The position numbers and the translations under genes were made by a program. A stretch of DNA of 64,000 bases from Acidilobaceae archaeon (GTDB lineage Archaea > Thermoproteota > Thermoprotei_A > Sulfolobales > Acidilobaceae), in assembly GCA_038897215.1 (NCBI GenBank), contig JAWAWX010000001.1:800001-864000 (forward strand), written 5' to 3'. Below the pieces are notes generated by a model that was not told the DNA's origin, searched no databases, and was given only the letters and a program-made list of their open reading frames with translations. Below, piece by piece: positions 1 to 64,000 of the stretch. The stretch's first letter is position 1; each line of letters opens with the position of its first letter.

Positions 1-792
1 GTATTTCGCTTCACCCCTGATCTCCTCGACGATCTTACCCGCTAAGAGCTCTACGGGGTCTGCCTTGATTATCTTCTTCACCTCCTCGAATGTCTCGAAA
101 GGCTTCTGAGCTCTCTTCTCTAGAAGACTCTGAACAGTCTTCTTACCTATCCCGGAGAAGAGGTCAAGAGTATGTAGCCGTATGTTGATCGGCTCGGCTA
201 CGTTGAAGAACTCCACGAACGTCCGCTCGTCAGCTTGTATCACTCTCTTGACAGCCTCAACTAGATTCTCCTTGGCTATATCAGTGAGCTCAGCATAGCT
301 CAGAGGCTTCTGAGGAACTACGAGGATCTTCTCAGGTAATCCTCGCTCAGAAGCTATCCTAGACAGCTCGGTCGGAGAGTCTACTAGGAGAGCCCAGCCT
401 CCCTCACTCTGAATAGCTTCTCTTAGCAAGTCCTCGGTCCATGAGTCTAGCTCTGTGAGAGAATAGCAGTACGAAGTCTTCTCCGGTCCTGGGAGACACG
501 CGAGAACCACGTTCACCTTCCTGAATCTAGTTCCTCTCACGTCTACAGGCTGAGTGAGAAGCCGGGTCACTTCTCTAGCTAGAGTTACTCTCTCGAAGAC
601 CTCTACGTCAGAGAGAGGGATGCCGTCGACTAGAGTAAACCTCCTGACTCCGACAGCTTGAGCTACAGGCTTACCCTTATGCTCTTTGTGAGGGTCTGAC
701 TCTATACCGCTCGGGCTGTAATCGAGTATAACGGCTTCTCTCTCGAGAGCAGCTACATGCACTCTCCTAGATTGAAACTGAGCTCTATCCAC
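1..792 (-). CDS. DUF655 family putative RNA-binding protein (HhH), runs off window edge
   Basis: Manual translation from GTG 792: ILDYSPSG..HKGKPVAQAVGVRRFTL..FVEFFNVAEPINIRLHTLDLFSGIGKK; usual neighbour of rpo4/rpl21e; not in the ORF track. Confidence 0.85.
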   Translation of the reverse strand, partial: MDRAQFQSRRVHVAALEREAVILDYSPSGIESDPHKEHKGKPVAQAVGVRRFTLVDGIPLSDVEVFERVTLAREVTRLLTQPVDVRGTRFRKVNVVLACLPGPEKTSYCYSLTELDSWTEDLLREAIQSEGGWALLVDSPTELSRIASERGLPEKILVVPQKPLSYAELTDIAKENLVEAVKRVIQADERTFVEFFNVAEPINIRLHTLDLFSGIGKKTVQSLLEKRAQKPFETFEEVKKIIKADPVELLAGKIVEEIRGEAKY

Positions 793-1211
793 GAGAGCGT
801 TCCCAGAGCGATAGTAACGTGAATGCTTTTAAACGCTTGACCACTTAGCCTTAATTAAGTCAAGGCTGGAAGAGGCTATAGGGTACTGTCGAGCTTTACG
901 TTCACGTGCGCGTTGAGACCCCCATTTAGCTCCACTCCTCTCGCTCGATAAGCGAAGCTCTTCTTAGTTAAGAACAGGTCATAATCGTGGCTATGCTCTC
1001 GCTCTAGGCCCTACAACTCCCCCCAATCAAGCCATACCCTCATTTTGATGTTTCACGGAAAAAGCCACAAGCTTGCTCAACGCGAGAGTATCGATACCTT
1101 TATCAATCGTGGCAACTCCGCTCTCTCTTTCCCGCGTCTACGTACTCCTTTCCGAACACGAGTTGCGCGAGAACGAGTTCTCTAGGATATCTCTTCGGCT
1201 ATGGACTCCTA

Positions 1212-1580
1212 CTAGTCTCGCGCGAGTGTAGCCTGGCTTCTGTCTAGGCAGACTCTTCGAGTTACGGCTAGGATGTTTGAGACAACCTCTGGGTCTACGG
1301 GTACGTCTTTGAACGCTGAGAGCACTAGCCTGACCTCTCCTTCACTCTGTAGACACAAGTCGACTATATTCACGGCAGCCTCTATAGGCATGCCTAGCTT
1401 TAGCAAGCTCTCAACAGCGCTTCTAGACTCCTCTACGTCTAGCTTACCGAATACCATCAAGTAGTCACGAGTCCTATTGATTATCTCTAGCGTTTTCTCT
1501 CCTTCTTCAAGCCTCTCCTCTATAATCTTTCTCGCCTCGTGAGTAGTTATGTACCTCTTGCTCAGAATCCGTCTCTCCAA
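1212..1580 (-). CDS. rpo4: DNA-directed RNA polymerase subunit Rpo4 (F)
   Basis: ILSKRYIT..EA, RTRDYL..F.K, AVNIVDLC..SEGEVR; follows rpl21e. Confidence 0.88.
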   Translation of the reverse strand: MERRILSKRYITTHEARKIIEERLEEGEKTLEIINRTRDYLMVFGKLDVEESRSAVESLLKLGMPIEAAVNIVDLCLQSEGEVRLVLSAFKDVPVDPEVVSNILAVTRRVCLDRSQATLARD

Positions 1581-1602
1581 GAGCCGGCCCCTCTCTCCGC
1601 TC

Positions 1603-1929
1603 CTAGCTTGTCGTCTCGGTGGAAGCTATGAGAGGCTTGAGGTGATGGGGGGCTACTATGAGGGTTTTCTCTTTCTCTCCTAAGTTGACTCTGACTATAT
1701 AGCACTCTCCTCTCTTCCCCGCAATTACGCCCGTCTTCCCGTGATATCTTCTATGCGGCATGCCCTCGTGGAAGGACGGGTTGATCACTATGGCTATCCT
1801 CTCGCCCACAGAGTACTCTCTGAGTAGCACGCTTACTCTAGGAACTGCTCCTCTTTCTCTCACATTCTTTCTCAACAGCTTCCTAGTTCTATGTCTGTAG
1901 CCGCGGGGAGCCTTGACCAAGAGCTTCAC
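1603..1929 (-). CDS. rpl21e: 50S ribosomal protein L21e
   Basis: GYRHRTRKLLRK, GMPHRRYHGKTG, PHHLKP. Confidence 0.97.
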   Translation of the reverse strand: MKLLVKAPRGYRHRTRKLLRKNVRERGAVPRVSVLLREYSVGERIAIVINPSFHEGMPHRRYHGKTGVIAGKRGECYIVRVNLGEKEKTLIVAPHHLKPLIASTETTS

Positions 1930-1996
1930 CTAGTGCTCGAGCCGAGAGAGGGCTATTTAAGGTTTTAGCTTGTAGTCGTGGACCCCTCGGGCTTAC

Positions 1997-3307
1997 TCAT
2001 GTTTTCAAGCTGACCTCTACTACGTCTAGCTCGATGCAGTAAGCGTTTCTACCGAGAGCTTCTGAAAAGCTGGGAGTAGTTCTGTTATCGTCTCCGCTAA
2101 CCAGCTCCTTTACGTACAATCCTCCCTCGGTTTTTATCAAACACTCGACTACAGCAGAGTTTACCTTAGTGCATACCACCTTCTCGACTCTCCTGACCCT
2201 GCTAGTGTCTCTCTTTCTGCCCAAGACCCTCTTGGGCGTTCTTTGGAGTATCGTGGCTCCCGTGAGCTTCTGCTCTAGCAACCGTAGCTCGTCGTCGCTC
2301 ACACCCCCTTCTACGGCGATGAGCGCTCTGTAGGTCTTGCTCTTGACTGCTAGCTCCTCCTTGTATATTCTGATAACGTCTCTGGACTCAGCGAGCCCCT
2401 CTACGCTGAACTCAATGACATTCATAGCTAGAGAGTTCAAGGCGTTCTCGAGTTCTCTCAAGCCGAGACTCCAGACTTTAGGAGCCTTCACCTCGACGAG
2501 AGCGGGTCTCCCTGACCCGAGCATTCTAGCATCTATATCCTCCCGTCCCGAAGCATGTAATACCACGCTCTCTCCTCTCGTCGTAGCGAGGACCCCAGTA
2601 GCGGCTTCCTCTATAGAGAAGTACCTAGGGCCTCCTATGGTGGGCCAGTAGGCTTGACTTATCATTCTACCCTTCTTCCAGTATCTACACTTAATCAACA
2701 AGCTAGAAGCCTGGACCTCGATAGAGCCCTCTGGGAACTTGACGACTAGAGTTACGTCGGGGTGCTTGAAGTCGGGCGTGAGACCTGTCAGCTTCTGCAC
2801 TCTCTTCCCGACCTCTCTCCTGATCTCGCTCTTGAGAGACTCCCAAAAGCTGAGACCATACTTGCTTGCTATCTCCTCTTCTCTCTTCAAGTAGCTCTCC
2901 TCACAGACTACTCCGATTAGGAAGCTTCTGGCTCCCTGAGCCTTCAGGATCGACGCGGATTCTCTCGAGGCTTTCTCGATGAATTCCTCGAGAGAGCTAC
3001 CACATATAGCGCAAAGTCTGGTCTCAGGCTTTACCCCGAAGACCTGGACGTAGAGCCCCTCGGCTATCTCGCCGATATTGGGAGCGATGGCTTTCAGCTC
3101 TTCACTAGCGCTCTTGTCCCCATAGCGTATCCTCTCGTGCAACCTCATCACTAAGGTTCTCTTCAAAGCCTCTCCTCTATGTCTGTTATCCCACCCGTAC
3201 CCTAGTCTGGCGAAGAGTCTCCCGAGACACCTATCGCATAGCGGAGCTTCTCGGAGAAGCCTCTCTGCCACCTCGAGGAGGTTCGAACTCTTCTCTGGAG
3301 AACTCAA
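1997..3307 (-). CDS. pus10: tRNA pseudouridine(54/55) synthase Pus10
   Basis: LCDRCLGR, HASGREDIDARMLGSGRP, QRTP.RV, GGLYVKELVSGD..RT.PS. Confidence 0.95.
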   Translation of the reverse strand: MSSPEKSSNLLEVAERLLREAPLCDRCLGRLFARLGYGWDNRHRGEALKRTLVMRLHERIRYGDKSASEELKAIAPNIGEIAEGLYVQVFGVKPETRLCAICGSSLEEFIEKASRESASILKAQGARSFLIGVVCEESYLKREEEIASKYGLSFWESLKSEIRREVGKRVQKLTGLTPDFKHPDVTLVVKFPEGSIEVQASSLLIKCRYWKKGRMISQAYWPTIGGPRYFSIEEAATGVLATTRGESVVLHASGREDIDARMLGSGRPALVEVKAPKVWSLGLRELENALNSLAMNVIEFSVEGLAESRDVIRIYKEELAVKSKTYRALIAVEGGVSDDELRLLEQKLTGATILQRTPKRVLGRKRDTSRVRRVEKVVCTKVNSAVVECLIKTEGGLYVKELVSGDDNRTTPSFSEALGRNAYCIELDVVEVSLKT

Positions 3308-3373
3308 GAATAGAGCCCTCTCTACATCCTGATACCTCAGGCTTTTAGCTAGTTGTGATCGCTAGAGTGGTGT

Positions 3374-4738
3374 TCAGAGAGCTCTCGCCTCGCTGGACCT
3401 GTATTCTCGCTTCTTGCGCGCTACTCTCTCTAGAAACTCCTCTACCAGCTCCTCTAGGCTCGGCCCCTCGACTATCTCTACCTCGTAGCTAACTCTAGCT
3501 ATGGGCTTGTCTAGCCTTATCACTCGAGCTAAGTCTATAGGGGCCCCTAGCACGACCGTTTCAGCCGGTATTCTCTCAAGCGTTCTCTCTAAGTCTCTAA
3601 GCTGCTCCTCAGTGTACCCTAGGGTTGGGACGACGGGCCCTATGTGCGGGTAGTCTCTGTAGACTCTCTCTATCCAGCCTACAGCATAGGGTCTAGGGTC
3701 TACCACCTCCGCTCCATGCTCTACAGCTGCAACATATCCTGCTCCATACGGTGCCTCGCCGTGAGTGACTGTGGGCGCATCCTCAACCACTACTACCCTC
3801 TTGCCTGCAACGAGTTCAGGCTTGTCTACGTAGACTCTGCTCACCGCTAGAGATATCCTGGCTCTCGGATTGACTCTCCTCACGTTCTCCACAACCTTCT
3901 TCACGTTCTCCGGCTTAGCTCTATCGACCTTATTTACTATCACAGCATCAGCTAGCCTGATATTGACCTCGCCCGGATAGCTTTCGACCTCCTGCCCTGG
4001 TCTCATGGCGTCAGCTACTGCTATCGAGTAGTCTGGCTTCACTAGAGGCCAGTCGTTATTGCCTCCATCCCAGAGGATTACGTCCGCGTCTCTCTCGGCT
4101 TCCTCGACTACTCTAGCGTAGTCTACCCCAGCATAGACTTTCAAGCCCATTCTCACATAGTGCTCGAACTCTTCTCTCTCCTCTAGAGTTAGATTCATCT
4201 CGTCTAGCTCTTCGAGAGAGGATACTGAAAACACCTCCTTGAAGTCGTTGTAGACCATTGGGTGCCTGACTGGAGCGACTCTATAGCCCTTCTTGGTTAG
4301 TATAGACGCTACCCTTCTAGCCACGCTACTCTTGCCTGCTCCAGTTCTAGTAGCTGTAACAGCTATCACTGGCTTCTCGGATTCAAGCATGGTCTCTCTA
4401 GGTCCTAGTATAGCGAAGGAGGCTCCGGTAGCGAGCACTCTGCTGACTATGCTCCCCAGATTTCTGTACGTGAGGTCGCTGAAGGCTAGCACAACGAGGT
4501 CTACACTCTCCTCCCTAATGACCTCCTCCAGCTTCTCTGCTGGCACTATTCTAACACCCTCGGGGTAGAGGCTTCCAGCAAGTCTAGACGGGTATGCTTC
4601 AAGCGCTACTCCGGGTATCTGGGTTAAAGCGAAGGCAACTACTCTAAACATAGGGTTGTCTCTGAAGACTAGGTTAAAGTTATGGAAGTCTCTCCCACCA
4701 GCTCCTAGCACTAGAACTCTGACTGGGCTTTTTCTCAA
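3374..4738 (-). CDS. Cyclic 2,3-diphosphoglycerate synthetase-like P-loop protein (COG2403)
   Basis: GAGGRDFHNFN, ATRTGAGKS, RHPM, WDGGNND, EDAPTVTHG. Confidence 0.85.
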   Translation of the reverse strand: MRKSPVRVLVLGAGGRDFHNFNLVFRDNPMFRVVAFALTQIPGVALEAYPSRLAGSLYPEGVRIVPAEKLEEVIREESVDLVVLAFSDLTYRNLGSIVSRVLATGASFAILGPRETMLESEKPVIAVTATRTGAGKSSVARRVASILTKKGYRVAPVRHPMVYNDFKEVFSVSSLEELDEMNLTLEEREEFEHYVRMGLKVYAGVDYARVVEEAERDADVILWDGGNNDWPLVKPDYSIAVADAMRPGQEVESYPGEVNIRLADAVIVNKVDRAKPENVKKVVENVRRVNPRARISLAVSRVYVDKPELVAGKRVVVVEDAPTVTHGEAPYGAGYVAAVEHGAEVVDPRPYAVGWIERVYRDYPHIGPVVPTLGYTEEQLRDLERTLERIPAETVVLGAPIDLARVIRLDKPIARVSYEVEIVEGPSLEELVEEFLERVARKKREYRSSEARAL

Positions 4739-4946
4739 CTCTCAAGCCCCTGTTAGCGAATATGCGGAAGTCGCAGTTATAAAGTTACACTTGTTACACT
4801 CGATGAATGCTCTTTGACAGCTGTAACTGTTGGATGGAGTCTAGTCTAGTCTTACTCCACTAATCGAGTCGATGTCGAGCATAGCCTTGGAGATTAGCCT
4901 AGTAAAACTATAGTCTCAAGAGAAGCCTAGACTAGAGCGGGGGGAG

Positions 4947-5438
4947 TTGAGGAGAGTTCTGCTACTACTGCCATGCAATAAATGCGTGAGACTCGGAGAC
5001 TACGCTCTCTGCGATAGCTGGAGAAGAGTACTGGCTAGTGTTGGGGACCTCGTCTCAGCAGGGTTGCTCGAGCTAGCAGCTATCGACTCCTGCAAGCCCG
5101 GAGTGGTAGTCTACGGGGAGGAGCTGAGCTACTCTTGGTGTGACATAGAGCCCTACTGGGGTAGGACCTATGGCGGAGATGGCTCTCGATTCGAGATTCT
5201 AGTTGACGCTATAGCTAGAGATTTGAGAGAGCTCTCGCTAGAGTACAGGGCTATAGTAGCATACCTTAACGTCAAGGCGTACAAGCTCGCTGTTCTCGAA
5301 GCATCGAGAAGAACGGGGGTTACAGTATTCGACCTAAGCCCTCCTAGAATGTCGCCGCTCTCCTTCAGGTCTAGGAGGAGTCTGGAGAGGCTGAGGGCGT
5401 CTCTCCTTGAGCTTGTCAGTCTACATAGTGATGCCTGA
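4947..5438 (+). CDS. Cys-rich hypothetical protein, DUF5591/ArcS-domain-like
   Basis: GGGGGAG SD before TTG; N-terminal LLLLPC strand, PGVV..E...Y, IVAYL; stop overlaps the next gene. Confidence 0.65.
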   Translation: MRRVLLLLPCNKCVRLGDYALCDSWRRVLASVGDLVSAGLLELAAIDSCKPGVVVYGEELSYSWCDIEPYWGRTYGGDGSRFEILVDAIARDLRELSLEYRAIVAYLNVKAYKLAVLEASRRTGVTVFDLSPPRMSPLSFRSRRSLERLRASLLELVSLHSDA

Positions 5439-6150
5439 CCTAAGCCTCAGCAAGGTTAGAGCAGTAGAGCTAGCGTCGAGAGAGACGGATTTCGGGGTAC
5501 TCGTCTCCTTCTCAGTGATCAAGATGAAGCCGGTGACTCTCGAGAGGCTAGCTCTGCTACGCTCTCTAACAGACGTCCCCGTCATGCTTGACTCAGGAGC
5601 ATACCATCTAGCGAGACTAGGAGTAGAGGTTAGAGTAGAGGAGTACGCTGAGCTAGCCTCAAGAAACAGCAGGCTCTTCGACACGGTAGTCGCGCCAGAC
5701 ATACCCGGAGACTGTGCTACAACTCTAGAGAGAACGAGAGTCTTCGCTAAGCTCTACGGAGACCAGTTCGTGCCCGTCACTCAAGGGAGGAGCGTCAGAG
5801 ACTACGTTCTCTGTAGCGAGGAGCTAAGCGAGTACGCTGGCGAGAAGCTAGGAGTAGGGGGGCTCGACGGGGAGAAGAAGAGAGCGGGCTTTGTCTCCGA
5901 GCTAGTAGCAGCTCTCCCAAGCGGTCTCCACATCTTCGGAGCAGGGTCCAGGCTAGTAGCAAGCCTCTCTAGGCTAGGGCTAGCGAGAAAAATAGCCTCT
6001 ATAGACAGCTCTGGCTGGCTCGCGGAGATACGCTATAGGAGGAGGAGTGTGCTCAAAGCTGAGAACGTAGTAGAAGCCAACGCTAGAGCTATAGTAGCGT
6101 ACGTGGATAGAGTCAAGAGAGCATACTCCAAGAATGCTCTCGAGCCGTGA
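5431..6150 (+). CDS. Minimal tRNA-guanine-transglycosylase (TGT/DpdA)-like protein
   Basis: MLDSGAY, APDIPGD, VPVTQG, GVGGL, LHIFG, IDSSGW in canonical TGT order; no CxCxxC; ATG 5431 overlaps the upstream stop (ORF track starts 5407). Confidence 0.8.
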   Translation: MPDLSLSKVRAVELASRETDFGVLVSFSVIKMKPVTLERLALLRSLTDVPVMLDSGAYHLARLGVEVRVEEYAELASRNSRLFDTVVAPDIPGDCATTLERTRVFAKLYGDQFVPVTQGRSVRDYVLCSEELSEYAGEKLGVGGLDGEKKRAGFVSELVAALPSGLHIFGAGSRLVASLSRLGLARKIASIDSSGWLAEIRYRRRSVLKAENVVEANARAIVAYVDRVKRAYSKNALEP

Positions 6151-6207
6151 GAGGGGAGAGGGGAAGGTAGAGAGTAAACTAAAGTCGAGGTAGCTAAAGA
6201 GGAAGAG

Positions 6208-6831
6208 TTACTGCTTTACCTTCTCTGTTAGAATGTATACCTTACTGCCCACTATTGACGCATTGGGTATAAGGACTACGGTTTTGTCGTCCTTAGTCAT
6301 CCTAGTGTAGACTATGCCGATCTCGTCTACGTGTCCCTCCTCGCCAACGACGTTGACTCTATCTGCGACCAGCTTGAAGGGCCTTATGAGTATTAGGAAG
6401 AAGCCAGCTACGACCTGAGAGAGGATCTGCTGAGTAGCGTAGCCTACCACGATTGCCAGAAAGCCTGCTAGCGCAACCGCAGCAGCTCCGCCGACCACCG
6501 CGCCTATTATCACAACGACTATGGCTCCCATGCCGACCAGGAATACGGCGTTTCTAACAGCAGCAGCTGTAGCTATATCCTCGTGGCTAGCATAGGTAGC
6601 GTAGAAGGCAGCGTTCGATAAAGCCTTTACTACGAAGTAACCGAAGATTATTATCAGTGCAGCGTTAATGTAGGGATTCAGTCCTGTCAAGTCGACTCCG
6701 AAGATGTCTTTGATGGTAGCGAATATAGCGGCAATGATTGCTCCCACGATTATGTAGAGGATGATGTAGATTAACGCCTTTACTAGCTCTCCTCCAACCC
6801 TCTTCCTAGCCTCTTCTCTCGTCAGGCTCAA
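6208..6831 (-). CDS. mscS: Small-conductance mechanosensitive channel, MscS family (short form)
   Basis: TM helices then GYATQQILSQVVAGFFLILIRPF, G.V.EIG..YT, V.IPN. Confidence 0.85.
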   Translation of the reverse strand: MSLTREEARKRVGGELVKALIYIILYIIVGAIIAAIFATIKDIFGVDLTGLNPYINAALIIIFGYFVVKALSNAAFYATYASHEDIATAAAVRNAVFLVGMGAIVVVIIGAVVGGAAAVALAGFLAIVVGYATQQILSQVVAGFFLILIRPFKLVADRVNVVGEEGHVDEIGIVYTRMTKDDKTVVLIPNASIVGSKVYILTEKVKQ

Positions 6832-6902
6832 CTACCACACCATTACCTCCCGCGCTACTCTGAGAAGATATAAGCTTTATAGTCGAGCGTCGATCTCGGA
6901 CC

Positions 6903-7670
6903 TTAGTCTAGATCCCACTTAATGGTCTTACTGAAAAGTATTACAGATGCTAGAAGCCACACTGCGAGAGCTCCAGCGAGTAGCCATAGAGGGTAGACGG
7001 GCTCGGAGATCCCGGCTATCATCCTGAGAGTCTCTGCTCCCAGGCCTGTGGGCGTTAGGAAGACGAGGGGTCTCAGGGCCTCGGGCATGTTGGCCACGGG
7101 GTAGAAGACTGGGGGTATGAAGAATAGGATGAAGAATATCATCCCGTAAATAGAGTATGCTTTCAGGTAGCTCTTCACTCTAGACGCTATATTCATGCCT
7201 ATCAAGGTGCCCAGCAAAGACATCAGTGGAGCGAAGACGAAGGCGAGTAGCACGATCTCAGGCTTTCCAGCTATTATCGAGATCACCAGGATGTAGAAGA
7301 AGTCGGAGGCGAACCCGAAGGTGCAAGCTGCTAGAGCAGAGCCTAGCACAAAGTTCCAGCGCTTGAGCTTAGAGACCATCATCACGTCTAGCACCTTAGT
7401 GAGCCTCCACGTTATGATGACTCTCTGAGCTGCAGTACCCCCTGCGTTGAAAGAGCCTGCTATCATGTAGCCGGAGGCTACTAGGAGGAACGCTATCTTG
7501 CTCTGGAGGAGGAAGTAGAGGAGCACTGTTAGAGCGAAAGCCGTCAAGAGACCGCTGAGAGCAGATTCTAGGTTCCTCCGGAAATCGCCCGAAGCCAGGA
7601 TAGCGACTCCGACCACCTGCTTCAAATCGTTGCGGATGCTCTCAACGATGCCTATCTTCAGTAAGCTCAT
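6903..7670 (-). CDS. ABC-2 type exporter permease
   Basis: About 6 TM helices, PPVFYPVANMPEALRPL...P; 4-bp overlap with the ATPase gene. Confidence 0.85.
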   Translation of the reverse strand: MSLLKIGIVESIRNDLKQVVGVAILASGDFRRNLESALSGLLTAFALTVLLYFLLQSKIAFLLVASGYMIAGSFNAGGTAAQRVIITWRLTKVLDVMMVSKLKRWNFVLGSALAACTFGFASDFFYILVISIIAGKPEIVLLAFVFAPLMSLLGTLIGMNIASRVKSYLKAYSIYGMIFFILFFIPPVFYPVANMPEALRPLVFLTPTGLGAETLRMIAGISEPVYPLWLLAGALAVWLLASVILFSKTIKWDLD

Positions 7671-8569
7671 CTCGAGCCTCCCTTAATCACCACGTAGTGC
7701 AGGTAGACGTCCTCGACTCCCAGCTTCTCTGCTCTAAGACCCAGGCTCCTAGCTAGAGACTCTGCTTCTCTACAGCTCGAGAAGTAGAGTATAGTCGAGT
7801 CTCCGAGCTTTGCTCTCGCGTCAGTACTCAGCTCGCTCGCATCTACCCCCTCTTCTCTCACGACGACTCTGCACCCGTAGGGTAGGCTCTCGATGAGTCT
7901 TGTTGGAGTATCGTGCACGACGACTCTACCCTTATTTATTATCGCTATAGAGCTAGCAGCGAGCTCCGCCTCCCGTATGTCGTGAGTAGTCAGCAGCACA
8001 GTCCTCCCCTCTCGCCTCACCTCTCTCAAAGCCTTGAGGAGCTCGTGTTTCCCCTCTATATCGAGACCTGATGATGGCTCGTCGAGGAAGAATACCTCGG
8101 CTCCCGAGGCTAAAGCCATGGCTACAAGCACTCTCTTCCTCTGGCCCCCGCTCAGCTCTATTACCGGGACGTCTTTGATACTGGAGAGACCCAGGCGCTC
8201 GAGCCAGTACGATGTCTCTCTCTCAGCTCTGCTTAAGCTAAACCCTCTCACGACAAGATACCACTTGATCGCCTCTCTAGGAGTCCAGTACGCGTCAGGC
8301 CTCCCGTCTTGAGGAACTATAGCTGAGATCTCTCGAACCTTGTGAGGCTCCCTGAGTATATCGTAGCCATTGACGTAAGCTCTCCCCCCAGTGGGCTTCA
8401 AGAGAGTTGATAGAACACCCACGGTAGTAGTCTTGCCAGCACCGTTGGGGCCGAGAAGAGCACAGATTTCCCCGGCTCTCACATTCAGAGATACATCGAC
8501 TATGCCCCAAACACCTCTACTGTACTCCTTCGATAAACTCTCAGCTATAATAGAGTAATCGCGAAGCAT
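7667..8569 (-). CDS. ABC transporter ATP-binding protein (DrrA-like)
   Basis: GPNGAGKTT, LSGGQ, FFLDEP, TTH. Confidence 0.95.
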   Translation of the reverse strand: MLRDYSIIAESLSKEYSRGVWGIVDVSLNVRAGEICALLGPNGAGKTTTVGVLSTLLKPTGGRAYVNGYDILREPHKVREISAIVPQDGRPDAYWTPREAIKWYLVVRGFSLSRAERETSYWLERLGLSSIKDVPVIELSGGQRKRVLVAMALASGAEVFFLDEPSSGLDIEGKHELLKALREVRREGRTVLLTTHDIREAELAASSIAIINKGRVVVHDTPTRLIESLPYGCRVVVREEGVDASELSTDARAKLGDSTILYFSSCREAESLARSLGLRAEKLGVEDVYLHYVVIKGGSR

Positions 8570-8891
8570 AACCTAACTACCCCAAGTTATCCTCCGAGAG
8601 GGGAGAAGAGTTGAATTTAAATACGTTATAGACGACTCCACGCTAAATTGTTCCCTCTAGAGTGTTCGCTTGAAGAGTTGTAAACTAGACGACAGTTAGA
8701 TGGTATGGGAAATCGGCTTAGCTCCAAGGCATAGTCAGTCACGCTAGCTAAAAAAGTTCGTGCAACTCTACTATTCTCCCGTCACGCGCATAGAGACCCT
8801 TTATATAGCTTCAATCAAAAGCGTGTAGAAGCCTGTCTTTTCAAATCCAAGAGGTATCCAGGAGGATTCTCTGATACGGTGCTCTCCCGCC

Positions 8892-9167
8892 TTGTGCTCC
8901 CCGAGAGAGTGGGAGGAGGGGGGCTCTGAGCCTGTGGCAGAGCTCGACTCTAAGAAGGCTAGAGCTTCTAGGGTGTTTGACCGGAATCTCTACGGGCTCT
9001 ACCTAAGACTCAACGTGGTCTCCATGATGAGGTATGGTATGTGCTTTGCTCAACTCGCTCTATTCGAGAAAACTCGAGCTCTAGAGGTCGTGAGAGAAGT
9101 AGCTGGAGGCGAGGAATCCTCTAGAGTGCTCGCGGAGATCATGGAGTCTATCTTGATGAACGAATAG
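8892..9167 (+). CDS. Small hypothetical protein (start may be the internal GTG, VAELDSKK)
   Basis: Host-like codon use, GGAGGAGGGGG SD-like run before the internal GTG; no recognised family. Confidence 0.4.
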   Translation: MCSPREWEEGGSEPVAELDSKKARASRVFDRNLYGLYLRLNVVSMMRYGMCFAQLALFEKTRALEVVREVAGGEESSRVLAEIMESILMNE

Positions 9168-9465
9168 TAGATACAAGGTTTTCAAGCTATCTAGAGTTAG
9201 CTCTCTCGCCTCAATGACGGCTCGGCAACCACTAGAGGCGGGAGAGTGTGTGCACTCTTCGAGACGGTCTCAGTGGTGGTAGCTGATGCGGCTCTCAATG
9301 ACTTCGCGAAAAGCGAGTTAGTGATAGGGAGGGAGTCTGTGTCGATAGCAACCAAGATAACCCAAGTAGCCAAGACGACCTGAGCATTGGATATGGGCAA
9401 CCACTATGTCAGGCATAGCGTAGACAAGCTGAGCTACATCATGCAAGCACCACCTAGCTGGGAGG

Positions 9466-9846
9466 CTACTCTCGGAGTCTTGCTTCGTGACTAGCAACAA
9501 TTTGCTTCTCTGTCTGCGACTGCTTCTCCTCTACACTCAGCTCCTCTGAGATCTTCCTGAGGAAGCTTACTGCTTCTCGGAGAGCCTCCCTTCCCTTCAT
9601 AGTCGCTCTGTATAGCGTCTCTCCGGTTGGTGACGTGTAGCGCTCTATGAGCCCTTCTCTCGTCATCTTGTAGAGTACGACGTAGGCTGTGACTGTAGCA
9701 ACGTCTATCGAGAATCTTTCTCTTATCTGTTTAAGCACATCGTAAGCTCTCATATCGCCCTCATCGACTAGAATCTTCACTACGTACATCCACAAATTCT
9801 CTACAGTAACCTTTTTCTTTAGTCTACTTAAAGCTTTAGTCTCCAG
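9466..9846 (-). CDS. PadR family transcriptional regulator
   Basis: ENLWMYVVKIL, AYDV, YVVLYKM.REGLI, YRATMKG; frame stays open upstream of the ORF-track start (9795) to CTG 9846, adding KALSRLKKKVTVEN. Confidence 0.85.
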   Translation of the reverse strand: METKALSRLKKKVTVENLWMYVVKILVDEGDMRAYDVLKQIRERFSIDVATVTAYVVLYKMTREGLIERYTSPTGETLYRATMKGREALREAVSFLRKISEELSVEEKQSQTEKQIVASHEARLRE

Positions 9847-9871
9847 AGGTCGTCCCGCTTGCTCTTTTATA

Positions 9872-9889
9872 GCGAGAAAAAGTTTTAAG
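9872..9889 (+). promoter_or_regulatory. BRE/TATA promoter of the ino1 operon
   Basis: GAGAAAAAG-TTTTAAG about 37 nt upstream of ATG 9926. Confidence 0.55.
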
Positions 9890-9925
9890 TCTCCTATTCA
9901 CACTCGTAAAAGAGGGTTTGAGGAA

Positions 9926-11044
9926 ATGGGCATAAAGGTAGGTATAGTGGGAGTCGGTAACATAGCCTCTATGCTCGTCCAAAGCGTCTTCTACTACAAG
10001 AGCTTAGGTAGAGCAGATGGGCTTATTCACGAAGAGATAGGAAGGTACAGGGTTACCGACATAGAGTTCTCCTACGCTGTAGACGTCTCGAGAGAGAAAG
10101 TTGGGCGAGACCTGTCTGAGGCGATATTCGCGTACCCTAACCTAGTCCCTAAGATAGCGGAGGTCCCCAAGCTAGACGTCTATGTGAGGATGGGGAGAGT
10201 CCTCGATGGAGTCGCTCCCCACATGGAGGAGGACTTCAGACCGCTCAAAGCTCCAGAGCCCTCAGTTAGCGATATCGCTAGAGACCTCGAAGACTCTGGG
10301 ACAGAGGTCTTAGTCAACCTTCTGCCAGTAGGGAGTGAGGAGGCTACGCGCTTCTACGCTGAGGCGGCCGCTAGAGCTGGAGTAGCGTTCGTCAACGCTA
10401 TACCTGTCTTCGTTGCCAGCCATCCGAGCACGGTCCACGAGCTGTTCAGAGAGAGAAGAGCCCCCCTTTTAGGTGATGATATCAAGGGACAGCTGGGCTC
10501 TACTATAGTGCATAGAGCTCTAGCCAGCCTAGTCAGGATGAGGGGCGCTAAGCTAGTTGAGACATATCAGCTGAACGTGGGCGGCAACACGGACTTCAAG
10601 AACATGCTGGCTTGGGAGAGGCTGACGAGCAAGAAGATAAGCAAGACTATGGCTGTAGCCTCAACTCAGGAAGAGCCTCAGGCTTTGCTCAAGGAGGAGA
10701 GAGTTTTCGCGGGGCCCAGCGGCTACATACCTTTCCTGGGGAACACTAAGGTTTCCTATATGTACATGAAGGTCAGAGGCTTCGCGGGTCTCGATGTCGA
10801 GATCGAGGTTAAACTGAAGGTAGACGATAAAGCTATGGCTACAGCTGTTCTCGTAGACGTGATCAGGATAGCTAAGGTCCTGAGAGACGCTGGAATAGGA
10901 GGTAGCGTAGCCTGGGCTTCAGCATTCTACTTCAAGTACCCGCCTATCCAGACTAAGTCCGACTACGACTCACTCAAGATGCTCTACGAGGGGTTAGAGA
11001 AGCTAGGAGCTACTGCTAAACCGAGGCTACTAGAGTACTACTAG
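9926..11044 (+). CDS. ino1: myo-inositol-1-phosphate synthase
   Basis: GVGNIAS, LPVGSE, GDDIKGQLG, YQLNVGGNTDF, SKKISKT, FKYPP. Confidence 0.95.
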   Translation: MGIKVGIVGVGNIASMLVQSVFYYKSLGRADGLIHEEIGRYRVTDIEFSYAVDVSREKVGRDLSEAIFAYPNLVPKIAEVPKLDVYVRMGRVLDGVAPHMEEDFRPLKAPEPSVSDIARDLEDSGTEVLVNLLPVGSEEATRFYAEAAARAGVAFVNAIPVFVASHPSTVHELFRERRAPLLGDDIKGQLGSTIVHRALASLVRMRGAKLVETYQLNVGGNTDFKNMLAWERLTSKKISKTMAVASTQEEPQALLKEERVFAGPSGYIPFLGNTKVSYMYMKVRGFAGLDVEIEVKLKVDDKAMATAVLVDVIRIAKVLRDAGIGGSVAWASAFYFKYPPIQTKSDYDSLKMLYEGLEKLGATAKPRLLEYY

Positions 11045-11737
11045 ATGTGGTCTCGAGAGGCTGTACTACGAGTGATCAGAGCAGACCTCCACATACACAC
11101 TATCGAGAGCGATGGCTCCATAGAGCCTCACGAAGTCGTTTCAGCGGCTAGAGCTAGAGGTCTCGACGCTGTAGCGATAACGGATCACGACTCGTTCAGA
11201 GGAGCTCTGGTAGCGCAGAGATACGCTAGGCTACACGAGGACAAAGTCCTAGTCTTGGCTGGAGCAGAGGTCACCACAGACTGGGGTCACATCATAGTCT
11301 TGTGTGAGAAGCCTCCCAGGTGGAGCTCGAGCCTCCCAAGCGACCCCCATGAGCTTAGAGACCTAGCCACTCTAGACAACTGCCTGCTGACCGCACCCCA
11401 CCCATTCGACTACACTCGGAGAGGCGTGGGAGCCAGGATCTTTAGGGAGAAAGGCTTCTTCGACGGTGTAGAGTTGTGGAACGCGAGCAGCCTCCCAGTC
11501 TTCAACCTGCCAGCACTCCTGCTAGCCGAGAGGCTTGAGGCCTCTTGGCTAGCTTCTAGCGATGCTCATGTGCTCGAAGAAGTTGGCGGAGCGTACACGC
11601 TCATAGACTCCCAAGACCGTAACGCGGACTCCCTACTAGAAGCTATGAGAAGGAGGAGGACAGCCCCCTATCCCGGAGTTCTCGGTCTTAGAGCCCGCTT
11701 AGTTAGGATATCTTGGAGTATCAGCAGGAGGATGTGA
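11045..11737 (+). CDS. PHP domain metal-dependent phosphoesterase
   Basis: DLHIHT..SDG, ITDHD, GH, PHPF, SSDAH. Confidence 0.9.
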   Translation: MWSREAVLRVIRADLHIHTIESDGSIEPHEVVSAARARGLDAVAITDHDSFRGALVAQRYARLHEDKVLVLAGAEVTTDWGHIIVLCEKPPRWSSSLPSDPHELRDLATLDNCLLTAPHPFDYTRRGVGARIFREKGFFDGVELWNASSLPVFNLPALLLAERLEASWLASSDAHVLEEVGGAYTLIDSQDRNADSLLEAMRRRRTAPYPGVLGLRARLVRISWSISRRM

Positions 11738-11808
11738 TAGCGCGACTGCTACTCTCACAACATTCTCTTAAATCCTAGAGTACCCCCTCGAGAAGCAAGG
11801 GGGGAGGT

Positions 11809-13347
11809 CTGAGGCTCAGAGTAGCAGTGTTAACAAGCGTTACCGCGAAGCCCGTGATAGAAGCGTTGCTGAGAAGCTACGAGTCTAGGAGCGCTCTAGA
11901 GGTGGAGGTTATAGCTCTCCCTGTTCACTCGATCGCTGCTCACACAGCCGAGTCTATCAGGAGGCTAGTCGAGAAGATTCCAGGGCTCCGCAACAAGCTC
12001 AGAGAGTTCGATGTAGTCATGGTTCCGGGAACAGTAGAGGGGGACCTCTCGGTTCTAGAAGCTAGCTTGGCTAAGCCGAGGGTAGTCAAGGGGCCTAGGT
12101 CTCCAGCTCTCATATCGGTAGCGCTTAACGCTATAGCTCAAGGGCTAGAGCTGAGTAGAGTCGAGTCTGTAGAAGAGCATCTCAGGCATCTCAAACTAGA
12201 GGCTGAACGCGCTCAATATACTGAGGCATTCAAGATAGGGGCTATCTCAGTGCCTCTCAGAGGGCCTCCCATGCTTCTAGCCTCAGAGATCCCCTTCGAG
12301 TGCCCTAGAGAGAGGCTTGAGAGAGAAGCTAGGAGAGTTAGCTGGGAGGGAGCGGATATAGTGGTAGTAGGCGCATCCTACGAGGCTAGCTCAGAGGAGC
12401 TTGCTGAGAGAGTAGCAGTGGTGAAGAGGTCTACGGGGAGGCCCGTCTTAGCCGAGGCTCCGAGCGTGGAGCACGCTGAGAAAGCTCTAGTAAGCGGGGC
12501 TGATGGCGTTCTAGTCGCTGCGAGTACTGCTAGAGAGCTCTCCGAGACTCTTAGAGCCGGCGTGGAGCCCGTTATCGTTATCGGAGACAGAGACTTGAGA
12601 GCCTTGGAGAACGCTGCCCGAGTTCTAGCCGAGAGGGGATTCACGAAGATAGCTATTGACCCCGTTGTGGGAGTCCCCCTCTTCGACCTAGCCTCCTCCA
12701 TGTCTAGGTATCTTGGAGCCGCTTCTCTCAACTACCCTCTCGTATTCTCTGCTTCAAACGCTCTAGCAGAGCTCCCCGCTGACACTCATGGAGCTCAAGC
12801 ACTACTAGCCATGATAGCGGCCGAGCTGAGAGCATCGATATACTCGGTCGTAGATAGAGAAGGGAGACTGGCCCACGCTACAGCAGAGGCTAGAGAAGCT
12901 CTCAGAGTAGCCCACGAGATACACTCTGGAAGAAGGGTAGCTGAAACCAGCGGGCTCTTCATCGTCAAGAGCCCCACACCCCCGGTCTCCGAGAAGCTCC
13001 CCTATAGCGCAGAGCTAGTCGACTACGTGGAACCCAGATGGGATAAGAGAGGCTATTTGAGGATACTCGTAGACCACGATGAGGGGGTTCTAGTAGCATA
13101 CTATATAGAGTACTCTGGGAGAGTCTATGGGGTTAAGGGGAGGCATGCGATGAGCGTAGCTAGAGGTCTGATAAGGCTGACCGGAATAGACTCAGAGCAC
13201 TCAGCATACCTAGGCTACGAGCTAGCTAAAGCCGAGCTAGCCCTCAAGCTGTCGAAGAGCTATATTCAAGACGAGGACCTACTCGGCACGCCGTGGAGTA
13301 GAAAAGAGGGAGTAGCTTCAAGAAGAGACTCGGGGGTGTCTTCGTGA
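11809..13347 (+). CDS. Dihydropteroate synthase-like protein with C-terminal DUF4346-like domain
   Basis: N-terminal V.LT...A..I..PG..VKGP block, pterin-binding barrel (GADIV, IAIDP), C-terminal D.RGY..I, HSAYLGYELAKAELAL...Y.QD; likely CTG start after GGAGGT (ORF track starts 11827). Confidence 0.85.
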   Translation: MRLRVAVLTSVTAKPVIEALLRSYESRSALEVEVIALPVHSIAAHTAESIRRLVEKIPGLRNKLREFDVVMVPGTVEGDLSVLEASLAKPRVVKGPRSPALISVALNAIAQGLELSRVESVEEHLRHLKLEAERAQYTEAFKIGAISVPLRGPPMLLASEIPFECPRERLEREARRVSWEGADIVVVGASYEASSEELAERVAVVKRSTGRPVLAEAPSVEHAEKALVSGADGVLVAASTARELSETLRAGVEPVIVIGDRDLRALENAARVLAERGFTKIAIDPVVGVPLFDLASSMSRYLGAASLNYPLVFSASNALAELPADTHGAQALLAMIAAELRASIYSVVDREGRLAHATAEAREALRVAHEIHSGRRVAETSGLFIVKSPTPPVSEKLPYSAELVDYVEPRWDKRGYLRILVDHDEGVLVAYYIEYSGRVYGVKGRHAMSVARGLIRLTGIDSEHSAYLGYELAKAELALKLSKSYIQDEDLLGTPWSRKEGVASRRDSGVSS

Positions 13348-14327
13348 GAGTAGTCGCCAGCGCTCCAGCTAAAGCCATACTTTTTGGCGAGCACTTCGTA
13401 GTCAAGGGGTCTAGAGCAATAGCCACAGCTCTAAGTCTGAGAGCTCAAGTGATAGTAGAGGAGGTAGCTGGAGACAGCGTAGTAATCGAGAGCGAGAGCC
13501 TGAGCGAGACGTGGAGACTCAGTGTGAGAGAGCTTAGAGGAGAGTCTAGGGAGGAGGAACTCTTCGCTTCTCTACTCAGAGCACTAGTGAGCCGCGGGTT
13601 CAGCATAATACCTCACAGAGCAGTGATTAAGAGCGAGATCCCCGTAGCAGCTGGTCTAGGCTCGAGCGCGTCTGTAGCGGTCGCTTACGCTCTAGCATAC
13701 TCTAGACTCCACGGGAGTACTCTCAATGAGAGAGAGCTCTTCGAAGTAACCCTAGAGAGCGAGAAGGTAGCTCACGGGAGACCAAGCGGTATAGACAATA
13801 CTATAGCTATTCGAGGAGGCACTATAGCCTATAGGAGAGGCGAGGAGCCATCTCGAGTTAACGTGAACATCGATAAGCTTTCCAAATACCCCCTCATAGT
13901 GATGGACACTGGAGTGAAGAGGTCTACCAGAGTGGTGGTAGAGCACGCTCTAAGCCTAGCTGAGAGAAACTGGAGCGTGCTCAAGCACGTGTATGAAGCA
14001 GCAGAAGCTCTAGTTTCGGAGGCTATGAGAGCTCTAGAGGAGGGCAATGCTGAGAAAATAGGAGAACTTATGAACATAAACCACGGGCTACTTTCAGCAA
14101 TAGGAGTCTCTAGTCTCGAGCTGGACAGCCTAGTCAACAAAGCCAGACTCTGTGGAGCAATAGGAGCAAAGCTCACTGGAGCAGGATGGGGGGGAAGCGC
14201 TATAGCGATAGCATTAGCTGACCACGTAGAGGCGATCGTGGACTGCGTGAAGACCTCAGCTAGACGTGTTCTACTAGCGTCGATTCACAGCCCAGGGGCT
14301 AAAATAGAAGAGTCGGATAATCCTTAA
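13344..14327 (+). CDS. mvk: Mevalonate kinase
   Basis: APAKAILFGEHFVV, PVAAGLGSSA, HGRPSGID, KLTGAGWGG. Confidence 0.95.
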   Translation: MRVVASAPAKAILFGEHFVVKGSRAIATALSLRAQVIVEEVAGDSVVIESESLSETWRLSVRELRGESREEELFASLLRALVSRGFSIIPHRAVIKSEIPVAAGLGSSASVAVAYALAYSRLHGSTLNERELFEVTLESEKVAHGRPSGIDNTIAIRGGTIAYRRGEEPSRVNVNIDKLSKYPLIVMDTGVKRSTRVVVEHALSLAERNWSVLKHVYEAAEALVSEAMRALEEGNAEKIGELMNINHGLLSAIGVSSLELDSLVNKARLCGAIGAKLTGAGWGGSAIAIALADHVEAIVDCVKTSARRVLLASIHSPGAKIEESDNP

Positions 14328-14387
14328 AGCCAGTGAAAGATACCCACGAGAGCTCCTGATATTAGCAGACTAGATTAAAGCTGAGTA

Positions 14388-14424
14388 AACCTTTTAAACC
14401 TCTCCTCTCTAAAGTATATAAATG
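14388..14424 (+). promoter_or_regulatory. Tandem TATA-like boxes upstream of tfb
   Basis: AACCTTTTAAAC and AAAGTATATAAATG. Confidence 0.45.
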
Positions 14425-14469
14425 TAGCGGGGTGTGTGGCGGAGGGTAACGTATTTAGGGGTGGGAGAA

Positions 14470-15441
14470 ATGGGGGCTAAAGAAGTGATCAACGAAGAGT
14501 TAAGGAAGGGGGGCTCGGAGGAGGTAGAGTGTCCTCCAGACAAGATAGTCTACGACCCTCAGAGAGGAGTAAGGGTATGTATTGAGACAGGAGAGGTTCT
14601 AGAGGAGTCAGTGATATCTGATGAGAGCGAGTGGAGAGCGTACACGGCAGAGGAGAAGATGAAGAGAGCTCGAGCAGGTGGCGCCGTCTCGTTCGCTAAG
14701 CCGCACATGGGGATAAACGTAGACGTCGGCCCGATCAGAGAGCCTGGAGGGAAGAGGATCAGGGGGCTCTCGAAGAAAGCGGAAACTTTAAGGGTTCAAA
14801 AAACCTTTAGGCTCAACAGAGTCACGTCAAGCATAGAGAGAAGCATCGCTCAAGCTCTAATGCTTCTCGACGAGCTGGTAGCGAGACTGGAGCTCCCTGA
14901 CTCAGTCAAGGAGGAAGCGGCGAGGATCTACAGAGAGGCGGCCGAGAGAGGGATCACTAGAGGGAGGAGCATGGACGCGGTCGTGGCAGCATGCCTCTAC
15001 ACCTCCTGCAGAAGACACAGGATACCCTGCGGCATAGACGATATAGTGAAGTATCTCAGAGCAGGCAACGAGGTCGAGATCAGGAGAGAGATCGCTAGAA
15101 CCTACAGAGTGCTGATCAAAGACTTGAACCTAACGATACCTGTGATAGAGCCTGAGAGATTCGTCTACAGGATAGCGAGCGCTCTCAACTTGCCGGAGCC
15201 CGTGGTGGTCGATGCGATCAGAATCTTGGCGGAAGCTAGAGGCAAGGGGATATCCTCAGGCAAAGACCCCAGCGGTCTAGCAGCGGCAGCAGTCTACATA
15301 GCAGCGCTCAAGCACGGCTATAGGAGAACACAGAAGGAGATAGCCACAATCGCTGGAGTAACCGAGGTCACTGTGAGAAACAGGTACAAGGAGCTAATAG
15401 AGTCAGTTGGAGAGGCGAGAGAAGTAGTCAGGATAGAGTAA
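14470..15441 (+). CDS. tfb: Transcription initiation factor IIB (TFB)
   Basis: EWRAY, two cyclin repeats (RGRS, GKDPSGLAAAAVY, TQKEIA..AGVTEVTVRNRYKEL); probable ATG 14470 (ORF track starts 14434). Confidence 0.96.
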   Translation: MGAKEVINEELRKGGSEEVECPPDKIVYDPQRGVRVCIETGEVLEESVISDESEWRAYTAEEKMKRARAGGAVSFAKPHMGINVDVGPIREPGGKRIRGLSKKAETLRVQKTFRLNRVTSSIERSIAQALMLLDELVARLELPDSVKEEAARIYREAAERGITRGRSMDAVVAACLYTSCRRHRIPCGIDDIVKYLRAGNEVEIRREIARTYRVLIKDLNLTIPVIEPERFVYRIASALNLPEPVVVDAIRILAEARGKGISSGKDPSGLAAAAVYIAALKHGYRRTQKEIATIAGVTEVTVRNRYKELIESVGEAREVVRIE

Positions 15442-15444
15442 AGC

Positions 15445-15521
15445 TGGTGGGCCCGGGGGGATTTGAACCCCCGACCACCCGGTTATGAGCCGGGCGCTCT
15501 GCCGGGCTGAGCTACGGGCCC
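15445..15521 (-). tRNA. tRNA-Ile2(CAT), CCA encoded, no intron
   Basis: GGGCCCGTAGCTCAG..CCCGG-CTCATAA-CCGGG..GGTTCAAATCC..GGGCCCACCA; the GGGCCC acceptor stem fits the archaeal Ile type better than Met. Confidence 0.92.
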
Positions 15522-15551
15522 CCCTTGGCTCTAGAGTTAGCTAGAGTGACC

Positions 15552-15564
15552 TTTAAATATATTT
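15552..15564 (-). promoter_or_regulatory. TATA box of tRNA-Ile2
   Basis: AAATATATTTAAA on the minus strand, 31-43 nt upstream of the tRNA. Confidence 0.6.
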
Positions 15565-15576
15565 CACGAGGCTCTT

Positions 15577-16824
15577 CTAGACTTTCCAGCTCTCTAGGTA
15601 TACTCTCTGCTCTTCTGTCAGCTCGTCTATCTCTATTCCTAGCGCTTCTAGCTTGAGTCTCGCTACTCTCTCGTCTATCTCAGCGGGGACATCGTATACT
15701 CTCGGCTCTAGCTTTCCCCTCTTCTCTTTGAGGTAGAGGATCGAGAGAGCTTGGTTAGCGAAGCTTAGGTCCATGACCTCGCTCGGGTGCCCCTCTGCTG
15801 CTACTAGATTGACTAGCCTGCCCTCTGCTAGCAGATACACTTTCTTCCCGTTGGGTAGAAGGTACTCCTCCACATTAGGTCTGACTACTCTCACTCTGAC
15901 GGCTAGCTTCTTCAAGTCTTCTACACTCACCTCTACGTTGAAGTGCCCAGCGTTAGCTAAGACTACGCCGTCTTTGGCTTCTAGCACGTGCTCTCCTCTA
16001 ACTACCCCGATGTTTCCCGTGGCTGTCACTACTAGGTCTGCTACTCTGATGGCTTTCTTCATAGGCATCACCTCGAAGCCATCCATTAAAGCCTCGAGAG
16101 CCTTGATTGGGTCTACCTCGGTCACGATCACTCTAGCTCCCATGCCTCTAAGCCTCATAGCTATGCCTCTCCCAACCCACCCATAGCCAGCGACTACAGC
16201 GACCTTCCCCGCTATCAGCATATTCGTGGCTCTAAGGATCCCGTCTACTGTGCTTTGCCCTGTTCCATACCTGTTATCGAAGAGGAACTTGGTTCTCGCA
16301 TTGTTAACTGCTATGACTGGGTAGAGTAGCCTCCCCTCTCTCTCGAGAGCCTTCAGCCTGATGACTCCAGTAGTTGTCTCCTCGGTTCCTCCTCCAAGGC
16401 TTTCAGCCACGTTTCTGAACTCTTCGTGTAGCATTACGTGCAAGTCTCCCCCATCATCTATGACGAAATCTGGATGCTTTGAGGCAATAGCTCTGATCGC
16501 GTTGAAGTAGTCCTCAGTACTCATACCTCTCCATGCAAAAACGTGGACCCCCTCCTCTACTAGAGCAGCAGCTACATCGTCTTGAGTTGAGAGAGGATTG
16601 GAGGCCGCCAGATAGACCTCCGCGCCCCAGGATGCAAGAGTTCTAGCTAAGACTGCTGTCTCCTTGGTTACATGGAGGCACGCTGAGATCCTCACGCTCT
16701 CCAGAGGCTTCTTCTCCGCCAGTCTCCTAGCTAAGCTCACTAGAACCGGCATGTTTCTCTCAGCCCACTCTATCTGAGCGCGGCCGCTTGGAGCTAGGCT
16801 CGGGTCTCTTATCTTGAACTCCAC
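15577..16824 (-). CDS. ahcY: Adenosylhomocysteinase
   Basis: [49 protein letters not shown]. Confidence 0.97.
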
Positions 16825-16952
16825 TCGATACCAGCCTCCTCAGAGGAGAACTCTCTAGTCTCTAGTAAATAGCTTAACTGTAGCGGCATGAAGAGCGTGG
16901 AGTCGATAGAATTTAATTTCCCCTAGCGGAGCCCAAAGACTCGGTGCTTGCG

Positions 16953-17327
16953 GTGGGCGGTAGGAGGAAGAGGAGGAAGATTAAGAGGCAGAAGCAGGTA
17001 GCTAGAGTTCTGAGAACCAGATACTTCACGTGCCCTTCGTGTAACGAGTACACACTGACGATCGATATCGCTAGGTCGAAGGACGGGTCTAGGCTAGCTG
17101 TAGTCAAGTGCGGCACCTGCGGTCTCTACTGCGAGCTTCCAGTATCCGAGATAGAGGAGACAGTGGACGTCTACAACAAGCTATCAGACTGGGCTTACGA
17201 GGGGAGACTAGAGGAAGCCTGTAGCGTGAAAGCTCCTCAGATGGCAGAAGAGGAGGCTGAAGAGGCTCTAGCAGAGGGCGAGGAGCTTGAGGAGAGTGCT
17301 TGGGAGCCTTCTAGAGAAGAAGAGTAG
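16953..17327 (+). CDS. elf1: Transcription elongation factor Elf1
   Basis: Basic N-terminus GGRRKRRK, FTCPSC..CGTC Zn ribbon, VDVYN, acidic tail. Confidence 0.88.
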   Translation: MGGRRKRRKIKRQKQVARVLRTRYFTCPSCNEYTLTIDIARSKDGSRLAVVKCGTCGLYCELPVSEIEETVDVYNKLSDWAYEGRLEEACSVKAPQMAEEEAEEALAEGEELEESAWEPSREEE

Positions 17328-18051
17328 AGGAGAGAAGATACACTTCACGCTAATAGACCCGGATAAGTGCGGACCTCGAGAAGCAGAGAAGATAGCGGAG
17401 ATAGCTACTAGAGCTGGTACAGACGTCTTCCTAGTAGGTGGTAGCCTAGGCGTCTCCCCAGAGAACACGGATGCTGTCGTGAGAGTCTTGAAGAGCTTCG
17501 AGCGCCCTGTAGTGATATTCCCCGGGGCTCTCAACAACGTCTCTAGGCACGCAGACGCAGCCCTCTTCTTGACCGTACTCAATAGCGATGACCCCTACTA
17601 CCATGGGATAGCTCAGGTTCAGGGAGCGATGATAGTCCTATATCATAACATAGAAGCGATACCAACGTGTTACATCATAGTAGGCTATGGAGGCACAGCG
17701 GGTTACATACTAAGAGCTAGACCGTTGCCTCTAGAGAAGCACGACTTGATAGCGGCTCACGTGCTAGCCTGCTCCATGATGGGGAATCAGGTCATCTACC
17801 TAGAAGCTGGAAGTGGAGCACCTCAACACGTCCCACCCCAGGCTGTCAGCCTATCCAAGAAGCTCTTGATGAAAACAGGTCTAGACCCTATCCTCATAGT
17901 GGGGGGTGGCATAAGGACTCCTGAGGCGGCTAGAGCACTAGCCGAAGCTGGAGCAGACGGGATAGTCACAGGGACTATAGCTGAGGAGAAGCCGGAGCTC
18001 TTACTCGAGATAGTCGGTGCATTCAAAGGGATAAGGTCCAGTGAGGGGTAG
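17287..18051 (+). CDS. Geranylgeranylglyceryl phosphate synthase
   Basis: HFTLIDPDK, VGGS, IFPG, LNS, YLEAGSGA, VGGGIR, VTGT. Confidence 0.95.
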   Translation: MRRVLGSLLEKKSRGEKIHFTLIDPDKCGPREAEKIAEIATRAGTDVFLVGGSLGVSPENTDAVVRVLKSFERPVVIFPGALNNVSRHADAALFLTVLNSDDPYYHGIAQVQGAMIVLYHNIEAIPTCYIIVGYGGTAGYILRARPLPLEKHDLIAAHVLACSMMGNQVIYLEAGSGAPQHVPPQAVSLSKKLLMKTGLDPILIVGGGIRTPEAARALAEAGADGIVTGTIAEEKPELLLEIVGAFKGIRSSEG

Positions 18052-18916
18052 CAGTAGCTGCTCTCTAGTCTCCTACCTTTCAGCAGGGCTCTTCCTCGAG
18101 CCTCTCCTCCACCCCAAGCCTGGAGCAGTGACGCTCTTCGAGAGACACTCCGATAAAAGCATCTGGGATTTCGCTATTCACGCGTCGATAGCTCAAGAAG
18201 CTCTCCTAGAGTCATGCCGCTCCAGCGCTACCCACGAGAACCCCGTAGCGGCCGGGCTGAGGGCATACAAGCGGGCTCTTCTAGCTCTCAAGATTTCCAA
18301 AAACGTGGCTCTCGGCTCTCTCCTCCTCCTAGCTCCTCTAGCTGCGGCTCTATACTATCTCGATGACGGAGAGACTCTAGAGAGCCTCTGCTCTAAGGCT
18401 CGAAGCCTGGTCTTCGAGAGAGATAGCGCTGACGCTGCTAGAGAGTACTACGCTGTCCTAGAGCTTCTGAGGCCCTCGCATCTAGGAGTATACGAGGGGC
18501 CTCTTCCTGGAGTAGGGTCTGGGAGGTATCCCGAGAGCTTCGTCGAAGTGCTTAGAGTAGCTAGATGGGATATCGTGCACAGAGAGATTCTAGAAGGCTA
18601 CCCTCTAGTCTCGAGGACGGCTCGCGCGCTCGCTGAGAGGAAGTTCGAGCAAGAGACTCTGCTAGAGACTCTACTAGACCTCCTTGTTAGCGAAGGAGAC
18701 ACGTTGATAGCTACTAAGTATGGGTGGAGGGCCTACAAGGTAGCTCTAGAAGAGGCGAGGGTAGCTCACTGGCTCTCTAAGAGGCTCGGTGTGTTCAGAG
18801 CTCTCGAGTGGCTTGACTCTCTATGGAGGCCTAGAGGCTGGAATCCCGGAGCTGTTCTAGACGTGCTCGCTACAGCCATAGGCTTAGCTCTGTTATCACT
18901 CACTCGCAGGCTCTAG
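18041..18916 (+). CDS. citG: Triphosphoribosyl-dephospho-CoA synthase (CitG) family protein, archaeal type
   Basis: E...PKPGAV, N..LG..LL, DTLIATKYG, LD......NPG...D. Confidence 0.82.
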   Translation: MRGSSSCSLVSYLSAGLFLEPLLHPKPGAVTLFERHSDKSIWDFAIHASIAQEALLESCRSSATHENPVAAGLRAYKRALLALKISKNVALGSLLLLAPLAAALYYLDDGETLESLCSKARSLVFERDSADAAREYYAVLELLRPSHLGVYEGPLPGVGSGRYPESFVEVLRVARWDIVHREILEGYPLVSRTARALAERKFEQETLLETLLDLLVSEGDTLIATKYGWRAYKVALEEARVAHWLSKRLGVFRALEWLDSLWRPRGWNPGAVLDVLATAIGLALLSLTRRL

Positions 18917-20096
18917 AAGAGATGGGTGTGTACTCTAAGCCTAGAGGTCCAACGTAGTCTTCGAGTGGACGTATCAGCTTATTGTTGCTCAGTTGTTCAG
19001 CATAGTGAGCCACCCAGCCGACGACTCTACCAGCCATGAAGAGAGAGACGTAGAGCTCTGGCGGAATCCCTATGAGCATGTAGAGGAGAGCCGTGTAGAG
19101 GTCAACGTTAGCGACCAAGTTTTTATACTCTTTCACGAGTTTCTCGACTCTATGTATGGCGTCGAGCCACTCAGCTCCTCCCTTGAAACGAGCTACTAGC
19201 TCTTTGAGAACCACGACTCTGGGGTCTAGCTCTTTGTAGACTCTGTGCCCGAACCCCGGGACCTTCTCTCCTCTTGCGAGCTTTTCTCTCACGTAGCTCT
19301 CGAAGACATCGCCTAGGCTTGAAGTACTCTCCATAGCTCTCCTCTCTACCTCTATGAGCATCCAGTAAGCGTCCTCGTTCGCTGCTCCGTGGAGTGGCCC
19401 CTTGAGAGCCCCTATGGCCGCGGCTACAGCGCTATAGATATCGCTCATGGTGCTCGCGACAACCCTCAGAGCGAAAGTCGAGGCGTTGAAGCCATGGTCC
19501 ATGTATAGGATGAGGGAGGCCTCCAGAGCTCTCGCCTCCAGCTCTGATGGCTCGCGCAGGAGGATCATTCGGAGGAGGTCGGATGCGTGAGCGCGTGCAG
19601 ACTCAGGCTTAACCCTAACCCCTTTGTAGGCGAAGTTGAAGCCGTATATGGAGAAGACGGGGAGTTGAGCCACGAGCCTGACCTGATGCTCTTCAACCTT
19701 ACCCCAATCCATCCTCCAGGAGGGGTACAGAGAGCGAGCGAGGAGGACAGCTCCTACTACAGCGTAGTACGATGGGTGGGACTTCGGCAGAGACTCTATC
19801 ACGTCGAGAACCCAGTCCTCGACTCCCGCTCTCTCTCTATCAATCTCTCTCCTGAAGCCTTCATACTCTCTGTAGCAGGGGAGCCTGCCTTTCAGAAGGA
19901 GGAAGGCTGACTCGTAGAAATCAGAGAGTCTAGCTAAATCAACGACCCTGTAGCCTCTATACGTAGTCAAGACGCCGCGAGGGTCTACGCTACTAATCCT
20001 GGTAGAGTCGACGACTACTCTCTGAAGCCCCCTATTAACGACTGCTACACGACCGTGGATGTAATGGTCTACTATTCTGCAAAGCTCTCTATCCAA
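18900..20096 (-). CDS. gltA: Citrate synthase / 2-methylcitrate synthase
   Basis: YRGY, DHGFNASTF, LKGPLHGAANE, GFGHRVYK..DPR, NVD, LIRP. Confidence 0.93.
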   Translation of the reverse strand: MDRELCRIVDHYIHGRVAVVNRGLQRVVVDSTRISSVDPRGVLTTYRGYRVVDLARLSDFYESAFLLLKGRLPCYREYEGFRREIDRERAGVEDWVLDVIESLPKSHPSYYAVVGAVLLARSLYPSWRMDWGKVEEHQVRLVAQLPVFSIYGFNFAYKGVRVKPESARAHASDLLRMILLREPSELEARALEASLILYMDHGFNASTFALRVVASTMSDIYSAVAAAIGALKGPLHGAANEDAYWMLIEVERRAMESTSSLGDVFESYVREKLARGEKVPGFGHRVYKELDPRVVVLKELVARFKGGAEWLDAIHRVEKLVKEYKNLVANVDLYTALLYMLIGIPPELYVSLFMAGRVVGWVAHYAEQLSNNKLIRPLEDYVGPLGLEYTPISSRACE

Positions 20097-20172
20097 ACCG
20101 CACTCACCCGCAACAGATAGAACAGCACAGATACACGGAGCACTAAGCTGAGCTTAAAAACGCTACGGGCTA

Positions 20173-20223
20173 GGAAGACATGATGACTCCTCATAGGTCT
20201 AGCAAGAGCTTCTGAAAGCTTCC
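20173..20223 (+). ncRNA. Putative short box C/D (K-turn) RNA
   Basis: ATGATGA (20180-86) and CTGA (20212-15) closed by a GGAAG/CTTCC stem; CTTAAAAA about 20 nt upstream; internal C'/D' boxes unclear. Confidence 0.4.
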
Positions 20224-20381
20224 AGGATATAGCGCTAGAGGAACAACATAGAGTCTCGAGACCTCCACTCACTAGAGTAACGGGGAGATGCTGTGTAGCT
20301 AGCGAGAGATATGGCGAAGCCTGATATGGAGGTGATTAAAACTCTGTCTTTGAGAGAATGCTTTGGCGAGGATAGAGGAGG

Positions 20382-21056
20382 TTGGGTAAGAGGATCGCTG
20401 TTGTCGCTGTCACTCCGGTATTCGACGATAGAGACTTCTTTAGAGTCAGAACTATAGACGATGCTGACTTCCTAGAGCTCAGAGTAGCCTATGCTGAAGA
20501 CCCGGCTACTCTGAACTTCAAGTGGCTACTTCCGCTCAAGGATAGAGCGATAGTCTCTCTTAGGGGCATCAGGGAGTCTGAGAGCGTCAAAGACCCCTTG
20601 AAAGATGCCGAGAGAATAGTGAGTGCTGTGAGGAAGCTGAGACTCATGCTCGAAGTCGACGTAGAGCTGTTAGAGGAGCTGGGCGGTGAGAGTCTCGTAG
20701 ACAGCTTGACGGTAGTATCTCTGAGTCTAGACAAGAGGAGCGTTAGTGAGAACGAGATGAGGGATATTGTGGGCAGATATGCTGGGAAAGCTTATGCTCT
20801 CAAGGTGAGAGTCGATGCAACCGATAGAGCTTTCCCCATTAACGCTGCTAGAGCTCTCTCTCTAGCCGACAACGTGGTAGTAGACGCGGCTAGAAGCGGG
20901 GTCAGAGAGACGGCTCTCCTAGCTCTCCTAGGCTCGAGGATGCTCTACGGCTACGCGGGATACAAGCTGGAGTACTCTCTAAGCTATAAGACTGTGAAGC
21001 TGATAGTGTCTAGGCTCGAAGAGTTCTTGAAGAGTCTATCTAGCGGCGCGCAGTAG
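20382..21056 (+). CDS. Type I 3-dehydroquinate dehydratase-like TIM barrel (degenerate)
   Basis: DFLELRV, IVSLR, DVE, ALKV; the His of the usual I.S.H motif is absent. Confidence 0.6.
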   Translation: MGKRIAVVAVTPVFDDRDFFRVRTIDDADFLELRVAYAEDPATLNFKWLLPLKDRAIVSLRGIRESESVKDPLKDAERIVSAVRKLRLMLEVDVELLEELGGESLVDSLTVVSLSLDKRSVSENEMRDIVGRYAGKAYALKVRVDATDRAFPINAARALSLADNVVVDAARSGVRETALLALLGSRMLYGYAGYKLEYSLSYKTVKLIVSRLEEFLKSLSSGAQ

Positions 21057-21064
21057 CTCTCGAT

Positions 21065-21511
21065 TTACTCGAAGAACGCGGAGCCAGAGAGCTCTCCCTG
21101 ACTCTCCAGGCATTTCTCAACCTCTTCTAGTATTGCTCTCCACGCCTCGCCAGCGGTTTTCGCCAACGTCAGGTCTATCTTGGCTCCTAGCTGAAGGTCC
21201 TTGAAGCCCTCTACTAGAACTACGTCTACTTTATCATCCAGGAATTCCAGCACGCTCTCTAGACTCCACTCTCTAGCGAATACAGCTGTCTTCTCTCCGG
21301 AGCCCATAAGCACTACGGAGTAGTCTGCTTGCCCCTCGTTTAGAAACCTCCAGGAGTCTTTGTGAGCCACGTCGATATCGTGGTGTGTATGCTTCAACAC
21401 CCCCACTCTAACCCCTCTCTTCTTGAGCTCTCTGAGAGCAACGATTATGCTCGTAGTCTTGCCGGAAGCACTGGGGCCCACGACCTGGACTATGCAGAGC
21501 TTTTTTCTCAC
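21065..21511 (-). CDS. mobB: Molybdopterin-guanine dinucleotide biosynthesis protein B
   Basis: GPSASGKTT, LKHTHH..D...KDS.RF, DVVLVEGFK. Confidence 0.92.
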   Translation of the reverse strand: MRKKLCIVQVVGPSASGKTTSIIVALRELKKRGVRVGVLKHTHHDIDVAHKDSWRFLNEGQADYSVVLMGSGEKTAVFAREWSLESVLEFLDDKVDVVLVEGFKDLQLGAKIDLTLAKTAGEAWRAILEEVEKCLESQGELSGSAFFE

Positions 21512-21768
21512 AAGCCTCCGCCTCCGGGAGGGAATATGTCTAGAACATCCTCGTCTCTAACCGGAGTATCCAAGCCTTGGAGAAGTCTTGCGTTAACGCC
21601 GTTCACTAAGACTATGAGTTCTCCTGACTCGAAGAGAGAGACTAGAGGCTTGAGCTCATCCACAGACTCGAGTACATCTCTAAGCCTAGCCTCCCTCCCT
21701 AGAGCCAGAGTCTTAGAGGACCACCCCAGCTTCTCTCTGAGCAGAGCGTAAACTCTCAGCAGAGCCAT
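21508..21768 (-). CDS. moaD: MoaD/ThiS family sulfur carrier
   Basis: YALLRE, VLVNG, LDT.V...D...IFPPGGGG(L). Confidence 0.9.
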   Translation of the reverse strand: MALLRVYALLREKLGWSSKTLALGREARLRDVLESVDELKPLVSLFESGELIVLVNGVNARLLQGLDTPVRDEDVLDIFPPGGGGL

Positions 21769-21820
21769 AGAGTCGACCCCTTCCGCTATAAGCGAGTACC
21801 TGAGTAAGGTTATAACTAAG

Positions 21821-22930
21821 CTATGAGGGGCAGAAGGAGAGCCCGTGGAGGTATGGGCAGCTAGCGCACGAGGGGCTGTTTCCCCAGCAGTCGAATGTAT
21901 TCGAGAGTGTCGCAGCGCAGTAGTCTTTGAGCTCGCAGTCTAAGCAGGATGGTAGCTGGAGTAGCTGGAGCATTAGTAGCTGCCTGCTATTAGCTCTCCA
22001 GATCTCGCTTACGTCTCTCTCAGTCACATCGCCCAAGAGGACCTCACTTATCTCTCTCCTAACCCCGCCGACTATCGTCACCCAAGACCTAGAGTAGTAT
22101 ATGCACGGAGACACCTTGCCATCGCTTCTCACGAAGAGCATCCTGTTGTAGGCGAAGGGGCAGAGCCTAGTTGTTCTAGATGAGAGGTTAGGCTTCCAGA
22201 CCTTCACTCCAGACTCTAGGACTTTGAGAGACGCTAGCTCGAGTTGCTTCTTCAGCTCCTCTAGGCATAGAGGGTCCTCTAGACAGTCGAGAGCTCTAGT
22301 GTTGTCATCGTAGGGTATAATCATGTTGTAGTCGATCTCAGCTATCCCGACTTCTTTGGCGAACTCGACGGCTCTCGAGACGTGTTTCACGTTTGCCTTG
22401 CTGACCGTGAATATAGCCTTGACGTATGGCTTGATGCTATCTCTAGCTCTCTTCTCTCTATCTAGAGCTCTAAGCCCCCTAACCACAGCCGGCAAGCTCC
22501 CCCTTCTCCTTATCTTCGAGTAGAGTTCTATCTCGAAGGCGTCGATACTAACGTACAGCTCTTCGAGCCCCAGCTCTACCAGCCTTCCCGCTAGCTTCTC
22601 CAAATAGAATCCGTTAGTGTTTAGCACCACGTAGAATCCGTACTGCTTAGCTAAGGCTAGAAGCTCGTCAATCCTAGGGTGCGTGGTGGGCTCACCCCAT
22701 CCAGAGAAGACTATTCTCCTCACACCAGACCTCACCGCGTTATCGAGTAGCTTCTTGTAGAGGTCTAGAGGCATGTGATACTCCTTGAAGCTCTTACTAG
22801 AGAATCTAAAGCAGTGGATGCATGAGTAATTACAGCTACTCGTGACCTCAACCATGAGCGACCTTGGAGCCGACCCCTCGGCTAGACGTAGCTCCCAATC
22901 CATAAGCCTATAGGCAGTCACGACCCTCAA
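21821..22930 (-). CDS. Tungsten-cofactor oxidoreductase radical SAM maturase (SPASM)
   Basis: CNYSCIHC, SGWGEP, C-terminal Cys-rich PSC..C...C......DCWGN.PSC..C; divergent from aor. Confidence 0.88.
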   Translation of the reverse strand: MRVVTAYRLMDWELRLAEGSAPRSLMVEVTSSCNYSCIHCFRFSSKSFKEYHMPLDLYKKLLDNAVRSGVRRIVFSGWGEPTTHPRIDELLALAKQYGFYVVLNTNGFYLEKLAGRLVELGLEELYVSIDAFEIELYSKIRRRGSLPAVVRGLRALDREKRARDSIKPYVKAIFTVSKANVKHVSRAVEFAKEVGIAEIDYNMIIPYDDNTRALDCLEDPLCLEELKKQLELASLKVLESGVKVWKPNLSSRTTRLCPFAYNRMLFVRSDGKVSPCIYYSRSWVTIVGGVRREISEVLLGDVTERDVSEIWRANSRQLLMLQLLQLPSCLDCELKDYCAATLSNTFDCWGNSPSCASCPYLHGLSFCPS

Positions 22931-23024
22931 ACCCGGCTTCTTCTAGGATACAAAAGCTTAGATAGATTTCTTTATAAACTCTAGCCTGCACTACCTCTAC
23001 TCGACTAGGCCAGAGGTGTCCTAG

Positions 23025-24917
23025 TTGCCTCTCGGCGGCTACGTTGGGGGAGTCCTAAGAGTCAACCTTACAGAAGGCAAGGTCTACAAAGAACCCCTCC
23101 CCGAAGAGGATATCCTCAAGAAGTGGATAGGGGGCAGAGGGCTAGGAGTCTACTACATGTTGAAAGAAGTAGACCCCAAGGTAGACCCCCTCAGTCCCGG
23201 CAATAAAGCCATAGTCGCTACAGGGCCCCTCACAGGCTTAGCGGGTCTCGTCGCTCCCGGTAGATGGGTTTCTATAACGAAGTCTCCCCTAACGGGGACT
23301 ATTCACGATTCTCACAGCGGAGGCAAGTTCGGCCCTGAGTTGAAGTTCGCGGGTTTCGATGTGATAATAATTGAAGGAGCTTCCGAGAAGCCTGTGTACT
23401 TGTGGATTCACGACGGGAAAGCTGAGCTAAGAGATGCTGGGCACCTGTGGGGTAAGGATACTCACGCTACGACAGACGAAATCCAGGAGGAGCTAGCTCC
23501 CGAAGTCGGCTCTGATGAAGCTAAGAAGATAAAGGTGGCTACGATCGGCCCTGCGGGAGAGAGGTTATCGAGGATAGCTTGTATAATCAATGACAAGTCT
23601 AGAGCAGCGGGAAGAGGAGGCCATGGAGCAGTCTGGGGCTCTAAGAAGCTAAAGGCGATAGCTGTCAGGGGGCACAGGAAGATACCCGTGGCTAGAGAGG
23701 ACGCGTTCAGAGAGATAGTGCTCAAAGGTATGGAACTCGCTAAGAAATCCCCTGTGACATCTCAGGCTCTCCCCAAGTATGGCACCGCCGTCCTAGTCAA
23801 TATAATCAACGCTCACGGAATATTCCCCACGCGGAACTTCCAGACGGGAGTATTCCCCGAGGCTGACAAGATAAGCGGTGAGACTATAGCCTCTCAAATC
23901 ATGGACTGGGAGAAGTACAGAGAGGAGGTCTGCTGGGGCTGTGCTATAGGTTGCGCTAGGTACACGAGAGTCTCGGGCAAGTTCTCTGGCGAGGGCGGAG
24001 GCCCCGAGTATGAGACGGTATGGGCTTTGGGAGCTGACACGGGGGTATCAGACCTAGATGCTGTCTCGAAGGCGAACTTCCTCTGCAACGAGCTAGGGCT
24101 AGACACTATATCCATGGGAGCCACTATAGCTACACTCATGGAGCTCGTAGAGAAAGGAAAAGTCCCCCAGGAGAAGCTTAGAGGGCTTAACGTGAAGTGG
24201 GGCAACGGAGAGGCTCTCGTCGAGCTAGTGTGGAGAACAGCCTACAGGTCCGGCATAGGAGACGACCTAGCTGAGGGAGCTCTCAGACTAGCTAAGAAAT
24301 ACGGCGCGCCAGAGCTAGCTATGGTGGTAAGAGGGCAGGAGCTCCCCGCGTACGACCCGAGAGGAGCTAAAGGCCACGGGCTAGCCTACGCTACCAGCAA
24401 TAGAGGAGGCTGCCACCTCAGAGCTTACATCATAGCCCCCGAGGTTCTCGGTATACCGCAGCTAGTCGATAGATTCTCTACAGAGGGCAAGGGCAAGTTA
24501 GTCAAGCACTTCCAAGACGTCTTCGCTGCTCTAGATAGCTTAGTTGTCTGCAAGTTCGTCACGTTCGCTTACTGGAGTGATGTGCTTCTGCAGCAGCTAA
24601 ACGCTGTGACAGGCTGGGATATGACTCTAGAAGACTTCGAGACTATAGGTGAGAGAATATACAATGCTGAGAGAGTCTTCAACATCCTAGCCTTCGGAGA
24701 CGGAGAGGAGTACGATACGCTACCAGCAAGACTCCTCAAAGAGCCTATGCCCGAGGGCCCCACGAAGGGCCACGTTGTAGAGCTAGAGCCTATGCTCAAA
24801 GACTACTATGCAGTAAGAGGCTGGGTCAAGGGGAGACCTACCTACGAGACTCTCAAGAAGCTAGGACTAGAGGACTTGGCGAAAAAGCTTCAAGACGAAG
24901 GGCTCCTCCCAGGATAG
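23025..24917 (+). CDS. aor: Aldehyde:ferredoxin oxidoreductase (tungsten)
   Basis: KSPLTG, AAGRGGHGAVWGSKKLKA, CWGCAIGC, GPEYET, GLDTIS, YDPRG, RGGCH. Confidence 0.95.
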   Translation: MPLGGYVGGVLRVNLTEGKVYKEPLPEEDILKKWIGGRGLGVYYMLKEVDPKVDPLSPGNKAIVATGPLTGLAGLVAPGRWVSITKSPLTGTIHDSHSGGKFGPELKFAGFDVIIIEGASEKPVYLWIHDGKAELRDAGHLWGKDTHATTDEIQEELAPEVGSDEAKKIKVATIGPAGERLSRIACIINDKSRAAGRGGHGAVWGSKKLKAIAVRGHRKIPVAREDAFREIVLKGMELAKKSPVTSQALPKYGTAVLVNIINAHGIFPTRNFQTGVFPEADKISGETIASQIMDWEKYREEVCWGCAIGCARYTRVSGKFSGEGGGPEYETVWALGADTGVSDLDAVSKANFLCNELGLDTISMGATIATLMELVEKGKVPQEKLRGLNVKWGNGEALVELVWRTAYRSGIGDDLAEGALRLAKKYGAPELAMVVRGQELPAYDPRGAKGHGLAYATSNRGGCHLRAYIIAPEVLGIPQLVDRFSTEGKGKLVKHFQDVFAALDSLVVCKFVTFAYWSDVLLQQLNAVTGWDMTLEDFETIGERIYNAERVFNILAFGDGEEYDTLPARLLKEPMPEGPTKGHVVELEPMLKDYYAVRGWVKGRPTYETLKKLGLEDLAKKLQDEGLLPG

Positions 24918-24924
24918 CTAGCAG

Positions 24925-24990
24925 CGCTCCCTCCCGTCTCTACCCCTTTCTTCTCTCCGGTTCTCCTCGATATCCTTTTTCTCTCCGTCT
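24925..24990 (+). terminator. Pyrimidine-rich terminator region after aor
   Basis: CT-rich tract containing CCTTTTT between convergent genes. Confidence 0.4.
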
Positions 24991-24992
24991 CT

Positions 24993-25958
24993 TCAGTAAC
25001 CCTCCTCTAGGCTTGCTTTACCGCTCTGAGATACCAGACTCTCTGCGAGCTTATCGACGCACCTACACACTTCTTTAGATAAGACTATGTCGTGGAGCCC
25101 CAGTAGCCTAGGTCTACTAGCTACGGTGTCTATCTCTATGACTAAGGGTACTCCAAGCTCGCTCAGACCCTTTACCTTAGTCTCAAGCACTCCCGTCTCT
25201 GGCTCCACGGGGATTGTGGGAGAGGCTAGTAGCAGTCCCCCGTTTTCTACCTCGATAGCTCCTCCTGCAACAACGAGCGGGAGCCCCGTCTCTACGCTTC
25301 TGGCTACAGCCAAGCTGTAGATTATCTCCTTCCTGTATCCCAGCACGCCACTGCTATCTCTTTCTATCGGCAGGCTTGAGGCTGGATGAGGCATCATCAG
25401 ACCTATTATCATGTTCGCTGACGAGAGTCGAGCTAGTTTAAAGATATCGGGGACGAGTATATCCTCGTCTATGAAGAGTGCTATAGTGAGGTCATAGCGG
25501 TCGAGTCTAACGACTTCTATCGTTCTGCCCGCGCTTATCCCTATACCTTCCTCAGCGTTGTTCAATACGATCTTTCTATGCTTTCCCATCACTATACCTC
25601 TAGGCGATGTGACGACAACAGACATGTATACTCGGGGGCCTGCTCTCTCGATTATAGGCCCTCCGACAATGTAGACGTTGTACTCGAAGCTCCACTTAGC
25701 TAGAAGAGTGGTAGCGCTTCCCTGCTTCGCTTTAGAGGGGCCTACGGTTATTCTCTCAGCGTTACTCCACGCCACCTTCCTAGCTTTAGCCTCGCCGTAG
25801 ACCGAGAGAGGACCGTAGAACAGATAAGGGGGGAGTATCACTAGATTTACGTCGTACTCGTCGACAAGCCTCCTTATATGTTCGCCGAGCTTCTTAGCAT
25901 TAGACCGCTTAGCATCAAATTTGAGCTTCTCGTGCACAACCCCTACTCTAACCCGCAC
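24993..25958 (-). CDS. Carbon-nitrogen hydrolase (nitrilase-fold) protein with degenerate active site
   Basis: NLVILPPY, GPIIERAGPRVY, KHRK, FIDEDI; overlaps the reverse gyrase stop. Confidence 0.75.
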   Translation of the reverse strand: MRVRVGVVHEKLKFDAKRSNAKKLGEHIRRLVDEYDVNLVILPPYLFYGPLSVYGEAKARKVAWSNAERITVGPSKAKQGSATTLLAKWSFEYNVYIVGGPIIERAGPRVYMSVVVTSPRGIVMGKHRKIVLNNAEEGIGISAGRTIEVVRLDRYDLTIALFIDEDILVPDIFKLARLSSANMIIGLMMPHPASSLPIERDSSGVLGYRKEIIYSLAVARSVETGLPLVVAGGAIEVENGGLLLASPTIPVEPETGVLETKVKGLSELGVPLVIEIDTVASRPRLLGLHDIVLSKEVCRCVDKLAESLVSQSGKASLEEGY

Positions 25959-28900
25959 TCTCAGACCCCCCTCTTGTTGCTCCCTTTAGAGCTATGCACT
26001 CTGCTAGCTCTCCGCTCACCCCAGTCTCCTCAGCAGCCTCTCTAGAGGCAGATTTAATAACGTGGACGAGTCCCTCGACTTCCTTGTAGATATCATCTAA
26101 TACCTGGACCCACGTCTTGGCTCCTCCTTCTATCTCATCCATAGCCTCTTCTAGCTGCCTGGTTCTCTCCTCTGAGATCAGACTCGGGACTATCGCGAGA
26201 TGTTTGGCTATAGCGCTCAGCCTGTCTGCGGCTAGCTCTGGGAGGTTTACTAAGTACTCGTAGACCATCTTCCCTCTCTTGGTTGCAACTATGTAGCCTC
26301 CTCTTGGCTTCTTTAGAGGAGCGATATAGCCTCTCTTGAGGAGCCTCTCGACTATCTTAGCGTAAGTGCTGGGTCTCCCTATCCCTCTCTTCTTCATCTC
26401 CTCTACGAGCTCTCCCTGAGTGTAGGGCATAGTCGAGGAGACCTTCTTTTCGAGCACGCGATACACTATGGACGCGAAGGCCTGCCTCCCTGCTAGCAGG
26501 CTCTCCTCCATCTCTCTAGGCAGTAGGGGGTTCTGGACGTTTACAGCTTCTCTGAGCACGTTGAGGAAGCCTAGCTTAACCCTATCGGAGGGTAGCTCTG
26601 TGATTCGAGAGACCTCTAGGATCTCGCCGCTTACATCGATTAAGTAGACGGTCTCGCGGACCTCTGCTTCTCTCATCTGACTCGCTACGAATCTCCTGAA
26701 GATCAGGTCGTATAGCCTTAAGTGTCTCTGGGTCAGAGTCCCGGGTATCTCTATAGAGCCCTCCTCTATGAGTATTTGTAGCGCGTTAGCGTCAACAGGC
26801 CTGACTGGGCGTATTGCTTCATGAGCCCCCCTCTCACTCCATCTCCTAGGCACGTAGAGGCTCTCCGCTAGCTCGCCGTAGGCTTGCTTGATCCACTCTA
26901 GAGCGACCTCCATACCTCTCTCGCTGACACGTGTTGAGTCTGTTCTATGGTACGTTATGAGACCCCACTCGAAGAGGTTCTGAGCTAGCCTCATCGTCTC
27001 GGGAGCTCCGAAGCCTAGTCTTCTACTAGCTTCTAGTATGAGAGTGTCTGTGGTGAAGGGCGGTGGGGGCGGGATGGTCACCCACCTACTCGAGGAGATC
27101 CTGACCTTCGCCTCAGCAAGCACCTCCTCTCCTCTACGCTGCCTATTAGCGAGCTCTTTGAGGGCTCTGACTGTAGCCGGGTCTTTTAGCTCGTCTTCTC
27201 TAATGGTGATGAAGATCTCTCCAGTGTCTGACCTCTTGAGGATGAAGAGGCTCACCTTTCTCGTTGCTTCACTAGTCCTCTTCACAACCCAGCCGAGCGC
27301 GGGGGTTTGCACTCTGCCAGCGCTCAGCCCGTAGTTGTAGCGAAGCCTCTGGCATGCTTCAGCCTCTCTCTCAGACCTTCTCGGAGACGCGTCTATGCTG
27401 GCGCAGTAGTAGTTGCGCCAGAAGTCGCACCATAGGAGAGGAGATAGAGCGAAGCCTATCCATCTATCCTCGATCCTCCTCACGATCTGCGCTTCTACGA
27501 GCCTCTCCTCGAGCTCTCTAGGGTTCTCGAGAGCCTGGAGTATGGCCTGTCTCGTGACCTCGTGGAACTCCAGCCTCTTGATGTTCTTATTGAAGGGTCT
27601 CAGGAGGACCGCTAGATCCCACCCTATCTTCTCTCCCTCGGTGTCAGGGTCTGTGCCTATGAGGACCTCGTCTGCCTCCCAGGCTAGCCTGCGCAGGTCC
27701 TCTATCAGAGTCTTCGAGTCTCTGAATAGCCTGCTCCCACATCTAGGGCAGCTCTCAGAGTCTTCTGCGAACTGCTCTCTACAGACTAGGCACGTCTTTA
27801 TGCTAGAGTATACCGGCACGTAGGCTGTTCTCTCTCCGCTTTCTCCGACTATGACTCCGAAGATGTCTGCTGGGTTTTTGAGAGACCTTGCCGCTATGCT
27901 GAGCTCTCTCTCTCCGCTAGCTGGGACTAGGTCGTAGACATGCCCTCCGCTTGCAGCGATTACGAGAACTCTGTTCTGCAAGGCTATCTCGTAGGCTCTA
28001 AGCCCTCCTTGTAGTATTCTTACAGAAGGTCGCCCGAAGAAGTAGGCTATGGTTCTAGCCTTATTCGGAGACTCCACCACTAGGAGTGATGTCTTGACGA
28101 GTTCTCTCCGCTCTAGAGGCTTTTCCGGCTTGCGGAGTATCTCGGCTACTCTCCTTCTATCGAGCTCTATCTCTTCAACTATCTTGTCGAGTTCTCCAGC
28201 AAGCGATCTGAAGTCAACCCACTTGATGTCCGCTATGTAGCGAGACCGCGCTATCAGTCTACGAAGCACGTTGACGTTATCGGCTACGACTACGCTCAGA
28301 CCTTTAGTCAACCCTCCAGCGTACAGTCGGCTAGTTCTACCGCTTGCCTGGATGTACGTAGAGACGTCTGCTATCAGAATGTAGGTCCTCCCGTTCTCGA
28401 ATACCACGCCTACATCGCTTCTCTCCTTTATCTTCTCGATAACCTCGGGGTTTGCTAGAGCTCTCTTAGCGAAGTCGAGAGCCTTCAGGATAGTGCTAGC
28501 CGCTCTTCTGACTCTCTCGTCGCTCTCAGCTCCTGCTTTGATCATGTCGATCACGTAGCCTAGATAGCCTTGAGTGTATTTCCTCAGAAGGCGTCTAAGC
28601 TCTCCTAGAATCCTCCTAGCCTCATCAGAGACCTCTGGTACGCCGAGCTCGGCTATGAGCTCCGCTACTCTAGCAAGAGCGAGAGGGTTAGGTTCTATCT
28701 CTCCTACTGCTAGAGGGAACTTGTATCGAGGGACACCGACGAAGACAGAATATTTGACTATTTCAGGCAAATCTATTCCTCTAACTAGGGGGCCGTAGTA
28801 GTGCGCTACCCCCACGAGAACATCGACTTCTCCTTTCTGGAACTTCTCAAAGACAGCGAAGGGGGTTCGCGAGTGGTATGCTTGAGCGTTGACCCCAGCT

Positions 28901-30081
28901 TCTCTCAGTCTGGCTGCGACCTCCTCGGCTTTCTCCACACCCCAATCGCTAGGGACGAAGACGAGAGTCCCCTTGCCTAGCTTTTTAATTATCTCTATTG
29001 CCTCCTCTACCACGTCACCGCTAGCTATCAAGTACGAGTCTATGACGTTTCTCAGCCCTATATCGCTCCTGCCTCCCGCCTCGAAGCCTAGGAGAGCTCT
29101 GAAGACTCTCGCTTTAGCTCCTCGAGGTCTGCCTGTAGCGCTACTGACTATGAGAGACGAGACCTCTCTTCTCTTCGCTTGAATCTCTCTCCTCAGAGTC
29201 TCCCTCTCAGCCTGTAGCTGGCTTAGCTTAGCTCTGAGCTCCTCTCGTCTCTCTCGAGAAGCCTCAGCTAGGCTCTCCGCGATTCTAGCTATTTCTCTCT
29301 CTATCTGCAATAGCTTAGAGCCGAACTCTAAGTCCTCGTCGCTGAAGCCCGCTATCTTGAGAACAGCGCTTATCGACTTACCGCTTTTCAGCACGGCATC
29401 CACATCGTCTACGAAGAGGAGCCTGAATCTCGCTGCTCTGAGTATATCGGCGTTCCTTCTGGCGTAGGCTACTGTGGTGATGAGTATGTCGAAGTCTCTC
29501 TCTTCGATCGCTCTCGAGATCTCTCTCTTCTGAGCCGCGCTCATCTTACCGTGAATGCTCAGAACCCTGACGAGGTCTCTGCACCCAGAAGCTTCAGCCA
29601 TCGCCTCAAGCTTCTCTCTCATCTGTCGCACTAGAGTTACTGTAGGAGCGATTATGTAGGTCTTCTCTCTCTTAGCACAAGCCAGGTAGAGAGCTAGGAC
29701 GAGCCCCAGAGTAGTCTTACCCATCCCCGTGGGGGCAACTATGCTGAAGCTGTCTCCTCTCACGAACCTCTTAATCCACGTTCTCTGAGCTCCCCATGGA
29801 GGAGCGCCGACGCACTTCTCGAAGAACTCGGAGACTCTTCGAGTCTCCTCTTCTAACGCGTAGAGCTCCCTTAAAGACCTCGAGGTGCCCAGAGACTCGA
29901 GAGCTCTGACCACTGAGTTGAGGTCGAGAGAGCCTCTCGAATAGAGATCAGCCGCCACTTCCGGTGGTAGGCACTCATCGCAGGGAAAGCCCTCAGCTAA
30001 TCTGTGCTCAGTATTGGGGCCGCTACAGTTAGGGCAGGACCAGCGGTATATCCCTCTACCCGGCTCTTCTCTCCAACCCAT
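25948..30081 (-). CDS. rgy: Reverse gyrase
   Basis: N-terminal CPNC..C..C, APTGMGKT, DDVD, QASGRTSR, VESPNKA, TDPDTEGE, SAGRVQ, ITYHRTDS, GIGRPSTYA. Confidence 0.97.
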   Translation of the reverse strand: MGWREEPGRGIYRWSCPNCSGPNTEHRLAEGFPCDECLPPEVAADLYSRGSLDLNSVVRALESLGTSRSLRELYALEEETRRVSEFFEKCVGAPPWGAQRTWIKRFVRGDSFSIVAPTGMGKTTLGLVLALYLACAKREKTYIIAPTVTLVRQMREKLEAMAEASGCRDLVRVLSIHGKMSAAQKREISRAIEERDFDILITTVAYARRNADILRAARFRLLFVDDVDAVLKSGKSISAVLKIAGFSDEDLEFGSKLLQIEREIARIAESLAEASRERREELRAKLSQLQAERETLRREIQAKRREVSSLIVSSATGRPRGAKARVFRALLGFEAGGRSDIGLRNVIDSYLIASGDVVEEAIEIIKKLGKGTLVFVPSDWGVEKAEEVAARLREAGVNAQAYHSRTPFAVFEKFQKGEVDVLVGVAHYYGPLVRGIDLPEIVKYSVFVGVPRYKFPLAVGEIEPNPLALARVAELIAELGVPEVSDEARRILGELRRLLRKYTQGYLGYVIDMIKAGAESDERVRRAASTILKALDFAKRALANPEVIEKIKERSDVGVVFENGRTYILIADVSTYIQASGRTSRLYAGGLTKGLSVVVADNVNVLRRLIARSRYIADIKWVDFRSLAGELDKIVEEIELDRRRVAEILRKPEKPLERRELVKTSLLVVESPNKARTIAYFFGRPSVRILQGGLRAYEIALQNRVLVIAASGGHVYDLVPASGERELSIAARSLKNPADIFGVIVGESGERTAYVPVYSSIKTCLVCREQFAEDSESCPRCGSRLFRDSKTLIEDLRRLAWEADEVLIGTDPDTEGEKIGWDLAVLLRPFNKNIKRLEFHEVTRQAILQALENPRELEERLVEAQIVRRIEDRWIGFALSPLLWCDFWRNYYCASIDASPRRSEREAEACQRLRYNYGLSAGRVQTPALGWVVKRTSEATRKVSLFILKRSDTGEIFITIREDELKDPATVRALKELANRQRRGEEVLAEAKVRISSSRWVTIPPPPPFTTDTLILEASRRLGFGAPETMRLAQNLFEWGLITYHRTDSTRVSERGMEVALEWIKQAYGELAESLYVPRRWSERGAHEAIRPVRPVDANALQILIEEGSIEIPGTLTQRHLRLYDLIFRRFVASQMREAEVRETVYLIDVSGEILEVSRITELPSDRVKLGFLNVLREAVNVQNPLLPREMEESLLAGRQAFASIVYRVLEKKVSSTMPYTQGELVEEMKKRGIGRPSTYAKIVERLLKRGYIAPLKKPRGGYIVATKRGKMVYEYLVNLPELAADRLSAIAKHLAIVPSLISEERTRQLEEAMDEIEGGAKTWVQVLDDIYKEVEGLVHVIKSASREAAEETGVSGELAECIALKGATRGGSESAG

Positions 30082-30247
30082 CCTCTCGTCCTTCCGTGTT
30101 TAGAACTTTTAGCGATAGAGGCTGAGATTAAAAAGCCTTAGAGGGAGACTCATCCGATAAGCTGGCAGACGGGGTCTCTCTTCTTCTTCTACATACTCTG
30201 CTATTAAGGCTCTATTCTTCAAATGGTCGCAAGAGGTGTTGTGAAGA

Positions 30248-31324
30248 GTGGCCGAGCTGTTTTACGTGGTCGGCGGGGGGCCAGCGGGAGCCGGGGCAGC
30301 GCTCGCGGCATCGAGAGCCGGGTATAGGGTAGTGGTGCTCGAAGCTTTCGACCGTCTGGCTTTCAAGCCGTGCGGTAACGCTGTCCCAGTCCTAGATTCG
30401 CTCGTTTTGAGAGTGCCCAGAGAAGCCGTCTTGAACAGAGTCAGGAGGGCTAGAGTCTGGATCGACGGCGTCCCCGTTTTCGAGAGCAGAGGATTCGTTG
30501 AAGGAGTCGAGGGCCTCGTAGTCGACAAGGCTCTCCTGCTCGAGTCCGCTTTCGCTGACGCTAGAGCAGAGCTGGTTCTAGGAGCAAAGTATGATGTGAG
30601 GAGAGGAGTAGCCAGAGTCGGGGGCGAGATCGTAGACGTGAAGACGGGGGTATTTGCTGGAGGCTTCCCATACTACGATGGAGAGAAGGTTCCCATAGTT
30701 CAGAGCATAGTCAGAGGAGTCAGAGACTTCGACCTAGACTCTGTGGAGATACACTACGACTCGAGCCTCGTAGGGTACTATTACGTGTTCCCCTACGGCG
30801 ACAAGCTAGAAGTCGGCGTGGGGGGCTACGCTAGCCCCAAAGAGCTCGAGGCCATGCTTTGGAGATTCCTGGAGAAGGACAAGAGGCTGAGAGCGGGAGC
30901 CGTAGAGTCCACCAGATTCTCCCAGGTCTCTGTCGGCGGCCCGAGACCGGGGAGAGTCAAGAGCCTGGCTAAAGCCGGGGAGGCAGCTGGCTACGTCTTC
31001 CCCCTAACTGGGGAGGGTATCAGACCCTCTGCTCTCAGTGGCTACATAGCGGCGAAGGCTGTAGCAGAGGGCAGAGACTACGTTAGAGAGCTCGAGAAAA
31101 GCTGGGTTCACAGAGCAGTGGCCAGGCAGAGGAGGCTACTCGAGATAGCAGCAAGCCTCAGCCCGGGGGAGAGAGGGGAGCTCATGAGGAGGCTCTCTGC
31201 GAGAGAGCATGCTGAGATAGCTCTAGCATCATTCAGGCTCAGGGAGCTCCTCTCAGCGATCATAAAGCTGGCTCTCTGGAAGCCTCGCTTAGCTCTCTCG
31301 GCTTCTAGAGCGGTCCTGGCGTAG
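30248..31324 (+). CDS. FAD-dependent oxidoreductase, geranylgeranyl reductase family
   Basis: GGGPAG, KPCG, GYYYVFP, GEAAGYVFPLTGEGIR. Confidence 0.85.
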   Translation: MAELFYVVGGGPAGAGAALAASRAGYRVVVLEAFDRLAFKPCGNAVPVLDSLVLRVPREAVLNRVRRARVWIDGVPVFESRGFVEGVEGLVVDKALLLESAFADARAELVLGAKYDVRRGVARVGGEIVDVKTGVFAGGFPYYDGEKVPIVQSIVRGVRDFDLDSVEIHYDSSLVGYYYVFPYGDKLEVGVGGYASPKELEAMLWRFLEKDKRLRAGAVESTRFSQVSVGGPRPGRVKSLAKAGEAAGYVFPLTGEGIRPSALSGYIAAKAVAEGRDYVRELEKSWVHRAVARQRRLLEIAASLSPGERGELMRRLSAREHAEIALASFRLRELLSAIIKLALWKPRLALSASRAVLA

Positions 31325-31377
31325 ACGCGGGGTCAGCTGGGTAAGTTCTCGTCACGCCTCAGTCCGGGAGTATCTCC

Positions 31378-31662
31378 TCACCCCCCGGCCGCACTCTGTC
31401 TCCGCCCTCTCTCCATCATAAGCTTGCTCATGAGAGCCCACAGACTGATCCACAAGAAGAACGCTCCCAGAGAGAGGACAGTGAAGACAGCGCTCAAAAC
31501 CCTATCACCCGTATCCAGGCTCTGCAGAGACAGCTTCACGAAATGCGATAACAGCACTATCCCCGCCCACCCCACGAGTACAGCCAGGCCCGGGGGCAGG
31601 GTAGCCAGGAGTATGGAGCGTGGGCGGAGAGGCGGGCGGCGGCGCTCCACGCTCGCTCCCAT
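31378..31662 (-). CDS. Small two-TM membrane protein
   Basis: ATG start, two hydrophobic segments, basic termini. Confidence 0.55.
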   Translation of the reverse strand: MGASVERRRPPLRPRSILLATLPPGLAVLVGWAGIVLLSHFVKLSLQSLDTGDRVLSAVFTVLSLGAFFLWISLWALMSKLMMERGRRQSAAGG

Positions 31663-31720
31663 CGAGTCGAGAAAGCGAAAAGCCTTAAATCACGCTAGGA
31701 GACAAGCGGAGACCGAGAGG

Positions 31721-31828
31721 TTGGCGGACCCGGCTACAGCTGTAGCTCTAGTGCTCGCGGCTATGGCCGTAGCGATAGCCGTCTACAGAGTCGCCAGAGC
31801 CAGGAGAAGCCGGGCCTCCCAGCCCTAG
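31721..31828 (+). CDS. 35-aa single-TM microprotein
   Basis: GAAAAGCCTTAAAT promoter, GAGAGG SD, TTG; MADPATAVALVLAAMAVAIAVYRVARARRSRASQP. Confidence 0.5.
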   Translation: MADPATAVALVLAAMAVAIAVYRVARARRSRASQP

Positions 31829-31888
31829 AGCGGTCTCGAAGCAGGCTAGTCGAAGCTATATGAGGCTCAAGGCCCGCTCCTCTAGACT

Positions 31889-31950
31889 GGGTGCTGAGAG
31901 GTCTCCCTATCCGACTACGGTAGCGTGAGGAAGTTCACCCTCGCTGAGGC
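31889..31950 (+). ncRNA. Box C/D sRNA (targets not identified)
   Basis: C GTGCTGA 31891, 13-nt guide, D' CCGA 31911, C' GTGAGGA 31925, 12-nt guide, D CTGA 31944. Confidence 0.6.
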
Positions 31951-31985
31951 GAGGGACATCTGGAGCAGTCGCCTCGGTAGCTCAC

Positions 31986-32047
31986 GCTGGCAGTGATGTA
32001 AGGAGCAGGACCTGACGCGTGATGAGCTTGTGTGCTCCTGAGCCAGC
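31986..32047 (+). ncRNA. Box C/D sRNA, double guide to 16S rRNA helix 28
   Basis: 6-bp terminal stem GCTGGC/GCCAGC; C GTGATGT, D' CTGA, C' GTGATGA, D CTGA; guides AAGGAGCAGGAC and GCTTGTGTGCTC complementary to conserved archaeal 16S sequences (recalled). Confidence 0.88.
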
Positions 32048-32367
32048 TGTCCGCTCTCCGCTCTCTCAAATCCTAGGGTGTGGAGCGGAATCAGGCAACG
32101 CTCTCTCCGAGACCCCAGCGTCTCCCGAGAGGCTGCTGGATGCAGCATAGAAGACACGTTTGCTATACGATTCTTCACTACACCGGCATGCTCAGAGCGT
32201 GGAGCTAGGCCCGGTTTGCGGTATGCCGCAGACCTCACGAAATCCTAGATAAAGCGGGGAAGCTCGTGGAGCTATCGCTACAAAAGTTGCCACCATCAAG
32301 GCGGGAGAGCGAGCCCTAGGCTCTCGCTATAGGCTCTCGCCCGTTCTCCCAGTCTGGGACTCCGCCC

Positions 32368-32571
32368 GTGGATCTCGAGAGCTTCAGGGTTGTCGAGAGC
32401 AGGGTCGTGGTTGAAGAGCTGGGAGAGCTGAAGGTGGCTGTGGATGAGTACCTGGAGGTCTACGTGAATGGGTCCAGGTACTCGGCGATAGTCCTGAACC
32501 CCGCTCACCTAGAGGAGACAGTAGTGGGCGTCTTATTGGGCGACGGTATCGTCGAGTCTAGAGGAGGCTAG
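32368..32571 (+). pseudogene. fdhD: FdhD N-terminal fragment
   Basis: VAVDEYLEVYVNG..I...P..LEE..VG.L..DGIV, then a stop at 67 aa. Confidence 0.7.
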
Positions 32572-32851
32572 AGTGGTAGCGAGAGACCTGGAGATGCAGG
32601 GCAAGACCGTCTACGGCTTCAACCTCGGAGGCTACATAGGCGATGGCGTTAGATGGATATACGCTATATCCAAGGAGAAGGCTGACCACGTGCTGCCACT
32701 AGTTCTCCCGAAGGTGCCCGTGAACATCAACAGAGTGAGAGACACGATAGAAGCCATAGCCCCGCCGGTCTTCGGAGCTGCTGCTCTGGTCGCCGCCGCT
32801 GTCCTAGCTCTGTCCTGGTGGCGCGCCTCGAGATCGGGTGAGAGAAAGTGA
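32558..32851 (+). pseudogene. C-terminal remnant of a formate dehydrogenase Fe-S (FdnH/HybA-like) subunit with TM anchor
   Basis: LEEARVVARDLEMQGKTVYG..WIY..LP..P plus a C-terminal TM helix; no Cys clusters; coupled to the cytochrome b gene. Confidence 0.6.
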
Positions 32852-33573
32852 AGCATGTGGAGAAGATAGAGCTGATGAGCATCCATTACAGAGTAATGCA
32901 TATGATCAACCTAGTTCTCTTCACTATATTGGCGCTCACAGGGGCTCTGATCATGTACTCTGACGACTACGCCATACTGCAGACCATGCTGAAGCCTCTG
33001 GGAGAGCCCGTAGCCGTGTTCATGGGCTTAGACCCCGACGAGTACGCTGTCTCGTCAGCCCTCCTGCTGATCAGAATAGTGCACAGGATCACAGCGTTCA
33101 TATGGGGCGTATTGGTGGTCGTCTACATTCTAGTGCTTCTACTAACGAGAAACATCAGGGTGTTCGACGGCCTCTTCAGGAGCCCCTCTATAGTAATAGC
33201 TGAAGCCAAGGCAGTCATACTGCACTATGTAGCCGGAGCCCCCATACCCGAGGAAGTCGAGGCCAGGATGGAGAGACACAACGCTCTAGTAGGGCTCGCT
33301 GTCATACTCCTAGTGATCGGAGCCGGGCTACTAGCCGTATCGGGCACCGCGATGGTACTACTAGACCTGACCCCGGAGCAGTACAGGCTCTTCCTCACAC
33401 TCCACGATATAGGCTTCTATCTGGCCATGACGTTCCTGATAGCTCACCTCTTCGCCACACTCCACCCAGGCAACCTGCCTCTCCTCAAGGCGATGTTCGG
33501 AGACGGGAAGGTCAGCCTGGAGTACGCTGAGAAACATATGAGAGCCTACCTGAAGAAGATAGGGGCCATCTAG
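32848..33573 (+). CDS. Cytochrome b subunit of formate dehydrogenase/hydrogenase (FdnI-like)
   Basis: Four TM helices with heme His: R.MH.IN..LALTG, IVHR, TLHD, IAHL; KAMFGDG.V..EYA..H. Confidence 0.82.
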   Translation: MKHVEKIELMSIHYRVMHMINLVLFTILALTGALIMYSDDYAILQTMLKPLGEPVAVFMGLDPDEYAVSSALLLIRIVHRITAFIWGVLVVVYILVLLLTRNIRVFDGLFRSPSIVIAEAKAVILHYVAGAPIPEEVEARMERHNALVGLAVILLVIGAGLLAVSGTAMVLLDLTPEQYRLFLTLHDIGFYLAMTFLIAHLFATLHPGNLPLLKAMFGDGKVSLEYAEKHMRAYLKKIGAI

Positions 33574-33579
33574 CTCCAC

Positions 33580-33625
33580 GACTCTATCTCTCTTTCTCCC
33601 TTCCTCTTTCCCCCTCCTCTATTTG
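33580..33625 (+). terminator. Pyrimidine-rich terminator
   Basis: About 45-nt almost pure C/T tract after the cytochrome b stop. Confidence 0.45.
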
Positions 33626-33670
33626 CTCACACCGCTTCTCGAAGCATTAGCGAGGAGAGAGGACTCGTAG

Positions 33671-33747
33671 TGGTGGGCCCGCGGGGACTTGAACCCCGGA
33701 CCTCCGCCGTGTGAGGGCGGCGTCCTGCCAGGCTAGACGACGGGCCC
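33671..33747 (-). tRNA. tRNA-Val(CAC), CCA encoded
   Basis: GGGCCCGTCGTCTAG..CCGCC-CTCACAC-GGCGG..GGTTCAAGTCC..GGGCCCACCA. Confidence 0.96.
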
Positions 33748-33794
33748 TCCTCTCTACTCGCTCTATGCTAGAGTCTAATAAGCATTAGATGCCT

Positions 33795-35153
33795 CTAGTC
33801 ACCGAACACTGACCTCTGTCTGCAGATAACGCACATCCTCAAGTATCTGGCCTCTACTCCGGTTCTCCTAAGCCTCTTCTCGACGTTCTCCACGAGCTTC
33901 TCGGGGCCTAACAGTGCTCCGCACTTTACGCATCTAGCGAGGGGGCTCGAGGCCAGAGTCCTTCTGGCCGAGTCTGGCTTGTAGAGCCACTCGACTCTAG
34001 CCGCTCTCTCCGGGCATACTGCTTCGCACTCGCGGCAGCCTATGCAGAGCTCCGGCTCGAAGACTAGAGAGGCTGACCTCTCGTCCTCAGCCAGGCTTAG
34101 GGCTCCTGTGTGGCATGAGTTAACGCAGGCTCCGCATAGAGTGCAGAGCTCCTCGTTGACGAAGATCTCGCTGGTTAGCGGGAAGCTTAGAGAGAGTTCT
34201 GCTCCGCGCTGCGATAGAACTAGCCGGGAGAAGGCTCTAGACCTGGTAGGGTCTCTGTTGACTGAGGCGAACTTGAATCTCGGCTCTCGGAAGAGCCCCT
34301 CTCTGAGCTCGCTCACGCTCTTGTAGCCTGAGACTAGGCCCGCTTCCTCTACCTCCTTCAGCCAGAGCGGGGGGCTCTTGTAGACCACGTGAGGAGTGAA
34401 GCCGTAGCTTGCTAGGATCGCTACGTGTATCGGCGTTAGAGCTCTCGCAGACTCCACGGGGAGTAGCACTGTGGGGTGCTCTGCCTCGATGGAATCAGCC
34501 TCGGCTAAGTCTCTGTAGCTCGCTATAACCACGTGAGCTGGCTCGAGAGACCTCTTTCTTAGAGACTCGCAGAACTCTCTAACAGACCTCCACGTGAGGA
34601 GGGGGGAGGATATAGCTTCGAGAGGGCAGACGCTGTAGCAGACCCCGCAGGATACGCACTTGCCGTCATCGACCTCGGGGGGCTTGCCGGAGAGAGCTCT
34701 CGAAGGGCAACGGGATACGCAGAGAGAGCACCTCTCTAGGCTCGAGCAGAGAGTAGCGTTAACCACAGGCTTGTCTAGCAATACTTGAGCAGCGTACGGC
34801 CCCCGGGTCAGGATGCTCCTCCTGCTCACAACCTTCTCGGGCTCCAGAGCTCTCCTGGCTTCGCGCCACCTAGACTCCGAGATCTTGGCTAGCCTCGCTT
34901 CAGCCAGATCTTCTAGAGTGAAGACTCCCCGGGAGAGTCTAGGCTCTATGCTTGCATCCACCAAGTCTACTAGAGCTTCGTAGACTCCTAGGTCTTCTAA
35001 GAGAGCTCTGACTTCCCCGGCTCTAGAGAATGCTTTCTCAGAGACCACCACGACGGGGGGCTCTAAGCTCGGCGACTTCTCTCTCAGCTCCTCGAACCCG
35101 GATACCTCTATCGCTCCTCTCAAAGAGACCCCGACGGCTATCAGTGACCCCAA
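33795..35153 (-). CDS. Multi-[4Fe-4S] polyferredoxin-like protein
   Basis: Four CxxCxxCxxxC(P)-type motifs plus C-terminal CxxC..CxxC. Confidence 0.85.
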   Translation of the reverse strand: MGSLIAVGVSLRGAIEVSGFEELREKSPSLEPPVVVVSEKAFSRAGEVRALLEDLGVYEALVDLVDASIEPRLSRGVFTLEDLAEARLAKISESRWREARRALEPEKVVSRRSILTRGPYAAQVLLDKPVVNATLCSSLERCSLCVSRCPSRALSGKPPEVDDGKCVSCGVCYSVCPLEAISSPLLTWRSVREFCESLRKRSLEPAHVVIASYRDLAEADSIEAEHPTVLLPVESARALTPIHVAILASYGFTPHVVYKSPPLWLKEVEEAGLVSGYKSVSELREGLFREPRFKFASVNRDPTRSRAFSRLVLSQRGAELSLSFPLTSEIFVNEELCTLCGACVNSCHTGALSLAEDERSASLVFEPELCIGCRECEAVCPERAARVEWLYKPDSARRTLASSPLARCVKCGALLGPEKLVENVEKRLRRTGVEARYLRMCVICRQRSVFGD

Positions 35154-35256
35154 CTCTACGAACCCAGGTAGAGAGCCCCGCCTACGCTATTAATCTTCTA
35201 GCTATTAAGCTCCGCGTCCTCGACTAACCGAGATTCTAGGCGAGAGGAGTTCGGAC

Positions 35257-36486
35257 ATGTCTGCGAGAAAACTCGGAGTAATAGGAGGGGGCTTCGTGGG
35301 AGTCAACGTGGCCGTCTTAGCGGCTCTCAGAGGCTTCGAAGTCGTGGTCGTGGACACGAATAAGGAGGTCGTGGAGGCGATCAACAGAGGAGACTCTAGA
35401 GTTAGAGACTACTTCGTCGAGGAGAACTGGGGTAGAGTAAGGGATAGGATAAAGGCTACTCTAGACTACTCAGAGCTCTCCGACGCTCAGAGGATAGTAG
35501 TGGCTGTCAACACCCCCCTCAAGGCTCACGGTAGAGAGCTAGTGAAGCTGATCGAAAACGATGAGATAAACATGGATAGCTACATCGACCTGAAACCTCT
35601 AGAGGAAGCAGGGAGGAGACTAGGGGAGGTCGTCAAGCCAGGCACGCTGATAGCATCAGAGACTACCATCTACCCAGCTGGCACAGCTGAGAGACTAGTG
35701 ACATACTTCGTAGCAGTAGCTGGGGAGAGCGTAGCGGAGAAAGTCTCCTTCGTTCACTCTCCCGAGAGGCTGGTAGCGGAGAGCAGAGAGTGGACAGTGG
35801 CCAACATACCGAGAGTAGTGGGCGCCTTCGACGCGGAGAGCTTGAAGGATGGTGTGAGATTCTATTCTGAAGAGCTACAAGTGCCTGTAGCCAAGGCTAC
35901 CGGCATGCTAGAAGCAGAGCTATCGAAGCTACTGGAGAACGCGCACAGGCTGATAAACATAGTCTTCGTTTCCGCGGCTAGAGCGGCCACTGCTCTCACA
36001 GACATAGACTTCTACGAGACTCTAGAAGCGGCTGCAAGCAAGCCCTTCGGCTATACTCCATTCAATCCAGGCTACGCAGGAGGCCCCTGCCTGGTCAAAG
36101 ACTCGGTGATGCTGTACGTTTGGATGAAGTCTAGAAACGTTCACCGCTACTTCACAGACGTCCTCAGACAAGCGATCATAGCCAACGAGTACTACGTCTT
36201 ATTCCTAGCGCTCCGAGTAGCAGACCAGGCTAGGAGGAGGAGAGCCAAGAAGATCCTCATCCACGGCCTAGGCTACAAGCCGGGCTCTAGGAACTTCATG
36301 AGCGAGGACGTGAACATAGCCTGGAGGATCAGGAGAGAGCTCTCAGACCTGGGCTTCGACGTCAGAACATTCGATCCAGCGATACCGGAGAAGAGCGACT
36401 TCAAGAGCTACGAGGAGGCGAAAGCGTGGGCAGATATGATTGTAGGGTGGGGGAGAGAGGGGGACGTGAGGCTAGAGAGAATCTAG
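35257..36486 (+). CDS. Nucleotide-sugar (UDP-GlcNAc/ManNAc-type) dehydrogenase
   Basis: GGGFVG, VNTP, ETT, SPERL, AELSKLLEN, GGPCLVKD, GLGYKP. Confidence 0.88.
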   Translation: MSARKLGVIGGGFVGVNVAVLAALRGFEVVVVDTNKEVVEAINRGDSRVRDYFVEENWGRVRDRIKATLDYSELSDAQRIVVAVNTPLKAHGRELVKLIENDEINMDSYIDLKPLEEAGRRLGEVVKPGTLIASETTIYPAGTAERLVTYFVAVAGESVAEKVSFVHSPERLVAESREWTVANIPRVVGAFDAESLKDGVRFYSEELQVPVAKATGMLEAELSKLLENAHRLINIVFVSAARAATALTDIDFYETLEAAASKPFGYTPFNPGYAGGPCLVKDSVMLYVWMKSRNVHRYFTDVLRQAIIANEYYVLFLALRVADQARRRRAKKILIHGLGYKPGSRNFMSEDVNIAWRIRRELSDLGFDVRTFDPAIPEKSDFKSYEEAKAWADMIVGWGREGDVRLERI

Positions 36487-36863
36487 CCTGGCAACACGGG
36501 CTCCAGCTTCTCCGACACTATCCCGACTACTGGGGGCCTCTTGTACTGTCCCGTGATAGAGTAATAGATCCCTATCAGCCAGATGACGAAAATAGCTAGT
36601 CTCAAGATCAGGGCTACGATGTCCCCGACCGCTGGCACCACTCCTATCACTAACGATATCAGGTAGACTATCAGGGCTATCACGAAGAAGGATATGGATT
36701 GCGCAACCCAGAATCTAGCATACCTGTCTTTTCTCCTGGTCAGCAGGAGCACCAGCAAGACTATGATCGCTCCGACCAATCCTAGGAGCCACGCGATGAA
36801 GCCCAGCAGAATGCTATCGATGCCGGGCTTCTCGGAGGAGCCTGGGGTCGTCAACTGCTGCAC
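36483..36863 (-). CDS. DUF4870-like membrane protein
   Basis: Three TM helices, YARFWVAQSI, WLIGIY..GQY..P.VG. Confidence 0.75.
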   Translation of the reverse strand: MQQLTTPGSSEKPGIDSILLGFIAWLLGLVGAIIVLLVLLLTRRKDRYARFWVAQSISFFVIALIVYLISLVIGVVPAVGDIVALILRLAIFVIWLIGIYYSITGQYKRPPVVGIVSEKLEPVLPG

Positions 36864-36934
36864 CTCAATAACCTCCTAGTGCTCAAGACTTAAAAATACC
36901 TTCATCGCGGAAACTGCATTCTCGAGCGAGATAA

Positions 36935-36991
36935 GGCTCAGAGGATAGTCGGTCTTCACCGTGTCAGCGTCGCTCCACCCTCCTCACAGCC
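36935..36991 (-). ncRNA. Box C/D sRNA, guide to the 16S decoding region
   Basis: C GTGAGGA, guide GGGTGGAGCGACG (complement of 16S CGUCGCUCCACCC, recalled), D' CTGA, C' GTGAAGA, guide CCGACTATCCT, D CTGA; short GGC/GCC terminal stem. Confidence 0.9.
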
Positions 36992-37033
36992 CACCGATAT
37001 GTAGCTACTCTCCTCGAGCCTAATCTGCTATAT

Positions 37034-37060
37034 GCTTAAGAACGCACAAAACGCTTAAGC
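37034..37060. promoter_or_regulatory. Back-to-back TATA-like boxes between divergent sRNAs
   Basis: GCTTAAG twice, separated by AACGCACAAAAC. Confidence 0.45.
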
Positions 37061-37080
37061 TCTCCAGAGGACTCTACGAG

Positions 37081-37138
37081 ACGGGATGACCACTGTAGCC
37101 CGCTCTGAGTGGTGAAGAAGCCTCTGATATGAGACCGT
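37081..37138 (+). ncRNA. Box C/D sRNA, guide to 16S helix 30 region
   Basis: C GGATGA, guide CCACTGTAGCCCGCT (vs 16S GCGGGCUACAAUGG, 1 mismatch), D' CTGA, C' TGAAGA, D ATGA or CTGA; ACGG/CCGT ends. Confidence 0.7.
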
Positions 37139-37166
37139 TGTCTTGCAGAGCGCGGAGCACACTCTA

Positions 37167-39149
37167 TTACACTCTACGCTTAGCTTCTACTACGACTCTC
37201 GTTGGGATTCTGAATCTCGCGTACTCAAGAAATCTGTTACCACCCGTGTAGAACTTTGTTGAGACCTCGTAGACACAGAGTCTTAGAGTATGCGCGAACG
37301 CCGCTATAGTAGCAAGCACTAGCCCTAAAGCGTGCCCTCCGACTAGTATGGGGATGCTTGCTAGCGGAGATACGGACGCTACGGCTAGAGCAGCGTCGTT
37401 GACTAGGTTTGCTAATAGAGAGGAGCCGAAAGCTAGAGCGGCTATCCTCATGAACGATAGAGTCTCTGACACGAGCCCTGAGAGGTCGAAGACCCATAGG
37501 AAGAGCCCTAGAGCCCCGAAGACTGAGACCTTGGAGGCGATCAGCCCTACTAGCCCTGTAACGAAGACCGCATAGACTAGGACCTCTAGCTGACTGTGCG
37601 CGAGCGGTCTCTCGAAGAGCAGAGAGGAGACTACGTGGGGTCCTGCTAGAAGTAAAGCTATCATCGAGGCCGACGATATAATATCTAGAGCTGACCTAAG
37701 CTTCACGAGAGCTCTCACAAGTCCTAGAGCATAGGAGGCTATGAGCCATGCCCAGCCAAAGACGATACTGTAGACTATGAGGTCCGAGATGTCAGCAATC
37801 GGGTCAGCGAGCTTCGGTAGACTCAAACCGAGACTAGCGTAGAGCAGGTCGCCGAAGAAGCTTCCGAAGACAAAGAGTCCGGCTATCGTTGACGATGCTC
37901 CGCATAGAGCCATTACAGGCCTCGCTTTCTCCCCGACATCCACATCGAGCCCCAGCTTTGGAGCAAGCTTGGGGAGTAGCGGTGAGAGAGCTAGAAGGAG
38001 GAGACCGTAGCCCGCGTCTCCCACCATTAAGCCGAAGAAGATAGCGAAAGCGTAGGTCAGGATGGGGGTTGGGTCCCAGTCTTTGGTAGAGGGTGCTCCT
38101 ACGAGTCTAGTGATTGACTCAAATGGCTTGAATATTCTGAGATTCCTCAGCTCGGCTGGAGGGTCCTCCTCAGGCTCGCAGAAGCTGTAGACCGGCAGGT
38201 CTCTCAGAGACCCGCCGAGGTCTGGGCAGAGAGAGCTGGGGACTAGCCCTGACACTATAGCCAGCATTCTAGAGCTTAGAGCATTCTTCAGAAGCGTTGC
38301 TCTCGAAGACTCGGCTTGGAGTATCGCTAGAAGCGAAGCGTAGTCTCTAATGTTTTCTCTCACAACTCTCCTCTTAGTCTCTAAGACCTCCTCCAGCTCT
38401 CTCCTAGCTCTAAGAGCCTCAGCCCTAGCCCACTCAGCTACCTCACCGAGGCTTCTCCGTGGCGCCTCTCTAGCAAGCTCTAGAGTCTTCGCGCCCTCGG
38501 GGAGCTCAAGACTCCTAGCTGTTTTGGTGTAGAAGAGGAGAGATGCTACCGCTTGCTTCTCGAACTCTACGTACGCGAGAACCTCGAGAGCTCTCGAGCT
38601 GACCTCTCTAACAGCACCAGCGTCCCCGTAGAAGACTATGGTGGAATAGACTTCACCCTCGTAGCTTAAAAGCGATGAGTCACCACTCCCTCTCTCCTCC
38701 AGGAGCTTGAGTGAGAGAGCTCTAAGCATCTCGGCTTCGAGGAGTCTCTTCTCTAAAGACTTCGAGGCTTGAGCGAGAGACTCGATCTCGGCTAGAACTC
38801 TCTCCAGCTTTTCTACGAGATTCTCTAGGATGAGTGGAGACTCCTCGGGCGAAATCTCTCCAGCTAGCTCTATCTCGTGTCTGCCCTCGATGTGCTCTGC
38901 TAGCTTAGAAGCCAGGGTTTCAGCTCTCTCCACTAGCCTAACGTAGCTCTCGAGTCTAGCTACGAGAGGCTCCCCTTTCTCCAGTAACTCTCCCTTCTTG
39001 ACCACAGCGACCTCCACTACTCCCCAGCTAAGGAGTCTCGAGACGAGAGCATTGGATAAATCGAGAGGAGCTATGATGTAGAGTCTGGAGGCGAAATCGG
39101 GCTCTGAGACTATCAGAGATAAAGGGCTTAATGGTCGGCTATGAGGCAT
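37167..39149 (-). CDS. atpI: A/V-type ATP synthase subunit I (a)
   Basis: PP..LRN...KPFE, DPTP, FFGLMVGDAGYG, SFMRIAAL (essential Arg), HTLRL..YE..KFY.G. Confidence 0.93.
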   Translation of the reverse strand: MPHSRPLSPLSLIVSEPDFASRLYIIAPLDLSNALVSRLLSWGVVEVAVVKKGELLEKGEPLVARLESYVRLVERAETLASKLAEHIEGRHEIELAGEISPEESPLILENLVEKLERVLAEIESLAQASKSLEKRLLEAEMLRALSLKLLEERGSGDSSLLSYEGEVYSTIVFYGDAGAVREVSSRALEVLAYVEFEKQAVASLLFYTKTARSLELPEGAKTLELAREAPRRSLGEVAEWARAEALRARRELEEVLETKRRVVRENIRDYASLLAILQAESSRATLLKNALSSRMLAIVSGLVPSSLCPDLGGSLRDLPVYSFCEPEEDPPAELRNLRIFKPFESITRLVGAPSTKDWDPTPILTYAFAIFFGLMVGDAGYGLLLLALSPLLPKLAPKLGLDVDVGEKARPVMALCGASSTIAGLFVFGSFFGDLLYASLGLSLPKLADPIADISDLIVYSIVFGWAWLIASYALGLVRALVKLRSALDIISSASMIALLLAGPHVVSSLLFERPLAHSQLEVLVYAVFVTGLVGLIASKVSVFGALGLFLWVFDLSGLVSETLSFMRIAALAFGSSLLANLVNDAALAVASVSPLASIPILVGGHALGLVLATIAAFAHTLRLCVYEVSTKFYTGGNRFLEYARFRIPTRVVVEAKRRV

Positions 39150-39453
39150 TGACTCCCGCCACCAGAGAAGCCAGTTTCCTCACATACTTCTCGATGAGCT
39201 TCGACGCTCTCGACTCCACTTCTCTCGCCACTCTCTCAGAGTCTCTCACTATCTTCTCAGCCTCTTCTCTCGCCCTCATCTCAGCCTCTTCAAGCAGTCT
39301 CTGGATCTCGACCTTGTAGCTCTCGTCAGCAAGAATATCTCTCGCCCTCCTCCTAGCTTCTTCTATCACCTCTCTCGCCCTCCTCTCAGCCTCCTCTAGA
39401 ACTCGCCTGGCTTCAGCCTCAGCTTTAGCAATAACCTCAGCCAAGACCCGCAA
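39139..39453 (-). CDS. atpH: A-type ATP synthase subunit H (G-like stalk)
   Basis: Charged coiled coil AE.EA..I.EEA; directly upstream of subunit I. Confidence 0.75.
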   Translation of the reverse strand: MRVLAEVIAKAEAEARRVLEEAERRAREVIEEARRRARDILADESYKVEIQRLLEEAEMRAREEAEKIVRDSERVAREVESRASKLIEKYVRKLASLVAGVNAS

Positions 39454-39634
39454 CCCCCTCTACAGCCATATACTCTAACCCTATATGCGTAGGAAGCTTC
39501 TCCCAGCCGGTCGCCAGCGTGACCGCTGGACGCTTTGCAGAGAGCTCCTAGTGAGAGGGTTCTCGCTATTCACTGATATCAGGAGAAGCGGCTAACTTAT
39601 AATAGCTTCGCTAAGGCCCCTCAATGAGGGAGGA

Positions 39635-39712
39635 GCCGCGGTAGCTCAGCCCGGCTAGAGCGCCGCCCTGGTAAGGCGGAGGTCCCGGGTTCGAATCCCG
39701 GCCGCGGCTCCA
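39635..39712 (+). tRNA. tRNA-Thr(GGT), CCA encoded
   Basis: GCCGCGGTAGCTCAG..CCGCC-CTGGTAA-GGCGG..GGTTCGAATCC..CCGCGGCTCCA. Confidence 0.96.
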
Positions 39713-39914
39713 TACTCTCGCTGAGCTAGAGGAGGCTGAGCTAGAACTCGCTAACATTAGGATTAGGAGTGGGGAAGCTTCTTCTCCGAGCCGGAGAGCG
39801 GAGAGCCTGGATTGCGGCTACTACTCTATTCTCGTCACTTCACGAGATATTTTATGCACAATGGAAGTATATAAGAGAAGGGGCTCTCTTCTAGGAGTTA
39901 TCTCGGAGAAAGAG

Positions 39915-40403
39915 ATGGTATTAGAGCTAGAGCTAGCTAGAGCTATGGGTACAGCCGGCCTCTTCCTGTGCTTAGGGCTGGCTGCTTTCGGGTCGGCTAT
40001 GGGTATGATGAGAGCGGCGAGAGCCGCTATTGGTGTCCTCTCGGAGGAGCCTAGATACTTCTCTCTAGTATCAGTCCTAGTCTTCCTGCCTATGACTCAG
40101 ACTCTAGTCTACGGCTTCGGCTTCTTCATCCTAGCTAACGATATTCTCGCTAAAAGCGAGAACTTAACCATCCCCCTAGGCGTGGGGGTCGGGAGTCTAG
40201 CAGCACTATTCGTCGGCTTCGCTGAGCTCTCCTCAGCCTACGCTCAGGGCTGTGTGTGCGCCGACGTCATCGCAATGTTGCCGAAAACGAGAGGAGCTAT
40301 ACTGGTTAGAGGCTTGATCCTAGCAGCGTATCTAGAGTTCATAGGTCTGCTAGGTCTAGCGTTGGGCTACATGCTCTTAATGATCTCGGGGCTTGTGAGT
40401 TGA
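39915..40403 (+). CDS. atpK: A-type ATP synthase subunit K (c), two-hairpin V-type proteolipid
   Basis: GSAMG..A, LPMTQTLVYG, SAYAQG, YLEFIG; ATG 39915 after GGAG (ORF track starts 39861). Confidence 0.9.
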   Translation: MVLELELARAMGTAGLFLCLGLAAFGSAMGMMRAARAAIGVLSEEPRYFSLVSVLVFLPMTQTLVYGFGFFILANDILAKSENLTIPLGVGVGSLAALFVGFAELSSAYAQGCVCADVIAMLPKTRGAILVRGLILAAYLEFIGLLGLALGYMLLMISGLVS

Positions 40404-41032
40404 GTGGAGCAGAGCCTGGAGTAGATAGACTGATAGAGCATATAGTGGAGAAAGCGAGAGAGCAGGCGAGAGACATAGTTAGGAAAGCAGAAGATGAAGC
40501 TAGAAGACTCTTAGAGGAGGCTTTAGCGAAGAAGCACGCGCTCGTAGAGGAGGAGAGGAGAAGAGCAGAGATCGAGGCTAGATGGAGGAGAGAAGCCATA
40601 CTCTCAGAGGCTCGTAGAAGAGCCTCGATGCTATTAGTGGCTTCAGCTAGCAGAGTCTTGAACGAGATAGAGGAGAGAGCCTGGAGGCTCTTGGATAACT
40701 TGAGCCCCGAGACTAGGAGGGCTTCTCTACGAGTATTAGCCGCAGAAGCTCTCGCCTTAATCCGAGACCAGAGAGGTCGGCTCGAATCCAAGCATTTGAC
40801 TATGGTTGTCTCAGCTAGAGACTACGATAGCGCTGTAGAGATAGCTAGAGAGCTTGAGCGCGACTACGGGGTCTACATCGAAGTGAGAAAGGGAGGCATC
40901 AAGGGGGGAGTAATATTAGAGGATGAAGCGGAGGGAGTTATCGTAGATAACAGCTACGAGGCTCGCATGGAGAAAGCTAGGAGAACAGTGTATCTCGATG
41001 TGGGGAGAGAGCTACGGCATGAAGTTGTCTAG
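40400..41032 (+). CDS. atpE: A-type ATP synthase subunit E
   Basis: N-terminal coiled coil, GGVIL......VDNSYEAR. Confidence 0.9.
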   Translation: MSGAEPGVDRLIEHIVEKAREQARDIVRKAEDEARRLLEEALAKKHALVEEERRRAEIEARWRREAILSEARRRASMLLVASASRVLNEIEERAWRLLDNLSPETRRASLRVLAAEALALIRDQRGRLESKHLTMVVSARDYDSAVEIARELERDYGVYIEVRKGGIKGGVILEDEAEGVIVDNSYEARMEKARRTVYLDVGRELRHEVV

Positions 41033-41840
41033 AGACGCTGCTAAGGGGTATCTGGCTAGCATTCTGTCCAAGTCTAGCTCTCCCTGGGAGCTCTTGAGCC
41101 TCAAGACTCGAAAAGTAGAAAATCTAGTGTTCCCAGGTCTCGCTATATCTGAGATTCTACAGAAAGGCTATAGAGACCCCGCCCCCGCAATAGTGGCTAC
41201 CTCGTTGAAAAACATAGCTCCAGTCCTGCCCGCGGAGTGCGAGAAGATGGCGCTAGCTCTCTCCTCGATGACTGCTCTCGAGCCTCTAGCGTTAGCGATA
41301 ACCTCAGGCATGAGCTTCCAGGAGGCTACACTCTGGCTGAGAGAGCATGGTGTAGAGTGGAGGTTGCTACTAGAGCTGGTAGAGCCTCCTATCTACGAGA
41401 GGCTCTCTGTCTGTGAGAGCTCTAAATGCCTCTATTTCGCTCTAGCCGATATAGTCGTGGAGACGATTCTGGGATGTGATGAATCCCGGTCGGCTGAGCA
41501 ATTCTCAATCGCTCAGCTCGCTTTAAGGATAGGCGTAGACTCGGCTCTACTTAGCGATAACAAGCGAGCGTATCTAGAGCTTCTTGAGAAACATGGGGTC
41601 GACAGGAGGCTCGTCGAGATAGTCGAGAAAACCGTTGTGAGTTCGAGAGAGAACCCGCTAAAGAGGCTGGAGTTCGAGCTAGAAGCTTGGAGAAGGCTCT
41701 ACGCTGAGTCCGGAGTCTCTCTCTGGGTTTCTCTCGCAGACCTCGTGTCTTTCTACGCTACACTCATTCACTACCTGGGGGTAGCGGCTAGGAGAGTTTT
41801 GCTTGGTGGAGAGCCTTGGCTAGAGAAGCTCAGAGAGTAG
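41019..41840 (+). CDS. atpC: Probable, highly divergent A-type ATP synthase subunit C
   Basis: Helical protein between E and F that overlaps both; assignment is mainly by synteny. Confidence 0.55.
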   Translation: MKLSRDAAKGYLASILSKSSSPWELLSLKTRKVENLVFPGLAISEILQKGYRDPAPAIVATSLKNIAPVLPAECEKMALALSSMTALEPLALAITSGMSFQEATLWLREHGVEWRLLLELVEPPIYERLSVCESSKCLYFALADIVVETILGCDESRSAEQFSIAQLALRIGVDSALLSDNKRAYLELLEKHGVDRRLVEIVEKTVVSSRENPLKRLEFELEAWRRLYAESGVSLWVSLADLVSFYATLIHYLGVAARRVLLGGEPWLEKLRE

Positions 41841-42148
41841 CAGGGATAGCTAGCAGGGGTTTCTCGCTCTTCCTAAAGAATCTGGGTGTTAGAGAGCTCT
41901 GTCTAGCCGAGGACTCTCAAGAAGCTTTCTCTAAGTGCTCGCACATCCTAGACAGAGACGACGTAGCTCTAGTCATAGTCCAGAAGTCTCTCTACTCTAG
42001 AGAGCTCGAGAACAGAGTAGGAGAGCGGAAAGACCTACTAGTAGTCGTGATGCCGGAAAGCCTAGCGGAGCTGAGAGAAGACCCAGCCTTGACATACGAG
42101 GAGTTATTGAGGAAGGTTCTAGGATTTAAGGTGAGGCTAGTCTACTAG
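41816..42148 (+). CDS. atpF: A-type ATP synthase subunit F
   Basis: Small alpha/beta protein, LGV, DVALVIV, VVMP, KVLG; precedes subunit A. Confidence 0.8.
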   Translation: MAREAQRVAGIASRGFSLFLKNLGVRELCLAEDSQEAFSKCSHILDRDDVALVIVQKSLYSRELENRVGERKDLLVVVMPESLAELREDPALTYEELLRKVLGFKVRLVY

Positions 42149-42161
42149 CCTGGGTGCTTTC

Positions 42162-43958
42162 ATGGAGGTAGCGCGACAGCAGAGACAAGCCAAGGTAAGA
42201 AGAGTGCTCGCCTTCAGAGGAGTCTACGGCCCTCTCGTAGTGGTTGAGGGAGAAGGTCTGAGCATGTACGAGATCGTTCTGATAGGAGAAGAGGAGCTCG
42301 TAGGCGAGGTAGTTGCGATTAGAGGAAACAGAGCCTACGTTCAGGTATACGAGGACACGACGGGAATAGGTCCCGGAGATAGAGCGGTCGCGACTGGAGA
42401 GATGCTCTCTGCAGAGCTAGGCCCGGGGCTTCTAGGCTCTATCTACGACGGTCTCCAGCGAAACGAGACAGAGATGTTCAACCTGACGAGAGATATATTT
42501 GTGAAGAGAGGAGTTAAAGTAAAGGCTCTAGATAGGAGCAAGAAGTGGGCGTTCGAGAAGACGAGAGAGCTAAAGATAGGAGATAAGGTGAGCCCAGGAG
42601 ACGTTATAGGCTATGTTCAGGAAGGGAGAGCTATCACTCATAAAGTCATGGTCCCCCCAGGGGTCAGCGGAGAGCTGAAGTGGATAGCTAGCGATGGAGA
42701 CTACGTGGTCGAAGACACTATTGCTCTAGTGGAGTCTGAGAGAGGAGTCTACGAGGTCAAGCTTTACCAGACGTGGCCTGTCAGAATGCCTAGACCCTTT
42801 AAGCAGAGACTAGAGCCTACGGAGCCCCTAGTGACAGGAATAAGAGTGATAGATTACCTCTTCCCTCTAGCTAAAGGAGGCAAGGCCGCTATCCCGGGAG
42901 GCTTCGGCACAGGTAAAACAGTCTTACTGCAGGAGCTCGCTAAGTGGAGCAACGTCGACGTTGTCGTCTTCGTGGGATGTGGTGAGAGAGGCAACGAGAT
43001 GAGTGATGCTCTAACAAGCTTCAAGAAGCTAGTAGACCCGAGAAGAGGCATACCGATGCTAGAGAGGTCTATCTTCATAGCTAACACTAGCAACATGCCA
43101 GTCATAGCTAGAGAAGCCAGCGTTCTCTTGGGCGCCACGCTGGCAGAATACTATAGAGACATGGGCTACGACGTGCTCCTAGTAGCCGACTCTACTAGCA
43201 GGTGGGCTGAAGCAATGAGAGAGATAGCTGGGAGAATGGAGGAGCTTCCGGCTGAAGAAGGCTACCCAGGGTACCTCGCGTCTAGGCTAGCGGAGTTCTA
43301 CGAGAGAGCAGGCAGAGTGGTAGCACTAGGCAAGCCCGAGAGAGTAGGGAGCGTCACCGTGGTCGGAGCAGTGAGCCCGCCCGGAGGAGACTTCAGCGAG
43401 CCCGTTACCAGAGCGACCATGAGGCTAATCCACAGTCTCTATGCTCTCGACTACTGGCTAGCTACCAGGAGGCACTTCCCCGCGATAAACTGGCTCTTGA
43501 GCTACAGTCTCTACGTTCCCTACGTTGGAGAATGGTGGTCTAAGCTCACTGGAGGATCTTGGGCTAGGCATAGAGAGGAGATGCTCAGAGTCCTCCAGAG
43601 AGAGGCAGAGCTCCAGGATGTTGTTAGAGTAGTGGGCCCAGACGCTCTCCCAGAGGAAGACAAACTAGTCTTAGAGATAGCTAGGATGATAAGAGAATCT
43701 TTCCTCCAGCAGAGCGCCTACGACCCTAGCGACGCGTACTCGCCACCAGAGAAGACAGCTCTTCTAGCCAGAGCCGTGATGGAGTTCTACGAGAGGTCTA
43801 GGAGAGCTCTCAGAAGCGGGGTTAGAGTCTCGGAGATCCGCGAGCTCAAGAGCAGAGCCTTTATCGCGAAGCTGAAGTTCTACGCTGGAGACGAGTTCAG
43901 GAAAGCCTACGAGACGCTAGCCGAGACGATGAGAGAGGAGTTCGGTGAAGCGGTATGA
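42162..43958 (+). CDS. atpA: A-type ATP synthase subunit A
   Basis: [43 protein letters not shown]. Confidence 0.97.
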
Positions 43959-45367
43959 GTCTAGCCACGCTGGCTACTACGAGAGTATTGGGGGCTAAGG
44001 GGTCTCTTCTCCTGGTCAAGACACCAGGCAGGGTTACGTATGGAGAGCTAGCTGAGATAGAGGTAGAGGGCGAGGTCAGGCTAGGCCAGGTTGTCTCCGT
44101 GGACAGAGATGTCACTGTCATCCAGATCCTAGGCTCCTCAGCTGGCATAGGCCCCGGAAGGACTGTAGTCAGGTTCGCTGGAGAGCCTATCCGTGCTCCA
44201 GTCTCGGTAGACATGCTGGGGAGGATAATGGACGGTCTCGGTAGACCAGTAGATGGAGGCCCCTCTATAGTTCCCGAGGACTATGTGGATATCCACGGAG
44301 CCCCCCTAAACCCCGCTGTGAGAGTGCCGCCGAGCGAGCCTATAGAGACGGGGATCTCCGCCATAGACGGGCTCCTGACTCTAGTTAGGGGGCAGAAGCT
44401 CCCGATATTCAGTGGCTCCGGTCTACCTCACAACAAGATCGCCATGCAGATAATCGAGCAGGCATCTGTTAGAGGCTCTCAGGAGAGATTCGCTGTCATA
44501 CTCGGAGCCATCGGGGTAACCCACGAAGACGCATACTTCTTCATGTCGCGATTCGAGAGCATGGGGGCAACTGATAGGACAGCCGTGTTCATAGCTCCGG
44601 CCTCGGCCAAGCCTGTGGAGAAGCTGGCTCTACCTAGAGTAGCTCTGACTCTAGCAGAGCACCTGGCTTGGAGGCATGACATGCACGTTCTGGTCATACT
44701 AACCGATATGACGAACTACTGCGAGGCTCTCAGAGAGCTCAGCATAGCTAGAGAAGAAGTGCCCGGGAGGAGAGGGTATCCTGGCTACATGTACAGCGAC
44801 TTAGCAAGCATATACGAGAGAGCTGGTAGAGCTCAGGGGAAGAGGGGGAGCGTGACGATAATGCCTATGCTCACAATGCCAGACGACGACATAACCCACC
44901 CTATCCCAGACCTGACAGGCTACATAACCGAGGGTCAGATAGTGCTCAGCAGAGACATGTTCAGGAAGAGCATATACCCTCCAGTAGACGTCTTCCTCTC
45001 GCTCTCTAGGCTCATGAAGGACGGGATAGGGCCTGGGAAGACTAGAGAAGACCACAGAGAGGTCTTCTACCAGCTCATGTCTTCGTACGCTGAAGGGCAG
45101 TATCTCAGAGAGATCGTGGCGATAGTGGGAGAGGAGAGTCTGAGTGCTAGAGAGAGGAGGTATCTCGAGTTCGCTGACCTCTTCGAGAGGAGATTCATAA
45201 ACCAGGGGGAGAGGGAGAGGAGGACGTTCGAGGAGACTCTAGACATAGCGTGGGAGGTCCTATCAGTCCTCCCAGAAGAGGACCTCACACAGGTCAGAGA
45301 CGAGACTCTGCAGAAGTACCACCCCAGGAGGCGCGGGAGAGCTGGGAGCAGTGTCTCTCCAGCCTAG
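43955..45367 (+). CDS. atpB: A-type ATP synthase subunit B
   Basis: [43 protein letters not shown]. Confidence 0.97.
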
Positions 45368-45983
45368 GCTACCTAGAGCAACCAAGATCGAGCTACTCAG
45401 GCTCAAGAGGAGGCTGAGACTAGCCGAGAAGCTGAGAGACCTTCTCCACGATAGGATGACAGTGCTCCTCCAAGAGCTCTACGCTACAGCTCTTCGAGCA
45501 ACAAGACTCAGGAGGAGGCTCAACGAGCTTCTCCAAGAGGCCTACCCGAGCTTCGCTGAGGCATACTCGACTAGAGGAGAGGCTTGTCTCGAAGCGGCAG
45601 CTATGAGCGCCCCCGAGCCAAAAGTGAGGGTTATGACTAGAAGCTCTATGGGCGTGACGCTCCCCCTTGCGGAGCTCGAGAACGCGGGAGTAGCGCTAGA
45701 AGTCTCTATCGTAGAGCTCTCCAAGCTATACTCGATGAGAGCAGAGATCCTGGAGGTGCTCGTAGAACTCTCTGAGGCGGAGAAGTCTCTGAAGACTCTA
45801 GCTACAGAGATACAGAAGACTAGGAGGAAAGTAGAGGCTCTCGATAAGATCCTAATACCTAGACTCAAGACTCTGATAAGGAGTCTGACGATCAAGTTCG
45901 AGGAGATAGAGAGAGAGGAGAGGGTTAGGTCGATAAAAATCAAGAGGATGCTTGAATCCAAGCATGGAGAGTACTCGCTATGA
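45351..45983 (+). CDS. atpD: A-type ATP synthase subunit D
   Basis: [31 protein letters not shown]. Confidence 0.93.
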
Positions 45984-46450
45984 GCGAGCCAGGAGATATA
46001 GTGGACAAGCTCTTCAAAGCAGAGCTAAGGTATGTGAACAAACACCTTCCCGTAGCGCGCAGAAGCCTAGAGGAGCTCCTCAGCGACCCTCTACCCTGTG
46101 TTCTGCTAAGAGATGGAGGCAAACACTGCTTCAAGAGGAGAGAGCTGGAGAAGCTAGCTGGGCAACTAAGCCCCGAGGATAGGAGGAGACTCTTACTGCC
46201 TATAATCATCCAAGCGAGAAGAGGGGAGAGAGAGCCTCAGTTCGTGGTCGAGGGTCTACTGGAAGCGATAGTAGTTGAGACTCTGCTCGGGCAAAGTCTA
46301 GGAGCTAGAGAGAGAGGCTTCCTAACCCTCTATCCTCTACAAGTGCAAGAACTTCTATCCAGATACCCTACCCTCTTCCAGACCACAGTAGCTCCTCCTG
46401 CCTCGGAGATAGTTGAAGAAGATTTCGGAGAAGTCTCGAGATATGCTTAG
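45980..46450 (+). CDS. DUF61 family protein
   Basis: N.HLP..R.SL.ELL..P...LRDG..H.F...EL, LLLPIII. Confidence 0.8.
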   Translation: MSEPGDIVDKLFKAELRYVNKHLPVARRSLEELLSDPLPCVLLRDGGKHCFKRRELEKLAGQLSPEDRRRLLLPIIIQARRGEREPQFVVEGLLEAIVVETLLGQSLGARERGFLTLYPLQVQELLSRYPTLFQTTVAPPASEIVEEDFGEVSRYA

Positions 46451-47010
46451 AGGAGTTCGAAGAAGCCTCCTGCGCTATGCTGTCTTATCTTCAGCTCGCT
46501 GAGCCTCCTATCGAACTCGCGAACCCACCAGGGGACTCTTAGAGCGCTCCTCTCGACGATCCTAGAGAAAGTGTAGGGCTTTAGGTCTAGCACAGGGGTC
46601 CCGTTGTAGAGGTCGAGCCCCCTTACTCTTATCTCGCTCCTGCCTACTTCGAGTATCTCTACTATCGTTAACGCTATGGGGTTAGGTCTGTGAGGAGAGT
46701 CTGTCGCGAAAACCCCGACCTCAGGTAGCTCTTCGAGCTTGAAGCCGAAAGCAGTAAGCCTCCTAGGCTTCACGGTAAGCGTCCTCCTAGCCTCCGGGGG
46801 GGTTTTGTGCAGGCAGGCTATCACTATGAGGTGGGAGAACTCCTCGAGCCCCCTTAGCCCGCTAGAGTACTCATCGAAGACTACTATGTAGCCTTCTACG
46901 CCGAAGAATGAGGACCTAACCTCTTCATCGCTAGCGTCCGTCTTAACGAAGCCTATAGGCTGGAAGCACTCGCAGCCACGAGTCTCTTCAGCATTGCGAC
47001 ATCTCATCAC
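46447..47010 (-). CDS. trmO: tRNA (t6A37)-N6-methyltransferase TrmO/TsaA family
   Basis: GLEEFSH, GVFATDSPHRPNPI, GLDLYNGTPVLDLKPY. Confidence 0.9.
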   Translation of the reverse strand: MMRCRNAEETRGCECFQPIGFVKTDASDEEVRSSFFGVEGYIVVFDEYSSGLRGLEEFSHLIVIACLHKTPPEARRTLTVKPRRLTAFGFKLEELPEVGVFATDSPHRPNPIALTIVEILEVGRSEIRVRGLDLYNGTPVLDLKPYTFSRIVERSALRVPWWVREFDRRLSELKIRQHSAGGFFELL

Positions 47011-47124
47011 AAGTCAGCACCCTAGGGCTCAACATCGAGTCTTACTCTAAGCTCTCTCCTCCAGTCTCGAGAAAAGCTAGAACAGTTTTTAGCTTAGCTC
47101 TAGCAGATCACACTAGGCTAGCCG

Positions 47125-48327
47125 ATGTTCTCGATAAGCGTTTCTCAGATCGCTCGAAGCGTTTATCTCCTAAGGCTCGAAGATAGAGAGACCTCGTACT
47201 TCGAAGGATTGTGGAGGATGCCGGAAGGCATCACCTACAACGCGTACCTGGTCACGGGACCGGAGGGAGTGGTGGTCGTCGATGGGTGGAAGAGAGGCTG
47301 TGGAGAGCTCTTAGTGAACACTATCAGAGACATCGTAGACCCTAGAGACGTGAGGTTCGTGATAGCAAATCATCTAGAGCCCGACCACAGTGGCTCGCTT
47401 CCCGAGCTGGTCGGCGAGGCGAAGAACGCTGTAGTCCTAGCTCACCCGATAGCAGGGTGGATGCTTGAATCGTTCTACGGGCTCGGCTCCCGGTTTAGGA
47501 GCGTTGCCGACGGCTCGACTCTAGAGCTCTGCGGACTCAGGTTTAGATTCATACACACCCCCTGGCTCCACTGGCCGGACACTATGGTGAGCTACCTGGA
47601 GGACGAGAAGATCCTGTTCACTTGCGACATATACGGCTCCTACGGGGTCCCCTCCGCTGTCTTCTACGAAGACCTGCCCGAGGAGGAGAGAGCGCTGTTC
47701 GAGCGCTACTCCAGGAAGTATTTCGCCAACGTGATAGGAGGGTATCGAGACTGGGTGTCGAAGAATCTAGCTAAGCTCGAGAGCGTTGCCAGAGAAGCTG
47801 GGACCGTGGCGACAGGACACGGCCCCCTCTACAGAGACCCGGGCATCCCATTGAGCCTCTACAAGAGCTTGGCTTCAGAGAAGCCGGCTAAAGGTAAGGC
47901 TCTGGTTGTCTACGGGTCTATGTACGGTTTCTCCGAAGACACGGCTAGACTCGTAGTCGAGGGCTTGAAGCGCAGAGGCTTGACTGTTGTCCTCGCCGGG
48001 TTTACCGATAGGAGGAGAGACGATGAGAGCGAGATAGTGAGCGAAGCCTATGACAGCGAGTACCTTGTCTTCGTATCGCCAACCTACGAGACAGAAGTCT
48101 TCCCTCTACTACGCTATATTGTTGAACTCTTATCCCGCAAGACTCCCGCTTCGAGCAAGAAGACTCTAGCGGTTTCCGTTTACGGGTGGGCGGGAGCGGG
48201 GAGGAAGCTGGGAGAGCTTCTGGCCGGCAGCGGGTTCAGGGTAGTGGAGGTAGTCGAGATAAAAGGGTCTCCAGTCGGGTACGTTGACAAGCTAGAGAAG
48301 GCATTAGACAAGCTAGTCGAGAGCTAG
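47125..48327 (+). CDS. fprA: Flavodiiron protein (FprA family)
   Basis: GITYNAYL, NHLEPDHSG, WLHWPD, TCD, GHG, YGSMYG flavodoxin domain. Confidence 0.93.
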   Translation: MFSISVSQIARSVYLLRLEDRETSYFEGLWRMPEGITYNAYLVTGPEGVVVVDGWKRGCGELLVNTIRDIVDPRDVRFVIANHLEPDHSGSLPELVGEAKNAVVLAHPIAGWMLESFYGLGSRFRSVADGSTLELCGLRFRFIHTPWLHWPDTMVSYLEDEKILFTCDIYGSYGVPSAVFYEDLPEEERALFERYSRKYFANVIGGYRDWVSKNLAKLESVAREAGTVATGHGPLYRDPGIPLSLYKSLASEKPAKGKALVVYGSMYGFSEDTARLVVEGLKRRGLTVVLAGFTDRRRDDESEIVSEAYDSEYLVFVSPTYETEVFPLLRYIVELLSRKTPASSKKTLAVSVYGWAGAGRKLGELLAGSGFRVVEVVEIKGSPVGYVDKLEKALDKLVES

Positions 48328-48333
48328 AGTCTA

Positions 48334-48395
48334 GGAGGTCGGCACCGGGATCTAACCTCAGCCCCTCGGCCCAGTATGCGGTCCTCATCCCCTCT
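48334..48395 (-). ncRNA. Box C/D sRNA (targets not identified)
   Basis: C GGATGA (48390-85), guide GGACCGCATACTGGG, D' CCGA, C' TGAGG, guide TTAGATCCCGGTG, D CCGA; GAGG/CCTC terminal stem. Confidence 0.65.
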
Positions 48396-48442
48396 CTGTC
48401 GAGAGCTGAGGAAAGGTTATAGTCTCGAAGAGAGCGCCTCAC

Positions 48443-50083
48443 TTGGGAGCAATCAGCTTGAGCTGGGCTGAGCTAGTGGTAGAGTACTCGCTAGCGATAA
48501 CCGCTATGGTCGTGGCGCTAGAGCTAGCTACTGCTAGAGTGGGCTCCAAGCTCCCCGGCTTGCTCTCCCTCCTCTACTCAGTCGTGGTGTCAGCCGGGTT
48601 CGGGGCTGTAGCACTCGATGTGGTTAAGCGCGGAGAGCTTCGAGAGCTCAGCCTGGAGGTGGGGCTTTTCAGCCTCCCTCTCGTAGTGACCCCCATATCT
48701 GCTCCGATAATACTGATCACGTGCCTAGTAGCTCCCTTCATATCTCTGTACTCCATAAACTACCTCAGCTACTACGGCCTCCCTGTTGGGAGATTCTACC
48801 CCATATACTCTGCCACCATTCTCTCGATACTTGTCTACTTTGCTGCCGGAGACCTCGTCACCTTCCTGATAGCTATGGAGGTCGCCTCAATCCTGACAGG
48901 GCTTCTAGTAGCCTACAAGCTGGGCTACGAGGAGATCTCCTCTGCTCTCAAATACATCTTCGTATTCGTAGCCGTCGACAAGTTAGCGATAGCCGGAGCG
49001 GGGATAGCCTGGGCGCACACTGGGTCTCTGAGGATACCCGACTCCCTAGCGTTACTCGGAGCTATCCCGGACTCGGAGGTAGCGGTCCTCTCCCTGCTCC
49101 TCCTCCTAACCGCCTTCATCACGAAAGCCACTCTAGCTCCTATGAGCTTCTGGCTCATATGGGCTATGGATGCTCCCTCTAACGTCTCCGCTCTCTTCCA
49201 CTTCGGGATCATAATACTGATGGGGGTCTATGGTATCGCTTTGACAGCGCTCCCCGCTCTGTCGTCGGAGAAGCTAGCGCTAACAGCTGGCTGCCTAGTC
49301 GTCCTCGGGGGCGCTGTGGGAGCGGTAATAGCGTCAGCAATGATGCTCGTCACGAGAGACGTGAAGCACCTCGTAGGCTTAAGCACTATAGAGAACGCTG
49401 GGCTTACAGCAGTGTGCCTAGGCGGCTCTATAGCCTTACTCCACACGAACCCCTGGCTCTCATCTATGCTCTTAGCAACTGCTTACCTGCACTCGCTAGC
49501 GCACGCTTACTCGAAGGCAGCGATGTTCATGAGTGCTGGTTGCCTCGTCACTCTAGCTCACCACTCTAGGGAGATCGACGACCTCGCGGGGCTCTCCAGA
49601 TTAGCCCCTGCTACCGGCGCCTTCCTCGCGCTCATAGCTCTATCTATGGCGGGTGCTCCACCCTCCCTCATGTTCGCCAGCACTCTCCTCATAGCCGCGT
49701 CTACGCTAATGGCTGCTCTCGAGTTTATGTTCATGGCTGTAGGATTCGCTTCAGTGATCCTAGCTCACGTATTCGCTTCTCTAGCGTACCTAAGGCTGGT
49801 GAAAAAGGTAATCTTCGAGGAGGCTAGAGTAGAGGAGCCCGTGGTGGTTGGCGACGACGCGGTTATGCTCGCTCCACAAGCCGGACTGATGGCAGCGAGC
49901 TTCGCAAGCCTAGCCCTCCTGCCCGCTATATCGGGGCTCTTCGAGGCTCCAGCTGAGTACCTGGGGCTCCCCGTAGCTCTCCCGGCTCGCGTTCTCGAGG
50001 CTCTATCAGTAGCTGCTCTAGCGACAGCTATCCCAGCTCTAGCCGTGCCTATAGCGCTGGCTTTGAGGAAGGAGAGGTGGTAG
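48443..50083 (+). CDS. Proton-conducting membrane subunit (NuoL/MrpA/HyfB-like)
   Basis: About 14 TM helices, AMEVAS, TKA..P..FWL..AM.APSNVSALFH, LSTIEN.G, H...HA..KA.MF. Confidence 0.88.
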   Translation: MGAISLSWAELVVEYSLAITAMVVALELATARVGSKLPGLLSLLYSVVVSAGFGAVALDVVKRGELRELSLEVGLFSLPLVVTPISAPIILITCLVAPFISLYSINYLSYYGLPVGRFYPIYSATILSILVYFAAGDLVTFLIAMEVASILTGLLVAYKLGYEEISSALKYIFVFVAVDKLAIAGAGIAWAHTGSLRIPDSLALLGAIPDSEVAVLSLLLLLTAFITKATLAPMSFWLIWAMDAPSNVSALFHFGIIILMGVYGIALTALPALSSEKLALTAGCLVVLGGAVGAVIASAMMLVTRDVKHLVGLSTIENAGLTAVCLGGSIALLHTNPWLSSMLLATAYLHSLAHAYSKAAMFMSAGCLVTLAHHSREIDDLAGLSRLAPATGAFLALIALSMAGAPPSLMFASTLLIAASTLMAALEFMFMAVGFASVILAHVFASLAYLRLVKKVIFEEARVEEPVVVGDDAVMLAPQAGLMAASFASLALLPAISGLFEAPAEYLGLPVALPARVLEALSVAALATAIPALAVPIALALRKERW

Positions 50084-50086
50084 AGA

Positions 50087-51472
50087 GTGCAGAGCCCAGC
50101 TCTAGAGATTGCGGTTGCTCTAGCCGCGTCGCTACTAGTGGCTCCAGCGTATCTCTACGTGAAGCTACTAGGGTGGAGAGCGGGCCGCCTCGCTGCTCCA
50201 GCGGGCTTCGCTCTGCTCTCTCTCTACGCTCTCCTCTACCTCGAGGACCCCTTCCAGAGAGCTCTCGCCGCGGTAGCTGGCATCGAGTGCGCTATAGTCT
50301 CTCTCTATACTCTAGAGTACGCTGAAGCCAAGTACGCAAAGTACTCTGAGAGCGCTCCCGGGATCCTTTACACTCTCACCAACATCTTCGGCTTGACGAT
50401 AGTCCTCTTCCTGGCATCCGGCACTGTCGTAGGGTTCGCTGCGCTCTTCGCTCTAGCGGGGCTCGTGGGCTTCCTCCTCGTAGCCTTCGACTCCTTCTTC
50501 GGAGCGTCTCGAGAAGCCTGGAGCGCAGCAGTCAGGTACCTGGCTGCCTCCATGGTGCCCTCAGATATAGCTGCTCTCTCTCTAGCCGGGCTCGCTTTAG
50601 CTCAAGGAGCGGGATTCACTAGCCCTACTAGGCTAGAGCTAGCAATAGAGCCTCTCGTCTTAGCCTTGATCCTCCTAGGCTTTCTGGCTAAAGCTGCAGT
50701 CGCTCCTCTCCACTTCTGGATAGCTGATGCTCACAGCGCTGCTCCAGCTCCCGCTTCCGCTATACTCTCGGGACTCATGGTCAAAATGGGAGTCTACGGT
50801 ATCTACGTTGTCTTCAAGGCTTCAGACTCCCCGCAATCCATCGCTGTGTCTGTAGCTGTTCTCGCGTCTCTGACAACTATCTACGGTGGTTTAGCGGCAT
50901 TACTCCAAGACGATATGAAGAGGCTTCTGGCTTACAGCACGATGTCTAACACTAGCGCTATGGCTATGCTCGCAGCTCTCGGAGAAGCTGTGGAGATAAG
51001 CCCTGCGAGCGTCTTAGCAGTCTACGCTGTGGCACACTCTGTCTTCAAGTCATCGCTATTCCTCGACTCGGGCTTCGTGGAGCTAGTCTTCGGGACTAGG
51101 AGCATCTCTCAGGTCAGAGGCGTAGCTCGAGCATCTCTACTCGAGTCGGCAGCAACAACTCTATCAGTGCTCTCCCTCATAGGGACTCCTCCTACTCTAG
51201 GCTTCCTCTATAAGCTCCTTATGTTCACCTACATAGCCGGAGGTCTCAACGACTCCAGCCTAGCGGCTTTAGTGCTAGCAGTCGTAGCGCTGAAGATAGC
51301 GCTGAGCGCAGGCTACGGGTTGAAGTACATCATGCCACACGTGGCGAGAAGTGAGGAAACACTCTCAGCAGGTAAAGCCGAGAGCCTGGTGAGGTACACT
51401 ACGGCCTCCTCTCTTCTCAATATCGCCGGCCTCGCTATAGTACTTATCGCGACCACGGAGCCCAGCATATAG
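50087..51472 (+). CDS. Proton-conducting membrane subunit (MrpD/HyfB-like)
   Basis: KAAVAPLHFWIADAHSAAPAPASAILSGLMVKMG, KRLLAYST, HSVFKSSLFL, GTPP..GF..K. Confidence 0.88.
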   Translation: MQSPALEIAVALAASLLVAPAYLYVKLLGWRAGRLAAPAGFALLSLYALLYLEDPFQRALAAVAGIECAIVSLYTLEYAEAKYAKYSESAPGILYTLTNIFGLTIVLFLASGTVVGFAALFALAGLVGFLLVAFDSFFGASREAWSAAVRYLAASMVPSDIAALSLAGLALAQGAGFTSPTRLELAIEPLVLALILLGFLAKAAVAPLHFWIADAHSAAPAPASAILSGLMVKMGVYGIYVVFKASDSPQSIAVSVAVLASLTTIYGGLAALLQDDMKRLLAYSTMSNTSAMAMLAALGEAVEISPASVLAVYAVAHSVFKSSLFLDSGFVELVFGTRSISQVRGVARASLLESAATTLSVLSLIGTPPTLGFLYKLLMFTYIAGGLNDSSLAALVLAVVALKIALSAGYGLKYIMPHVARSEETLSAGKAESLVRYTTASSLLNIAGLAIVLIATTEPSI

Positions 51473-51577
51473 AGCGACGTGTGCTAGTGATGAGAGCGTT
51501 CAGAGGAGGCTATGAGGGTCCTTGATACTCAATAGTTAAACTCTGGTCTGAAACGCTTTCTAGCCGGGGAGCGGAGA

Positions 51578-52585
51578 GTGATCTACCGCATCTCGGTGCG
51601 CGATTTTAGAGGAATCAGGAGCCTAGATAAGCCTTTAGAGTTCTCGAAACACACGATCGTAATAGGTCCCTCGGGGTCTGGTAAGACTACTCTGCTCGAG
51701 AGCTTGTTCATGGTGCCACCCATCAACGTCTCCATACCTCTAATCTCTGTCACTAAAGTCGACGCCATAGGTAAGCATAGGCTGTGCCCCTCGCTAGTCT
51801 ACAGGTACCATGGTGTAGCTAAGCTGTGGGGCGAGCTAAAGGGGAGAGGCTTCGAGTTCTTGCTGAAGTGCGATTCGCGAGAAGGGTGGCCCGAGGTTTC
51901 GGGCATGATCGGGAATACTGCTGTAGACTTGACAAGAGAAGCTCTCCAAGACCACGAGGAGGTAGATGAGATCATAGAGAAGCTAGAGCTGGAACTAGGA
52001 GTTCATCCCTCTAGTCTAAGCGTCTACTTCCCTAACGATTTGAGATTCCTCTTGATGATGGAGAAAGAGCTAGCTAGAGAAGATAAGTGGGTCTACGTGG
52101 AGAGAAGCGGGTTATCCGTTAAAGTAGTGCAAGAACTCGTAGACAAGGGGTCTCTCAGCGAGAGATACACTGATGCCACTATAAGGAGGAGCAGTATAGC
52201 GTTGAGGAAGGAGACTCCCAGAAACGTGACCTACGTCTACAGCTTCGATCTAGGAGAGGGCTTGATGAGATTCCTCCTGGGCAGGATGTACTTGGAGCTA
52301 GCTAAGCCGAGCATAGTCCTCTGGGATGTGATCGAAGCTGGGCTCAGCCCGCCTCTCATCGCCACGCTGATAGACTACCTGCTCTCAGGAGACTGGCAGA
52401 GCGTGATTACTACTCACTCCATAGACGTGCTCCGACACATAGCATACACTCAGAAGAGCGGCGTCAAGATCGTGCAGATCCATAGAGGCATAGATGACAC
52501 AGTGAAATGGAAGGAGTTCAGCGTAAGCGAGCTCGCAGAGCTTCTAGACAAGGGGATAGACCCGAGACGCACTATAATATCCTGA
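51578..52585 (+). CDS. AAA_15/AAA_21-type (ABC-fold) ATPase
   Basis: DFRGI, GPSGSGKTT, LGEG signature, VLWDVIE Walker B variant, TTHS. Confidence 0.8.
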   Translation: MIYRISVRDFRGIRSLDKPLEFSKHTIVIGPSGSGKTTLLESLFMVPPINVSIPLISVTKVDAIGKHRLCPSLVYRYHGVAKLWGELKGRGFEFLLKCDSREGWPEVSGMIGNTAVDLTREALQDHEEVDEIIEKLELELGVHPSSLSVYFPNDLRFLLMMEKELAREDKWVYVERSGLSVKVVQELVDKGSLSERYTDATIRRSSIALRKETPRNVTYVYSFDLGEGLMRFLLGRMYLELAKPSIVLWDVIEAGLSPPLIATLIDYLLSGDWQSVITTHSIDVLRHIAYTQKSGVKIVQIHRGIDDTVKWKEFSVSELAELLDKGIDPRRTIIS

Positions 52586-52590
52586 ACAGT

Positions 52591-54642
52591 CTAGTAGCTC
52601 GATAGGAAGTCAGCTAGACCCTCTGGAGGCTCTCCGCTCACGCGAGCCTCCTGGGAGAGCTCTTGAGGCTTCGAAGCTAGCATTGCGCGTGCTCTCTCCA
52701 AGACCTCCTCGTGAGTCTCTCTGGAGGCTCTAGTCCAAGCGTAGAGGTCTCCTAGTAGCACAGGAGCTAAGACGTGCTCTCCGAAGACCTCCGCTATGGG
52801 GCAGTTTCTCAGGCAGAGCCTGCAGCTTACGCAGCGCGAGGAGTCGACTCTAGGTCTCGGTCTACCACCAGTCTTCTCTACTCTGATCGCTCCAGTAGGG
52901 CAGATAGTCTCGCAGGACAAGCAGCCCACGCACTCTCTCCACCTATAGTAACTCTTAATCGAGTCTAGAGCAGTCTCTAGCCCCCCATCGCTAGAGTACG
53001 CTAGCTCGAGCTGAGACCCCTTCGCTCTCAGCGTAGCCGAGTCCCAGCCGGCTTCGAGGAGACCGTGCTCGACTTCGAGCCGTCGAGGCTTCAGAATAGA
53101 GAGCTGGTTCTCGAAAGCCTCTAGGTCTAAAGGCTCAGAGAGCGTTATCTTGAGAGTGTTCTCGCTCCTCTCGACTTCTCTGATTAAGCGAACTCTAGCC
53201 CTATAGAGTCGCTGCCAGTCATCTAGGAGACTACTGAGCCCCAGTTTTCGAGCCATGCTTTCTCTATGACCAGCGGGGCTATGCCATCTCCAGAGAGCGT
53301 AGTCCACGTACTCTCTGGGAGCTCCTAGCTTCTCAGTCCACTCTTCCAGAGCTCTGGTCCACTTAGCCCAGAGGTCGGGATGGGTTCGCGAGACCAAGTC
53401 GAATTCCGCTAGGTAAGACGCTGGACACATGAAGCACCCTATCCTCTCGTAACCCATGTAGTAGAGAGGATTGACTCTCAGGTTCTCCGAGATTATGTAG
53501 AGCCACTCCTCGAACTGAGTCCAGTACATTATGGGAGAGACGTTCAGAACGTAGGGCGCCCACCTGAGCCTCCATGCTATGGAGCCTCTCGCTCTATCTA
53601 TAGACTCGTAGGCTCTCTGAGCAACTATGTTGAGAGCTCCTCCAGCCCACCTCTTCTTGACTACTCTAGCTAGCGGGGTCAGCTTGCATATCTTGCAGCA
53701 CCACCTATAGTCTCTCGCTGGAGGCCCGAATACCTTGAGAGACTCCCAGAAGTCGGCCTCGGGCTCGGCTACGACTAGCTCTAGACCATTCTCCTCAACG
53801 ACTCTCGTAACAGTCTCAAGGGTTTCAGGGAGCTCTAGCTTCGTGTCGTTGAAAAGCACCTGGGGCTCTACTCCCGTCTTGAGCGCTATGTGTAGAGCTA
53901 TGTGGCTATCCTTGCCTCCGCTGAAAGAGACTATAGTCGGGCCCCCTAGTCTCTCAGCATAGACCGCTATGGTTTTCGCTGCTTTAGCCTCGAGTATCCT
54001 CAAATGGTCTCTGTGAGCTTCGAGTACGTCGTCGAGAGTACTCTTCGAGCTAGGAGGCTCCCGGATTCTAGAGTCTCCCCACCAGCTGTGAACTCGAGCT
54101 CTCCCACCGCCTAGAGAGTAGGCTAGCCCCACTGGCTCCCAATTTTCTCTCACTAGGAGTACAGCTCTCCCCTTCTCTACATCTCTTCCGAGGCTGATCA
54201 GTCTTGGGGGCAGTATCTTCGCTCTCGTTACGACCACCTTCTCTACAGCGTCAGGGTCTGCTTCGAGGAGCGCTACTGCTCCTGCTTTGCTCGGTCTGAA
54301 TCTCCACTTCCTGAGAAACGGGTCGAAGTAGAGCCTCCCCACGCTTCTCCCATCTACGTAAACTTCTCTCATCTCATCGAAGTATGGGACTTTGTTTAGG
54401 AGAGCCGGCGACCTGCCTGATAGCGCGGAGAAGAACCTTCTAGCAGCGTCCCCGAACTCTCGCTGGAGAGCTTCGAGGAGAAGCTCGTAGTCTCTCGGGA
54501 GAGCTATTCTAGCGTCTCCTGGCTCGCTTAACTCTAGCCTCTCGGCCTCTCCTCTGCACTTAGGGCACGCCCTCATAGCTAGCGGTATGTTGCACGACTT
54601 GCACCAGAATAGTTTAGCTCTGATAGGCCATCTCTGCTTCAC
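52591..54642 (-). CDS. PAPS reductase family protein with N-terminal Zn ribbon and C-terminal 2x[4Fe-4S] domain
   Basis: WCKSC..CPKC, SFSGGKDS PP-loop, RWCCKICK, RIGCFMCP, two ferredoxin motifs. Confidence 0.88.
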   Translation of the reverse strand: MKQRWPIRAKLFWCKSCNIPLAMRACPKCRGEAERLELSEPGDARIALPRDYELLLEALQREFGDAARRFFSALSGRSPALLNKVPYFDEMREVYVDGRSVGRLYFDPFLRKWRFRPSKAGAVALLEADPDAVEKVVVTRAKILPPRLISLGRDVEKGRAVLLVRENWEPVGLAYSLGGGRARVHSWWGDSRIREPPSSKSTLDDVLEAHRDHLRILEAKAAKTIAVYAERLGGPTIVSFSGGKDSHIALHIALKTGVEPQVLFNDTKLELPETLETVTRVVEENGLELVVAEPEADFWESLKVFGPPARDYRWCCKICKLTPLARVVKKRWAGGALNIVAQRAYESIDRARGSIAWRLRWAPYVLNVSPIMYWTQFEEWLYIISENLRVNPLYYMGYERIGCFMCPASYLAEFDLVSRTHPDLWAKWTRALEEWTEKLGAPREYVDYALWRWHSPAGHRESMARKLGLSSLLDDWQRLYRARVRLIREVERSENTLKITLSEPLDLEAFENQLSILKPRRLEVEHGLLEAGWDSATLRAKGSQLELAYSSDGGLETALDSIKSYYRWRECVGCLSCETICPTGAIRVEKTGGRPRPRVDSSRCVSCRLCLRNCPIAEVFGEHVLAPVLLGDLYAWTRASRETHEEVLERARAMLASKPQELSQEARVSGEPPEGLADFLSSY

Positions 54643-54670
54643 TAGAGCTTCTCCCTTGTAGTCAGAGAGC

Positions 54671-56677
54671 CTAGCTGGAGTAATCTAGAGCTATGTGTAT
54701 CTTCCCGCTCCTCGGGTACAGCTTTAGGCTCTCTAGGTTCTCGGGTATGGCGACTTCTGGAGGCGCCTGGAATCCTAGCTTCTCCCAGCTCTTCTTGACC
54801 TCTACTCCAAGACTGAGGAGACTCGAGGGCTCTCCGTGGCACAGTATTATAGAGCGAGGCTTGGGCTTCAGGTGTCTCAAGAAGCTCAGCAACTCGTCTC
54901 TAGTAGCGTGCCCCGTAAAGCCCTCTATAGCTGTAACCTCCATGTTGACCTTTACCCTCTTGACCTTCCCATCTTCCGGCAAGTCTACCTCTCGCAACCC
55001 TTCTACAAGCTTTCTAGCAAGAGTTCCTGGAGCTTGATACGTCACGAACGCCAGAATATTCCTCTCATCGGATGCTAGATTCTTGAAGTACTCGAGCACA
55101 GGCCCTCCCGTCATCATCCCGCTAGTGGAGAGTATTACAGCGGGACCTTGTGACTCTATGGCTTCAACTCTCTTAGAGTCGTCGCTCACATAGACTGTCG
55201 TAGGCCCTAGGAAGATGTTCTCTCCCTGGTACATCATCAAGTCTCTCGGTTGCTTAGCTAGAAGCTCGGGGTACTCTGTGTATATCGCTGTAGCCTCGTA
55301 GATCATACCGTCAACGTATATCGGGACCTCGGGGATCTTCTTCTCCTTAATGAATGTATTCAGGATGTAGAGCATCTCCTGACTCCTCCCGACAGCCATT
55401 ACTGGTATGAGGACTTTCCCTCTCCTATCTACAGCCTTCTTGATTATATTCACTAGCTCCTCTTCAGCCTTCTCTCTAGGCTGGGGGCTCTTAGCGCCGT
55501 ATGTGCCTTCTAGTATTAAAGCCTCTACTCTATGGAATGTCTCGTCTGCTGGAGGTAGGAGTCTTAGAGTTCTATCCGTTTTAATCCTATAGTATTTTAT
55601 GTCACCGCTATAGACTATGTTGAAGAGCCCTTGCCCTATGTGTAGATGGACTAGGCTAGAGCCTAGAACGTGGCCAGCGTTTATGAAAGTAAGCTTTATG
55701 TCTGGAGCCACGTCTGTCACGCTATCGTAGCCTATGGTTACGATTCTACTCATCATCAAAGACAGCTCCTTCATAGTATAGAGAGGCTCTCTACCCTCCT
55801 TCTTCGCTAGCTCGATGAAGTCTGTGAGCAGGAGGAGAGTCAAGTCTCTCGTGGGAGGAGTCATGAAGACTGGTCCTCTATACCCGTACTTGTACAGGAG
55901 GGGGAGGCTGGCTATGTGGTCTAGGTGAGCGTGAGTGATGATCACAGCATCTAGGTCCTCTACTCTGAACTCTGGAGCGTCGAAGCTGGGGAGACCTGAT
56001 GCTGACGAGTCAGCGGGCGACATTCCAGAGTCTAGTAGGACCTTGCTCTCGCCCGTATCGATCAAGATCGCTGAGCGGCCGATCTCGCTGAAGCCTCCGA
56101 GCCCTATTATCCTTATGTACTTCGTGCCCACCACTGGGTCTCTGAAGATCCTCTCTCCTATCTCGAGTAAGGTCTTCCTCCTGATGCTCGCTGCTACACT
56201 CAGATGCCTGAGGACTCCTTCGAGAACCTTGCTTCTCATCATGGGCTTCCTGTAGACCTCTAGCCTCCACCCTGTCTCAGCCAGGACCCTGTACCTTAGC
56301 TGAGCCCCCTTGCCTAGAAGCTTGCCCGGCTTGTCGGTCAGCACTCTAACCTCTCCCATTATCTCATCGAACTGAATGTCCTCCGGAGAGACTGCCACAT
56401 CTTCCGGGACATTGGCTAAAATGAAGTCTATAGTCTGCTCTTTAGGAAGTCTTATCCTTGGGTCTGTTCTAATCACTATCCTCTTCTTGAGAGTCTTAGC
56501 TAGCTCTTTCAGCTTCTCCTCGTTCTCAGCTATGAATCTCGGGTTCTTGACGTATACCGCTATATCGGCTCCCTCGAACTCTATGCTCGATACTCTCGCC
56601 TCTCCTAGGTGCTCCAGCACCTCGGCTACCACACGCTGTCTGTAGCTAGCAGAACTCTCTACAGCCACTTCTCCCAC
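54671..56677 (-). CDS. fttA: aCPSF1/FttA beta-CASP ribonuclease, transcription termination factor
   Basis: N-terminal KH domains, HAHLDH, AGHVLGS, EGTYG, FTGH, HGE. Confidence 0.95.
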   Translation of the reverse strand: MGEVAVESSASYRQRVVAEVLEHLGEARVSSIEFEGADIAVYVKNPRFIAENEEKLKELAKTLKKRIVIRTDPRIRLPKEQTIDFILANVPEDVAVSPEDIQFDEIMGEVRVLTDKPGKLLGKGAQLRYRVLAETGWRLEVYRKPMMRSKVLEGVLRHLSVAASIRRKTLLEIGERIFRDPVVGTKYIRIIGLGGFSEIGRSAILIDTGESKVLLDSGMSPADSSASGLPSFDAPEFRVEDLDAVIITHAHLDHIASLPLLYKYGYRGPVFMTPPTRDLTLLLLTDFIELAKKEGREPLYTMKELSLMMSRIVTIGYDSVTDVAPDIKLTFINAGHVLGSSLVHLHIGQGLFNIVYSGDIKYYRIKTDRTLRLLPPADETFHRVEALILEGTYGAKSPQPREKAEEELVNIIKKAVDRRGKVLIPVMAVGRSQEMLYILNTFIKEKKIPEVPIYVDGMIYEATAIYTEYPELLAKQPRDLMMYQGENIFLGPTTVYVSDDSKRVEAIESQGPAVILSTSGMMTGGPVLEYFKNLASDERNILAFVTYQAPGTLARKLVEGLREVDLPEDGKVKRVKVNMEVTAIEGFTGHATRDELLSFLRHLKPKPRSIILCHGEPSSLLSLGVEVKKSWEKLGFQAPPEVAIPENLESLKLYPRSGKIHIALDYSS

Positions 56678-56740
56678 TTCACCTCATAATCCTAAGGTAA
56701 GACTCAAGCTTCTAAGGCAAAACTCTAGCGGGAGGTAAGC

Positions 56741-57361
56741 CTATCCAGAGAGGAGGGAGGAGAAGGGTATAAACTTTTCGCTATAACTTTCTCTGCTTAT
56801 CACAGCCACGTCTACGCCATCACCTGAAGCCGCGTCTCTCAACATAGCCGACCTTATGGCAGAGACTGCGAGCTTAATGGCTTCATCGATACTCATATCG
56901 CTTCTGTAGTGCTCCTCGAGGACTCCGTACGCTACGGGAGACCCCGACCCTGTAGCTGTAAATAACTCTTCAGTTATGCCCCCGAAGGGGTCGAGAGTAT
57001 AGAGTCTAGGCTTAGTGTCATAGCCCCCTACTATGATCTGCACGAGGAAGGGGAACCACTTGTAGGAGAAGAGTATCGTCGATAACAGTGTAGCCATGCT
57101 CTTAATGCTCATCCTAGTACCCACCTCGATCTCGTACCTCTTAGCTTCAAGGCTGAGGATGTCTGCTAGGACTTGAGCGTCGGCTACGAGACCCGCGATC
57201 GTTATAGCGGCATAGTCTGTAACCTTGACTATCTTCTTGACCCTCCTGCTAGCTATCATGAAACCCGCTGTAGCTCTCTTATCGGCCGCTAGGACGACCG
57301 AGTCTCCGACAATTAATCCAACAGTAGTGGTTCCAGTGCTGAGAGCTTTCACCTCTTGCAC
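56741..57361 (-). CDS. psmB: Proteasome beta subunit
   Basis: TG-TTTVG propeptide junction, AADKRAT, GSGS, RDAASG. Confidence 0.96.
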   Translation of the reverse strand: MQEVKALSTGTTTVGLIVGDSVVLAADKRATAGFMIASRRVKKIVKVTDYAAITIAGLVADAQVLADILSLEAKRYEIEVGTRMSIKSMATLLSTILFSYKWFPFLVQIIVGGYDTKPRLYTLDPFGGITEELFTATGSGSPVAYGVLEEHYRSDMSIDEAIKLAVSAIRSAMLRDAASGDGVDVAVISRESYSEKFIPFSSLLSG

Positions 57362-57415
57362 CCTCTCGCTCCAAGTAGCCTAGAGCCTTATTAGCGACTC
57401 GCTTCAAGCCGCTAC

Positions 57416-58006
57416 CTAGTCTTGCTTCAGTCTCAAGTCTCCCAGGAGTCTCTCTACTAGCTGAGTCTTCACGTCAAACATCTCGAGTAGTCTGAAGAAC
57501 TCCTCGCGTCTCATCAAGCCCTCTGAGAAAAGTGATAGAAGCCACTTCAGGGCTATGAGCGAGCCTGGCGGGAGGGCTATTGATATGATATTAGATGATA
57601 GAGACTTAAGCGCGTTCTCGAGCACCTCAGGGACTTTACCGCTACCTGATATCACGAGGACATCTCTTCCAGAAAGCCTGACTAGCTGGGCTTCGAGATA
57701 GCTCCACCCACTCCTCAATGCTAGCTCGTGGAGTCTCCTAGCTAAGGCTACTGAGAGGTAAGACATGTTTAGTAATACTTCTGCTCTACTTCTCTCAAGC
57801 AGAGACCAGAGTGGTCGGAGCTCGTCATCGCTTCTCAGAGCTATGATGACGCTCGAGAACTCGCCTTCGTGACGAGCGATATCTAGCTTGTTGAGGAAGC
57901 GGGGTAGGCTCTCCGAGAGTATCTCGTATAGAGGAGGCCAGTCCCAGAGGTAGACCTTGACACCGTGACCCGCTAGAACAGCAGCTAGCCGCATGCTCTG
58001 AGGCAC
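57416..58006 (-). CDS. Hypothetical protein, degenerate beta-hydroxyacid dehydrogenase NAD-binding-like fold
   Basis: LAGHGVKVYLWD, LLNMS, YLEA.L, ISG pattern; no GxGxxG; start uncertain. Confidence 0.55.
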   Translation of the reverse strand: MPQSMRLAAVLAGHGVKVYLWDWPPLYEILSESLPRFLNKLDIARHEGEFSSVIIALRSDDELRPLWSLLERSRAEVLLNMSYLSVALARRLHELALRSGWSYLEAQLVRLSGRDVLVISGSGKVPEVLENALKSLSSNIISIALPPGSLIALKWLLSLFSEGLMRREEFFRLLEMFDVKTQLVERLLGDLRLKQD

Positions 58007-58114
58007 TAGCCCGGCTATCAGACTAGATTCTAATCCAGCTCACCTAGCTTGTGTAATCTGATAACGGCTATAAAGCTGGCCATTAGAGAGCAGAGTCTCG
58101 GGAGCGCTCGAGCT

Positions 58115-58999
58115 ATGGGGAGAATGTGTCCCCGATGTGGTAGAGAGAACACTCAATTCGTTGGACCTCTCTGCTCCGACTGCTACATCCAGTTGAGGGG
58201 GGTAGCTGAGGCCCCGGCATCGATAGACTTCGTGTACTGCCAGAGCTGTGGTAGCTATAGAGCACAAGGAGTCTGGGTCGAGGGGCGAGAGAGCCTAGAG
58301 GAGACGCTGGCTGAGTACGTGCAACTATTCCTACCCGGTAAGCTCAAACGCTCTCCCGAGATAGATGAGCTCTGGATCTCCGGCATCAGGATACTCGGTC
58401 CAGCCCCCACTCGAGGACTACTCGAGATAGAGATAGAAGTCTCGGGTAGGTCGGGGGACGTTGCTCTCGTTGAGCGCAAAAAGATGAAAGTCAAGATAGA
58501 CGGGAGACTTTGCCCGCTCTGCTTGAAGAGAAAGACTAGAACAGGCTACGCTGGCATAGTTCAAGTGAGGTCTCTCACGGGAGGCTACACGAAGACCCTC
58601 GACTCGAGAATCAGGAGAGTTCTCGGCGAGCTAGAGTCTAGAATAGCGTCAGCTATAATAGCTATAGATGAGCATAAACATGGCATAGACATACTGGTGG
58701 TAGACCACGCGACCGCTAGACTCATAGCTAGCAAGATGAGGTCCACTCTAGGCGGAGTCGTCAGAGAAAGCTACAAGATCTCGGGGGTCGACTCTCGAGG
58801 GAGGAGACAGTCGATCCTATCGATCTCCGTGAAAGTCCCAGACCTAGAGCCTGGAGAGAGCATAATGCTCGAAGGCAGAGTCTACAGAGTAGTTGCTTTA
58901 GGTAGTGAGAGAGCGGTAGTAGAAGACCTGGAGGCGGGAGAGATTAGAGAAGTGAGCTTCGAGAAGCTCGCTGAAGCCAGAAGGCTTCACTCAACCTGA
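58115..58999 (+). CDS. nmd3: Nmd3 family ribosome biogenesis protein
   Basis: CPRCG..LCSDC, CQSCG, CPLC, Y.GIVQVR; ATG 58115 (ORF track starts 58049). Confidence 0.88.
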   Translation: MGRMCPRCGRENTQFVGPLCSDCYIQLRGVAEAPASIDFVYCQSCGSYRAQGVWVEGRESLEETLAEYVQLFLPGKLKRSPEIDELWISGIRILGPAPTRGLLEIEIEVSGRSGDVALVERKKMKVKIDGRLCPLCLKRKTRTGYAGIVQVRSLTGGYTKTLDSRIRRVLGELESRIASAIIAIDEHKHGIDILVVDHATARLIASKMRSTLGGVVRESYKISGVDSRGRRQSILSISVKVPDLEPGESIMLEGRVYRVVALGSERAVVEDLEAGEIREVSFEKLAEARRLHST

Positions 59000-59060
59000 C
59001 GACCTAGAGCCAACTATATTTATTTACGCTTACCAGAGGCTACGAGGATGGTGTGTTGCA

Positions 59061-59384
59061 GTGATAGAGAGGGAGGGAGGCGAGAGTAAAGAGATACCTC
59101 TTCCGAGCGAGAACGAGGGCACGCTGGTTTGCGTAGTCCGCAGAATAGTTGGAGCAGGGTTTGCTGAAGTTGTGTGCACAGATAACGAGATATACATGGC
59201 TAGAATACCTGGAAAGATGAGGAGAAAGGTCTGGATAAAAGAGGGAGACGTGGTTCTCTTCATGCCCTGGGGTACTAGAGACAAGAAGGGTGAGATACTC
59301 CATAAGTATGAGAAAAGCGACATCAAGACCCTCATAGAGAGCGGTGTGCTACCAGAAGAGCTCCTAGAGGTGGCTCAGAGTTAG
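59061..59384 (+). CDS. eif1a: Translation initiation factor aIF-1A
   Basis: ARIPGKMRRKVWIKEGDVV..PW, KGEI..KY. Confidence 0.95.
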   Translation: MIEREGGESKEIPLPSENEGTLVCVVRRIVGAGFAEVVCTDNEIYMARIPGKMRRKVWIKEGDVVLFMPWGTRDKKGEILHKYEKSDIKTLIESGVLPEELLEVAQS

Positions 59385-59442
59385 AGAAGAGATAAGACCC
59401 AAGGCTAGAAGGCTGTGGAGAGAGAGGAGAGACTTAGAGAAG

Positions 59443-60177
59443 GTGAAAGACGAAGACGCCTTCAAGATAGTTGAGGAAGTATTCGATTCAACCACACTAG
59501 GCTTCGTTTACAAGCTGGAGAGAAGAGGGGTCCTAGCAGAGCTCAAGGGTGTTGTGAGCGCAGGCAAGGAGGCTCGAGTATACTGGGGTAAGTCGAGAGA
59601 CGGGAGAGACTTAGCGGTAAAGATATACATGATTGAGACCAGCGATTTCAGGAAGAGCATCAAGAAATACATCGTGGGAGACCCGCGCTTTGAGAACATA
59701 CCCGAGTCGAATATAAGGAAGCTCATATACCTATGGACTCGGAAAGAGTTCAAGAACCTGAAGAGACTCGAAGAAGCAGGAGTTAGAGCCCCGAGACCGA
59801 TAGATGTCGAGGGCAACGTTCTCGTGATGACGTTCATCGGAGAGAAGGGGGTTAGAGCTCCCCTTCTAGCCGAAGCAGTGGGAGAGCTCTCCGAGGAAGA
59901 CATGAGAGAGTTCTGGCGCCAGCTCGTCGACCAGCTCAAGCTCATAGTGTGCAGAGCTCGGCTTGTGCACGCAGACTTGAGCGAATACAACTTAATGGTG
60001 TGGAATGGCGAGCTCTGGGTCATAGACGTGGCTCAAGCAGTAGACGTGAGCCACCCGATGGCGATGGAGTTCCTGGAGAGAGATATAAGGAACCTCTATA
60101 GATTCTTCTCAGAGTACGTGAGCGTGGAGGAGGGAGAACTCAAGGAGGCTGTTCTACTATGCCTGAACAAGAGATAG
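59443..60177 (+). CDS. rio1: RIO1 serine/threonine kinase
   Basis: EEVFD, SAGKEA.VY, AVKIY, KEF.NL, LVHADLSEYN, IDVAQAV. Confidence 0.95.
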   Translation: MKDEDAFKIVEEVFDSTTLGFVYKLERRGVLAELKGVVSAGKEARVYWGKSRDGRDLAVKIYMIETSDFRKSIKKYIVGDPRFENIPESNIRKLIYLWTRKEFKNLKRLEEAGVRAPRPIDVEGNVLVMTFIGEKGVRAPLLAEAVGELSEEDMREFWRQLVDQLKLIVCRARLVHADLSEYNLMVWNGELWVIDVAQAVDVSHPMAMEFLERDIRNLYRFFSEYVSVEEGELKEAVLLCLNKR

Positions 60178-60749
60178 CGCGGCACGGGCCCAGAATGTAC
60201 GTTAAGATCCCCCCGGAGAGACTGGGAGCAGTGATAGGAGAGCGGGGCTCAGTTGTTAAAGAGATAGCTTCAAGACTAGGGGTAGCTATCACTGTAGACT
60301 CCGAGAACTCCGTGGCGGTGATCGAGAGCGAAGCTCCGGGCGTTAGAGCAGATAAGGTTATGAAGGCAGCTGAGATAGTGAAAGCGATAGCATACGGGTT
60401 CCCGCCAGAGAAAGCCATGGCTCTCCTCAACGACAACTACATACTGGTAGTGGTGGACTTGAAGGAGAAGGTCGGAGATAAACCGAATCACCTCAAGAGA
60501 GTGAAGGGTAGGATCATAGGGGAGAGTGGTAGAGCTAGGAGGACTATAGAGGAGATGACTGGAACCTACATCCATGTTGGCGAAGACTATGTCGCGATAA
60601 TTGGAGACTACGAGAGAGCTATGGCTGCTAGAGAAGCTGTAGAGATGCTCGCTGAAGGCAGGATGCACGGCACAGTCTACAGGCATCTAGATACGCTGAT
60701 GAGAGAGATCAGGAGGAGAGAGCGCCTCAAGCTATGGGAAGAGGTTTAA
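60159..60749 (+). CDS. KH-domain pre-rRNA processing protein Dim2/Pno1
   Basis: GAVIGERG, AI..GFPPEKA, RVKGRIIG..G, G..HGTVY. Confidence 0.92.
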   Translation: MPEQEIARHGPRMYVKIPPERLGAVIGERGSVVKEIASRLGVAITVDSENSVAVIESEAPGVRADKVMKAAEIVKAIAYGFPPEKAMALLNDNYILVVVDLKEKVGDKPNHLKRVKGRIIGESGRARRTIEEMTGTYIHVGEDYVAIIGDYERAMAAREAVEMLAEGRMHGTVYRHLDTLMREIRRRERLKLWEEV

Positions 60750-60821
60750 GCCCGCACCTCTATAAGATACCAGCAGGGCTGTGATAGAGCCTGCGACGAT
60801 TCGAGCCCGGGAGGCAATGAG

Positions 60822-61247
60822 ATGGAAGAGCCGAGAGAGCCCCCGCGAGAAGACTGCAGAGTCAGAGTGGTTGGCGGAGGAGCAGTTATAGACATGCTTC
60901 TAGACGGCTTGAGAAGAGCTATCTACGAGTACAACTCTAGAATAAAGCACACAGGGTACTATTTGAAGCCTCTTCACAAAGTCTACAAGACCACCGAGAA
61001 GGGGTCTAGGAGAGTCTACGAGTACTATGGCGTCTACTGGTGGCGTCTAGTCAAGACCGAGAAGGGAGTTAGGTACCTCTATGTGGGGAAGGAGACTCCT
61101 CCAGAGCTACCCGAGCCTCCGATACTGCCGATCCCCCACGGGCTCTCTCTCATAAGAGAGGGGAGAGACGTAGTGCTAGACTGCAGAGTCTATGATAGAT
61201 TCAGAGAGCTCTTCAGAGGGCTTCATGTGAGTAGAGAGGAGTCCTGA
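60822..61247 (+). CDS. Conserved crenarchaeal hypothetical protein, basic/aromatic
   Basis: GYYLKPLHKVYK..YEYYG.YWW...YLYVGKE.P. Confidence 0.75.
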   Translation: MEEPREPPREDCRVRVVGGGAVIDMLLDGLRRAIYEYNSRIKHTGYYLKPLHKVYKTTEKGSRRVYEYYGVYWWRLVKTEKGVRYLYVGKETPPELPEPPILPIPHGLSLIREGRDVVLDCRVYDRFRELFRGLHVSREES

Positions 61248-62076
61248 GCGCGCTCAGCACCACCTGCTCTCCCACGCCTACCCCGAGCTTTTTGCACGCG
61301 CTTCCCTGGTTTACCGCTATCTCGACGAAGCCAGAGCTGTTCTCGTAGACTACTAGGTGGCCTGGAGAGACGTCTGAGAACGTTCTGCCAACCTCAGCCG
61401 GGAAAGTCCCGGCTCTTGTCGTGATGTAGAGGCTACTATAGCTATAGAGCCCTATGTTTTGCGGTTTAGAGCTTAGAACTATGTTGCCGAAAGCGTCTAC
61501 GTAGATGACTGTTAGTTGGAAAGAGTTCTCTCCTAGCCGAGCTACCTTCTCGAGAATCAGAGGCTCCAAGTCGTCCTCCGAGATCTCTTCTCCGAGATCT
61601 GCAAGGTCTACCCCATTGTATATCAGTGCCGCCGCTGGACCCATGACGTCTCTGCCATGGAAAGTCTTTGAGATCCTCCAGATACCCTCCTCCAGCTTGC
61701 CGCGAAAGCTCTCTCGAGCTAGCTCAGCTACTCTCCTATAGTCTAGGGATACTCCTCTCTTGAACCCCTCGTTTTTAACCGATGGATATAGTATCCCGTT
61801 ATCGGGACCTATGAACACGTAGTCTCCAGCCTCTACCGCGACTATGCGCCTAGGGCCTCCCACAAGCGGGTCTACGATACTCAAGAGGATAGACCCTCTC
61901 GGGAGCCATCTGTAGCTAGAGTACAGCACGTACGCGCCCGAGAGCACTCTGAATGGGGGGACCGAGTGGTCTATGTCTATTACCTCAGCTGATGGAGCGA
62001 TGCTCTTGATTACAGACTTCAGTTGCCCAGCGTACATCCCGTAACCGTAGTCCGTGATGAGGCCTATTACTCTCAA
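61213..62076 (-). CDS. SAM hydroxide adenosyltransferase / chlorinase family (DUF62)
   Basis: LITDYG, DIDH, VDP.VG, GPDNG, TFHGRDV, VDAFGN, EIAVNQG. Confidence 0.93.
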   Translation of the reverse strand: MRVIGLITDYGYGMYAGQLKSVIKSIAPSAEVIDIDHSVPPFRVLSGAYVLYSSYRWLPRGSILLSIVDPLVGGPRRIVAVEAGDYVFIGPDNGILYPSVKNEGFKRGVSLDYRRVAELARESFRGKLEEGIWRISKTFHGRDVMGPAAALIYNGVDLADLGEEISEDDLEPLILEKVARLGENSFQLTVIYVDAFGNIVLSSKPQNIGLYSYSSLYITTRAGTFPAEVGRTFSDVSPGHLVVYENSSGFVEIAVNQGSACKKLGVGVGEQVVLSALRTPLYSHEAL

Positions 62077-62261
62077 GCCAAGCCTACCCAGTAGTCTCCC
62101 AGTCGTGAGCGCGGCTAATAGATAGATGGGAGCGAGGATTTGGTTTTGCTTGGTGGAGAGAGCTCCTCAGACCCGTTCCTCCTCATTGAAGAGCACTCGG
62201 CCGAGTTCGAGCGCCAGTCACAGCTCTCGAGTTCTCTGGATAGACTTGAGAGCCGATAAGG

Positions 62262-63125
62262 TTATGTCTCGAAACGCGGGGGTCTGAGCCCTGGTCGCGT
62301 TTTGAGCAAGAGGCCTACGATACAGAGGACGGCTATCGTGGCCACATAGGGAGACACGTCGGCCACCCACCCGGGGACTCCGAGAGCCCCCAGGTAGGGT
62401 CTAGAGGCTCTCAGAGAGCCTATGAGGTAAGCGGCTAGAGCTGCCCCGATGGGGTTCCAGTAGCCTAGAATCACGCAACCTATGGCAACCCACCCCATCC
62501 CCATAGTTATACCCGACCAGTACTTGCCCCCGTAGACAGCGAGAGAGATGTATGCTCCAGCCATCCCTGCTAGCATACCGTTGAGTAGAGCGGCTACTGC
62601 TCTAAGCTCTCTCACTCTAAGCCCTCTCTCTCGAGCTATGAGAGGGTCCGAGCCTATGGCTCTAACCTCGACTCCAATCCATGTCTTCGAGAGAATCAGG
62701 GTTGCTATTATAGCAAGAGCTATGGGGAGAACTTGTAGAGCTCTGTGTACGAGAGAGCCTGGCTCTAGGGGAAGCCCGAGCGGTCTATGGGGAAGCCCGG
62801 CTACGAGGTCTGCTAGACCTAGCCCGAGGAAGCCTAAGAGTAGACCGATAGCTAGCTGGTTGAAGGGGAGGTAGACCGCTAAGACTATGTAGGCTAGAGA
62901 GAAGAGGGCTCCAGCGATAGCTGCTGAAACCACACCCACTCTCGGGTCGCCGGCGTAGATCGAGGCTACTACCGCTACCGAAGCCCCTAGAGCCATCGTG
63001 CCCTCGAGACCTAGATTCACTCGCCCCGTTCTCTGTAGCACAGACTCACCGACGGCTGCGAGAGCTAGATACGTGTACGTTGTTAGCGAGTAGAGAGCAA
63101 TCCCCATTATCATCTCAAGCAACAC
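62262..63125 (-). CDS. ABC transporter permease (nucleoside/BMP-associated type)
   Basis: GE...QRTGRVNLGLEG, RAIGSDP..A, G.GWVAI; probable start about 63125 (ORF track starts 63185). Confidence 0.88.
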   Translation of the reverse strand: MLLEMIMGIALYSLTTYTYLALAAVGESVLQRTGRVNLGLEGTMALGASVAVVASIYAGDPRVGVVSAAIAGALFSLAYIVLAVYLPFNQLAIGLLLGFLGLGLADLVAGLPHRPLGLPLEPGSLVHRALQVLPIALAIIATLILSKTWIGVEVRAIGSDPLIARERGLRVRELRAVAALLNGMLAGMAGAYISLAVYGGKYWSGITMGMGWVAIGCVILGYWNPIGAALAAYLIGSLRASRPYLGALGVPGWVADVSPYVATIAVLCIVGLLLKTRPGLRPPRFET

Positions 63126-63999
63126 CAGCCACCTCTCTCCTGAGATATCTAGCCGCGTACGCTCCGACAAGTGAGAAAACCACAACTATTGTCTGCGAGC
63201 CTAGAACGAACCCCTCGTGGACTCCCTCAGCCATCATGGCGTACGCCCAGACCCTCATGTATGAGAGTAGAAGCGATGAAGCTACAGCAACGGGAGGACT
63301 GAATCCCGAGAGCCAGGCAGCGAGGACCCCCGAGTAGCCGAAGCCTACGGGAGGCTTGGCTCCCAGGAAGTACTGGAAGACTAGCATTGCTAGAGCTCCC
63401 CCGATGCCAGCTAGGGCTCCTGAGAGCGCGGAGAGCTTGAAGAAGAGTGCTAACTCGCTAACACCATAGGTTACAGCTGTTCTCCTCGAGGAGCCGTAGA
63501 CTTTAGCAGCCAGACCGAGACTAGTCCTGGACTCTATGAACCAGACTATTACGAGAGCTATCGCGAGAAAGATTGGAGCCCAGACCCAGCTTAGCCTAAA
63601 ATGCTCGGGCACGGGTTTCGTTATCACGAAAGCCCCTACTCTCAGATAGGAGCTCACAATCTCGGCAACCATGAAGACTATGGCTAGATTCATCATTAGC
63701 GTGACTAGAATCTCGTTGGCGTTAAAGTATACCCTCAATACTACTGGAACCGCTCCCAGCAATACCCCTACTAGAGCGGAGATAGCCAGAGCTAGAGCTA
63801 TGCCCAGAACTGGGTCGGCTTCCGGTACGACGTAGGCGAGAAGCCAGAGAGATACAAGCATTCCAGCGAGTATCTGCCCCTCCACGGCTATCGTGATAAA
63901 GCCTGCTCGATAGCAGAGAGTCAAGCCTAGCGCTGCTAGCCCCACGGGACCCCAGAGAGATACTAGATACTCAAGACTTCTGGGGCTCGTCAGTGTGTA
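63115..63999 (-). CDS. ABC transporter permease (nucleoside type), 5' end outside the window
   Basis: RAG...I..EGQ, NEILVTLMMN, SGALAGIGG, GFGYSG; frame open to the window end. Confidence 0.88.
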   Translation of the reverse strand, partial: YTLTSPRSLEYLVSLWGPVGLAALGLTLCYRAGFITIAVEGQILAGMLVSLWLLAYVVPEADPVLGIALALAISALVGVLLGAVPVVLRVYFNANEILVTLMMNLAIVFMVAEIVSSYLRVGAFVITKPVPEHFRLSWVWAPIFLAIALVIVWFIESRTSLGLAAKVYGSSRRTAVTYGVSELALFFKLSALSGALAGIGGALAMLVFQYFLGAKPPVGFGYSGVLAAWLSGFSPPVAVASSLLLSYMRVWAYAMMAEGVHEGFVLGSQTIVVVFSLVGAYAARYLRREVAGVA

Positions 64000-64000
64000 G

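Follow-up and report, generated by a model that had tools for sequence, protein, structure and literature searches.

An overlapping gene pair in an Acidilobaceae archaeon that may form an orphan 7-deazaguanine DNA modification module

Introduction

Documented cases of DNA modification with 7-deazaguanines come from bacteria, where the Dpd system carries it out, from phages and from two archaeal viruses; no characterised system of this kind from a cellular archaeon was found in the literature searched. Bacterial DpdA needs a partner, DpdB, and the tailoring enzyme of the system is DpdC, not a DUF5591 protein. DpdA itself is a TGT-fold DNA transglycosylase with two catalytic aspartates, a histidine (His181) and a Zn site of the form CXCX2CX22H (PMC10164549). 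Closer to the locus considered here are overlapping pairs of genes for a DpdA and an ArcS-core protein (ArcS2), published for the Sulfolobus virus STSV2 and the Vibrio phage nt-1 (PMC10516641). The DNA of STSV2 carries dCDG, and in E. coli the nt-1 DpdA2 alone produces dPreQ0 in plasmid DNA, which in the company of ArcS2 becomes dG+ (PMC10516641).

The window that we analysed – 64,000 nucleotides from a hot-spring Acidilobaceae archaeon (contig JAWAWX010000001.1, positions 800,001 to 864,000) – contains two coupled genes, ORF1 and ORF2, that a first-pass annotation made from the letters alone had put forward as a candidate for an undescribed system. That description goes too far, the same kind of pair being already published for STSV2 and nt-1 (PMC10516641). 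What the locus adds is the subject of this paper.

Results

ORF1 (4947..5438, + strand, 163 aa) and ORF2 (5407..6150, + strand) are intact frames which the ORF list and homologue alignments show to be overlapping and conserved; judged from sequence, they are more than chance frames. A word search returned 87 homologues of ORF2 and 13 of ORF1, and an exhaustive profile search 45 relatives of ORF1. ORF2 is 247 aa long if it starts at TTG 5407 and 239 aa from ATG 5431. Its homologues align from the N-terminal strand VxVFLVLPDLS onward, and a strand of this type is encoded here only with the TTG start (MSLSVYIVMPDLS). Because homologue N-termini support that start, the overlap is probably 32 bp, the same as at MAG locus L007; the first-pass annotation was right about the overlap, but its length of 8 bp probably does not hold. 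The pair is, as had been noted, divergent from the gene upstream, which encodes a 454-aa P-loop protein (3374-4738, - strand). The divergent intergenic region (4739..4946, no strand) ends in a G-rich, Shine-Dalgarno-like GGGGGAG at 4940-4946 that abuts the start of ORF1.

The neighbouring genes encode the P-loop NTPase, Pus10, MscS and an ABC transporter, and no que or dpd gene is found within ~6 kb of the pair, in keeping with the earlier remark that none is nearby; QueC and arcTGT are encoded elsewhere in the genome. Neither ORF has a match in Pfam at E<=1, in NCBIfam or in PADLOC, and profile HMMs of both families gave chance matches only against PDB sequences. Two hot-spring metatranscriptome runs, of which ~3% of reads were sampled and in which the organism's presence is not established, yielded zero reads on 3300-6900; contigs of one metatranscriptome cover only the neighbouring MscS gene.

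ORF2 is apparently a minimal, catalytically complete barrel of the TGT/DpdA type. Counting residues from ATG 5431 and scoring conservation in 39 homologues, we find the TGT elements in the order read by the first-pass annotation, each invariant or nearly so. The DSG motif (5590..5598, + strand) supplies the invariant D54, which corresponds to the general acid/base of TGT and, according to PMC10164549, of DpdA; in the motif table it aligns with the DSG of arcTGT, STSV2-like and viral DpdA. APD (5692..5700, + strand), with P89 and the base-recognition residue D90 invariant, aligns with the xLD/xPD segment of other groups of the superfamily. The pocket residue Q118 (5782..5784, + strand) is Gln in all 39 family members, as in tRNA TGTs; the corresponding position is His in the STSV2-like and viral DpdA-like groups, and the pocket His of bacterial DpdA (His181) is thus absent. 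There follow the base-pocket loop GVGGL (residues 141-145; 5851..5865, + strand; G141 and G143 invariant, G144 and L145 in at least 90%), HxFG (residues 167-170) and, within IDSS, the invariant D192 (6004..6006, + strand), which occupies the nucleophile position and has as its aligned counterpart, in DpdA and arcTGT, the D of DSVDT/FDSA. A family-specific stretch past the nucleophile, W196 to R203-R204 (6016..6042, + strand), has W196, R203 and R204 invariant in the 39 homologues and possibly contacts nucleic acid.

With only two cysteines (C95, C127), no CxCxxC and a C-terminus ~47 residues past D192, ORF2 has no Zn site, no PUA and no C-terminal domains, as previously proposed. The AF2 model (pLDDT 93) retrieves the TGT barrel: Foldseek matches are bacterial TGT 6rkt (E 5.8e-7, TMq 0.75), DpdA 7ui4 (6.9e-7) and arcTGT 1iq8, and VIA aligns 229/239 residues at Z 17.7 and rmsd 3.1 A, the top Z-scores (17.6-17.7) being those of tRNA TGT and arcTGT. 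Among the marks of the TGT superfamily, then, ORF2 has a superposable (beta/alpha)8 barrel, both aspartates and the guanine pocket; the Zn site CxCxxC...H and a PF01702 match above the gathering score are absent.

In sequence searches the neighbours of ORF2 are of the DpdA type. It is matched by phrog_887 at 3.4e-8 and by a phage DpdA in tblastn at 3e-4, and the phage DpdAs related to it sit in FolE/QueD/QueE/QueC clusters; hhalign to STSV2_15 gives a probability of 91.5; and with the A1 profile viral DpdA-like proteins reach 35-51 bits, arcTGT 23-30 bits. The ORF2 profile picks up the genome's own arcTGT at 9.4e-6 and, in IMG/VR, distant DpdA-like proteins only (partial matches, 24-37% identity), with no close family members. 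PF23859 (curated cut-off 27 bits) does not match ORF2 itself and reaches sub-threshold scores of 24.7-25.3 bits on three homologues (P0011, P0012, P0018). In the tree, which is unrooted and has long branches, the ORF2 family falls outside a clade (91/80) made up of STSV2-like and phage/viral DpdAs, and a 100/100 branch parts the ORF2 clade from arcTGT. By its sequences, the ORF2 family is a clade outside both arcTGT and the phage/STSV2 DpdA clade, and the pair a new lineage of the type known from viruses.

A canonical arcTGT is present elsewhere in the genome as a separate 514-aa frame (G000:C1:628589-629557); the barrel neither falls within canonical arcTGT nor is the genome's only copy. We rejected the identification of ORF2 as the housekeeping arcTGT given its size (239-247 aa), its lack of C1/C2/PUA, the separate canonical copy and the 100/100 branch. 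Proteins of 540-560 aa at first taken as ArcS keep all arcTGT catalytic motifs and are arcTGT-like.

For ORF1, alignments and models support a fold of the DUF5591/DUF6884 type with a degenerate ArcS motif. The N-terminus reads MRRVLLLLPCNKC..GDY..C, in agreement with the LLLLPC-type start and PCNKC-like motif first described, and there are exactly five cysteines (C10, C13, C22, C49, C65). Residues P9-C10 and G17-D18-Y19 (4971..5003, + strand), all five invariant in 15 homologues, correspond to the PC-X3-KPY motif of ArcS; in the hhalign alignment GDY falls on KPY once an insertion of 3 residues is allowed for. Of the full motif PC-X3-KPY-X2-S-X2-H, only P9, C10 and Y19 are kept: G stands in place of K and D in place of P, and neither S nor H is conserved. 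A Cys-cluster metal site was considered and rejected: neither C13 nor C22 is invariant, and C10 alone persists in distant relatives.

The likening of ORF1 to ArcS/DUF5591 is borne out by structure and profiles. The AF2 model (pLDDT 85.5) superposes on AF0587 (2q07) at VIA Z 13.0, rmsd 2.9 A over 126 residues, with the runner-up at 8.4; the best five Atlas clusters are all DUF5591 (PF17884; TM 0.70-0.81) and the matching clusters include ones named archaeosine synthase alpha; and BFVD returns the DUF5591 protein of Vibrio phage nt-1 (E 1.4e-3, TMq 0.63). By hhalign, ORF1 matches a 30-sequence DUF5591 alignment with probability 90.8 (E 1.2e-6, 121 columns); against a narrower set of 12 stand-alone DUF5591 sequences the probability is 5. 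No tblastn match to ORF1 exists among 50,697 phage records, and PF17884 has no match anywhere in the genome.

In 10/10 loci open to inspection the two genes are adjacent, usually overlapping and with either gene first, and in one case (P0105) they are naturally fused; the pair is thus conserved in other genomes, and in the manner for which the name ArcS2 is used, a DpdA-type gene coupled to a DUF5591 protein. ORF1 occurs in 21/67 genomes of the host family, patchily within genera, and arcTGT in 59/67; these are counts over related genomes, which are not independent. QueC is missing from 13/21 pair-bearing genomes, and 11/21 also hold a QueF-like protein or a canonical DUF5591. Genus g6 has arcTGT and QueC and no pair. 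The present genome has arcTGT and QueC (an unfused frame of 268 aa), and no recognised archaeosine synthase (DUF5591, QueF). Genes related to tRNA are found near the pair in four contexts: Pus10, D-Tyr-tRNA deacylase, a ThrRS editing domain and AlaX. Beyond the genus, gene order around the upstream P-loop gene is not preserved, so that no insertion or deletion boundary can be defined. The P-loop NTPase was set aside as a DpdB-like partner: it adjoins the pair only in this genus and L007, and is present in 46/67 genomes regardless of the pair.

In several relatives (L068, L069, L117) the pair adjoins, in two arrangements, an accessory HerA-like ATPase (PADLOC HerA, 1e-34 to 1e-36), a conserved protein of 116 aa and a NurA-like protein. 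The NurA-like family is found in 16/67 genomes, 13 of which carry the pair; the gene lies <4 kb from the pair in seven genomes and is missing from 8/21 pair-bearing genomes. Neither the 545-aa NurA-like protein nor the large HerA nor the 116-aa protein was found in the present genome, which has only distant HerA paralogues and a 352-aa NurA far from the pair. In the same-genus genome G432 and at L007 the pair, with 60-67% identity, occupies the corresponding locus, and the cassette is likewise missing. The description of the module as an orphan is thus correct for this genome and incorrect for several relatives.

Set beside the STSV2 genes (STSV2_15 DpdA and STSV2_16 ArcS2) and the STSV2-like pairs that are chromosomal in a sister family, the pair has much that is familiar: overlapping genes, a Zn-less TGT barrel of ~250-290 aa with DSG and the nucleophile Asp, a stand-alone DUF5591-fold protein of ~160-185 aa, a host in the phylum Thermoproteota and no que genes beside it. 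The relationship is nevertheless very distant. Beyond the hhalign match of ORF2, the ORF1 family aligns with the single STSV2_16 sequence over 13 columns only, in the LLLPC stretch; the STSV2 DpdA has His and SLD where ORF2 has Gln and APD; its ArcS2 keeps the K, P, S and H of the motif, which ORF1 does not; the tree separates the two, and the pair here is chromosomal. For the nt-1 pair experiments have demonstrated the same enzyme logic, and its DUF5591 protein structurally matches ORF1, but nt-1 is a bacterial virus that encodes a preQ0 pathway, and tblastn detects no similarity to ORF1.

The likenesses to bacterial Dpd (dpdA-K) are a TGT fold with two catalytic aspartates, the match of ORF2 to 7ui4, at 21% identity, and the joining, in relatives, of a modification module to genes for an ATPase and a nuclease. 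At 413 residues in 7ui4, bacterial DpdA is the larger protein, and it has DpdA-specific insertions, the Zn site and His181; no dpdB-K relatives occur near the pair, and PADLOC identifies none for either ORF. The archaeosine enzymes arcTGT and ArcS share the same two folds (TGT barrel; C1/DUF5591), AF0587 being the best PDB match of ORF1, yet differ in the C1/C2/PUA domains and Zn site that ORF1 and ORF2 lack, in the clade to which the barrel belongs and in an ArcS motif only partly kept by ORF1. Moreover, arcTGT is near-universal whereas the pair is accessory.

Discussion

Our preferred reading, which we put a little above an even chance, is that the pair constitutes an orphan 7-deazaguanine modification module acting on DNA. 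ORF1 and ORF2 would make up a module of the DpdA and ArcS2 type, complete in itself, for the modification of bases in nucleic acid. ORF2, in which D192 would be the nucleophile and D54 the general acid/base, would swap a guanine of a polynucleotide, most likely dsDNA, for a 7-deazaguanine base; we infer that this base may be preQ0, supplied either by salvage or by the QueC pathway of the genome, the donor being uncertain because most pair-bearing genomes are without QueC. ORF1, a divergent ArcS core, would then act on the inserted base, Cys10 probably attacking the nitrile, to give an amidine, an amide, a carboxy derivative or another product. That product may differ since ORF1 has other residues at most positions of the catalytic motif of ArcS; the altered motif could by the same token reveal new nitrile chemistry.

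A number of observations bear on DNA as the substrate. In its favour are the invariance of all catalytic and guanine-pocket residues of ORF2, its phage DpdA-type sequence neighbours, the missing tRNA-binding domains and Zn subdomain (the STSV2 DpdA is also without CxCxxC), the precedent of the overlapping STSV2 genes and of the nt-1 enzymes, and the linkage to HerA/NurA-like genes in relatives. A role as archaeosine synthase sits poorly with the 11/21 pair-bearing genomes that already hold a QueF-like or canonical DUF5591 protein. Weighing against DNA are the tRNA-TGT-like Gln118, the position of the ORF2 family outside the DpdA clade (91/80), the failure of ORF2 to match either PF23859 or PF01702, the absence from ORF1 of the K, P, S and H of ArcS, and the tRNA-related neighbours of the pair in several contexts.

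Several of these same points could be turned toward RNA. ORF2 might insert a 7-deazaguanine at a tRNA site other than G15 or in another RNA, with ORF1 as tailor, or the two might provide a split, PUA-less ArcS-like route to archaeosine where ArcS, QueF-like and GAT-QueC are absent. A tRNA role is conceivable because this genome, with its arcTGT and unfused QueC, is without a recognised archaeosine synthase (neither DUF5591 nor QueF is matched), and ArcS is active even on the preQ0 nucleoside (PMC11298593), so that a PUA-less core could work on RNA. Q118 and GGL resemble those of tRNA TGTs, the highest structural Z-scores are with tRNA TGT and arcTGT, and tRNA-related genes recur beside the pair. 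We nonetheless consider an RNA target rather unlikely: ORF2 has none of the PUA, C1/C2 and Zn subdomains of tRNA TGTs, the pair is patchy within genera, about half of the genomes that bear it have a QueF-like or canonical DUF5591 protein already, genus g6 manages arcTGT and QueC without it, and both the HerA/NurA-like DNA enzymes linked to it in relatives and the phage DpdAs that are its nearest sequence relatives speak for DNA. Should the target be RNA after all, the pair would supply the last step of archaeosine synthesis, which these lineages otherwise lack.

Salvage deserves consideration in its own right, since with QueC often absent and arcTGT near-universal, 7-deazaguanine salvage must occur in the host family. 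The pair could then work on free bases, nucleosides or nucleotides, in salvage or detoxification of 7-deazapurines, or exchange a base that is not a 7-deazaguanine – a reading compatible with the absence from ORF2 of every known nucleic-acid-binding appendage, with the largely replaced ArcS motif of ORF1 and with the acceptance by ArcS of preQ0 nucleoside and its 5'-monophosphate. We think it improbable. To our knowledge all characterised enzymes of the TGT superfamily act on polynucleotides; the guanine pocket (D90, Q118, GGL) is intact, the basic residues R203 and R204 that follow the nucleophile are invariant, and the HerA/NurA linkage in relatives again argues for a nucleic acid. It would surprise us as much if the pair were a functionless leftover of a five-gene cassette whose HerA/NurA-like genes had been lost. 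The absence of the three cassette proteins and a small genome of 1.16 Mb would fit such decay, as might the lack of RNA reads on the pair (in a ~3% sample in which the organism's presence is not established), but both frames are intact with every invariant residue kept, G432 and L007 retain the pair at the same locus without the cassette, which points to its long-term maintenance, and pairs without a NurA-like gene (8/21) are a recurrent state, as is the case for orphan methyltransferases.

To return to a module that modifies DNA: in relatives, the pair together with HerA, the NurA-like and the 116-aa proteins has the layout expected of a system that marks self DNA and attacks unmarked DNA, and in this genome the pair alone would be an orphan modification module. 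A defence role here is doubtful because there is neither a HerA/NurA-like partner nor any other restriction-type neighbour of the pair. More tentatively, and with odds that we place well short of even, the chromosomal DNA of hyperthermophilic Acidilobaceae may be self-marked with a 7-deazaguanine derivative by a Zn-less, Gln-type transglycosylase and an ArcS-core variant, the mark being read by a dedicated HerA/NurA-like nuclease machinery in relatives and persisting here as an orphan epigenetic mark. The transglycosylase would form a lineage of its own beside the five named DpdA subfamilies, with its base often derived from salvaged preQ0, and the rewritten active site of ORF1 may, if this is true, give a derivative new to DNA.

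The family is missed by Pfam, NCBIfam and PADLOC, yet is conserved, coupled and, by its residues, catalytically complete. Its HerA/NurA-like linkage in relatives would be a new read-out arm for 7-deazaguanine marks. The pair itself comprises two small thermostable proteins of ~410 aa in total.

Organization and coupling of the pair

ORF1 (4947-5438, + strand; 163 aa) starts with TTG, immediately downstream of a G-rich, Shine-Dalgarno-like GGGGGAG; ORF2, on the same strand, begins at TTG 5407 (247 aa) or ATG 5431 (239 aa) and ends at 6150. A gene for a 454-aa P-loop NTPase (3374-4738, − strand) diverges from the two, and an MscS-type channel gene (− strand) lies downstream. The first-pass annotation had described two coupled, overlapping ORFs divergent from the upstream gene, and this is what we find, apart from the likely start codon. 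It gave the overlap as 8 bp; the ORF2 homologues share an initial strand (consensus VxVFLVLPDLS), which the window encodes from TTG 5407 only, pointing to a true overlap that is probably 32 bp, the same as in locus L007. The P-loop NTPase has partial CobW/MinD-type Pfam matches only and is conserved in 46 of the 67 genomes of the family; sediment metatranscriptome contigs match the MscS-type gene exactly (6189-6331 and 6579-6821), and none match the pair.

The annotation's question of whether the pair is conserved elsewhere has a clear answer. ORF1 adjoins ORF2 in all ten loci where a close homologue of ORF2 is present and the flanks can be seen, in both orders – ORF1 then ORF2 in the window, L007, L014, L071 and L079; the reverse in L008, L009, L012/L117, L068 and L069 – and in most paired loci the genes overlap. 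An exhaustive profile search also recovered a natural fusion (protein P0105, 418 aa; ORF1-like 3-156, ORF2-like 163-402), known from one 1.9-kb contig. ORF1 and ORF2 are thus one unit; no ORF1 partner accompanies a remoter relative of ORF2 (L010/L011; 35% identity).

ORF2, a minimal TGT-type enzyme

Searches of Pfam and NCBIfam (E ≤ 1) and of PADLOC returned no model for either protein, and the identity of ORF2 emerges from other comparisons. It matches phrog_887, ‘queuine tRNA-ribosyltransferase’ (3.4e-8), and a word-based search returned 87 homologues of about 250 aa, labelled Acidilobaceae or Desulfurococcales where a source is named. The AlphaFold model (pLDDT 93) resembles bacterial TGT (Foldseek 5.8e-7; VIA Z 17.7, rmsd 3.1 Å over 229 residues), arcTGT (VIA Z 17.6) and Salmonella DpdA 7ui4 (Foldseek 6.9e-7, 21% identity). 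Across 39 homologues D54-S55-G56-A57-Y58, P89-D90, Q118, G141, G143, H167, F169, G170, D192, W196, R203 and R204 are invariant (numbered from ATG 5431), with G144 and L145 in at least 90%. D54 and D192 align with the general-acid and nucleophile Asp, while D90, Q118 and GGL occupy guanine-pocket positions, the roles being those given in PMC10164549. With two Cys, no CxCxxC and a C-terminus extending about 47 residues beyond D192, the protein has no Zn site, C-terminal domains or PUA. The annotation's picture of retained catalytic and pocket elements on a stripped-down barrel therefore stands: ORF2 is apparently a minimal TGT-superfamily enzyme with predicted activity, distinct from the housekeeping arcTGT.

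That arcTGT (514-aa frame) is encoded elsewhere in the genome, as is QueC, and is only weakly recognized by the ORF2 profile (9.4e-6). A maximum-likelihood tree separates three sets of proteins. One is canonical arcTGT (100/100, branch length 2.5), outside which ORF2 falls; a second joins STSV2-like with phage and viral DpdA (91/80); the third is the ORF2 family with a few long-branch archaeal TGT-like proteins. By this topology the ORF2 family is a lineage of its own, with DpdA-type proteins as its nearest neighbours in sequence. Scores of its members against the DpdA model PF23859 reach 24.7-25.3 bits, under the 27-bit cut-off, and tblastn with ORF2 picks up DpdA from two phages, Quesadilla (Mycobacterium) and Megan (Microbacterium), in both of which it is encoded within a FolE/QueD/QueE/QueC cluster. 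A contrary feature, however, is Gln118, shared with tRNA TGTs, where the DpdA groups have His.

Two TGT-like paralogues 3.6 kb apart (L018 and L023, G286:C142) have DSG, APD and Q without the GG loop, and their long branches associate loosely with the ORF2 family. ArcTGT-like proteins of 540-560 aa from other families of the phylum (L036, L038, L039, L041 and others) keep all TGT catalytic motifs; their C-terminal part matches the Pfam DUF5591 model (up to 1e-21), with PQ in place of PC in the ArcS-type motif.

ORF1, a divergent ArcS core

The best PDB match of the ORF1 model (pLDDT 85.5) is AF0587 (2q07; Foldseek 2e-4; VIA Z 13.0, rmsd 2.9 Å over 126 residues), the second-ranked VIA match having Z 8.4. 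Its five closest ESM Atlas clusters are all PF17884 DUF5591 (TM 0.70-0.81), among them ‘archaeosine synthase subunit alpha’ and fusions of DUF5591 to TGT or radical-SAM domains; DUF6884 ranks next (TM 0.61). Viral models matched include several DUF6884 proteins and, from Vibrio phage nt-1, the tested ArcS2 (a DUF5591 protein). Profile-profile comparison with 30 DUF5591 domains gathered from the phylum gave a probability of 90.8 (E 1.2e-6, 121 columns), and the ORF1 profile directly matches DUF5591 regions of 456-497-aa proteins (~1e-6). ORF1 belongs with the ArcS-core (DUF5591) proteins as a divergent member. The resemblance to ArcS proposed earlier holds for fold and profile, less so for the signature PC-X3-KPY-X2-S-X2-H, of which P9, C10 and Y19 alone are kept: the motif reads PCN...R.GDY..C..W, with a three-residue insertion and K, P, S and H replaced. 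Of its five Cys, as originally counted, C10, C49 and C65 are invariant in close homologues; distant ones keep only C10.

The closest sequence link to ORF1 (profile 1e-6) is with the 456-497-aa proteins of L049, L054 and L056 (family f6), in which a C-terminal DUF5591 domain with canonical PC-X3-KPY follows some 270 residues devoid of TGT catalytic motifs. Two metagenomic proteins, P0110 and P0112, fuse an ORF1-like domain to an extra domain of ~150 aa (motif MEVCR.INGV), N-terminal in one and C-terminal in the other.

Distribution and genomic associations

Among the 67 genomes of the family, which are related and hence not independent, ORF1 occurs in 21, spanning 10 of 15 genera and patchy within them (2/6, 2/8, 1/7). 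QueC is present in 22, canonical DUF5591 in 21 and QueF-like in six, all of a single genus. QueC is absent from 13 of the 21 pair-bearing genomes, and 11 of the 21 additionally have QueF-like or canonical DUF5591. These counts show that the pair is accessory and does not rely on preQ0 being made de novo by its own genome; it is also more than a replacement for archaeosine synthase. Its neighbourhood varies by genus, and Pus10 and the P-loop gene remain syntenic with it only in the same genus and L007. The presence of arcTGT in 59 genomes, against 22 for QueC, implies that these hot-spring archaea salvage preQ0; whole genera have arcTGT, often with DUF5591, and no QueC. In the window's own genome QueC and arcTGT lie at G000:C1:45447-46145 and 628589-629557, respectively; a second QueC-like region outside the window (G000:C1:32000-32642) is split, has one TGA and two TAG codons interrupting it, and resembles a decayed copy.

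In some relatives three further genes adjoin the pair, in convergent or co-directional arrangement: L068 (7326-11555), L069 (7330-11820; same organism as genome G418) and L117 of genome G070 (5417-9638). They encode a conserved 116-aa protein (45% identity, L068 versus L117), a HerA-like ATPase of 737-772 aa (PADLOC HerA, 1e-34 to 1e-36) and a 534-545-aa protein without Pfam match; for this last, every one of the closest named Atlas clusters is NurA (score 0.91, 193 shared features). The block is distinct from housekeeping HerA and NurA. Of the 67 genomes, 16 have the NurA-like family and 13 of these carry the pair as well; the NurA-like gene lies less than 4 kb from ORF1 in G418, G438, G439, G440, G441, G070 and G443. 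A search of the window's genome for the 116-aa, large HerA-like and NurA-like proteins found none of the three; the matches were limited to a distant HerA paralogue and a single NurA of 352 aa, 150 kb away. The pair is thus an orphan here, a solitary state shown by eight pair-bearing genomes, the HerA/NurA-like link being seen in relatives.

Relation to known systems and the probable target

In phages and viruses the gene for ArcS2, a stand-alone DUF5591 core, adjoins that for DpdA; nt-1 DpdA2 by itself produces dPreQ0 in plasmid DNA and, with ArcS2, dG+, while Sulfolobus virus STSV2 encodes DpdA and ArcS2 only and has dCDG in its DNA, in a host without que genes (Cui, Hutinet et al., PMC10516641). 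The STSV2 sequence record shows a 23-bp overlap between the two genes (STSV2_15 and STSV2_16), and the virus's DpdA, like ORF2, has no CxCxxC. The same logic underlies the window's pair, although its sequence is far removed and its pocket and motif residues differ. The first-pass interpretation was right about a coupled TGT-type/ArcS-core pair, solitary here, and overreached in putting it forward as a candidate for an undescribed system: with this logic already published for STSV2 and nt-1 (PMC10516641), the pair belongs to a known kind of system, within which it forms a new and unannotated branch, and is not new as a category.

The evidence fits a two-step modification in which ORF2 would replace guanine with a 7-deazaguanine through TGT-type double displacement and ORF1 would next convert the 7-substituent, probably via Cys10. 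We judge DNA, by a modest balance of probability, to be the target, because of the DpdA-type neighbours, the missing tRNA-binding parts, the accessory distribution, the viral precedent and the HerA/NurA linkage. Gln118, the tRNA-related genes neighbouring the pair and the lack of a recognized archaeosine synthase in the window's genome speak for RNA, which, set beside those same features, seems rather unlikely. That the pair serves salvage or acts on another base we consider improbable, and we give as little credence to its being a functionless remnant. The pair, with DNA as its favoured target, merits direct biochemical testing.

We found no publication on cellular archaeal pairs of the DpdA and ArcS2 kind in the literature searched. 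STSV2-like pairs, 54-69% identical to STSV2_15/STSV2_16, are chromosomal in at least seven genomes of a sister family, the two genes being adjacent or overlapping (L042, L046, L048, L051, L053, L057 and L064; family f4).
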